In this document: piece by piece, positions 1 to 32,000 of the stretch
Layout of the letters: every line of letters starts with the position of its first letter
Position numbering within the stretch: the first letter of the stretch is position 1
The notes under the pieces: generated by a model
Database searches by the model: none
Told to the model about the DNA's origin: nothing
What the model saw: the letters and a program-made list of their open reading frames with translations, nothing else
Position numbers and translations under genes: made by a program
Source: Candidatus Heimdallarchaeota archaeon
GTDB lineage: Archaea; Asgardarchaeota; Heimdallarchaeia; Heimdallarchaeales; Heimdallarchaeaceae
Length of the DNA stretch: 32,000 bases
Direction of reading: 5' to 3'
Assembly (NCBI GenBank): GCA_030668875.1
Contig: DAOVER010000012.1
Span: forward strand, 30,001-62,000

Positions 1-621
1 AAAACCTCCACCAAATCTACTACCTGGACCAACAGCCAGCATCACTAAGCCAACATCTTCTAACACTTGATCATCGATTGTTATAGTAGATTTAACTAGT
101 CGATATTGGAGAAGCTTCTTGAAAGCTAAATAGTAGTATTTCAAAAAGCCTTTTAACCACTTTGCTTCTGTGAAGGAAGCAACTGATACAGTTGCACCAA
201 CTCCGGTATCTGCAACGTTTATAAAATACCGTTTATCACCATTAGTTTCTGCAATTCCAACAGTTACTCCAATTGTCTTGCCTACTTCTAGAATATCTAA
301 GCTTCTATTGAAATCATCATCGAAATCTAAGCTAATGGAAAAATCATTGCCATTTCCAAGAGGGATTATACCAAATTTTGTGTCAGTTCCATATAAACCA
401 TTAGCAACTTCATTTATTGTTCCATCTCCCCCTACAGCAACAACACAATCAAAGTCCTTTTCCATTTCTTTTACAATTTCTATTGCATGGCCTTGGTGTT
501 GAGTGTATATCGATTTATGATCAAGTCCTCTTTTTAATATCTCTTCCTCAACAATTGGCCACGTTTTTCCAATTCCTCCGTTGCGAGCGTTTGGATTAAT
601 AACGAAAAGATAAGTTGTCAT
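1..621 (-). CDS. Diacylglycerol/lipid kinase family protein (YegS/DgkB-like), C-terminus runs off the left edge
   Basis: Translated by hand from ATG at 621: MTTYLFVINPNARNGGIGKTW...VVAVGGDGTINEVANGL...IIPLGNGNDF...YFINVADTG...GSRFGGGF. The frame is open to position 1 and carries the DAGK motifs NP, GGDGT, GxGNDF and FGGGF. Not in the ORF track. Confidence 0.93.
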   Translation of the reverse strand, partial: MTTYLFVINPNARNGGIGKTWPIVEEEILKRGLDHKSIYTQHQGHAIEIVKEMEKDFDCVVAVGGDGTINEVANGLYGTDTKFGIIPLGNGNDFSISLDFDDDFNRSLDILEVGKTIGVTVGIAETNGDKRYFINVADTGVGATVSVASFTEAKWLKGFLKYYYLAFKKLLQYRLVKSTITIDDQVLEDVGLVMLAVGPGSRFGGGF

Positions 622-674
622 AATATAAGGAATTTTTTGCTCTTATTTAAACATTCATGCGAAAAATAAGGAAC

Positions 675-763
675 TGGAGCCTCAGAGGGGATTCGAACCC
701 CTGCCCTGTGACTTTCTCGATAGTTTACGAGATCACTGCTCTGGCCATCTGAGCTACCGAGGC
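675..763 (-). tRNA. tRNA-Thr(CGU) with 12-nt intron (714-725) and encoded CCA
   Basis: Minus strand reads GCCTCGG-TAGCTCAGATGGCCAGAGC-A-GTGAT-CTCGTA-[AACTATCGAGAA]-A-GTCAC-AGGGC-AGGGGTTCGAATCCCCT-CTGAGGC-T-CCA. All stems pair, the anticodon CGT is at 727-729, and the intron forms a bulge-helix-bulge at position 37/38. Confidence 0.95.
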
Positions 764-788
764 ATTGTTTATCCTTTTCTCTAGATAG

Positions 789-796
789 ATTTAAAG
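789..796 (-). promoter_or_regulatory. Candidate TATA box of the tRNA-Thr gene
   Basis: CTTTAAAT on the minus strand, about 26-33 nt upstream of the mature tRNA 5' end, with an A-rich segment upstream of it. Confidence 0.5.
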
Positions 797-917
797 ATTT
801 TATGTATAGGTTCATTTACATTGATTAAGTGAGACTTGTTCATTATATTGTGAATTTTAGAGAGAGAATCTCACATAAAATGAAGAAAAGAATAATGATG
901 ATTTTCTTTATTTCTTA

Positions 918-2141
918 TTATTCCATTGGAAAGGCGGCATATCCTCTGAACTCAATCCAGTCCCTTAGTTCATCTTCTATTATTTCTTGTATTGCATCTT
1001 GGTCTAGATCTTTAGACATGTTTTCATCTGTTGTTAACATAGCCATAACATAACGTTCGCCACTGAATTTCAAATCACGAAGAATGAAAATTTCATTTAC
1101 ATTGTCATCTAGAGTATACCGTCTAATTCTTAGAAAGGGTTCTCGTATATCAACAATTGATTCGATTGCATCATAATATGCATTATGAGCTAAGTCTTCA
1201 AGCTCTTCTTCTTTTGCAAATCTAGCAAAACAGACATTGCTTCTGAAATCGTACAAACCAAAGAAATCTGAATCTAGCCCCTCAGCAACACTTTTTGTGG
1301 CTTGCTGCACACCCTCTTGTATTAAGGAAATTCCTCTAAATATGTGTGAGAATGCACCAAGAATAGATGAACGAATTCTAACACTTGTTCTAAAGAAATC
1401 TTTTGCAGGATTAAAGTAAGGACATTTATCAGCCATGTATTCAATGATGGAACTGAAAACCTCTGCACTTTTATCGTCAATCTCATATTCAGGATCTGAT
1501 TTGTGGAAGAAAATTTTCCAAGGAACTTTAATTTTGAGATTGTTTGCTACATTAATAATTTGTTTTAGATATTCAAAACTTTCTTGGAATCTATCTTTAG
1601 CTTGTATATCTATCACATAGATTATAGTATCTGTTCCAACAAAATATTGCTGTGGATTTTCTAAATAATCTTCACGGTAAATACTTTGCCCTCCTAACTC
1701 GTGAAGATGAACATCCATTCCAAAAACTTCAATTTTGCTGCGAAGAAGACCGCGGGTTGGTGTTAATCCATTTAATCTCTGGAATAAAGAGGATAATGCA
1801 CCCCTATGTTTTAATGCGATTGAAAGAGAAGTTTTTCCAGCGTTGTCAATACCAACCATTATTATTTTTGCACCAGTAGTGACTTTCTCTGTTTCCTCAA
1901 CTAATAAAAGTCTGCTAGCAGCTATCCAACTATTTATTCTCTCTTTGGGGACTTTCTTAGCCATTTTAGCGTATTGATCACTCCATTTGGTAGAGAGATT
2001 CTCAATTGTGTCTAAACCTAGTTCTTTCAAGAGTTTAGATTCTTCTTCTGTTATATCTAACAGAGCTACAACAGGAAAGTTCCTAAGATCTTCTTTATCC
2101 TTGTATTCATCTTTTAGCAATTTGTCCTTTAGTTCAGACAT
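918..2141 (-). CDS. Rag/Gtr-like small GTPase with N-terminal helix-hairpin-helix (DUF4332-like) domain and C-terminal roadblock-like domain
   Basis: G1 GIDNAGKT, G2 PTRG, G3 ELGGQ, G4 HKSD, G5 TSV. YREDYLENPQQYF follows G3 as in Gtr1/RagA. The C-terminal ~140 aa has a helix-beta-beta-helix-beta-beta-beta-helix pattern. Confidence 0.75.
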   Translation of the reverse strand: MSELKDKLLKDEYKDKEDLRNFPVVALLDITEEESKLLKELGLDTIENLSTKWSDQYAKMAKKVPKERINSWIAASRLLLVEETEKVTTGAKIIMVGIDNAGKTSLSIALKHRGALSSLFQRLNGLTPTRGLLRSKIEVFGMDVHLHELGGQSIYREDYLENPQQYFVGTDTIIYVIDIQAKDRFQESFEYLKQIINVANNLKIKVPWKIFFHKSDPEYEIDDKSAEVFSSIIEYMADKCPYFNPAKDFFRTSVRIRSSILGAFSHIFRGISLIQEGVQQATKSVAEGLDSDFFGLYDFRSNVCFARFAKEEELEDLAHNAYYDAIESIVDIREPFLRIRRYTLDDNVNEIFILRDLKFSGERYVMAMLTTDENMSKDLDQDAIQEIIEDELRDWIEFRGYAAFPME

Positions 2142-2316
2142 ATCTCTTATTCTCCAGAGTTAGTAAAGATAATTATTTATCCTCTTGGATATATATTCTC
2201 TCTGTCAAATAAGTATTTTGTTAACGCTAGTAGAAAGCTAACTAATAATTTCTATCCATAAATAAAATTTAAAAAGGCAAAAGCTAGCGCTTACTTAATC
2301 GAATGGAGTATTCAAA

Positions 2317-4341
2317 ATGCGAACACACAGAGTCAAAGGACTTATATTTTTATCAACAATCATATTAGGTTTAGTTCTTACAAGCTTCTTTGGAGCTTCT
2401 ATGACATTTACAGACCCTAATACTGTATCACAACTTGATCAAACAACCATAGAAAATTTAGTTTTCTTAAATAGCACATCTCCAATTATTGATGGAAACT
2501 TAGAAAGTTTTGAAGGAGAATGGGAAAATGCTACTGTATACAATACTGAATTTGGTTTAGGGAATAAAGCTTTGACAATACGTGTTTTGGCAAATGAAAC
2601 TCACTTGTTTATGGGTATAAATTATGTTAGCTCAATATTCATACCAGTCAATACAACCATTCCAATAGATGAGGAATTCAATAATGAAACTCATACTTGG
2701 TATGCAATTGTTTTTGATAGAAACTATGATTTTATAGCAGGTTCAGAGTTAACTCCTGATGACGCTATAGTGATAAATTATAGAGAAGAAGGAGCACAGG
2801 ATGCATACATCAATGGAACAGAGCTAAACTCTATTGCAATTGATGTAGATGTCACAGGCATAGAAAATTCTTATGCATATGTTAATGGAACATTCCTCGA
2901 TGATTTTGGTGAACATATTGTTACAATTGAAGTTGTGAAGGAACTTGAATCTAATGATGAAATTGGGAATGATATTGATTTACATGCAAGTGAATTCATA
3001 CACTTTGAAATGATAGTGGTTGAAAATCAAACTGCCATATATAATAGAACATTACTAAATAAGACAGATGCATTCACAGGATGGAAAAACATTCGACTTG
3101 TTACTTTGCATGATTATTTTTCATATGTGGAAGATGCATCAGATCTAGACGTACTAATTTACATTTCAGAATCAGAAGCATCAAATTATGATAATCTAAG
3201 CAGCATTATCGTGTTCTTAACAAATTGTGGTGTAAATGTAACATATTCGTTTGATTCTATTGATTCTGATGTTACCTATCAGAGTTTGTCTCAATTTAAT
3301 CTTTTAATCCTTATTGGAGCACAACCCGATTTAACTAATAACGAAATAGATGCAATCGCCCTCTATGTTGCTTCTGGTGGAAGTGTATATGTTCTTGCAG
3401 ATCCTGTTAGCAAAAATGGAAAATTGAATCAATTATTGTCTAAATTCGGAATGGAGGTGTATAGTTCATACCTATACTCTACAGATACTGCTGTTAATTC
3501 TTCTATTGAGATTGATGTATCCGAAATCGAATCTCTACCATATATGACTGGTACAAATATCTTCACTGATCAAAGCGTAAATGAAATTTTATACACAGGA
3601 ACAGCAATTAACTTCACATCTGAACTAGGGGAAGGTAAGTTTTTGTTCCAAGAAGGTGATCTTTATCCAATCATAAATCTTACAGGAGATTATTACATAG
3701 ATTCTGATAATAACGGTGAGTTCAACACAGAGGATATAACACTTAACGATACAATAGTTCAAGCAGGATTAGAGTTGCAAAGAGGAGGTAGATTCATAGT
3801 TACCGGTTCTGCAGATCTACTGAATGCAAGTTACATCGCAGAAAGAGACAACAAAATATTCTTCTTGAGGCAAATCCAATGGTTGATGAAACTACAAAAT
3901 GCAATAAACTTTGAAAACTATGTTGTTGAAGAAGCTAATATTATTGAAGGAGAATCAATAAGTGTTACGGTTTCAGTTCTTGGAGACAATGAAACAGTTT
4001 TAACTGACTTAAGAGCCTGGGTAGTTGTACAGGAATTAAAATCAGATAGAAACAATATCACGTTAACTAAGCATGAAGACAATATCAATTTCAACGGAAC
4101 AATCACTCCTGAGGGTGTAAAAGCTAATTTCGTTGACATTAGTATTAGACTGCACCAAAGAGGTTATGGTTATAATGAGACAGAATTAGTGGAAGTGTTT
4201 CTGCAAGCAGTCATAGGAAAACCTATTAACATTGAAGTAACTGCAACAATCATATTTGTAGTTTCAATCGGTTTAGCAGCTTTAGGTGCTATTGCAGTTA
4301 AAAAATATAAGATACCAGAAGTGGAAGAAAAACGAAAATAA
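2317..4341 (+). CDS. Type I membrane glycoprotein: signal peptide, DOMON-like domain, GIFT (GldG/IFT52/OST48-like) domain, beta-sandwich, C-terminal TM; OST48/Wbp1-like
   Basis: Hydrophobic N-terminus, PIIDGNLE...EW DOMON-like start, YVASGGSVYVLAD and AGLELQRGGRFIVTGSADLL GIFT motifs, one C-terminal TM followed by KKYK, and 21 N-x-S/T sequons counted by hand. Confidence 0.65.
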   Translation: MRTHRVKGLIFLSTIILGLVLTSFFGASMTFTDPNTVSQLDQTTIENLVFLNSTSPIIDGNLESFEGEWENATVYNTEFGLGNKALTIRVLANETHLFMGINYVSSIFIPVNTTIPIDEEFNNETHTWYAIVFDRNYDFIAGSELTPDDAIVINYREEGAQDAYINGTELNSIAIDVDVTGIENSYAYVNGTFLDDFGEHIVTIEVVKELESNDEIGNDIDLHASEFIHFEMIVVENQTAIYNRTLLNKTDAFTGWKNIRLVTLHDYFSYVEDASDLDVLIYISESEASNYDNLSSIIVFLTNCGVNVTYSFDSIDSDVTYQSLSQFNLLILIGAQPDLTNNEIDAIALYVASGGSVYVLADPVSKNGKLNQLLSKFGMEVYSSYLYSTDTAVNSSIEIDVSEIESLPYMTGTNIFTDQSVNEILYTGTAINFTSELGEGKFLFQEGDLYPIINLTGDYYIDSDNNGEFNTEDITLNDTIVQAGLELQRGGRFIVTGSADLLNASYIAERDNKIFFLRQIQWLMKLQNAINFENYVVEEANIIEGESISVTVSVLGDNETVLTDLRAWVVVQELKSDRNNITLTKHEDNINFNGTITPEGVKANFVDISIRLHQRGYGYNETELVEVFLQAVIGKPINIEVTATIIFVVSIGLAALGAIAVKKYKIPEVEEKRK

Positions 4342-4436
4342 TCCACTTTTTTCTTTCTATTTCTAGAAAAAGTAATAAGGCAATTTTCATAAATGTACAA
4401 GAGATAGTACTTCAGTTAAATCTCTGGTGGTAAACA

Positions 4437-4895
4437 GTGCATAAAGGTTTTATAACAAAACAACTGAAGCCGAAAGAACTAAAATCAAGAGTAATTGATA
4501 TACCAGAGAAAGATAGAAAAATGTTCCCAAAAGTGGGAGTGTTATTTTTTATTGAATCGCTTAATGAATATTATGGAGGTCATATTACAAAAGATGGGAG
4601 TATCACAGGATTAGATCAGTGGTTTGAAGATTATCCTGTCAAACAAAATGACACCATAATCATATCAAAGTATTCGGAGGGATTTTACCTTACATCATTA
4701 TCTGAGACAATAAATCAACAACAGTATTTCAATCTCGAAATGGAAAGAATTCTTTCGTTAGAACCAGAAGATATCTTGTGTCCAAACTGTAGGTACAAGC
4801 TGGAACATGCTGGAAAAGGATCAAGGGAAGATTCATATGTTTTAAAATGTGCAAGGTGTGGTTTTACTTTAGTGAAGAAAAGTCTTTTTGATTAA
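4437..4895 (+). CDS. Hypothetical protein: B3/pseudobarrel-like N-terminal domain plus C-terminal Zn ribbon
   Basis: GTG start after a GGTGGT SD. CPNC...CARC Zn ribbon. The N-terminal pattern IDIPEKDRKMFP...ITGLDQWFEDYPVKQNDTIII resembles B3/EcoRII-N domains. Confidence 0.6.
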   Translation: MHKGFITKQLKPKELKSRVIDIPEKDRKMFPKVGVLFFIESLNEYYGGHITKDGSITGLDQWFEDYPVKQNDTIIISKYSEGFYLTSLSETINQQQYFNLEMERILSLEPEDILCPNCRYKLEHAGKGSREDSYVLKCARCGFTLVKKSLFD

Positions 4896-5035
4896 TTGGG
4901 TAATAATAAAGAGCTTTTACGAAAAAAAGCTATTCTTTATTCTGAGTGGAAATCAGCGGCTTTTTCACTTCTTTGTATATGAGTAAACATATCTATGTAT
5001 TATGTGCCTTTTTGTGTGTATTCTAACTCCATCAC

Positions 5036-5656
5036 ATGAAACTTATGTTACATAACCTATGGATAGCTAAAGATACTGGTGAATGCCTTTTCCATAAAAG
5101 GTATGGTAGCATAGAGCAAGATGAGAATTTAATCACAAGTTTCCTGAGTGCAATAGAGATTTTTGCACAGAACATAGATAATGGATGCGATTTTCTACAA
5201 ACTTCCAGCTACAAATTCATCTACATAACTGGAGAACAAACTGTTACAGTTGCATGTGTAGATAGCAAAGATGATGAAAATATCATTCGTCAAGAGCTCG
5301 TAAAGATAGAGAAAGAATTCTATAGTAGATTCTCGCAAGAATTAAAGGAATGGAATGGACGAGTAGAGGGGTTTGCCGATTTATCAGATTATGTTGATAA
5401 TCACTTGAAAAAATACAGTTCTCCCATCAAGGAATTAACAGATTCTAAACTTGAATTAAACCCAATTGTTACAGAAGAGAATCTAAAGAGCAAATTTAGT
5501 CCACAACAGGAAAAAGTTATTTCTCTCTTAAAATACAAAGGTACAGCAACACTTCATGATATTATCAAACTTATGAAACTCTCAGAAACTGATGCTGAAA
5601 AAGCAGCAAAAGGACTTTTGTACCATGACATCATAAGACAGATTCCAAGTGCATAA
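5036..5656 (+). CDS. Longin-like domain protein with C-terminal winged helix-turn-helix
   Basis: LHNLWIAKDTGECLFHKRY...DENLITSFLSAIEIFAQ...FIY...VACVD...LVKIEKEF...WNG fits the longin/sigma-adaptin-like pattern common in Asgards. QQEKVISLLKYKGTATLHDIIKLMKLSETDAEKAAKGL fits a wHTH. Confidence 0.72.
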   Translation: MKLMLHNLWIAKDTGECLFHKRYGSIEQDENLITSFLSAIEIFAQNIDNGCDFLQTSSYKFIYITGEQTVTVACVDSKDDENIIRQELVKIEKEFYSRFSQELKEWNGRVEGFADLSDYVDNHLKKYSSPIKELTDSKLELNPIVTEENLKSKFSPQQEKVISLLKYKGTATLHDIIKLMKLSETDAEKAAKGLLYHDIIRQIPSA

Positions 5657-5743
5657 TATCAGTACCAATTCTTGCTATTGTTTTTATGAATCATCTGATA
5701 CGTTACTTTATTAAGAGATTTGTCTCAAATTTAATAGTAATTA

Positions 5744-6169
5744 TTGGTGATATGGTTGAAAACGTTTAATGACACAGTAAGATTTGAAACAACTGGAGAA
5801 ATTGATATTATAGATTTAACTGAAAAATTCAGTAAATGTGTTCAAAATTCTGGGATTAGTAATGGAATATTGTCAGCTAATGTCATAGGATCAACAGGAG
5901 CACTAACAACAATAGAATACGAGCACCGTGTACTGGATGATTTTAGACAAATTCTACACAAACTAGTTCCAAAAGGTGCAGGATATAAACATGATATTAT
6001 CGATTCCAATGCTCATTCGCATTTACGAGCATCACTAATTGGTCCTAGTCTAACAATCTCAATTCATGAAGGAAGGATGCAATTAGGGACATGGCAACAA
6101 CCGGTTTTTGTGTGTTTAGATGTTAAATCTAGATCAAGAAAAGTAGCGATAACTATCATTGGTGAATGA
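5744..6169 (+). CDS. yjbQ: YjbQ/UPF0047 family protein
   Basis: GSTGALTTIEYE, YKHD, NAHSHLRASLIGPS and LGTWQ motifs. Confidence 0.93.
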   Translation: MVIWLKTFNDTVRFETTGEIDIIDLTEKFSKCVQNSGISNGILSANVIGSTGALTTIEYEHRVLDDFRQILHKLVPKGAGYKHDIIDSNAHSHLRASLIGPSLTISIHEGRMQLGTWQQPVFVCLDVKSRSRKVAITIIGE

Positions 6170-6405
6170 GATTGAGCTCAGAATATTATGTGATTCGATG
6201 CACAAAGAAAGAATGTGGAAAGTTTAGTTATTGCAAAGCTAATCAAAAAACCAAAATGTGTCCCTATTGTGAACATCGAATAAAGATTGAAAAGGCAAGT
6301 AAAACAGAAGTTAATTCCGTGGTCCATGCTAGGAAACTTGTTCAAGAGTTTAATAAAAAACTAGGAGAAATGACTGAACCTTGGTGGTATAAGTCTGATA
6401 CATGA
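6166..6405 (+). CDS. DUF1922-like archaeal Zn-ribbon protein
   Basis: YYVIRCTKKECGKF...KMCPYCEHRIKI. ATGA overlap with the yjbQ stop codon. Confidence 0.75.
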   Translation: MRLSSEYYVIRCTKKECGKFSYCKANQKTKMCPYCEHRIKIEKASKTEVNSVVHARKLVQEFNKKLGEMTEPWWYKSDT

Positions 6406-6490
6406 TATAAAAAAATCATCGGTAGAGTAATATATTATTAAAAAAGAAAGTGTCACAATATTTTTTTACCCTCATTCAAACATATTACTA

Positions 6491-8755
6491 ATGCCTTATT
6501 CAAAAGAAACTATAGAACTATTGAGTGATTCACCTTTCAAGCAATTTGTCTTAATGGAGCTAGAAAGAGAAAGATTATATCAATCATTCATAGAGATTGA
6601 TGAATTAGATGAAATTAGCAAAATATGGCTAGGTTTTTCGAAAATATGTGCTCAATCACTCGCAGATGTTTCATCAATAGCAAATTTGCTTTATGATCGT
6701 TACATCGATGAATGGACCAGAGATAAAACACAAATAGGGGCTGATGAAAAACGTAAAAAATCATTAACTGGAAAAATCGAAGATTTGCAAGAATTTCAGA
6801 TGGAATCAGCAATATTAATGATTGTTTATGCAGAGATAGTAAATGCTGGTATCTTTGGTACAGCCCCTTCTGATGATTATTGTATATCATTTATTGAGGG
6901 TTATCGTATTCTGAACAATATATCACAAACGTACTTTGATTCAAATCATCCAAGAGCTTCTAGTATAGAGGAGCTGATGTTAACAATTCTGCTCGTAAAT
7001 CAGAAACAACAGGTACTTAATCTTCTTGAAGAATCCCCCTATTTCAAAGATAAAACCACTACTTCTCAAGAAAAGGCATCTTATGAATTAACACAAGCAG
7101 AATTTGATGTTTCTTTCACAGCACAGTTTTTCCAGAAACTTCGAAATGATTGGTGGTGGAATGATGCTATTGCATCCTATTCTATTTACGAAAGAAGTTT
7201 AACACATCTACAAAATGCATTAAGCATTTACAAAAACCTTCCCGAGGATCCTGAATTAATAGTAAAGCAAATTGAACAAAATCTTATACTAACAAATCTT
7301 GCAATGAGGAATAAGGAACTCATTGAACATTATCTTAGACTTAGTTTTGAGGCAGCTAAAAACGACAATTTTATGGCTAGTGTAGAGTATCTCAATTTGG
7401 TACTAGGGTTAGGTAACGAAGCTCTAGAGGCTATTTCAGCAAATATTCACCAAGAAGCAACAAATCTCAAAATAAAAGAGAATATAATAAAGGAAGAAAC
7501 CATTCATACTTTTCTACAAGGCATATCACTTTTAGCAGCTAAGACATCGCAATTGAATTCTATGATTAGTACAGCTAAGAAAGAAGCGATACAAGATTTA
7601 ATAAAACAAATTGAAGAAATAGTTAACAGTCCAGATCTCAACATCAATAAGAATTACGTAAGTAGTTTACCATTTGTGTATCTAAATTATGTTCAAGAAT
7701 TTAAAATTGCATTGCTTGAAAATACACCATTTGAAGAAGCGATGAAAAGGGCTGAGCAAAATTTCACACGATTCTTTGAAAGGTTAGAATTTGCAACCAG
7801 TGATCTAGCATCTCAGTTAATTGAATTAGATAGGAAAGGCAAGAAGATTAAACAAGGAACAGTTTCTCAAATGATAGAGAATATTCAGAATATAAAACTG
7901 GCTACTTATTTTTTACCAAAAAGTGAAGATAAACTGTACATTGTAAAGGATATTGAATGTCTAGAATTCATTGCAAACTCAATCCAGTTAGAACAATTCT
8001 TGAGAGATAAAGAAACAAATGAAGTTCTTGATTTAATTTATCATGCGAAAGCTCATTATTATTCAACAAAAGCTTTAGAGATAACTCAATTAAGCAGTTT
8101 TACAAGAATTGATAGTGAATGGGTTGAAAAACGATATAGTCAAACATTTATTCAAGGTCAAGATATTGAATTACGTCTATTTGAACTAGCCAGACAGTAT
8201 CTCTTTCTAAATACAGTAATTGATGAGATTGCTAACAGTTACAAGGTTGCAAATACTGAAGATAAGACAATTTTAGACAATTATCAAGCAATTATAAAAC
8301 ATGCTTTCAACCAATTTGCAGTTTTTGATGCAATCAATATACGTATTGCTGATGATTGTAATGAATTATTAAAACACAAAAAGTTATTTGTTATAGAAAC
8401 TTCTGACATCAACTGGAAAGCTATAGAGGTAAAGAAACAGCTAACTGACACTCTGATAGATTTTCTTGAAGCTACAAAGAATGCTATTCTCGGTTATGGA
8501 GCCAGTAAGAATAAGGACACATACAAAGCTGCTTCATATTTCAATGATGCATCAAAATTTGCTAAGAATTCTAATGAGACAATGCAACCAATATCACATT
8601 ATGATGAAACATTTGCACAGTTGGCAAAAACTGCTTATGAGTATAGTATCTTGCTTAAGGAATTGGAGAGAAAAGCTAGAAATAGTGAAAAGTTACAGAA
8701 TCTTCCAATGGATCAGATATTTAACACACTGAAACAACTTACTTTTCTTTCTTGA
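6491..8755 (+). CDS. Large all-alpha hypothetical protein (754 aa), possibly TPR/solenoid-like
   Basis: Long ORF rich in E/L/K/A/I with amphipathic helical periodicity. No TM segment or catalytic motif recognised. Confidence 0.8.
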   Translation: MPYSKETIELLSDSPFKQFVLMELERERLYQSFIEIDELDEISKIWLGFSKICAQSLADVSSIANLLYDRYIDEWTRDKTQIGADEKRKKSLTGKIEDLQEFQMESAILMIVYAEIVNAGIFGTAPSDDYCISFIEGYRILNNISQTYFDSNHPRASSIEELMLTILLVNQKQQVLNLLEESPYFKDKTTTSQEKASYELTQAEFDVSFTAQFFQKLRNDWWWNDAIASYSIYERSLTHLQNALSIYKNLPEDPELIVKQIEQNLILTNLAMRNKELIEHYLRLSFEAAKNDNFMASVEYLNLVLGLGNEALEAISANIHQEATNLKIKENIIKEETIHTFLQGISLLAAKTSQLNSMISTAKKEAIQDLIKQIEEIVNSPDLNINKNYVSSLPFVYLNYVQEFKIALLENTPFEEAMKRAEQNFTRFFERLEFATSDLASQLIELDRKGKKIKQGTVSQMIENIQNIKLATYFLPKSEDKLYIVKDIECLEFIANSIQLEQFLRDKETNEVLDLIYHAKAHYYSTKALEITQLSSFTRIDSEWVEKRYSQTFIQGQDIELRLFELARQYLFLNTVIDEIANSYKVANTEDKTILDNYQAIIKHAFNQFAVFDAINIRIADDCNELLKHKKLFVIETSDINWKAIEVKKQLTDTLIDFLEATKNAILGYGASKNKDTYKAASYFNDASKFAKNSNETMQPISHYDETFAQLAKTAYEYSILLKELERKARNSEKLQNLPMDQIFNTLKQLTFLS

Positions 8756-8768
8756 TTTTTTTTTTTTT
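8756..8768 (+). terminator. Oligo-T (T13) tract, probable archaeal intrinsic terminator
   Basis: 13 consecutive T immediately after the TGA of the 754-aa ORF. Confidence 0.6.
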
Positions 8769-8822
8769 ATTTGATGGAAGTCTACATTTTGATAACAAAT
8801 AGCGAATTTTTTTTAAATCAGT

Positions 8823-9701
8823 ATGTTTAGTCCTCACAAGATGAGTAATCTGCCTATTTCTGACGATATAATTACTAAGTTCAATCAAGCTTATGATGTA
8901 ATTGATAAAATTAGGGGGAAACCAAATAGTGAGCTTGATCAGTATTTTGTAACAAGAGAAACATGTCTGAAGCGTGCATTGCTAGTAAACCCTGAAGATT
9001 ATGATAAAAAGAGAATAGTAATAATGGGAGATATGGACCTAGTTTCATTGGGGATAGGAATGTTTAGTAAACCAAGAGATCTTGCAGTACTTGATTTAGA
9101 CAAAAGAGTTTCAGAAATAGCTTTAAACATGAAGTTTAATCAAAAAATCCGTTCTGTTCGGTTTGTAAATTTAGACATAAGAATTCGAATGATTGCTATC
9201 TTGAGAAATCAGTTTGACTATATTTTCATTGAACCACCTTTGACAAAGGAGGGACTGGAAGTAGGTCTTTCAAGGGCTTTGCAATGTGCAAAAAAAGAAG
9301 AACCCTCAAAAATTTTCCTTTCTTTTGACGCTCCTAACAAGGAAGAACTAGTAGAGAAATACACAGAAAAAATGAATTTAACAGTCGAAAGTGTAAAAAA
9401 ATCATTCAATGAATATAAGTTTAATACACCGTTAGGGAACAAAGAATCCGATTTATTCATTATAAAAGTGAATACAAACTCCAAAGAATCTGTCTCAGAA
9501 CATTACTATGGTCCTTTATACTTCCGAGAGAGTATGCAAGTTCCTTATCCTTATGAATGCAGTTGTGGAAAAATCCACACTATTGGCAAAGGTGGGGAAT
9601 ATAGCTCAGTAGAAGATTTAAAGAACAAAGGATGTCCAGTATGTGGTCATGCAGAAGACTTTCGGTATGCATCAAATATAATGCTAGATGAAACGCAATA
9701 G
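8823..9701 (+). CDS. BpsA/DUF43-like (branched-chain polyamine synthase family) Rossmann-fold protein with C-terminal Zn ribbon
   Basis: RGKPNSELDQYFVTRET...IVIMGDMDLVS...AVLDLDKR...FDYIFIEPP matches the BpsA pattern (RP..EFDQ..VT.ET, GDDDL, DID.R, DPP). CSC...CPVC at the C-terminus. Confidence 0.78.
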   Translation: MFSPHKMSNLPISDDIITKFNQAYDVIDKIRGKPNSELDQYFVTRETCLKRALLVNPEDYDKKRIVIMGDMDLVSLGIGMFSKPRDLAVLDLDKRVSEIALNMKFNQKIRSVRFVNLDIRIRMIAILRNQFDYIFIEPPLTKEGLEVGLSRALQCAKKEEPSKIFLSFDAPNKEELVEKYTEKMNLTVESVKKSFNEYKFNTPLGNKESDLFIIKVNTNSKESVSEHYYGPLYFRESMQVPYPYECSCGKIHTIGKGGEYSSVEDLKNKGCPVCGHAEDFRYASNIMLDETQ

Positions 9702-9726
9702 AAGTATCATGATAACAGGTGATTTC

Positions 9727-10077
9727 ATGTCAGAACCATCAAAGAGAAAAACAATTTGTGCAATTTGCGAGAAAGACATTACCCTTTCAAGTGATATACT
9801 TCTCAATGGATGTCCAAACTGTGGATCTTTCAAGTTTAAAACTTTCAAAGAAGGAAGTATTAAATTTCAAGATGAGAAGGAATTAGATTTAATAGTTGAA
9901 AAGGAAGTAGAACATACAGGTATTCAAGAAGGATTAGAATCAGTTCGGTTAACTAGTGATGGGGTTTTTGAGGTTGATTTGGAGAAACTTTTGACAGAAT
10001 CAGGTGAGGAAAAACCGATTATCAGCAGAAATAAGGACGGTTCTTATTTCATCAAATTCACTACAAAAGAAGAGTAA
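9727..10077 (+). CDS. oapC: OapC/ArvC (DUF2072) Zn-ribbon protein
   Basis: CAIC...LLNGCPNCGSFKF and ESVRLTSDGVFEVDLEKLL...DGSYFI. Start moved from 9688 to ATG 9727 to avoid overlap with the upstream gene. Confidence 0.82.
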   Translation: MSEPSKRKTICAICEKDITLSSDILLNGCPNCGSFKFKTFKEGSIKFQDEKELDLIVEKEVEHTGIQEGLESVRLTSDGVFEVDLEKLLTESGEEKPIISRNKDGSYFIKFTTKEE

Positions 10078-10153
10078 AATTAAAAAATCAAAACCTCTCA
10101 CTTTTCAAAAAATTTTAAATCTCATCAATTAAAGAAAGGAAGAGGTATCTGTC

Positions 10154-11062
10154 TTGGTAATTAAAGAACAACTAGCAAAAGAGCAAAGAATCGCAAGTGG
10201 AGTTAAAGAAATACTAGAATTTAGAGGATTTGAAATAACTAAAATAAAAGAAGACGACGACTTTATAGACGTTTATGCTTCAAAGATTGGAGAAGATGAT
10301 GAGAAAAGGATAGCATTTGCAAGGTTTCCTAAAAACCCTCAAGTCGGAGTAAAAACAATTAGAGTTCTAGGTAAACTTCAAGCAGAGGAGGATTTTGATG
10401 AAGCATTACTAATTGCAGAAACCCCTTTGACTCATTATGCAAAGAAAGAATCTGTGAAACTTGGGATAGAAATTATCAGTAGTACAAACCCATTGTTCAA
10501 TATCTTTGATCATGATCTAGTTCCCCATCATAACAAGTTATCCAATAAGGAAATTCGTTCTTTCTTAATAAATTATCAAATCGAAAAACATCAAATTCCG
10601 AAAATTTTAGAGACAGATCCTGCCGTCAAAGCAATTCAAGCAAAACCAGGTGATGTTCTTAGAATAGTCAGAAATCCTGTAATGGGAGAACAAGGAGCTT
10701 ACTATAGAGTTGTTATAAAATCAACTTCTAGGCTTCGTCTTACAGATTCAGTTTTGAAGAAAAAGAAGACTGCAACAAAGAAGAAGACAACAACTAAAAA
10801 AGTCAAAGCAACACCTGATAAGAAAGCCAAAGCAACACCTGATAAGAAAGCCAAAACAACACCTGATAAGAAAGCCAAAACAACACCTGATAAGAAAGCC
10901 AAAGCAACACCTGATAAGAAAGCCAAAGCAACACCTGATAAGAAAGCTAAAGCAACACCTGAAAAGAAACCTGCAGAAAAGAAGACAGAAGCAAAGAAAA
11001 AAACTGAAAAGAAAGCTAAAGCAAAACCAACGAAAAAGAAACCTGCAGAAAAGAAGAAATAA
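10154..11062 (+). CDS. rpo5: RNA polymerase subunit Rpo5/RPB5 with eukaryote-type N-terminal jaw domain and Lys-rich repeat tail
   Basis: C-domain FNIFDHDLVPHH...QIPKILETDPAVKAIQAKPGDVLRIVR...YYRVV. N-domain RGF...FPKNPQVGVKTIR. TTG start after GAGGT. Confidence 0.92.
   Translation: MVIKEQLAKEQRIASGVKEILEFRGFEITKIKEDDDFIDVYASKIGEDDEKRIAFARFPKNPQVGVKTIRVLGKLQAEEDFDEALLIAETPLTHYAKKESVKLGIEIISSTNPLFNIFDHDLVPHHNKLSNKEIRSFLINYQIEKHQIPKILETDPAVKAIQAKPGDVLRIVRNPVMGEQGAYYRVVIKSTSRLRLTDSVLKKKKTATKKKTTTKKVKATPDKKAKATPDKKAKTTPDKKAKTTPDKKAKATPDKKAKATPDKKAKATPEKKPAEKKTEAKKKTEKKAKAKPTKKKPAEKKK
10805..10972 (+). repeat. Coding tandem repeat, 7 x 24 nt (AAAGCAACACCTGATAAGAAAGCC), encoding K[AT]TPDKKA
   Basis: Units start at 10805, 10829, 10853, 10877, 10901, 10925 and 10949 (last one degenerate). 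The first six units differ from consensus by at most one base and there are no spacers. Confidence 0.97.
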
Positions 11063-11076
11063 GTTAGGGGTTAATT

Positions 11077-12024
11077 ATGATAACATTCCTTTCAGGAGGA
11101 ACAGGAACCCCAAAGTTAATACAAGGGTTTAGAACAATTTTAAGAGACGAAAAACTATCTATTATAGTTAATACTGCAGATGATATTTGGCTCTCTGGAA
11201 TCTATATCTCACCTGATGTAGATACGCTACTCTACTTGTTCAGTGGTTTGTTAGATGAAAATAAATTTTGGGGGATTAAAGACGACACTTTCAACACTTT
11301 GAAGATGTTACAGTTACTTGGTTTTCCATCTTGGTTTAATTTAGGTGATCAGGACCTAGCCGTTAATCTTTTTAGAACGCGGATGATTCAAAAAGGGCAC
11401 TCTCAAGAGGATATCGTAAAGACTCTTTCAAATCTTCTAAACATTAGCTCAACAATTATTCCTTGTACAAAAAATCATATAGAATGTCGCATTATCACTG
11501 AAAAGAAAGGCGATATTCATTTTCAAGAATTCTGGGTTAAATACAAAGCAAAAGTAAACATTAAACAAGTTTACATAAAAAATTTAGAAAATGTTGAAAT
11601 CTCAGAAGCAGTTAGAAGTACAATCAAAAAATCTGAATTAATTATAATTGGTCCAAGTAATCCAGTAACAAGTATTGGCCCAATTATTCGAGTTAAAGAG
11701 ATTGCAGATTTATTGAAAGAACATAAAAACAAGATTATTGCAGTAAGCCCTCTTATTGGGAATAAACCCGTCAGTGGTCCCACTGAAATGCTCATGAAAG
11801 CAGAAGGAATGGAAACAACACCCATGGGAATCGCAGAATTCTACAAAGATTTCTGTTCGTGTTTAATAATCGACAATATGGATTCTAATATGATTAATCA
11901 GATACAAAGTAAAACTGGGCTAGAAGTTCTTTCAGAAGAAATTTTGTTTAGAGATACTCAAGATGCTTCTAGGCTAGCTTGCTCTATTCTGAAATGGAGA
12001 GACCTTTATGACAAATATGTTTGA
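11077..12024 (+). CDS. cofD: 2-phospho-L-lactate transferase (F420-0 synthesis)
   Basis: LSGGTGTPK, IVNTADD, SPDVDT, WFNLGDQDLA, HFQEFWV and IGPSNPVTSIGPI motifs. Confidence 0.95.
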   Translation: MITFLSGGTGTPKLIQGFRTILRDEKLSIIVNTADDIWLSGIYISPDVDTLLYLFSGLLDENKFWGIKDDTFNTLKMLQLLGFPSWFNLGDQDLAVNLFRTRMIQKGHSQEDIVKTLSNLLNISSTIIPCTKNHIECRIITEKKGDIHFQEFWVKYKAKVNIKQVYIKNLENVEISEAVRSTIKKSELIIIGPSNPVTSIGPIIRVKEIADLLKEHKNKIIAVSPLIGNKPVSGPTEMLMKAEGMETTPMGIAEFYKDFCSCLIIDNMDSNMINQIQSKTGLEVLSEEILFRDTQDASRLACSILKWRDLYDKYV

Positions 12025-12790
12025 AATTTATCCGCCTATTGTTCAATCTGCTATAGCTGGTGTTGCAGACAGGAAATATTGTCAACAGATGCTTGATTTA
12101 GGAGCTGGGATGGTCACCTTAGGTGGATTTCCAGCTGACAGGTTAAATTACAAAGCATCTTTGAAGATGAAAGAGAGGGGGAGAACGGAATGCATTCCGC
12201 CGACAAACGAGAAAGAGTTATCCGAGTGGTTTAATCAAAATCTTTTGCTTTTCAAGAGGAATAAGCGCCAAAGAACAGCTATTAATCTAAGAATTGTAAC
12301 TGTTGATCAGATTACTGAAAAATGGTTAGAAGCTCTGGATGGGAAAGTAGATTTCTTAGAACTAAATGTCCATTGTAGACAAAAAGAAGTCCTATCAATA
12401 GGAGCAGGGGAAGGTTTACTTAGGGATCTAAAGAAATTAGATCAGTTACTAGCAAGCATCTCAAAGTTCTTACAAAAAACGAAATTAAGCATAAAAATTC
12501 GAGGATGTTCCGTTGGAGATAAGGATTCTTTGATTGAAATTTTAGAGAAACAACAAGTTAACTATATTCATATCGATTCTATGTTGAAAGGAGAGAATGT
12601 TGCAGATATTCTGTTACTAAAGTCCTATTGTAATTCTACAGATATTCCAATTATCGGTAATAATTCAGTAAGATGTATAGAAGATGTTAAAAAGATGTTA
12701 AAAGTAGGAGCTATTGCTGTATCTATAGCAAGACCACTTATCAGACATCCAAATTTCATAGCTGTATTAATACATCAATTAGAAGGGTAA
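12008..12790 (+). CDS. DUS-like FMN TIM-barrel protein (MJ0144-like archaeal family)
   Basis: SAIAGVAD...VTLGG...KMKERGRTE...ELNVHCRQ...LSIKIR...IHID...IIGNNSV...AVSIAR. Overlaps the end of cofD by 17 nt. Confidence 0.82.
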   Translation: MTNMFEIYPPIVQSAIAGVADRKYCQQMLDLGAGMVTLGGFPADRLNYKASLKMKERGRTECIPPTNEKELSEWFNQNLLLFKRNKRQRTAINLRIVTVDQITEKWLEALDGKVDFLELNVHCRQKEVLSIGAGEGLLRDLKKLDQLLASISKFLQKTKLSIKIRGCSVGDKDSLIEILEKQQVNYIHIDSMLKGENVADILLLKSYCNSTDIPIIGNNSVRCIEDVKKMLKVGAIAVSIARPLIRHPNFIAVLIHQLEG

Positions 12791-12793
12791 ACA

Positions 12794-13405
12794 ATGACAA
12801 TTGGAATAGTAATCCCTTTTAGGGGGACAGATTTAGACAAAAGCCGTCTTCGAGAAGATATGGATGAAATGAGTGTCAAATATATTCTTAATACTATGAC
12901 TCAGCAAGTAATTTCAGAAATTATGAAACTTGATAAGAAGGTAAATTTGTACGTTCTCTCTAAGAACGAAGTCTCTTTTGATGGTAGATACCAAATAGCA
13001 AAAGATCAAGGTAAGAATCTAAGTGATTCTCTTCAAAAGTTTACAGCAAAAATGAACGAAAATATCATTATGATTATTATGGCAGATTTACCTTTAATCA
13101 AAAATTCTCACATCAAGAGTATTTTGGAGACTGTTGAACAAGAAAAAACAGTTATCATAGCACCAGCGAAAGATAATGGGACAAGTATCTTGTGCTTTAA
13201 TCGAAATATATCTTTTCCTTTTTTCTATGGGGTAAAATCAGCAGAAAGATTAGCAAATTATCTCACTGAAACCAGTGTCAATCATCAAGTTCTAGGATAT
13301 GATTCTTGTTATCAAGATATAGACACATTTAAAGATTTAATAAGCTTAAATCGAAACAACTCTCTACCTGAATGGTTAAAAAATTATTTTAAGGAAGTGC
13401 TTTAA
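12794..13405 (+). CDS. cofC: 2-phospho-L-lactate/PEP guanylyltransferase
   Basis: VIPFR...KSRL, IMADLPLI, IAPAKDNGTS, FFYG..SA, DIDTFKDL motifs. Clustered with cofD. Confidence 0.85.
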   Translation: MTIGIVIPFRGTDLDKSRLREDMDEMSVKYILNTMTQQVISEIMKLDKKVNLYVLSKNEVSFDGRYQIAKDQGKNLSDSLQKFTAKMNENIIMIIMADLPLIKNSHIKSILETVEQEKTVIIAPAKDNGTSILCFNRNISFPFFYGVKSAERLANYLTETSVNHQVLGYDSCYQDIDTFKDLISLNRNNSLPEWLKNYFKEVL

Positions 13406-14550
13406 TGAAAGAAAAAATAGAAAGAATTCAAAACGTTTTACGTGAACAAGAAATTGATGGGTGGGCTGTTTTTTGTCATCATTCTTATGATATACATCTT
13501 AAATATCTACTAGAAAATTGGTTTTCTGGTCCTACACTAGTTCTCATAACTCAGGAAGGAAAACCAAAAGTCATTGCCTCCAGAATGGAAGCAATGATGA
13601 TTAATTCGGAAATCTATGATGTTATTGAATACAAAAAAGGGTCCGAATTGCAAGAATTGTTAGAAAATCAATTCAATTCAATTCCAAAAGAATCAAAGAT
13701 AGCACTAAATTTTGTTGAAGAAGATGAAGTTTTCAAGAAGCTAAATTATGATATTCTTACAAGTGGTTCATTTAAAGCTTTGACTTCCTTAAACAAAGAA
13801 CTTGAATATGTTTCAGCAAAAAATCTTATTTTTGATATAAGAGCAGTTAAAACAAAAAAAGAGATAGAAAACCATCAAGAAGCAGCTAGATTAGCTGAAG
13901 AACTTATGGAAGAAGTTGTTGAACCAAGCATTAAACCAGGCATGAGGGAAAAGGAAATTAATGCACTTATAGAATATGAATGTAATAAACGAGGTGGTGT
14001 CGCTTTTGAAGCTATTGTAGCTTCAGGACCAAATGCAGCTATTCCACATCACACAGCAGGAGAGAAGAAAATAGAAGAAAATGCTGTTTTGCTCATAGAT
14101 TATGGTGTAGCATACAATCTTGCAAATTCAGACATAACACACACCTACTGGATAGGTAAAAATCCTCCAGAAAAGATATTACAAGCATATGAGGCAGTTG
14201 ATAAAGCAAAAGAAGCTGCTTTTAATAAAATAAAAGCGGGAGTTTTATCTTCAGATGTTGAAGATGTAGTTCGAGATAAGTTTGAAGAATTTGGATATGA
14301 TCATGAAAAACTCTTCATTCATTCTACAGGACATTCGTTAGGTCTTGAAACACATGACATCGGGATAGGAATATCAAAAGCTTCTCCTGACAGACCAAGT
14401 AAACAGCTTCTAGAAAACTCTGTTATAACAGTTGAACCTGGGTTATACTTTCCAGGAGAATTTGGAATAAGATTAGAAGATGATGTAGTTGTAAGGAAGG
14501 ATGGGATTACTCGTTTATCATTTACCCCATCAGAAATGAAATGCCTTTGA
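13405..14550 (+). CDS. pepQ: Xaa-Pro peptidase, family M24B
   Basis: IPHH, IDYG...SDITHT, HSLGLETHD, EPGLY and IRLEDD metal-ligand motifs. TAATG coupling to cofC. Confidence 0.88.
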   Translation: MKEKIERIQNVLREQEIDGWAVFCHHSYDIHLKYLLENWFSGPTLVLITQEGKPKVIASRMEAMMINSEIYDVIEYKKGSELQELLENQFNSIPKESKIALNFVEEDEVFKKLNYDILTSGSFKALTSLNKELEYVSAKNLIFDIRAVKTKKEIENHQEAARLAEELMEEVVEPSIKPGMREKEINALIEYECNKRGGVAFEAIVASGPNAAIPHHTAGEKKIEENAVLLIDYGVAYNLANSDITHTYWIGKNPPEKILQAYEAVDKAKEAAFNKIKAGVLSSDVEDVVRDKFEEFGYDHEKLFIHSTGHSLGLETHDIGIGISKASPDRPSKQLLENSVITVEPGLYFPGEFGIRLEDDVVVRKDGITRLSFTPSEMKCL

Positions 14551-14575
14551 TTTTATTTATCCCTTTCTTTCTATT

Positions 14576-15124
14576 TCATTTAGGTATTGATGTCCCGCAA
14601 ATTTCACAGGTAGAATATCCATGAGGTACTTCTGACCCACAGTTTTTGCAAAAAACTCGCTCCTTCACTTGAGTTGTCGGTTGTAATGCATCTGTTATAT
14701 CAGAAATTTCTATTTCTCCCTTTGCAGCTTTCCAAAGTTTAGGGCTTACAATTCGACCAAGAAATGAACCAAAGAGGTTAGCACAAAGAGATAGAATTCC
14801 AATTAAGATATAAATAATTAGGGAGATAAAATAGTTCTCTGAGGTTTCTGACAGACCGATTCCTTGTACTCCGTAAATAGTTAGAACTGACAACATAGTA
14901 GTACCCAGTATAATTACAATAATCAAACCTTCTGTTTTAAAGGCAAAAAAACCAATTATCATTCCTGCTATTAAACTTGTGAAAATCAAAGCAATATATA
15001 GATCCCATTGATCGAACGATTGTATACTCATAGTAATAAAAAAAGAAAGGTAGGCCATTCCTGCACCTATGACAAGAGCTAGGAAGTCAAAACCTAATCT
15101 TTTCAGTTCATTATTTAGTCTCAC
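14576..15124 (-). CDS. Four-TM membrane protein with C-terminal double-CxxC Zn ribbon
   Basis: Four hydrophobic segments followed by FCKNCG...CEICG. Confidence 0.75.
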   Translation of the reverse strand: MRLNNELKRLGFDFLALVIGAGMAYLSFFITMSIQSFDQWDLYIALIFTSLIAGMIIGFFAFKTEGLIIVIILGTTMLSVLTIYGVQGIGLSETSENYFISLIIYILIGILSLCANLFGSFLGRIVSPKLWKAAKGEIEISDITDALQPTTQVKERVFCKNCGSEVPHGYSTCEICGTSIPK

Positions 15125-15256
15125 TTGATATTCTATGTTCTCAAACTATATAATTATTCTGACTTCTTTTGAGCAATTCCTCGTAATACTAGCGTGTGTT
15201 GACAATAATATTTCTGTTTAAGGAAACTTATAAGAATGCTTCATAAGGTGAATTGA

Positions 15257-15874
15257 TTGTCATGGAGATTGTGGCTAAAGTCAAAGCCAAAATCAGTTAA
15301 TTTAGGGTTCTACGGAGAAGTAAACGCGGGAAAAACAACTCTCGCTAATAAAATTGGTTTGGATTGGGCGGAACAAGAAGTAGGCATAGTGAGTGAGATT
15401 CCCCATGAAACTAGAGACATTCAAAAGTTAGAAAAAGTGAATTTCTCTGCTAACGGGACTAAATTAGATTTAACTTTAATAGACATGCCTGGAATTGCTA
15501 CTTCTGTTAATCCTAAGGAATTTATGAAACACGGTTTATCTGCAAGCGAAGCTATGCAAAGAGCAAAGGAAGCAACTAGGGGAATTATTGAAGCGATAAA
15601 ATATCTTGAACAAGTTGATGTAGCACTTGTAATAATTGATGCATCTAAATCACCATTTGATCAAGTAAATTTCACAATTATAGGAAATCTAGAGCATCAG
15701 AAAAAACCATTCATTTTAGTACCAAACAAAATTGACTTGATAGAAGCTGATGTAAGACTTGTCAGAGATGCTTTTAGTCAGTATCCTGTTGTACCAGTTT
15801 CAGCAATTCAAGGTGATGGTATTGATGAACTTTATGATAAAATAGCAGAATTAGCTAAAAGGGTGAGGCGATAA
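15257..15874 (+). CDS. oapA: OapA/ArvA Era-like small GTPase
   Basis: GFYGEVNAGKTTLANKI, IPHETR, DMPG, KEATRGIIEAIKYL, PFDQVN and NKID. TTG start after AAGGTGA. Confidence 0.88.
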   Translation: MSWRLWLKSKPKSVNLGFYGEVNAGKTTLANKIGLDWAEQEVGIVSEIPHETRDIQKLEKVNFSANGTKLDLTLIDMPGIATSVNPKEFMKHGLSASEAMQRAKEATRGIIEAIKYLEQVDVALVIIDASKSPFDQVNFTIIGNLEHQKKPFILVPNKIDLIEADVRLVRDAFSQYPVVPVSAIQGDGIDELYDKIAELAKRVRR

Positions 15875-15876
15875 AC

Positions 15877-16227
15877 ATGAAGTATAGAGTAGATTTTGTT
15901 CCATATTCTGAAACTAATGATCTCACTGATGATGAAAAGATTCGTTACATTCTTTCTAAAGTTATGAGAAATACTATCCTTGTACTAGAAAATGGTTTGA
16001 CACCTACAGAAGAAATGAATCTTATCAGCAAAACCATGGTGAAAATTAACTTCAATGATTTTGTAGGTCTAAGGTTCTTCTCGTTTGATGGTGGAACTGA
16101 TTTCAAACTTAACAAACTGTTTGGAAGAGGTTCAAAAAACAAGGTCTTTACTGTTGTAGCTCCTAATGAAGCTGTAACAGTTCAAAAGGACAAACGTGGC
16201 ATATTGTCCATCCGAATTAATGATTAG
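15877..16227 (+). CDS. oapB: OapB/ArvB (DUF2073) protein
   Basis: EKIRYIL...ILVLENGLTPTEEMNLISKTM...FTVVAP pattern. Starts 2 nt after the oapA stop codon. Confidence 0.83.
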   Translation: MKYRVDFVPYSETNDLTDDEKIRYILSKVMRNTILVLENGLTPTEEMNLISKTMVKINFNDFVGLRFFSFDGGTDFKLNKLFGRGSKNKVFTVVAPNEAVTVQKDKRGILSIRIND

Positions 16228-16234
16228 ATTTCAC

Positions 16235-16732
16235 CTATATCTTTCCCAAAATATCTAAAGCACTCTGAAAGGTTTCCTCTGTGGAAACATCGGATCGAAC
16301 AGTAGAAACAATCTCAGGACCATACAGATTGAGCATATCTGTAAGGATTACTTCCATAATTTCGGCTTCAATGTTCTCTTCAATCTTCGCCGCATTGTAA
16401 CTTCTGTCCATCAACCTTTGGCGTAGAAGCCCTATGGAAGTCCTGAGAACTATACACAAAGCAACATAAGATGGAGGGATTTCTACTACATGTCCATCTA
16501 GGATAAGCGGTTTTGAGGAGGGATTTTCTTCAATCAATTCAATTAATCTTGCATTTAATAAATCATCATTTACTACATAACTATCTGTTTCTTCGTCAAA
16601 ATAATCATACAATCTCTTCTCTTTTACGAGTTTTCCAACCTCGATAAAAGAGTAACCTTCTTTTGAGAGGAGTTTGGAAAGTGTTGTCTTACCTGTTCCG
16701 GGAGTTCCAGTAATAATAACTGCCTGTTTCAT
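16235..16732 (-). CDS. Archaeal adenylate kinase of the AK6/Fap7 family
   Basis: IITGTPGTGKTT, ILDGH, LRQRLMDRSY..AKIEENIEAEI. Start placed at ATG 16732 (MKQAVII). Confidence 0.9.
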   Translation of the reverse strand: MKQAVIITGTPGTGKTTLSKLLSKEGYSFIEVGKLVKEKRLYDYFDEETDSYVVNDDLLNARLIELIEENPSSKPLILDGHVVEIPPSYVALCIVLRTSIGLLRQRLMDRSYNAAKIEENIEAEIMEVILTDMLNLYGPEIVSTVRSDVSTEETFQSALDILGKI

Positions 16733-16825
16733 TGAAAAATTCTTACTGAAAAAGAATAAAAGCATTCTGTAACAGGAACAGAATCAAAAAAGGAGTTGGA
16801 GATAAGTGAAAAACTTACCCAAATT

Positions 16826-17554
16826 TTATTTCAAAGCTTCATCGGAAAGTTTGCTCTTTCCTCTGAAAACTTTTATTATATTCATCTTCTTTGCTTCACC
16901 GGATTTTATTTTTCTGAAATTGTCCCCTTGTCGGGATAGCATGATTATTGTTATACCAAAAAGCAATACAGCTAGACCTAGGTTGCATTGAGCATAACCC
17001 ATTAACATCACAGAAGGCAAGAATAAAGCTATTACACCAACCAAAAACGTAACGACAATATAGGTTATTGATGAATACCCCACAATTGTTATGATTATTG
17101 GCCAGAGAAGAATCCAGAATCCTAGGAGGATAGGATTCGCAAATGCCATAGATGCAATGACTACTGTGATACCCTTTCCACCATGTGAGAAGAGATAAAG
17201 GGGCCAGTTATGTCCAAGAATTGCACCAATTCCGGTCAAAGCCAAAGCAAAACAAGCTAATGTATCATTGAACCAAGGTGATATTAATTCAGTGTTTGAA
17301 AAATAATATTTCCATGTAAGGATGTAAGGGACAGCCATAGCTGTTAGAGATCTAGACACATCGAGAAAACCGGCAAATATTGCCCAAGGTGTCGACTTAG
17401 TTGCACGATAAACATTTCTACCTCCAACGTTACCTGAACCAATTTCTCTTAGATCTTCACCAGTTTTTAATTTAGTGACAATCCAACTGAAAGGGATAGA
17501 ACCAAAGAGATATGAGCTGATAAATACTAGAATATATACGATTGAAATGTGCAT
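16826..17554 (-). CDS. plsY: PlsY-family glycerol-3-phosphate acyltransferase homolog
   Basis: SYLFGSIPF, DLREIGSGNVGGRNVYR and ILGHNWP...GGKG motifs with multiple TM segments. Start placed at ATG 17554. Confidence 0.87.
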   Translation of the reverse strand: MHISIVYILVFISSYLFGSIPFSWIVTKLKTGEDLREIGSGNVGGRNVYRATKSTPWAIFAGFLDVSRSLTAMAVPYILTWKYYFSNTELISPWFNDTLACFALALTGIGAILGHNWPLYLFSHGGKGITVVIASMAFANPILLGFWILLWPIIITIVGYSSITYIVVTFLVGVIALFLPSVMLMGYAQCNLGLAVLLFGITIIMLSRQGDNFRKIKSGEAKKMNIIKVFRGKSKLSDEALK

Positions 17555-17660
17555 GTTCCTTGATACTCGGCAGTTCAATAAAAAATTTTTGCAGGTGGAA
17601 TGTCTCAAAATCCTTTCAAGAAACAAATTTTTTAAACTGCTAGTTACCAAAATAACTATA

Positions 17661-19040
17661 ATGTGCCCTGAAATTTCAAGACATATTTTTAGAGCTTATG
17701 ACATAAGAGGGTTGTACAACATAGATATAACTCCTCCAATTATGTACGAAATTGGTTTAGCATTTGGATCCTATGTTAAAGAAGTACTCAATGGGTCGGA
17801 AATAGCAGTGGGGTGTGATATCCGTCAATCAAGTGTTCCTCTAGTTCACTCCTTCATATCTGGAGTTACAACTGTAGGAATTCATGTTACTTTTGCCAGT
17901 ACAACTGCTTTTGGGCAAGCATTGTTTGCCGGATGGTCTCTGAATAAAACAGCTATCGCATTTATAACTGCAAGCCATTTACCTCCCGAATGGAATGGGA
18001 TAAAATTCTATCACGCAGATGGGGTTGGTTTCTCTGAAGAGGAACTAATGAAGATAAGAGATCGTGCAATTAGCAAAACATTCTCCATAAAAGGTTGGCA
18101 AGAAACAGGACAATTAGATAATTATGATGTAACTAATGCTTATTTAGAATTTTTTGAGAATAAATTCAGTTTCTCAAAGAAACTAAAAGTTGCCTTAGAC
18201 TGTGGAGGTGGTAGCATGACGCTCTCAGCGCCAGAAGTTTTTTCACGCCTTAATTTAGAAGTTGTTCCAATTTATTGTACTCCCGACCCACTCTTCTCTG
18301 GAAGACCATCAGATCCAAAACCTGAGAATCTGACTAAGATAATGGAAGCTGTTAAAGAACAATCTTGTGATTTTGGTGTTGCATTTGATGGAGATGGAGA
18401 TAGAGCTGTTATTATAGACAATAAAGGGAAAGTACTCTCTGCAGATGAAACAGGGATTATAATAGGTACGTATGGTTTAGAACAGAAAAATAGTACGATT
18501 ATAGTTAATGTTGAGTGCTCTAAGGCGGTTAAAGAACAACTTGAACCCTTAGGGTATAAAATCAAACAAATTCCTGTAGGGCACACCTACCTTACTATAG
18601 AGGCAAAACAAGAGAAAGCTCCCCTAGGTCTAGAATCGAGTGGTCACATTATTATCCCAGAATACTTCTTGTTTGATGATGCCATGGTTACTCCACTTAA
18701 GATTGCAGAAATACTTAATAACATAGAATCGAGACTCTCAGATTTAGTAGAAAAAATTCCTATCTATCCTATGAAAAAAGTGGAAATAGACTGCGAGGAT
18801 AGACTCAAATTCGATGTTGTTGAAGCATTCAAAATAGAAGTTGAAAAAGAATATGAAGAAGTAAACACCCTAGATGGGGTTAGAATTGAGTTGAAAGAAG
18901 GATGGGTACTAATTCGTCCATCAAACACATCTCCAATAATAAGAATGACAATCGAAGCTAATAATGAACAGGAAATAGAGTCAATTCAGAATAAATTTGA
19001 GGATAGATTAAAATCTCTAATTGACAAAGCATCTAAATAA
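17661..19040 (+). CDS. Phosphomannomutase/phosphoglucomutase family
   Basis: IFRAYDIRG, ITASHLP, FDGDGDR, ESSGH and IRPSNT motifs. Start placed at ATG 17661. Confidence 0.95.
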   Translation: MCPEISRHIFRAYDIRGLYNIDITPPIMYEIGLAFGSYVKEVLNGSEIAVGCDIRQSSVPLVHSFISGVTTVGIHVTFASTTAFGQALFAGWSLNKTAIAFITASHLPPEWNGIKFYHADGVGFSEEELMKIRDRAISKTFSIKGWQETGQLDNYDVTNAYLEFFENKFSFSKKLKVALDCGGGSMTLSAPEVFSRLNLEVVPIYCTPDPLFSGRPSDPKPENLTKIMEAVKEQSCDFGVAFDGDGDRAVIIDNKGKVLSADETGIIIGTYGLEQKNSTIIVNVECSKAVKEQLEPLGYKIKQIPVGHTYLTIEAKQEKAPLGLESSGHIIIPEYFLFDDAMVTPLKIAEILNNIESRLSDLVEKIPIYPMKKVEIDCEDRLKFDVVEAFKIEVEKEYEEVNTLDGVRIELKEGWVLIRPSNTSPIIRMTIEANNEQEIESIQNKFEDRLKSLIDKASK

Positions 19041-19049
19041 AGTGGTAAA

Positions 19050-19796
19050 ATGAAAAAGTCTCTCCCTGAGTTTTATTGTCCATATTCGGATAAGTGTCAT
19101 CAATGTTGTCTTGACACAGAAATGACACTTTCAGAAGAGGATATAACAAGAATACATACGTTGGGATATGAAATTGAAGAGTTTCTGGAAGAGAAAGAAG
19201 GTTTCATGACATTGCGAAATATTGACAACCATTGTATTTTCTTAAAAAATAAAAGATGTTCGATTTATGAGAATCGCCCCCAAGGATGTAGATTTTATCC
19301 ACTTATTTACGACTTTGATATTGAAGATTTTGTAATTGATAACTTGTGTGATCACCATGAGGACTTTGATTTAGAAATTTATCGACCTCTATTCGATTCT
19401 GTTCAAGTTTTTGTTTACAATTTAATAAGTGAAAGAGACATAAGAATGAGAAAAACTATGGAAGAGGAAAGTAAGGCTGAAGTTAAAGAGTCAAAGGAAG
19501 CACCTGAAAACCCATTAGCAAAAGAAGTTATTGGAATTGAAAGTGACAAAGAAAAAATCGAGAGTCTGTTAGCACAAGCGATTGATGATACTAAAGATGA
19601 GAATGTAGAAAATTTGGAGGAAGCTTTGAAATCTGAGATGAAGGAAATTGAAGAAGAAATTGAGGAATTAGAGAGAGGGATACAATCAGACATAGATTCT
19701 GCAGAAGAGTATGTAAAAATTACCGAGAAGAGCATAAAATCTGAAATAGAGGAGCTAGAAAAGAGAAGAAGAAAAGCTGAAGAAGATGATGATTAA
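19050..19796 (+). CDS. YkgJ-family cysteine-cluster protein with acidic coiled-coil C-terminal extension
   Basis: CxxxxxCHQCC...CIFL...CSIYENRPQGCRFYP, followed by about 100 aa of E/K-rich heptads. Confidence 0.85.
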   Translation: MKKSLPEFYCPYSDKCHQCCLDTEMTLSEEDITRIHTLGYEIEEFLEEKEGFMTLRNIDNHCIFLKNKRCSIYENRPQGCRFYPLIYDFDIEDFVIDNLCDHHEDFDLEIYRPLFDSVQVFVYNLISERDIRMRKTMEEESKAEVKESKEAPENPLAKEVIGIESDKEKIESLLAQAIDDTKDENVENLEEALKSEMKEIEEEIEELERGIQSDIDSAEEYVKITEKSIKSEIEELEKRRRKAEEDDD

Positions 19797-19816
19797 TAGC
19801 ATTATTAGAGTATCAA

Positions 19817-20914
19817 TTATTCTCTGAATCTACCTTCGAACTTCTTCAATACATCTGGTAAAGTGGTGTATTCCATTTCACTAAGAGGGAGTCTTCCAGG
19901 CTCAAATGGACCATGTCTTCTCATATATTCAGCAATCTCATTGCATTTTTCACGTGTCGAATCGAATGATAGATCATCGAAAAGATCAACTGCACCTATA
20001 ATTTTTCCATTTTTCAGCTGAAATCCTAAACCAACTACACGAGGTGGTCCGTCAAAACGTACACACTGACTATATTCTAAAGGAACTGGCATTAAAGGAC
20101 CTCTATGAGACCCTCTCATCCATCCTGATACTAAATGACCAAGTGTAAATGCTTCTACTATCTCTCCTACTGCTGGAAAACCACTTTGACTTCTAACAAT
20201 GGCAACAGGATCATCTTTTCCAACATACTTACCTGCAATTAAAGCTAGTTTATCAGTTGAAATAGATGCAGCAATCCCTAATTCAGGATTTTTACTATAA
20301 ACATGTTTTATAACATATTTACTTGGGGCCCCTACAAGAGCTAAGAGATCATACATCTCATTTGGACAACTCAAGTCGAGGAATTTATTTTTGAAAACAT
20401 CCATTACTGAAAAATTAAAACCATCATGCAATTTTGGATCGATAATCAAACCAGCTGTATTGAACGGATTTGCAAACATCTGGAATATGGGATAATTAAA
20501 CGCACCTGGTTCAGTTTTATCCATAGCAAAAACTAAAATCGGCTCAGCAGGTCTCTCCTCAATCTCCATTTCAGCACAACCTGGCCCCATTCCTTTGACA
20601 TTTCCAGAAAATGTGTCTTTTAGTAAATCTTGTCCTGCACCATATAAACCGATATTTCTTGCTTCAGTACCAAGTTTCATAAAAGTGTCCCAAGCTAATT
20701 TGTGTATTTCTGCATTGTCAACACCTTTGTTATGGGTCATTAGAAGTTCAGTATCATCTCCAGCATTAAAAACCAAAAAATCCGTAATAGTATTTTCATC
20801 TTTTGCTTTTTCCATCAGTTCTTCCGCTAAAGTCATCAAAGGTTCATACACAGTTACATGACCTGGACTTGAACCAATATCAGCCTTGATTAAACTTATT
20901 GTTGTTTTCACCAA
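19817..20914 (-). CDS. fbp: Bifunctional fructose-1,6-bisphosphate aldolase/phosphatase (class V FBPase)
   Basis: TISLIKADIGS.PGH, GDD..LLMTH, LYGAGQDLL, DKTEPGAFN, GKYVGKDDP (Tyr/Lys of the aldolase site) and GWMRGSH. Confidence 0.97.
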   Translation of the reverse strand: MVKTTISLIKADIGSSPGHVTVYEPLMTLAEELMEKAKDENTITDFLVFNAGDDTELLMTHNKGVDNAEIHKLAWDTFMKLGTEARNIGLYGAGQDLLKDTFSGNVKGMGPGCAEMEIEERPAEPILVFAMDKTEPGAFNYPIFQMFANPFNTAGLIIDPKLHDGFNFSVMDVFKNKFLDLSCPNEMYDLLALVGAPSKYVIKHVYSKNPELGIAASISTDKLALIAGKYVGKDDPVAIVRSQSGFPAVGEIVEAFTLGHLVSGWMRGSHRGPLMPVPLEYSQCVRFDGPPRVVGLGFQLKNGKIIGAVDLFDDLSFDSTREKCNEIAEYMRRHGPFEPGRLPLSEMEYTTLPDVLKKFEGRFRE

Positions 20915-21032
20915 ATATAATCACCTAATAAAATAATACGGGTTGCTAATACATATTATATGAATCTAATTTAAATCTTTGCCTTTTGAGTATTTAAAAA
21001 AGTAAATATGAAGAGAAAAAAGAGTATAGAAT

Positions 21033-21950
21033 TTAAAGTTGTTCAATTTTGAACCAAAGCTCAATAAGATCTTTTGAGCCACCCACGAATCCAACTCGTT
21101 GATGGAGATAGTGCATCCGGGTTAATTTTTTAACATCAAGGGGGTTAATGTTTTCATATTTTATTTCATGTCCATCTGCAGTAATATAGAAACCATCACC
21201 ATTAACCTTTGATAGAATGTAGAGATAAGGTATTATCTCATAGACGAATCTAAGTTTAGGAGCAAAATAACCAAAAACACCTGTTTTCTCGAAAACGTTA
21301 TTCATGTCTTGTACCATGCAACCTCCATACCTGTTTTTACCTTTAATATCTAAAGCATCTACGAAGAGTTTTTGCTTTGCTGAATGATTATTGTATTTAC
21401 CCCCTAGACCAAAAACAGGATTTTTACTTGGACTTATATCTAAGGAATCTCGAATAACGCGGAAGGATTCACCATCATGAACAAATTGTATAAAACCTAG
21501 TTCAGTAGCCAAATCGAATCGTAAGTAAAGTGTATAACTTACAGTTAAGGCAGCGACAGTATAACCGTCTTTATTGATAACGTTTACAATTGCTCCAGGA
21601 CTTCTAGTTCTTATAATTGAAGAACCATCGATAAAATCCCCAAGTATAATATAATTCCCCGTCCCTTCCATAATATTTTTTTCATCGGTTTCTTCACCCA
21701 GTAGTAAGGAATAAAGATGATTTGGCATTCTTTGTAGGAAAAGTTCGTGTGTTGCGATATCAAGGCTAAGTTGTTCATCCCCAGAAACATTGATAATTCC
21801 TGAATAATCATTTTCACCTAATAAGAAAGTCAGAATCTGTTTTGGGACATCTAAACTTATAGTTATAAGTTCTCTGAGTAAATCACTTAATTCTTTTGAT
21901 TCAAGTGCGTCCAGATAAGAGTCCAAAGTAGGATATTTTGTTATTGACAT
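21033..21950 (-). CDS. Class I FBPase/SBPase-family bisphosphatase, divergent, with SBPase-like signatures
   Basis: GDEQLSLD, GEE, DFIDGSSI, RYGGCMVQDMNN and KLRFVYE motifs. Confidence 0.82.
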   Translation of the reverse strand: MSITKYPTLDSYLDALESKELSDLLRELITISLDVPKQILTFLLGENDYSGIINVSGDEQLSLDIATHELFLQRMPNHLYSLLLGEETDEKNIMEGTGNYIILGDFIDGSSIIRTRSPGAIVNVINKDGYTVAALTVSYTLYLRFDLATELGFIQFVHDGESFRVIRDSLDISPSKNPVFGLGGKYNNHSAKQKLFVDALDIKGKNRYGGCMVQDMNNVFEKTGVFGYFAPKLRFVYEIIPYLYILSKVNGDGFYITADGHEIKYENINPLDVKKLTRMHYLHQRVGFVGGSKDLIELWFKIEQL

Positions 21951-21961
21951 ATAGTCAGATC

Positions 21962-23134
21962 CTAGTATGTGTTTTCTAAATTATTCTCTGTTATGTACTT
22001 ATAACATAACTTAGCTGTATCTTCCATCTTAAGGGCTTCTATGAAATCATTCATATCAGACACGGCTTGAGCAATTATAGATTCTTTTGTGCTTGATTTA
22101 ATATTTTCAACTTCATCAAAGAACTCTTTCCAAGCGTATTTAGAACTTTTAGCGAAAGTTGTATGCTCATCTACATCTGGTTTACTGTAAGTCTCAAGTA
22201 CCCATTTCCTCATTTTTGCGTATAGCTCTGGCTCATTTACTTCGAGTATCTTATAAACTAACCTCTGCCAATGTGTACCTATATTGCCTTTAGCTATATT
22301 ACCATGTGGAAATGTCGATCCTATAACGTTGACTGGAGTACCGGTAATGCCATGTTGTGCTATTCGAGTAGTATATCCTAACTTCTTAAATTCATCAACT
22401 ATTTCTACAGTCCTTTGCACATTGATTCCTAATTGAGGTACAACTTTACCATTTACATCAACACTGACACCATGAGTAGACCCATTTGCTATTGCAAGAT
22501 AATCTAATTTTACACCAGATTTTTCTAAGGACTGAACGTAGTAAGTAGCTTCTTCAAGACTAGTAAATTCTGTGATCCCAATTTCTCCAACCTCCCCTTC
22601 CAGACCGTATGGTTTGTCACCCAACTTTTCTTTCAAAAAATCAAACAGAACTAACCCTTTAGAAAGAATGTCCTTTAGTTGTCCGCTTACTGTAGATTCA
22701 TTTCGATTAAAGAGAAAGGAAGTATCAATTGCATATCCAGAAAATCCAGCGTCTATTCGAGCATTAATCTCCTTCATCACATTGGACATTTCTTCGTCAG
22801 TTCCCTTCTTTACAGTCAAGTGATCAGCGTGTAAAGCATAAGCATACCACTTTTCTTTTGCTGCTGCTGATTGACATCTGTCTGCAAATTTATTAGGGGT
22901 ATATCCAGTATAACCACCACTCAGAGACATCTCACTCAATGCAAGTTCAAATATCACAACAGAATTTGCTTGTTTTGCTGCTCTTAAAATTCCTCTAATA
23001 ACTTCCTCAGTTGCTCTTGGATTTATAGCAGCAATGATTGTTTCTTCTCCTAAAACTCCATTTGCAATAAAATTCATGGGAAGTGGAGTTCTTGGAGTTT
23101 CAAAGAATTCTATAATATCTTGTTCTAGAACCAA
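21962..23134 (-). CDS. fba: Class II (metal-dependent) fructose-bisphosphate aldolase family
   Basis: LHADH, IDTS, EGEVGEIG, ANGSTHG, QHGITG and KGNIGT. TTG start after AAGGTG. Confidence 0.88.
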   Translation of the reverse strand: MVLEQDIIEFFETPRTPLPMNFIANGVLGEETIIAAINPRATEEVIRGILRAAKQANSVVIFELALSEMSLSGGYTGYTPNKFADRCQSAAAKEKWYAYALHADHLTVKKGTDEEMSNVMKEINARIDAGFSGYAIDTSFLFNRNESTVSGQLKDILSKGLVLFDFLKEKLGDKPYGLEGEVGEIGITEFTSLEEATYYVQSLEKSGVKLDYLAIANGSTHGVSVDVNGKVVPQLGINVQRTVEIVDEFKKLGYTTRIAQHGITGTPVNVIGSTFPHGNIAKGNIGTHWQRLVYKILEVNEPELYAKMRKWVLETYSKPDVDEHTTFAKSSKYAWKEFFDEVENIKSSTKESIIAQAVSDMNDFIEALKMEDTAKLCYKYITENNLENTY

Positions 23135-23300
23135 ATGATAACACCTTGTAAAAATATCATAAGCATCTTAATAATTTTTGCCTTCATATAGAACACAATT
23201 TTCATTTAACTGGAGGATGAAGATAGTACTAATACCTGAAAAATTGAGAGACCTTAGACAAAGTTTTTTATAAAACTACGATGAATAATGAGTGATTCAA

Positions 23301-23600
23301 ATGGTTGAACAAAGGAATCCCTTAACGGTTTTAATTTTGACAATTATCACATTTGGTATTTATGGTCTAGTGTGGTATGTAAAGACAAAGAATGAAATGA
23401 ATTCTTTGGGAGCGGAAATCCCAACAGCTTGGTTTCTTATAATACCTATCTTGAACATTTACTGGATTTGGAAGTATTGTGAAGGATATGCAAAGGTTAC
23501 ACAAAAGATGGATGCTATAACCTTATTTATAATCGAAATAATATTTGCCCCAGCTTTTATATGGATTGTTCAAGACGGATTGAATGAGAAAGCACAATAA
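23301..23600 (+). CDS. DUF4234-family small membrane protein
   Basis: RNPLTVLILTIITFGIYGLVW...E...IPILNIYWIWK...Q..LN. Confidence 0.85.
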   Translation: MVEQRNPLTVLILTIITFGIYGLVWYVKTKNEMNSLGAEIPTAWFLIIPILNIYWIWKYCEGYAKVTQKMDAITLFIIEIIFAPAFIWIVQDGLNEKAQ

Positions 23601-23605
23601 ACTCA

Positions 23606-23640
23606 TTTTTTCTGGTTTTTTCTTTTTTAGAATTTTTTCT
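23606..23640 (+). terminator. T-rich tract, probable terminator
   Basis: Several T5-T6 runs directly after the DUF4234 stop codon. Confidence 0.5.
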
Positions 23641-23729
23641 TGACGAATTTGTCTTTCCACAGTGTTTAAGACAGAGCAGTTCTATAATAGCATAATGCTT
23701 GTTACTTAAAAAAATAGGAGAGTAAAATA

Positions 23730-24725
23730 TTGAAATATAGAAAAGTTGGAAAATCTGGTCTTAAAATTAGCGAAATCTCTCTTGGGTCTTGGTTAACATA
23801 TGGGGGTACAGTCGAAGACGAAACAGCCAAGAAGTGTATCGCTGAAGCAATTGAAAATGGAATAAATTTCATTGATTCAGCTGAAATATATGCAAAGGGT
23901 GGAGCGGAAAGAGTTATTGCCGATTTTCTCAAAGACGAGACAGTCAACAGAAAAGATCTAGTAATCTCAAGCAAATTATTCTGGCCAATGTCAGAAGACA
24001 TAAATGATTGGGGATTAGGCAGAAAAAACGTAATGAACGCAATTGAGGGGACATTAGAACGATTAAATACAGATTATGTCGATATCTACTATTGTCACAG
24101 ATATGATTATTTGACTCCATTAAAAGAAACTGTTCAAGTCATGGACGATTTAATTAGAAGTGGCAAGGTACATTATTGGGGCACAAGTGTATGGACAGCT
24201 GCACAGTTAGAAAGAGCCGTTGCAATTGCAAAAGAATTTCATACTCATAAACCAACAGTTGAACAACCACTTTACAATATGTTCGTAAGACACATTGAAA
24301 TGGAAATCATGCCAGTTGCAAAAACTCATGGTATTGGTTTCACAGTATGGTCTCCATTAGCTCAAGGACTTCTAACAGGTAAGTATAATGAAGGAATACC
24401 AGAAGGTAGTAGAGCTTCAAAATCTGAATTTCTTAAGAAAAATCTTACAGATGAAAACATTGCAAAGATTAAGAAACTAGTCGAAATTACTAAATCATTG
24501 GATATTTCTATGAGCCAATTAGCTTTAGCATGGATCTTAAGACGTTCTGAAATATCGTGTGCGATTATTGGTGCAACAAAACCAGAACATGTAACAGAAA
24601 ATGTTAAAGCTTCTGATGTGGTACTTTCAAAGGATATTCTTTTACAAATTGACCAAGTATTAGACAATGAACCTGAATGGCCATTAACTTATAAACCAAA
24701 TTTATATACTGATAAAATGAGGTGA
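23730..24725 (+). CDS. Aldo/keto reductase (Kv-beta/Tas-like subfamily)
   Basis: YRKVGKSGLKISEISLG, IDSAEIY, SKLFW, DIYYCHR and WSPLAQGLLTGKY. TTG start after AGGAG. Confidence 0.95.
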   Translation: MKYRKVGKSGLKISEISLGSWLTYGGTVEDETAKKCIAEAIENGINFIDSAEIYAKGGAERVIADFLKDETVNRKDLVISSKLFWPMSEDINDWGLGRKNVMNAIEGTLERLNTDYVDIYYCHRYDYLTPLKETVQVMDDLIRSGKVHYWGTSVWTAAQLERAVAIAKEFHTHKPTVEQPLYNMFVRHIEMEIMPVAKTHGIGFTVWSPLAQGLLTGKYNEGIPEGSRASKSEFLKKNLTDENIAKIKKLVEITKSLDISMSQLALAWILRRSEISCAIIGATKPEHVTENVKASDVVLSKDILLQIDQVLDNEPEWPLTYKPNLYTDKMR

Positions 24726-24810
24726 AATTTCATTTTTCTCTTTTTCACATAAATTTTAAATAATTCAATGGAATCACTATCCGTAGAAAAACCCTGTTTT
24801 AGTGATATAA

Positions 24811-26148
24811 ATGGTAATGTTAAGCAAGCGTCAAAAGATTTTTTATGGAATATGTAGATTTGGAACTTCAATTTTTATGCAGGCTGTAACATTAGCAACA
24901 ATATATATCTATGCAAATCATTTTGAACTAAGCCAAAATCTAAACGCAATCGGAAATTCGGTTGGAAAAATCGTCATAGCTTTTTCTGGTTTTATTTTTG
25001 GATATATCTCAGATATTCTCCCATCATCAAAGTTTGGAAGAAGAAAGATATTTATCTGGACTGGAGCACCATTATTAGCCATTTCATTTGTTATGTTATT
25101 CCTTCCACACTTATTCATTCCAATCGGTAACAACACTTCAGTATTTGTCTGGCTACTAATTTGGAATTCATTGTTTAATCTCTTCTATGGATATCTATTG
25201 ACTCCGTATCAATCTTGGATGCCAGAAATTACTACTGAAGAGGATAGAGTCAATGTGTCTGGATATCAAAACACTTCAAATCTAATCGCAACTGTAGGGG
25301 GATTGGGTTTTGTATTCTTTATTGCTGGAGGCTTAAGCGAAGAAGGAATATCAAGCTCTTATGGAACAATTCTCCTATTTGCAGTTATCGCTTTTGCAGT
25401 AATTGAAGTTATTATGTTCCTACCGATGCTTCTTACAATTAAAGAAAGACAAGTTGAGAGAAAAGAAAGGAATATTCTTAGAGAGTTCAAAATTGTGTTA
25501 AAAAACAAAAACTATGTAATCTGGTTTATTGCACAAGGGATTTATTCAATTGGACTGACCATTTTACTTTCTTTAACCCTAGATTTGATGGGATTTATGG
25601 GATTTTCAGGTATTCTAGATTTCAGTGTTTTTGGTGTACTTATGTTTGGGATGGTGATAATCAGTTTTGTTTTTTGGACTAGGTTATCCAAGAAAATCGG
25701 GAAAAAATGGTGTCTTATCATTGGTTTTGCTTGTGTTATTGTTGTGTTACCATTTACTCTATTTGTTGCGGAAATACCGTATAATATTGGTGGTTACTTA
25801 TTCGGGTTCCTTCTAGGGATTGGATTATCAGTTTCATATCTATTTCCATATGCAATTATTGGGGATATAGCTGATGCAGATGAAAGGTTAACAAAAGAAT
25901 CACGAGCTGGAATGTATACAGGTTTCAATTCTATTCCTCTTAATATCTTCCAAGCATTAGCATTGCTCATAATTCCACTGATATATGACCCTAATGAACC
26001 ACTTGCTGGTGTAGGATTGCAGTGGCTGGGACCAATAGCTGCAGGATTTATTTTGTTGTCAATTCCTGTACTTTGGTTAGGAAATTTTGATCCTTTCATG
26101 TTGAAGAAAACAAAGAAGAATGAGGTTAAAGAAGAGGAGTTGTTGTAA
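24811..26148 (+). CDS. MFS transporter, GPH/MelB-like (glycoside-pentoside-hexuronide) family
   Basis: About 12 TM segments. GYISD...FGRRK, PYQSWMPEIT...DR, KKIGKK and DIADADE...RAGMY. Confidence 0.9.
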   Translation: MVMLSKRQKIFYGICRFGTSIFMQAVTLATIYIYANHFELSQNLNAIGNSVGKIVIAFSGFIFGYISDILPSSKFGRRKIFIWTGAPLLAISFVMLFLPHLFIPIGNNTSVFVWLLIWNSLFNLFYGYLLTPYQSWMPEITTEEDRVNVSGYQNTSNLIATVGGLGFVFFIAGGLSEEGISSSYGTILLFAVIAFAVIEVIMFLPMLLTIKERQVERKERNILREFKIVLKNKNYVIWFIAQGIYSIGLTILLSLTLDLMGFMGFSGILDFSVFGVLMFGMVIISFVFWTRLSKKIGKKWCLIIGFACVIVVLPFTLFVAEIPYNIGGYLFGFLLGIGLSVSYLFPYAIIGDIADADERLTKESRAGMYTGFNSIPLNIFQALALLIIPLIYDPNEPLAGVGLQWLGPIAAGFILLSIPVLWLGNFDPFMLKKTKKNEVKEEELL

Positions 26149-27014
26149 TGGGACTGCTATTTGGTATAAGACCTTTCGAATTTTCTGATTTTTTTAAATT
26201 ATTCAAGGATGGAAATTTAGATTTATCGCGTTTGAATTATGTTGAAATAGTGAAAAAAAATATTGATGCTGGTTTCAAACACATTGAAATAACAGGAGAT
26301 TTAGCTCATGTTCTACCAGGAATATTAACCCCTGCTATCATAGAAGAATTAGTAAAAATAAAAGAAGAAGAGAACATCTCATTTTCAGTTCATCTTCCTC
26401 TTTGGGCAATTGAACCTGCAGCTTTTGCTCCTGAAATCAGAAAAGCATCAGTTGAGACTTTCGTTAACTGTATCAACCTAACTAAACCCTTAGACCCTAT
26501 TTGCTGGGTAATGCACGCCACTGGTGGTTTAACTGTTGAATTTATGAACATGAACCTTCCAGAATTTGCTCATGCGATAATGATACAACAATTTACAGCA
26601 CATGCAGCAGAGGCTATCAAACGAACTATAGAATTAACAGGAATTGAACCGAAAAAATTGGCAATAGAAAACATAGAATATCCTTTTGATATTATGTATC
26701 CAATCATTCAGCAACTAGACGTTAGTATTTGCTTTGATACGGGTCATTTACTCGCAGGCTTTTCAGGCAATATGAGTGTGATTGAGTTTCTAGAAAGTTA
26801 TTATGACCGAATAATTGAGTTTCATATTCACGATGGAGAGTGTCCACGTATTGATCACAAAACTTTGGGAAAGCATAAATTGCCAGTTCGAGAACTTCTA
26901 CTACGACTGAAAGATAAGAACTATCAAGGACCTTTAGTATTTGAGCTCAGTCATCAAGAATCCTTAGAATCTATGGAATATATTAAGAAAATCGTACCTG
27001 AGGTTCTTGAATGA
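26148..27014 (+). CDS. Sugar phosphate isomerase/epimerase (AP endonuclease 2 / xylose-isomerase-like TIM barrel)
   Basis: SVHLP, LAIENI, CFDTGH, FHIHDG..DH and LVFE metal ligands. TAATG coupling to the MFS gene. Confidence 0.85.
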   Translation: MGLLFGIRPFEFSDFFKLFKDGNLDLSRLNYVEIVKKNIDAGFKHIEITGDLAHVLPGILTPAIIEELVKIKEEENISFSVHLPLWAIEPAAFAPEIRKASVETFVNCINLTKPLDPICWVMHATGGLTVEFMNMNLPEFAHAIMIQQFTAHAAEAIKRTIELTGIEPKKLAIENIEYPFDIMYPIIQQLDVSICFDTGHLLAGFSGNMSVIEFLESYYDRIIEFHIHDGECPRIDHKTLGKHKLPVRELLLRLKDKNYQGPLVFELSHQESLESMEYIKKIVPEVLE

Positions 27015-27151
27015 GTTTATCCGAATAACAATACTTGAAATAGAGGCCATCCTTGTTTCATTTCTTTCTATTGAATTACTTCTCAACAAGTTCAGTTTTT
27101 TATAATTAATTTCTTTCTAGTTTTCAAATGAAGTTTATTCAAAGTAAATCT

Positions 27152-28096
27152 CTATTTCTTCTTTTTTTCCTTTCGTTTTCTTTTTTCCCGCTCTAATCTT
27201 TCTTTCTTATATTTTTTGAGCATTAGTTTATCCAATTGTTTCTCAGTCAAATCAGGTGGTTTCAATAGAGGTTCAGGATGTTCAATGAGTTCCTTAAGCA
27301 AATCAATAGTTGGACCAGTGTAGCTTCCTGGAGCTATTCGATCATCAATACCAACCCTTAGATTCATTACTTTTCGGATTTTAATTTCATCAGTTTCTTC
27401 GTTTATTATTTGAGCTTTGTGAATTTTCCCAATTGTAATTAACAATCCTGTTGTTCCTAGTTCAAAGAGATGATGATAAACTGCTTCTACATCAATTGAA
27501 CCTAAATGAGCTAGAAATGCGGTGGACCACATAGGTATATCTTTTGTAAATGCGTATATTGGAAAATTGCGTTCATCTGTCCAACGCATAAACCAGAAAA
27601 TGAATCTTATGACCCATCTTGGCATTGAACCCCAAAATTTAACATCTTGTTCATTTTTATTTTCGCCGAATCGAGACTCATATAGATGATAGGATACAGT
27701 TTTTTGAACAGTTTCCAGAGTGTCATATGGGTCAAATTCAATCATGGCATTCACTTCCTCCCCGTCTTCAGTTTTCTCTTTCTTAACGACAAAAGAAAGA
27801 ATAATCTGGTTTCTTTGCCATAATCTTCTTCCAGATACGAACCTGTTTATCTTATAACGTTTAGCTGTTGTTCTAACACACGCTGCTAAATAGATTTGAA
27901 AAAGGGTTAATTTGTCTTCTTCAGCCCGACTTATATTATACTCTTCCAAAAATTCGCGAGTATGTGTCAGATCAATTTGAGTTTTGCTAAAGATAGTACT
28001 ATCCAGCTTCTTTCGCATAATGTAAAACTCAAGTTCATGGAATTTATTGGTTTTCACCAATTCTGCATCAGGTCTTCGTGGCATTATAGATTGCAT
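27152..28096 (-). CDS. Stand-alone 2-oxoacid dehydrogenase E2 acyltransferase catalytic-domain-like protein (no lipoyl domain)
   Basis: INRFVSGRRLWQR..I.LSFVVK, FLAHLGSI..EAVYHHLFELGT, IDDRIAPG. The real start may be ATG 28084. Confidence 0.78.
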   Translation of the reverse strand: MQSIMPRRPDAELVKTNKFHELEFYIMRKKLDSTIFSKTQIDLTHTREFLEEYNISRAEEDKLTLFQIYLAACVRTTAKRYKINRFVSGRRLWQRNQIILSFVVKKEKTEDGEEVNAMIEFDPYDTLETVQKTVSYHLYESRFGENKNEQDVKFWGSMPRWVIRFIFWFMRWTDERNFPIYAFTKDIPMWSTAFLAHLGSIDVEAVYHHLFELGTTGLLITIGKIHKAQIINEETDEIKIRKVMNLRVGIDDRIAPGSYTGPTIDLLKELIEHPEPLLKPPDLTEKQLDKLMLKKYKKERLEREKRKRKEKKKK

Positions 28097-28230
28097 CTCC
28101 TAATTAACTTAACTAGAATCAACCAAATTAAGTAACCTATGTGAAAACAGCTTCTATTTAATTATTATCTCAAGAAGATGCACAAAATTGAAAATATACT
28201 TGTTGCACAAGAAGTAGTGATAAATCAAGC

Positions 28231-28866
28231 TTATTCTGGGGATCTTTCCATTAACCAATGTCCGATTTTTGTATCAGGGATGGTTGTTTTACTTAAAACT
28301 TGAAATCCATAATGAAGATAGATATCAACATTAGTTTCGCTTTGAGTTTCCAAAAAGCAATAAACTTTGTCTTGATCTAATCTATTTAACATGGGTCTTA
28401 ACAATTTGCTTGCATACCCTTTTCCTTGAAATTTTGGATCAACGCCTATTGGAGCTAAATAAATATGTGGAAAACTTGCGTGTTTTTTATGTAATGTAGA
28501 AGTGAAAGTTCCTATCTTTGACATTCTTACAATTGCATCTCTTCCAACTTTACAGTACAGCTTAAATCCTCCAGCCCGCATATTCCTCCAATTTGTCATT
28601 TCAATATTTTCTGAATAAACCCAAACTGCTAATCCTTCAAGATTAGATGATGTAGCATAAACTTCTCCATAAAGCAGTCCATAGTTTATCCTAAACTGGA
28701 AGTAGTGGTATAGATTTTGTTCTCTTGTCTCCTCTTCTGGAAACATTAACTTTGCTAAATTATCTTCAAAAAATACTTTCGAAAACAACTCCGCTGCTGA
28801 ATTTAGATGATTTTTTCTTAAACGATACAAATCTTCAATTTTTTTATCCATCATAAAAATTTGCAT
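28231..28866 (-). CDS. GNAT-family N-acetyltransferase
   Basis: YLAPIGVDPKFQGKGYAS...CFLET...N..IY..YGF. Confidence 0.92.
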   Translation of the reverse strand: MQIFMMDKKIEDLYRLRKNHLNSAAELFSKVFFEDNLAKLMFPEEETREQNLYHYFQFRINYGLLYGEVYATSSNLEGLAVWVYSENIEMTNWRNMRAGGFKLYCKVGRDAIVRMSKIGTFTSTLHKKHASFPHIYLAPIGVDPKFQGKGYASKLLRPMLNRLDQDKVYCFLETQSETNVDIYLHYGFQVLSKTTIPDTKIGHWLMERSPE

Positions 28867-28910
28867 TAAGAGTTATATAAAACTATACAAAAGAAGGAAA
28901 GAAGATAAAT

Positions 28911-30155
28911 TTAAAATTTATCTGTATTCTCTTTTGCCCATTCATCTGGATCATATTTTGGGGGCATACATCTCAATGGTTTATCTGCATAGTATCCAAG
29001 AGCATACCTAGCTTGAATGATTTTTTGTATTTCATTGGTTCCTTCGTAGATTGTTGCGCCTCGGACATTGCGATAATATCTGGCTACGGGATAATCATCA
29101 CAGAAACCATAAGCACCATGTATCTGTATTGCTCTATCAGCACAACGAACTGCAGCATTAGTGGCATACCATTTAGCTAGACCTGTTTCTCTTGTATTCA
29201 CTTTGCCTAAGTTTTTAGTCCAACCGGCTTTCCAAGTTAACAATTCAGCTGCTTCAATATCTGAAACACAGTCAGCAATCATTCCTTGAACGAGTTGATG
29301 TTGTCCAATTTTCTTTCCGAATGTTTCACGTTCATTTGCGTATTCAACAGCTGCTTCAAGTGAAGCTTTTGCACCTCCAACTGCACCTCCTGCAACAGTG
29401 TATCTGCCCCAATCAAGCCCAGCCATAGCCACTTTGAATCCCTCATCTGGTAATCCTAGAAGGTTTTCCTTTGGTACACGAGTCTCATTTAAGTGCATCC
29501 AACCAGTTTCGCCTGCTTTTACACCCATCTTGTTTTCAAGATTTCCAGTAGTTATACCACCAAAATCACGTTCAACAATAAAAGCTCTCATGCCTTTATG
29601 ACGAACATCTACTTCGTAGGCGAATACTAGAAAGATATCAGAAGAAACAGTATAACTAATCCACATTTTTTCTCCATTTATTACCCATTCATCACCATCA
29701 AGATAACAAGTTGTCTTAAGTCCAGCAGGATCACTTCCAGCAGAAGCTTCGGTTAAACCAAATGTGCTCATTTTTTCTCCTGCTGTTAATATCGGTAGAT
29801 ATTTTTTCTTCTGCTCCATATCTCCCCATTGCCAAATTGTGGATGAAACGAGTCCATTATGGACACTTAGAATAACTCTAAAAGCAGTATCTATCCGCTC
29901 TAATTCTTCACAAGCAACAGCAAGTGAGATATAATCAAGTCCTCCTCCTCCATATTTTACAGGGATGCTTAATCCCAATATTCCTTGATCAGCCATTTTT
30001 TTAAGAATTGGCTTGTAAAAAGTGTGAGATTGATCCCATTCTTTGATGTTAGGGGCAATCTCTGCTTCAGCAAATTCTCTTACAGATTGTTTGACCATCT
30101 TTTGTGTTTCACTCAATTCAAAATGTGGTCCTATTTCACTAAGTTGTTCGTACAT
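28911..30155 (-). CDS. Acyl-CoA dehydrogenase
   Basis: FGLTEASAGSD, WVINGEKMWIS, R.TFGKKI..HQLVQ, QIHGAYG and IYEGTNEIQ. Confidence 0.96.
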   Translation of the reverse strand: MYEQLSEIGPHFELSETQKMVKQSVREFAEAEIAPNIKEWDQSHTFYKPILKKMADQGILGLSIPVKYGGGGLDYISLAVACEELERIDTAFRVILSVHNGLVSSTIWQWGDMEQKKKYLPILTAGEKMSTFGLTEASAGSDPAGLKTTCYLDGDEWVINGEKMWISYTVSSDIFLVFAYEVDVRHKGMRAFIVERDFGGITTGNLENKMGVKAGETGWMHLNETRVPKENLLGLPDEGFKVAMAGLDWGRYTVAGGAVGGAKASLEAAVEYANERETFGKKIGQHQLVQGMIADCVSDIEAAELLTWKAGWTKNLGKVNTRETGLAKWYATNAAVRCADRAIQIHGAYGFCDDYPVARYYRNVRGATIYEGTNEIQKIIQARYALGYYADKPLRCMPPKYDPDEWAKENTDKF

Positions 30156-30233
30156 AAATAAACACCTAAAGGGTTAGATGAATATTGAACAGATGTTTCA
30201 TAAAATTTTCTACACAGCTATGAGTAACAAAAA

Positions 30234-30659
30234 CTACTGAAATGCATTATCAATTAGTTTTTGGAAAAATTCCTTTGAGATACTCTCTTCTGATGATTTA
30301 ACTAAGTTCCATTTCCCCGATTTCATCGCTTCAATCGCCCCAACTTCTACTAGAGCGCTGATATGATGAGATACTGTAGATTGAGAAAGGTTAAGAATAT
30401 GTTCAATTTCACATGCACATCGAACACCATTCATTATTAACCAAAGGATTAGTATTCTATTTTTATTCCCTAAAGCTTTAAACAATCCGAGAAGTTTCTT
30501 TATAGTTTTATCATTTTGAACACTATTCAGCTTTGTTTCTAGATTTTCCAATTTACTTAATCGTCTTTCTGAATCATCAATGAAAACTCCTTGTTTATAC
30601 AAAGAATCTAATTTTCCTCTCAATTCCTTCTTTGAAGAATTATAATCTACATTTTTCAT
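30234..30659 (-). CDS. arsR: ArsR/SmtB-family repressor with alpha3 CxC site
   Basis: FKALGNKNRILIL...RCACEI...LSQSTVSHH...G...K.GKW. Confidence 0.88.
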   Translation of the reverse strand: MKNVDYNSSKKELRGKLDSLYKQGVFIDDSERRLSKLENLETKLNSVQNDKTIKKLLGLFKALGNKNRILILWLIMNGVRCACEIEHILNLSQSTVSHHISALVEVGAIEAMKSGKWNLVKSSEESISKEFFQKLIDNAFQ

Positions 30660-30743
30660 ATTCTATTAACAGTTATTGCATAATTCCATAAAACTTTCTA
30701 TTGGACTTGGTTAAGAGTAAAGTGTACCAACAATAATTTTTAT

Positions 30744-30763
30744 ATATCGATATTTTTCGATAT
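30744..30763. promoter_or_regulatory. Inverted repeat ATATCGA-N6-TCGATAT, probable ArsR operator overlapping a TATA-like element
   Basis: Perfect 7-6-7 inverted repeat between the divergent arsR and permease genes. It overlaps TTTTTATATAT (30737-30747) and ends 17 nt before the permease ATG. Confidence 0.68.
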
Positions 30764-30780
30764 GAAATGGAGGAAATGAA

Positions 30781-32000
30781 ATGTCTGTGTTCTGGGAAAA
30801 AGTTTTGGAAATGCTCTTAGGTGGAGTATATTCCATGGCAGATTATTTGTCTTTACACGTACTCTTGTGTTTGATACCAGCATTCTTTATAGCTGGGGCA
30901 ATGATAGTTTTCGTTCCGAAGGAAACAATAGTAAAATACATGGGTAAGGACACTAAAAGAATAATAGCATATCCAGTTGCAGCAATATCAGGATTATTAC
31001 TTGCAGTATGTTCATGTACTGTTCTACCTCTTTTTGCAGGTATAAAAAAGAAAGGTGCAGGATTAGGTCCAGCAATGACATTCTTATTTTCTGCTCCAGC
31101 AGTAAATATCCTAGCACTAACTTACACAGGTGCACTAATTGGTATAGATATTGCAATCGCAAGAGCCGTTTTATCATTATGTTTTGCAATACTCATTGGA
31201 TTAATCATGGAATTAATTTTTAAGGATAAATCAAAGGATGAGATTAAAGAAGAATCAGATGAAATTAGCGAAGAAAAATTAGATCTGAAGGAAGAAGCAA
31301 CACCATTAGAAGAGAAAAACAGAATAAATTTCAAAAACACTCTGGATGGTTTTCTTATAGTTTTATTACTTTTAATTGGGATTCTATTGGCTTTTCTGAA
31401 TAAGAACAATCTTCAATCAATAGGCATAACTAACCCCCAATTAGTTCAAACAATAATCTGGGGGATAGGATTAGCATTGTTAGTGGTATTATTCTTTGTT
31501 ATCAAAAATACAAAGATTAACCTATTTCTGGGGCTTCTTTATCTTCTCTTTACTGGTACATCACAGATAAGCTACTTTTCAATTGGTGGTTTATATCTAC
31601 TTTTCACAGGATCAGTACAGATAAGCAACGTATATCCAAGTGGATTAAACATTGAACCGGAAATTTCTCGTTCATTTGAATATATCACCTCTGAAGTATT
31701 TAAAGTAGATTTAATGAATATGGGGATAAAGACAGCGCTTTCGATTATTGTGATAATTGCAATAATAATTTATATAATCAAGAGAATTGAAAAGGCAGAT
31801 ACCAAGGAATGGATGAATGAAACCTGGACTTTCGTTAAGCAAATATTTCCTTACTTAATCATCGGTGTTTTTCTAGCAGGTTTCTTAGCAGTCTTGATAC
31901 CGGCTGATTTTATTCAAGGATTAGTTGGTAAAAATACTGTTGTTGCAAATTTGATAGGCGTTCTTTTCGGAGTTGTGGCCTATTTCCCAACACTTATGGA
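30781..32000 (+). CDS. ArsP/DUF318-family permease, runs off the right edge
   Basis: Translated by hand: MSVFWEK...HVLLCLIPAFFIAGA...LLAVCSCTVLPLFAGIKKKGAGLGPAMTFLFSAPAVN...W..ETWTFVKQIFP...YFPTLM. The frame is open to 32000 and there is a GGAGG SD. Not in the ORF track. Confidence 0.92.
   Translation, partial: MSVFWEKVLEMLLGGVYSMADYLSLHVLLCLIPAFFIAGAMIVFVPKETIVKYMGKDTKRIIAYPVAAISGLLLAVCSCTVLPLFAGIKKKGAGLGPAMTFLFSAPAVNILALTYTGALIGIDIAIARAVLSLCFAILIGLIMELIFKDKSKDEIKEESDEISEEKLDLKEEATPLEEKNRINFKNTLDGFLIVLLLLIGILLAFLNKNNLQSIGITNPQLVQTIIWGIGLALLVVLFFVIKNTKINLFLGLLYLLFTGTSQISYFSIGGLYLLFTGSVQISNVYPSGLNIEPEISRSFEYITSEVFKVDLMNMGIKTALSIIVIIAIIIYIIKRIEKADTKEWMNETWTFVKQIFPYLIIGVFLAGFLAVLIPADFIQGLVGKNTVVANLIGVLFGVVAYFPTLM

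Follow-up and report, generated by a model that had tools for sequence, protein, structure and literature searches.

Whether an archaeal genome encodes a counterpart of the eukaryotic oligosaccharyltransferase subunit Wbp1/OST48, and what an additional domain at the front of such a protein might contribute, is the question raised by a locus of Candidatus Heimdallarchaeota archaeon (Heimdallarchaeaceae; assembly GCA_030668875.1). Wbp1/OST48 is a member of subcomplex III of the eukaryotic oligosaccharyltransferase, where it is joined by Swp1 and Ost2 next to STT3, and even for the yeast and human proteins its role is still poorly understood. The stretch of DNA analysed, hereafter the window, comprises 32,000 nt (contig DAOVER010000012.1, positions 30,001-62,000), and nucleotide coordinates below refer to it. 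With a probability of about 0.7, we regard the gene at 2317-4341 as the single Wbp1/OST48 orthologue of this archaeon and as a partner of the STT3/AglB oligosaccharyltransferase, provided with a DOMON-superfamily module at its front.

Eme et al. (2023; Nature, PMC10307638) reported divergent WBP1 homologues for every clade of Heimdallarchaeia, identified with reverse BLAST and HHblits. By that account the core finding is already known; the present gene shares lineage and family with the reported homologues, and its genome yielded no other candidate. In the portions of the text and supplement of that article available to us, no mention was found of an added N-terminal domain or of its lineage-specific exchange, nor did we find a published description of the front-domain architecture. 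What is gained beyond that publication is modest, consisting of the domain architecture and its distribution, with no new system.

Gene structure and domain organisation

The Wbp1/OST48-like open reading frame (2317..4341, forward strand, as are all features below) starts with ATG and encodes a protein of 674 aa, a homologue of Wbp1/OST48 extended by a domain at the N-terminus. The start at 2317 is supported by the conservation of the N-terminus (MRT...) in 29 homologues. From N- to C-terminus, the protein consists of a hydrophobic signal, a DOMON-superfamily beta-sandwich, a GIFT domain, an Ig-like beta-sandwich, a transmembrane (TM) helix and a short basic tail.

The basic and hydrophobic N-terminal segment (aa 1-28; 2317..2400) was delimited by hydropathy, which places the hydrophobic stretch at aa 8-28, and by a model with a helix at residues 2-27; it is predicted to be a signal peptide, or a signal anchor if uncleaved. 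The DOMON-superfamily (EB_dh/CBM9-like) beta-sandwich of ~220 aa (aa 46-268; 2452..3120) was recognised by fold and conservation, and the GIFT alpha/beta domain (aa 269-527; 3121..3897) by a PF23355 match, a fold match to IFT52 and a joint-profile match to human OST48. Inside the GIFT domain, alignment and model place a DxDxNG-type loop at the tip of a beta-hairpin (aa 462-470; 3700..3726). The Ig-like beta-sandwich (aa 528-633; 3898..4215), modelled with aa 528-674 folded alone (pLDDT 94), has a conserved H-x-R-G-Y-G-Y-N motif at its end, and is followed by the single TM helix (aa 641-663; 4237..4305), indicated by hydropathy, conservation and the model. The sequence after the helix reads KKYKIPEVEEKRK; the short basic cytoplasmic tail, KYKIPEVEEKRK, occupies 4306..4341 together with the stop codon.

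This is a type I layout, with a signal, an extracytoplasmic GIFT domain, a beta-sandwich, a single TM helix and a short basic tail. The 21 N-x-S/T sequons counted in the original prediction were all recovered, against 8.4 ± 2.6 expected from shuffling (none of 2000 shuffles reached 21), and 12 of them are position-conserved in at least 80% of the 29 protein-family members. The protein is membrane-anchored, extracytoplasmic and rich in sequons.

Fold of the C-terminal 400 residues

An AlphaFold model of residues 269-667 was used for structure comparison. Wbp1/OST48 chains took all of the first six places in Foldseek (E 5.5e-17 to 1.4e-14), preceding IFT52 (1e-9). With VIA-align, the model superposed over the whole chain on human OST48 (8b6l_N; Z 28.5, rmsd 6.5, 368/410 residues aligned) and on yeast Wbp1 (6ezn_G; Z 26.8), both well above the IFT52 GIFT domain alone (Z 22.5). 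Over the OST48/Wbp1 chains 8B6L_N, 6S7O_G, 6S7T_G, 6EZN_G, 6C26_B and 7OCI_G, Z ranged from 24.7 to 28.5 with 361-373 residues aligned, at an identity of only 10-14%. Eukaryotic OST48/Wbp1 likewise consists of a GIFT domain, a beta-sandwich, one TM helix and a short basic tail, so that order and size are shared. As modelled, the C-terminal 400 residues match eukaryotic OST48/Wbp1 in fold, order and length; the architecture originally read from the sequence was thus upheld by structure comparison, including that with Wbp1 in solved structures, and by the profile links to OST48 described below.

The C-terminal part by itself (aa 528-674) aligned with both sandwich and TM helix to 6s7o_G and 6c26_B (Z 10.0-10.8, 137-142 residues), which rank 3 and 8 of 48,161 chains, and the aligned regions correspond to OST48 residues 304-452 and Wbp1 residues 262-420. 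The sandwich accordingly matches the Wbp1 C-terminal domain, as had been expected, and the refuting outcome named in the original prediction did not arise. The other top matches extended over at most about 102 residues, none of them beyond the sandwich, which taken alone has a generic Ig-like fold, scores level with numerous unrelated chains (Z 9-12) and is not diagnostic by itself. Conservation of the TM helix equals that of the globular domains, with G652 invariant and I645, F647 and G657 near-invariant.

Sequence links to OST48

Direct profile searches placed the GIFT domain (aa ~269-527) closer to IFT52 than to OST48. The Pfam model IFT52_GIFT (PF23355) scored 32.4 bits, above its cut-off of 27.2, and the domain superposed on IFT52 5fms_A with Z 22.5 (rmsd 2.9, 214 aligned), whereas OST48_N (PF03345) reached 16.6 bits (E 0.005), under its gathering score of 36, spanning profile positions 9-225 of 246. 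At E ≤ 0.1, OST48_N matched 5/29 protein-family members, IFT52_GIFT 29/29 and ABC_transp_aux 28/29. A scan of the archaeon's own genome with PF03345 gave nothing at E ≤ 0.001, so the link to OST48 rests on structure and on intermediate sequences. The OST48 middle-domain model PF23358 was absent from matches at E ≤ 10, a search in which HMMER filters drop weak matches and for which the presence of the model in the library is unconfirmed.

IFT52 (5FMR, 5FMS, 8BD7_B) was the best sequence match to the first half of the GIFT domain, with E 5e-4 for the sequence alone and 8e-10 with the family profile. It is, however, a cytosolic protein devoid of signal peptide, sandwich and TM helix, and its C-terminal half, with the IFT-B1 binding region, differs from that of the archaeal protein. 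An identity with IFT52 was ruled out by the N-terminal signal, the sequons and the C-terminal TM helix, the alignment being limited to the GIFT part. A separate, soluble IFT52-like protein is encoded in the genome as well.

The intermediates are short Asgard forms of the protein. Searched alone against PDB sequences, the profile of the DOMON-form family found IFT52 but not OST48, which surfaced only once the short forms were added. The two sets were aligned by hhalign over 386 columns (probability 100, E 4.4e-41), and one short form, P0104, passes OST48_N with 49.3 bits against the required 36. Human OST48 was matched by the short-form profile over residues 59-308 (E 1.4e-11) and by the joint profile of DOMON and short forms over residues 57-272, spanning the entire GIFT domain (E 1.1e-8). 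In the reciprocal search with P0104, the present gene was the only match in its genome. When the short-form alignment served as query in a word-indexed search, most of the proteins obtained were Asgard or metagenomic, and none could be recognised as eukaryotic OST48. On these profile alignments, the C-terminal 400 residues share homology with Asgard proteins scoring above the threshold of the OST48 family model. Of the comparison with OST48, GldG and IFT52 profiles contained in the original prediction, the direct part did not favour OST48, since IFT52_GIFT exceeded its cut-off, ABC_transp_aux fell below its own and OST48_N did likewise; the part that held is the connection through the short forms. 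For the human DDOST segments that precede YNRLGY in the original prediction, the HMMER alignment with 8b6l_N/6s7o_G shows them in the same columns as their paired archaeal segments.

The predicted DxDxNG loop is present as DSDNNG (aa 462-467). A DxDxDG-like loop occurs in most, not all, protein-family members and also in the short Asgard forms, whereas human OST48 has a gap there in the alignment. From its motif, the loop is possibly a Ca2+ site.

The front domain

A domain of this kind is absent from eukaryotic OST48/Wbp1. The model of aa ~46-268 was most similar to the gamma subunit of ethylbenzene dehydrogenase (2ivf_C; Z 18.4, 187 aligned), followed by Nxr gamma (7b04_C; Z 16.9), CBM9 (7nwn/1i82; Z 12.6-12.7) and the DOMON domain of dopamine beta-hydroxylase (4zel; Z 12.5). 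These matches place the region in the DOMON superfamily, in line with the added DOMON-like domain of ~220 aa originally proposed. What is shared with 2IVF_C, 7B04_C, 1I82, 7NWN and 4ZEL is the fold, with a sequence-level match to none of them, and the front-domain profile had no usable match among PDB sequences and Pfam; the nearest language-model clusters are EB_dh-like. The domain constitutes a family of its own, with free-standing membrane-anchored members in Heimdallarchaeia.

No other part of the protein is as well conserved (mean identity 56%). Invariant residues comprise PxxDG, W69, D134-x-N136-x-D138, P147-D148-D149, D162, E205, K208, D214, G217 and D219, and include acidic and Asn clusters of the kind typical for Ca2+ sites. 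In the alignment, the fused DOMON form keeps K208, W69 and W128 without exception. Hallmarks of ligand binding in the superfamily are the axial pair of heme-binding DOMON proteins (Met with His or Lys) and the sugar-stacking aromatic pair of CBM9. Judged by conservation within the alignment of the front domain, no Met/His or Met/Lys pair is kept: M99 varies between M, I and L, and H126 is lost in the free-standing relatives.

Distribution and partner subunits

The gene was found in 28/29 species of the taxonomic family and 63/82 of the class, with one gene per genome across Heimdallarchaeia; the DOMON form and the short form never occur together in one genome, a pattern that, like the regional synteny described below, speaks for orthology. 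The front module follows lineage, being DOMON-like throughout this order, cupredoxin-like, with the copper Cys not kept, in another family, and missing in Hodarchaea-type genomes. Lineage-specific front modules are missing from the eukaryotic forms as well.

Homologues of STT3, ribophorin I and Ost3/6 are encoded elsewhere in the genome, and in two Hodarchaea-type genomes a distance of 4.5 kb separates the short form from a full-length gene for ribophorin I. The eukaryotic partners Ost2 and Swp1 gave no match to the Pfam models DAD and Ribophorin_II in this 92%-complete genome, negatives that do not show absence, because more sensitive methods were needed by Eme et al. (2023).

Proposed role and alternative explanations

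As a Wbp1/OST48 orthologue, the protein would reside in the cell membrane, unlike OST48/Wbp1 in the ER, and, alongside the Ost1/ribophorin I and Ost3/6 homologues, would act as a non-catalytic partner of STT3/AglB. Through its conserved small residues the TM helix would pack on partner helices, while the ectodomain would be positioned beside the catalytic site, by analogy with eukaryotic subcomplex III. The front domain may be a lineage-specific binding module, probably stabilised by Ca2+, for which a glycan would be our favoured guess as ligand. A single-copy orthologue combining a conserved TM helix with lineage-specific front modules offers a concrete handle on the role of OST48.

The same ancestry could have served another purpose. 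A cell-surface glycoprotein functioning independently in glycan binding, adhesion or the envelope might be built on the OST48 scaffold and never assemble with STT3/AglB, recruitment to the enzyme having occurred later, on the line to eukaryotes. We consider this unlikely, albeit with a real chance of being correct: generic GIFT models score above OST48_N, the exchangeable N-terminal sandwiches and the free-standing membrane-anchored DOMON-like copies resemble the modularity of surface proteins, Ost2 and Swp1 were undetected in the Pfam scans of the genome, and neighbouring genes vary, none in the window and related loci being consistently related to glycosylation. It sits poorly, however, with a gene that is strictly single-copy across the class and keeps the full length and order of OST48, with a TM helix whose globular-level conservation and invariant Gly go beyond the need of a plain anchor, and with the proximity of ribophorin I in Hodarchaea-type genomes.

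The front domain could alternatively be a heme b DOMON domain, as in the gamma subunit of ethylbenzene dehydrogenase, which would give the protein a role in extracellular electron transfer and not in glycosylation. In fold it comes closest to 2ivf_C and 7b04_C, gamma subunits that bind heme, with EB_dh-like language-model clusters nearest; a cupredoxin-like domain occupies the same place in a sister lineage, and DOMON proteins beside cox genes of Heimdallarchaeia are discussed as electron carriers in a preprint (10.1101/2024.07.04.601786). Since neither the copper Cys nor the heme ligand pair is conserved, this was rejected as the main reading; what is invariant instead are the Ca2+-type acidic and Asn clusters, and the window holds no redox partner gene, which leaves electron transfer very improbable. 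Least credible of all is a role as accessory protein of the GldG type for an ABC transporter, as suggested by the ABC_transp_aux match (PF09822, E 1.6e-6), which recurs in nearly the whole protein family: at 28.1 bits it lies below the cut-off of 34.7 and covers aa 310-387 only, about 80 residues, whereas the whole-chain match is to OST48/Wbp1, and ABC transporter genes are absent from the window and from the Pfam-annotated neighbours in related loci.

The orthologue reading admits a more specific version, which we put forward as speculation and think quite unlikely. Archaeal Wbp1/OST48 would serve a multi-subunit oligosaccharyltransferase as a modular receptor arm. The exchangeable sandwich at its front (DOMON-like, cupredoxin-like or missing) would bind the lipid-linked glycan, the glycoprotein that accepts it or some other ligand, and the domain-less Hodarchaea-type form would represent the state that eukaryotes inherited. 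If so, the DOMON-like module would be a lectin or cofactor domain built into the enzyme, unparalleled in known oligosaccharyltransferases.

Genomic neighbourhood

A RagA/Gtr1-like GTPase gene lies head-to-head with the Wbp1/OST48 gene. As functional partner it was rejected, because the adjacency is limited to the family, and it is treated as local synteny. Regional synteny reaches further, as a REase-Rpb5 fusion and a PGM/PMM-CxxCxxCC pair occur near the gene both in this window and in other families.

Architecture and structural similarity to Wbp1/OST48

The studied gene is an intact ORF of 674 aa at window 2317-4341 (+), in a region with 32-37% G+C (C88:30001-62000 of a 3.23 Mb assembly, 92% complete), and its nearest homologues (40-87% identity, ~670 aa) all derive from Heimdallarchaeaceae/Heimdallarchaeota MAGs. 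Hydropathy analysis placed an N-terminal hydrophobic segment at aa 8-28, after a basic start, and a single TM at aa 641-663, followed by the C-terminal tail KKYKIPEVEEKRK.

The protein is best filed as a Heimdallarchaeaceae orthologue of Wbp1/OST48. An AlphaFold2 model of the whole protein, based on a 29-sequence alignment, reached a mean pLDDT of 76.5; most positions between 270 and 630 scored in the 80s or 90s. In a Foldseek search against the PDB, the first six matches were Wbp1/OST48 chains (E 5.5e-17 to 1.4e-14), with IFT52 next at 1e-9. VIA-align superposed residues 269-667 of the model onto residues 40-448 of human OST48 (8b6l_N; Z 28.5, 368/410 residues aligned) and gave Z 26.8 for yeast Wbp1 (6ezn_G); the match to the IFT52 GIFT domain (Z 22.5) was confined to residues 277-529. 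The predicted model thus bears out the order of GIFT domain, sandwich, TM and tail that had been read from the sequence as an OST48/Wbp1 architecture.

The C-terminal sandwich belongs to a widespread Ig-like fold and is matched at Z 9-12 by numerous unrelated chains. Folded separately (pLDDT 94), aa 528-674 aligned with human OST48 over 137 residues (chain 304-452, Z 10.8, rank 3 of 48,161 representative chains) and with yeast Wbp1 over 142 (Z 10.0, rank 8 of 48,161); among the top structural matches, only OST48/Wbp1 extend from the sandwich through the TM helix. Because they align through both elements, the C-terminal region resembles that of Wbp1, where the original prediction had regarded a mismatch as counting against it.

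Profile relations to OST48 and IFT52

In Pfam searches, IFT52_GIFT exceeds its threshold (32.4 bits), OST48_N stays below its cut-off of 36 (16.6 bits, E 0.005, profile positions 9-225 of 246), and matches to ABC_transp_aux and DUF4350 are both under threshold in the 674-aa protein. An exhaustive phmmer search returned 64 relatives in four groups: full-length forms with 25-30% identity, proteins of ~590 aa with a cupredoxin-like domain at the N-terminus, forms of ~434-468 aa without a front domain, and proteins of ~220-260 aa matching only the N-domain. In the short forms P0090, P0096, P0104 and P0105, the best Pfam match is OST48_N, and P0104, an 88%-identical relative of which is labelled Candidatus Hodarchaeota, exceeds its gathering score (49.3 bits). 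The DOMON-bearing family profile aligned with that of the short Asgard forms over 386 columns spanning GIFT, sandwich and TM (hhalign probability 100, E 4.4e-41). Against the PDB, the short-form profile matched human OST48 residues 59-308 (E 1.4e-11), and the joint profile, built mostly from DOMON-bearing forms, matched residues 57-272 (E 1.1e-8); IFT52 scored equal to or above OST48 in these searches, but its matches stop after the N-terminal half of the GIFT domain. A language-model look-up with aa 270-674 placed eukaryotic OST48 clusters closest (0.86), a lead only. The human DDOST segments quoted in the original prediction, leaving YNRLGY aside, proved genuine and fall on matching alignment columns. 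Its overall observation is confirmed, and fold (human OST48, Z 28.5) and profile links to human OST48 together support its interpretation.

The Wbp1/OST48 family has already been reported in Heimdallarchaeia: WBP1/Ost48 homologues are described as confined to this class, Njordarchaeales included (Eme et al., 2023; PMC10307638), and OST48/WBP1 is listed among Asgard structural clusters (2026 preprint, 10.64898/2026.10.28.762692). No description of the added front DOMON-superfamily domain turned up when full texts were searched for Asgard DOMON and for Asgard WBP1/N-glycosylation.

The front DOMON-superfamily domain

This domain is conserved across the order. Foldseek matched it to ethylbenzene dehydrogenase gamma, CBM9 and Nxr gamma, and VIA-align of aa 47-263 gave Z 18.4 with 2ivf_C, 16.9 with 7b04_C, 12.6-12.7 with CBM9 and 12.5 with the dopamine beta-hydroxylase DOMON, so that the modelled fold agrees with the additional DOMON-like domain proposed earlier. 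EB_dh-like gamma subunits were closest in a language-model look-up of aa 45-268 (0.93); searches of the N-domain against Pfam and PDB sequences gave no significant match.

The N-domain is the most conserved region of the protein (mean identity 56% vs 50% for GIFT). Free-standing, membrane-anchored DOMON-like copies, consisting of their own signal, the domain and a C-terminal TM, are encoded both within this order and by Hodarchaea-type genomes. No Pfam model covers this family; its members include the metagenomic proteins P0097, P0101, P0113 and P0121 and ORFs of 250-290 aa in genomes G035-G045, G059 and G060. Invariant in fused and free-standing N-domains are PxxDG, W69, D134-x-N136-x-D138 and P-D-D (147-149), together with D162, E205, K208, D214, G217 and D219. 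By analogy with CBM9, these acidic and Asn clusters may represent Ca2+ sites. The front domain may bind a ligand.

The heme of ethylbenzene dehydrogenase gamma is reportedly held by Met/Lys ligands. Neither a Met/His nor a Met/Lys heme pair is conserved in the N-domain (M99 is variable and H126 is absent from free-standing forms), and the copper Cys is not kept in the sister lineage's cupredoxin-like modules; a redox role of the front domain therefore appears unlikely from sequence.

Sequons and the DSDNNG loop

The 21 N-x-S/T sequons noted originally were recounted as 21, far above the 8.4 +/- 2.6 expected from 2000 shuffles. Each of the 29 aligned family members has between 19 and 27, and 12 of the 21 are position-conserved in at least 80% of the 29; this number and positional conservation fit an ectodomain that would be extracytoplasmic and heavily N-glycosylated. 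The DxDxNG-type loop is likewise present, as DSDNNG at aa 462-467 (putative Ca binding). Most family members, as well as the short Asgard forms, have a DxDxDG-like loop here, whereas human OST48 has a gap at this position.

Distribution and orthology

Among 82 species genomes of the class, the full-length DOMON form was found in 28/29 genomes of the own family and, at 25-31% identity, in 3/3 and 11/12 genomes of two families of the same order (f3 and f4). Elsewhere in the class, family f7 encodes cupredoxin forms matching only from ~aa 295 on (10/12 genomes, 584-603-aa frames), and the large-genome family f5 encodes short forms with weak matches (8/22 genomes, 407-461-aa frames).

With P0104 as reverse query, the studied gene was the single match in its own genome (E 3e-12, aa 273-666), and in no genome did this query detect both the DOMON and the short form. 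A PF23355 search of the own genome detected one further GIFT gene only, encoding a soluble IFT52-like protein of 455 aa (contig C40, L003:475-1842 (-); 35 bits), which lacks a signal and a TM and whose C-terminal half is long and charged. Regional synteny is retained in part across families: a REase-Rpb5 fusion, which in f5 genomes sits immediately 5' of the short form, lies 6 kb from the studied gene in the window, and the PGM/PMM-CxxCxxCC pair adjoining the cupredoxin form in f7 lies 13 kb off. Taken together, distribution, reverse search, GIFT-gene count and partial synteny argue for a single orthologous gene whose front end varies.

Oligosaccharyltransferase context and neighbouring genes

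The protein may act as an oligosaccharyltransferase subunit. STT3 is encoded in its genome (159 bits), as are a homologue of ribophorin I (57 bits, in a 702-aa frame) and a membrane protein resembling Ost3/6 (31.9 bits); the Pfam DAD and Ribophorin_II models matched nothing in this 92% complete genome, and the 32-kb window holds no N-glycosylation-specific gene. In two Hodarchaea-type genomes, both of one genus, the short Wbp1 form has a ribophorin I/Ost1 homologue ~4.5 kb away, one full-length (L032:11734-13800 (-); 61.7 bits, profile 5-436 of 437) and one detected by BLASTP only, with no Pfam match (L033:12029-13615 (-)), a single and weak association.

A Gtr1/RagA-Arf-type small GTPase (window 918-2141 (-); 407 aa, ~85-aa N-terminal extension) is head-to-head with the Wbp1-like gene; the adjacency holds in 11/11 loci of the genus and in two other genera, and is absent from loci of other families. 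Its conservation (74-96% identity) is well above that of the neighbouring Wbp1-like protein.

The REase-Rpb5 fusion of the window (10154-11062 (+)) joins a Mrr/restriction-endonuclease-like N-terminal domain to Rpb5_C and carries ~115 additional C-terminal residues; a fusion of the same type stands immediately 5' of the short Wbp1 form in Hodarchaea-type genomes (L033:5369-5950). A 754-aa ORF without Pfam family (6491-8755 (+)) is conserved in another genus of the family, where a 43%-identical counterpart belongs to the same gene cluster (L022:11980-14004). Homologues of the origin-associated proteins OapC (9688-10077 (+)) and OapB (15877-16227 (+)) are separated by ~6 kb, suggesting a possible replication origin in the vicinity. 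Three consecutive gluconeogenic genes (19817-23134 (-)) encode, besides a class V FBP aldolase/phosphatase (FBPase_3, E 4e-172), a second FBPase that is class I-like and a protein similar to class II FBP aldolases.

Follow-up and report, generated by a model that had tools for sequence, protein, structure and literature searches.

RPB5, also named RPABC1 (POLR2E; ABC27 in yeast), is a subunit common to RNA polymerases I, II and III. In every archaeal or eukaryotic polymerase of known structure, the C-terminal domain of the subunit anchors on Rpo1. The place and the role of the N-terminal domain of RPB5, the jaw, have been described, as have those of Rpo13 (PMC3479171, PMC6690254), and the jaw itself is classed as a PD-(D/E)XK (restriction-endonuclease-like) fold (PMC3424549). 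Residues P86, T117, P118 and S119 of yeast Rpb5 are the DNA-contact residues, P86 being one of two prolines proposed (PMC6690254). According to a 2012 paper, the N-domain of RPB5 occurs in no archaeal species and Rpo13 takes its place in Sulfolobales (PMC3479171). Because the domain was held to be absent from all archaea, it has been argued that eukaryotes have their own way of gripping downstream DNA (PMC3479171, PMC6690254, PMC3906176). The jaw figures in several papers as an invention of eukaryotes. No report of a two-domain archaeal Rpo5 was found in the freely available full-text literature, and Rpb5, RpoH and IPR005571 are missing from the supplementary files of Eme et al. 2023.

The gene analyzed here lies in a window of 32,000 nucleotides from a Heimdallarchaeaceae genome. 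One open frame spans positions 10154 to 11062 of the + strand and, from the ORF list and its translation, corresponds to an rpo5/rpoH gene of 302 aa plus stop with a TTG start. A globular N-terminal domain (aa 1–114, 10154..10495, +), supported by phmmer, profile, hhalign, AF2 and VIA-align, directly precedes the Rpb5_C assembly domain (aa 115–190, 10496..10723, +; PF01191, E 8.9e-23) within one polypeptide. The Pfam match to Rpb5_C covers aa 115–187 and the full model (positions 1–73), and its score of 80.3 bits exceeds the cut-off of 23.5. This C-terminal part, the assembly domain universal among archaea and eukaryotes, is common to all archaeal RpoH and matches the Rpo5 of Pyrococcus and Thermococcus with an E-value of 4e-16. 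The initial annotation had stated that archaeal Rpo5/RpoH is normally short and limited to the C-domain, which holds for the solved chains (77–84 aa, matching just residues 109–189 of the query), and that about 110 extra N-terminal aa were present here, at 10154–10483. The extra length amounts to 114 residues ahead of Rpb5_C, i.e. four codons more, and the two strings quoted from it, EFRGFEI (aa 22–28) and AFARFPKNPQVGVKTIR...THYAKKE (aa 54–99), are both present as written.

The assembly domain is followed by a Lys/Ala/Thr/Pro-rich tail (aa 196–302, 10739..11059, +), defined from the translation and the family alignment. The KATPDKKA units of the tail are encoded by a 24-nt tandem repeat (10795..10969, +; Tandem Repeats Finder, 96% matches) of 7.3 copies, a number which is the assembly count. 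The interior of this repeat is the break point of short-read contigs from four marine-sediment runs of one study. No RNA data set was listed among the sequencing runs that contain this stretch, which bears on expression in neither direction. The tail lies outside the RPB5-like core, and in relatives of the same family it varies in length and is either basic or acidic, the acidic tails being found in one coded genus (g5). Special to this family, the lysine-rich tail might add non-specific DNA affinity.

The continuity of the reading frame was verified independently of this assembly. Contigs from two metagenome runs span positions 9600–10833 and 9600–10728 unbroken, and both cross the junction of the N- and C-domains at 10495/10496, which rules out an assembly chimera. 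In the family alignment, close relatives start with ATG or TTG at the same position (MATKEQ, MVSKEQ), and this supports the TTG start at 10154; a purine-rich GGAAGAGG is located at 10138–10145, 8 nt upstream of the start. A gene-call artefact is likewise ruled out by the shared start of the relatives, by the independent contigs, and by the fusion of the two domains in a single stop-free frame in more than 200 genomes. A foreign island was also rejected, the G+C content being even across the window. The whole-genome search with PF01191 gave one match in this 92% complete assembly, the gene described here; rpoB was not found in the same 92% complete assembly. The neighboring genes are OapC-like, BpsA_C-like and cofD. 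A scan for sigma-70 promoters and terminators returned nothing above shuffles, the sigma-70 model not being meaningful for an archaeon.

In sequence, profile and predicted structure, no other family is as close to the N-domain as the RPB5 jaw. When the N-domain alone was compared by phmmer with 177,635 PDB sequences, RPB5 was the sole family matched at E < 0.05 (E 2.3e-5). The profile of the N-domains of 18 relatives also matched RPB5 chains only at E < 0.05 (E 7.6e-8), and the match of plant NRPB5 covers positions 2–98 of this profile. Residues 47–104 of the query align to residues 65–122 of human and bovine RPB5 with zero gaps, around 20 of the 58 residues being identical by our count. The gapless alignment that had been proposed in the initial annotation is thus real, and the human RPB5 strings quoted there were correct. 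A single alignment to human RPB5, from residues 65 to 207, extends through the N-domain, the hinge and the C-domain with one 4-residue gap. Searching the profile against 1.84 billion representative proteins yielded 46 matches, which comprise archaeal two-domain proteins, eukaryotic RPB5 (from E 6.5e-9) and two Mrr-type proteins only (around 3e-4). Profile-profile comparison by hhalign aligned the archaeal and eukaryotic N-domains over 102 columns with a probability of 98.6% (E 4.8e-16, score 89). The score was 63 for the archaeal N-domains versus Mrr and 40, over 42 columns, for the eukaryotic N-domains versus Mrr, the Mrr comparison set containing five sequences only and the stand-alone Mrr_cat members in close relatives numbering three. 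Finally, the N-domain of the window scored 33.7 bits (model positions 5–113) against an HMM of 19 full-length eukaryotic N-domains and 22.9 bits against the Mrr HMM (n = 5 sequences).

The AF2 model of aa 1–114 (pLDDT 90.4, pTM 0.81) has the order alpha-beta-beta-beta-alpha-beta-alpha-beta, a fold of the PD-(D/E)XK type. Its superposition on Rpb5, which the initial annotation had suggested as a check, ranked RPB5 chains at the top. The first 21 structures retrieved by VIA-align are all RPB5 chains (Z 12.3–11.2, rmsd 2.1–2.7 Å, 106–111 residues, RPB5 residues 2–142), and the best superposition on the jaw, at Z 12.3, includes 111 of the 114 residues at 2.5 Å. EndoMS (Z 11.2) and AF1548 (Z 10.6) come close behind, and Foldseek with the N-domain alone places EndoMS first by E-value. 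With the full-length model, the top 35 Foldseek hits are all RPB5 (E from 3e-12); the placement of the two domains in this model is of low confidence (pTM 0.54), and taken whole it fails to superpose on RPB5 (TM 0.46, rmsd around 10 Å). Sequence, profile-profile, whole-database and structure tests agree, and these data support the homology of the N-domain to the RPB5 jaw.

The fold also relates the N-domain to Mrr-type nucleases. In the hhalign alignment, the first catalytic Asp of these enzymes corresponds to Asp39 (10268..10270, +), which is invariant in the family. Within Arg57-Phe58-Pro59 (10322..10330, +), Arg57 and Pro59 stand where the nuclease motif has (E/Q) and Lys, respectively; the corresponding residues of eukaryotic RPB5 are F-F-P. 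Hence, of the Mrr-type motif D...(E/Q)xK, Asp39 is kept while (E/Q)xK is replaced by R-x-P. The presence of Arg57 and Pro59 at these two positions indicates that the active site is lost. From these substitutions the N-domain is predicted to be catalytically dead and unable to cleave DNA. It is neither a stand-alone nuclease nor joined to a DNA-recognition module, its fusion partner being Rpb5_C in more than 200 genomes.

Among the Pfam models, those of nuclease type rank above Rpb5_N. Mrr_cat (PF04471) scored 25.4 bits over aa 15–109, against a cut-off of 21, while Rpb5_N (PF03871) remained at 16.6 bits (E 0.013), below its cut-off of 27, and aligned to aa 42–71 only. NA-iREase1 (PF22722) gave 22.7 bits, also below a cut-off of 27, with relatives reaching E 6.9e-10; the Pfam scan detected no NACHT domain in the 302-aa protein. 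Rpb5_N is matched by 15 of 18 relatives (best E 3e-5), and it is outranked by Mrr_cat and NA-iREase1 in all 18 relatives scanned. The initial annotation had proposed an HMM comparison of Rpb5_N with Mrr-type profiles, and had considered that a better score as a generic nuclease domain, phylogenetically unrelated to the jaw, would speak against its claim. The two methods gave opposite orders, since Mrr_cat is higher in Pfam (25.4 vs 16.6) and RPB5 is higher by hhalign (89 vs 63). Hence the better Mrr_cat score was indeed observed in Pfam, and kinship to the RPB5 jaw is nonetheless supported. The Pfam test is indecisive because the RPB5 jaw belongs to the same nuclease superfamily, as an inactive member, and because the Rpb5_N model is short: it has 89 positions, and its match stops at residue 71 of the query, ahead of the best-conserved block (residues 72–104). 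The precomputed public annotation of the archaeal proteins lists PF04471 or PF22722, PF03871 being absent. This reveals an annotation gap, in which public records either assign the domain to Mrr_cat or trim it away.

The Pfam ranking in 18 of 18 relatives, the public annotations with PF04471/PF22722 in place of PF03871, and the structural near-ties with EndoMS and AF1548 would be compatible with a convergent fusion, i.e. Asgard archaea joined a generic Mrr-type domain to RpoH on a path independent of the one that led to the eukaryotic jaw, the likeness being just that between two members of a common superfamily. We consider such a convergence improbable. The position and order of the domains are identical in both groups, the N-domain standing directly before Rpb5_C, and one alignment to human RPB5 crosses the two domains and the hinge with its single 4-residue gap. 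Both groups carry Pro at the nuclease Lys position together with the PxVG(V/I)K and T-x-x-AK blocks. Furthermore, the profile score between archaeal and eukaryotic domains exceeds that between archaeal domains and Mrr, eukaryotic RPB5 stands above the Mrr proteins in the whole-database search, and the N-domain tree separates the archaeal and eukaryotic domains from Mrr at 97/97.

The DNA-contact residues of the jaw were then located in the archaeal domain by matching profile positions 55–97 to yeast residues 79–121, two stretches of equal length that were read as gapless. Pro62, in the NPQVGV block (10334..10351, +), corresponds to Pro86 of yeast Rpb5, and T93-H94-Y95-A96-K97 (10430..10444, +) corresponds to TPSAK, the eukaryotic motif for contact with downstream DNA (T117-P118-S119 in yeast). 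Among the yeast contact residues, P86 and T117 are kept as P62 and T93, while P118, the minor-groove proline, is replaced by His94 and S119 by Tyr95. The Ala and Lys of TPSAK are conserved as A96 and K97, and TP(S/A)AK is retained in other Asgard families. The C-domain would anchor the Heimdallarchaeaceae Rpo5 on Rpo1, as in the solved polymerases; if so, the short hinge would bring the N-domain near the downstream cleft. From the eukaryotic structures and the published accounts of the jaw (PMC3479171, PMC6690254), we infer that the N-domain would sit at the lower jaw and contact downstream DNA, for which it may act as a guard rail.

The replacement of the minor-groove proline by His in this family leaves some room for a different task, in which the jaw homologue would not guide downstream DNA and would serve instead for docking of TFB/TFE-like factors or chromatin proteins, or as a sensor. 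The two or three N-domain copies or the tandem genes of some families fit an adaptor better than a fixed DNA contact, and TFIIB, RAP30 and further factors are among the partners bound by the eukaryotic jaw (PMC13257274). Such an exclusive role is nevertheless unlikely, given the position near the downstream cleft that the hinge would impose if the C-domain binds Rpo1, the conservation of Pro62, Thr93 and Ala-Lys in the contact loops, and the compatibility of DNA guiding and adaptor roles with each other.

The two-domain Rpo5 is not particular to this lineage. The survey across Asgard classes that the initial annotation had advised revealed the domain in 210 of 399 Asgard genomes, distributed over around 24 of 33 coded families. 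Carriers include Heimdallarchaeaceae, Kariarchaeaceae, Hodarchaeales, Helarchaeota and Thorarchaeota, these names being the NCBI labels of a few identical or clustered proteins. Some families possess two or three copies of the N-domain, or two tandem genes. Within the same 399 genomes, the N-domain is absent in family f20 (0 of 135 genomes) and in f9–f11, f21 and f27. It is also present in one genome labeled Thermoproteota, according to one NCBI label. In the tree of the N-domains, which is based on 119 columns, with many forks left open and a bootstrap that had not settled, Mrr sequences form a clan (97/97) and so do eukaryotes (97/92), while archaea do not, an archaeal clan being recovered in 3% of the bootstrap trees. 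The eukaryotes appear as one clan within an unresolved archaeal set, in which no group stands out as their closest neighbor. The wide Asgard spread and this tree fit the proposal of the initial annotation that the two-domain RPB5 predates eukaryotes.

The absence of the domain from the families cited above, f20 in particular, and the lack of a defined archaeal neighbor of the eukaryotic clan would also be expected if the two-domain gene was of eukaryotic origin and later replaced the short RpoH in Asgard archaea. A transfer in this direction is very unlikely. The domain is found in most of the coded families with a divergence that tracks these families, and a copy exists in the Thermoproteota-labeled genome. 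The archaeal domains do not have the eukaryotic insertion and are nearer to Mrr (63 vs 40), and therefore look like the older state. In addition, it is the eukaryotes and not the archaea that form one clan, and the base composition shows no discontinuity along the window.

Hence the jaw part of eukaryotic polymerases probably arose in archaea. We regard it as likely that the gene is the sole Heimdallarchaeaceae Rpo5/RpoH, of the RPB5-type with two domains, and that it derives from the fusion in archaea of a dead Mrr-like domain, later inherited by eukaryotes. In archaea, ahead of the rise of eukaryotes, RpoH would have been joined to an inactivated Mrr-like nuclease domain; eukaryotes would have inherited the two-domain subunit and then gained an insertion of around 20–25 residues. 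With more reserve, we lean toward a fuller account: the jaw, born from the archaeal fusion of a dead Mrr-type domain to RpoH, was already common by the time of the Asgard ancestor and possibly before it, the short Loki-like RpoH results from secondary loss, the domain guides downstream DNA as a lower jaw of eukaryotic style, and a histone-H1-like tail was acquired in Heimdallarchaeaceae. The possible origin before the Asgard ancestor is suggested by the copy in the Thermoproteota-labeled genome. The presence of a two-domain Rpo5 in most Asgard families moves the origin of a polymerase module into archaea, where the N-domain provides a sequence intermediate from Mrr nucleases to the eukaryotic jaw. 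It adds a character of the informational machinery that can be scored across Asgard lineages, of use for the question of which archaea gave rise to eukaryotes, and it is directly testable as Asgard strains are now in culture.

Comparison with the known systems situates the protein as follows. Sulfolobales Rpo13 resembles the N-domain in its expected place, between Rpo5 and the Rpo1 jaw by the downstream DNA, and in its likely role (PMC3479171); it is, however, a small helical protein without kinship to the N-domain and the product of a separate gene, and the likeness is an analogy only. Mrr_cat (PF04471; AF1548, PDB 1y88) and NA-iREase1 (PF22722) share the fold and the motif order with the N-domain, which keeps their first Asp but is fused to a polymerase subunit and not to a DNA-recognition or NACHT module. 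Canonical archaeal Rpo5/RpoH (77–84 aa; PDB 8cro_H, 4qiw_H, 2waq_H) matches aa 115–190 (E 4e-16 to 1e-8, TM around 0.77) and is without the N-terminal domain; like it, the subunit is single-copy in this genome. Eukaryotic RPB5 (PF03871 and PF01191; PDB 1dzf, 5xog_E, 7eu0_E) has the same arrangement, the jaw and then the assembly domain, with a PD-(D/E)XK N-domain in which the active site is lost, and both proteins carry the blocks F/R-F-P, PxVG(V/I)KxI(R/K) and T-x-x-AK. The archaeal jaw is shorter (around 114 versus 140 aa) and is without the helical insertion after helix 1, where hhalign opens a gap of around 12–19 columns in the archaeal profile; it has His at the position of the minor-groove Pro (P118 in yeast), and the protein ends with a lysine-rich tail of 107 aa which RPB5 does not have. 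Whereas in eukaryotes the subunit serves several polymerases, the organism of the window has a single one.

The rpo5/rpoH gene occupies one open frame of 302 codons that begins with TTG (10154-11062, + strand), a start position that close relatives share as ATG or TTG. By eye, the gene is preceded at 8 nt by a purine-rich GGAAGAGG and at 35-45 nt by a stretch rich in A/T. Solved chains of ordinary archaeal RpoH (77-84 aa) match the C-domain only, as the initial annotation had held; here, an extra N-terminal domain (N-domain, aa 1-114; 10154-10495, +) precedes the assembly domain Rpb5_C (aa 115-190, +). The latter is complete in Pfam (PF01191, aa 115-187, 80.3 bits versus a cut-off of 23.5) and has no second copy in the whole assembly (99 contigs, 92% complete). 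The protein ends in a Lys/Ala/Thr/Pro-rich tail (aa 196-302; 10739-11059, +), made in part of a 24-nt tandem repeat (10795-10969, +) encoding seven KATPDKKA units; its 7.3 copies are counted from the original assembly alone, and short-read contigs of four runs end inside the repeat. Tail length differs greatly among relatives of the same family, and the Lys-rich form is limited to part of the Heimdallarchaeaceae, another genus of which has an acidic tail.

The names carried by near-identical proteins put the host in Heimdallarchaeota/Heimdallarchaeaceae. Matching DNA was present in four metagenome runs on marine sediment, all from a single study; they may be the source sample and are therefore not independent support. 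Independently built contigs of two runs span 9600-10833 and 9600-10728 unbroken, covering the junction of the two domains, and the N-domain and Rpb5_C share one frame in more than 200 genomes. These data rule out an assembly error at the junction. The gene adjoins no polymerase gene; its neighbours (8823-14550) are BpsA_C-like, OapC-like zinc-ribbon (9688-10077), cofD, Dus-like and cofC genes. A search of the whole assembly found no rpoB (PF00562), a marker thus missing from the MAG. A 754-aa open frame at 6491-8755 matched no Pfam family at E ≤0.001.

The long Rpo5 is not confined to this lineage. A narrow profile of close relatives matched in 85 of 399 Asgard species genomes. Frames of ~185-250 aa around Rpb5_C occurred in many further families, and 29 of 30 such frames cut out for comparison contained the N-domain. 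A broader N-domain profile matched in 210/399 genomes, with all families of the window's own class (f1, the window's family, in 28/29 genomes, and f2-f7) and with f8, f12-f17, f22, f24-f26 and f28-f33; NCBI labels served as anchors for Heimdallarchaeaceae (f1), Kariarchaeaceae, Hodarchaeales, Helarchaeota (f15, identical protein) and Thorarchaeota (f31). This profile gave one weak match among 14 genomes of f19, and none in f9, f10, f11, f18, f21, f23, f27 or the largest family, f20 (0/135). The listed Rpb5_C frames of families devoid of the N-domain measure 81-125 aa, except in f23, where the N-terminal part of a 246-aa frame is of another kind and gave no match to the N-domain profile. Beyond the Asgard set, a genome labelled Thermoproteota archaeon by NCBI (GCA_042577465.1, locus L056, 6001-6549) encodes a 182-aa two-domain Rpo5 scoring 54 bits to the Asgard profile, and this gene likewise lies away from polymerase genes.

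Several variants accompany this distribution. L057 (f3) and L058 (f4), from families of the window's own order, encode Rpo5 proteins of 430-500 aa in which the N-domain is repeated in tandem, as two or three copies, ahead of Rpb5_C (proteins P0065, P0080, P0072). Many Thorarchaeota genomes (e.g. locus L037, G362:C207) carry two adjacent two-domain rpo5 genes, ~650 nt from start to start, and loci L063 (f22) and L064 (f25) have a ~35-40-residue insertion in Rpb5_C ahead of the last YYR(V/I)V strand. A genome from the same genus as the window (L049, G021:C117:7851-8072) gave no N-domain match, and the RpoH in its 114-aa frame, short and dissimilar, is the sole Rpb5_C match; this contig may come from another archaeon, 6% contamination being reported. 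Two eukaryote-like RPB5 entries, P0079 (456 aa, three copies) and P0064 (235 aa), contain repeated N-domain segments, which may reflect either genuine duplication or faulty assembly.

In Pfam, Mrr_cat (PF04471; 25.4 bits, above cut-off) and NA-iREase1 (PF22722) rank over RNA_pol_Rpb5_N (PF03871; 16.6 bits, below the cut-off of 27), an order found in all 18 relatives scanned. By these bits, the Mrr family does outscore the eukaryotic RPB5 jaw, the outcome that the initial annotation had named as speaking against its own reading; in substance, the whole-domain tests favour RPB5. Since the RPB5 jaw, too, is assigned to the PD-(D/E)XK fold (PMC3424549), "Mrr-like" and "RPB5-like" are compatible. 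Furthermore, the match to the 89-position Rpb5_N model ends at query residue 71, before the block of strongest conservation (query 72-104, human 90-122), which contains TPSAK. With a shared fold and a match that stops short of this block, the Pfam contest is an unfair one.

Both protein strings quoted in the initial annotation are found in the translated gene, the human RPB5 strings that it gave were correct, and the gapless alignment was recovered by phmmer using aa 1-114 alone (query 47-104 versus mammalian RPB5 65-122, E 2.3e-5). One alignment of the whole protein reached from human residue 65 to 207, interrupted by just one 4-residue gap (E 8e-18). Using a profile of the 18 relatives, RPB5 chains were the sole PDB matches at E <0.05 (best 7.6e-8), plant NRPB5 matching at positions 2-98. 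The same profile gave 46 matches among 1.84 billion representative proteins: two-domain proteins of archaea, RPB5 of eukaryotes (best E 6.5e-9) and just two Mrr-type proteins (~3e-4). Profile-profile comparison joined the archaeal and eukaryotic N-domains with a probability of 98.6% (E 4.8e-16, score 89, 102 columns); archaeal-N versus Mrr scored 63, a value weakened by an Mrr set of five sequences, and eukaryotic-N versus Mrr scored 40 over 42 columns. Against an HMM built from 19 complete eukaryotic N-domains, the N-domain of the window scored 33.7 bits along almost all of its length. The archaeal N-domain is thus intermediate, closer to the eukaryotic jaw than to Mrr nucleases.

Two folding runs were performed on archaeal sequences only, with an alignment free of eukaryotic RPB5. 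The N-domain alone (pLDDT 90.4, pTM 0.81) folded as helix, three strands, helix, strand, helix, strand, a predicted order that is that of the PD-(D/E)XK nuclease core. The best 21 VIA-align matches were all eukaryotic RPB5 (Z 12.3-11.2, rmsd 2.1-2.7 Å, 106-111 of 114 residues) and covered RPB5 residues 2-142, the whole jaw; EndoMS/NucS (Z 11.2) and Mrr-like AF1548 (Z 10.6) came next. Foldseek placed EndoMS first, very narrowly, for the N-domain alone; for the two-domain model, whose relative domain placement is not confident (pTM 0.54), RPB5 filled the top 35 rows (first at E 3e-12). On the identity of the domain, sequence is more decisive than structure.

In a tree of 57 N-domains and five Mrr sequences, Mrr (97/97) and eukaryotes (97/92) each formed one clan. 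The archaeal domains formed none (an archaeal clan in 3% of bootstrap trees), and rooting on Mrr placed the eukaryotes within an unresolved archaeal comb. Only 119 alignment columns underlie the tree, many of its forks stay open and its bootstrap had yet to settle; it agrees with an archaeal origin of the jaw and names no sister group. After helix 1 the eukaryotic jaw also carries ~12-19 additional columns, a segment missing from archaeal N-domains. Because of the tree, the intermediate profile scores and this missing insertion, an independent fusion in archaea, separate from the eukaryotic jaw, is unlikely, and passage of the two-domain gene from eukaryotes to archaea is more improbable still. 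The proposal that the two-domain RPB5 predates eukaryotes fits the tree and the wide Asgard spread of the domain.

The transcription literature states otherwise: a 2012 paper holds that the jaw is missing from every archaeal species (PMC3479171), and the same is stated for RpoH in 2014 (PMC3906176) and 2018 (PMC6690254). No description of the N-domain in Asgard Rpo5 was found in 8.4 million open full texts or in the supplementary data of Eme et al. 2023, nor in a 2026 paper modelling Helarchaeota and Thorarchaeota Rpo5. In public records these proteins are named "subunit H" or "RpoH/Rpb5 C-terminal domain-containing", their N-part is listed as Mrr_cat in precomputed Pfam, and some public gene calls clip the domain (104-aa Thorarchaeota and 179-182-aa Heimdall entries). 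Calls of 104-182 aa (P0049, P0050, P0228, P0230) begin within or after it, hiding it in some database entries. The observation of a long Rpo5 is confirmed and its homology to the jaw supported, with the corrections made here; two-domain Rpo5 is ordinary in Asgard archaea, yet runs against those statements.

As aligned by hhalign, Asp39 corresponds to the first catalytic Asp of Mrr-type proteins, and Arg57 and Pro59 occupy the nuclease (E/Q)xK position. Eukaryotic RPB5 reads F-F-P there, so the Lys-to-Pro change is common to both domains, and these replacements indicate that the N-domain is most likely catalytically dead. It would be expected to line the downstream DNA path via its NPQVGV and THYAK loops while presenting a surface to initiation factors; the Lys-rich tail may add non-specific DNA affinity. 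The match to yeast Rpb5 pairs profile 55-97 with chain residues 79-121, equal lengths that we read as gapless, which makes Pro62, Thr93, His94 and Tyr95 equivalent to Pro86, Thr117, Pro118 and Ser119, yeast residues reported as downstream-DNA contacts (PMC6690254). Compared with yeast Rpb5, one contact proline is kept (Pro62) while the minor-groove proline is His in the window's family; Thorarchaeota and several other Asgard families retain TP(S/A)AK, like the eukaryotic motif.
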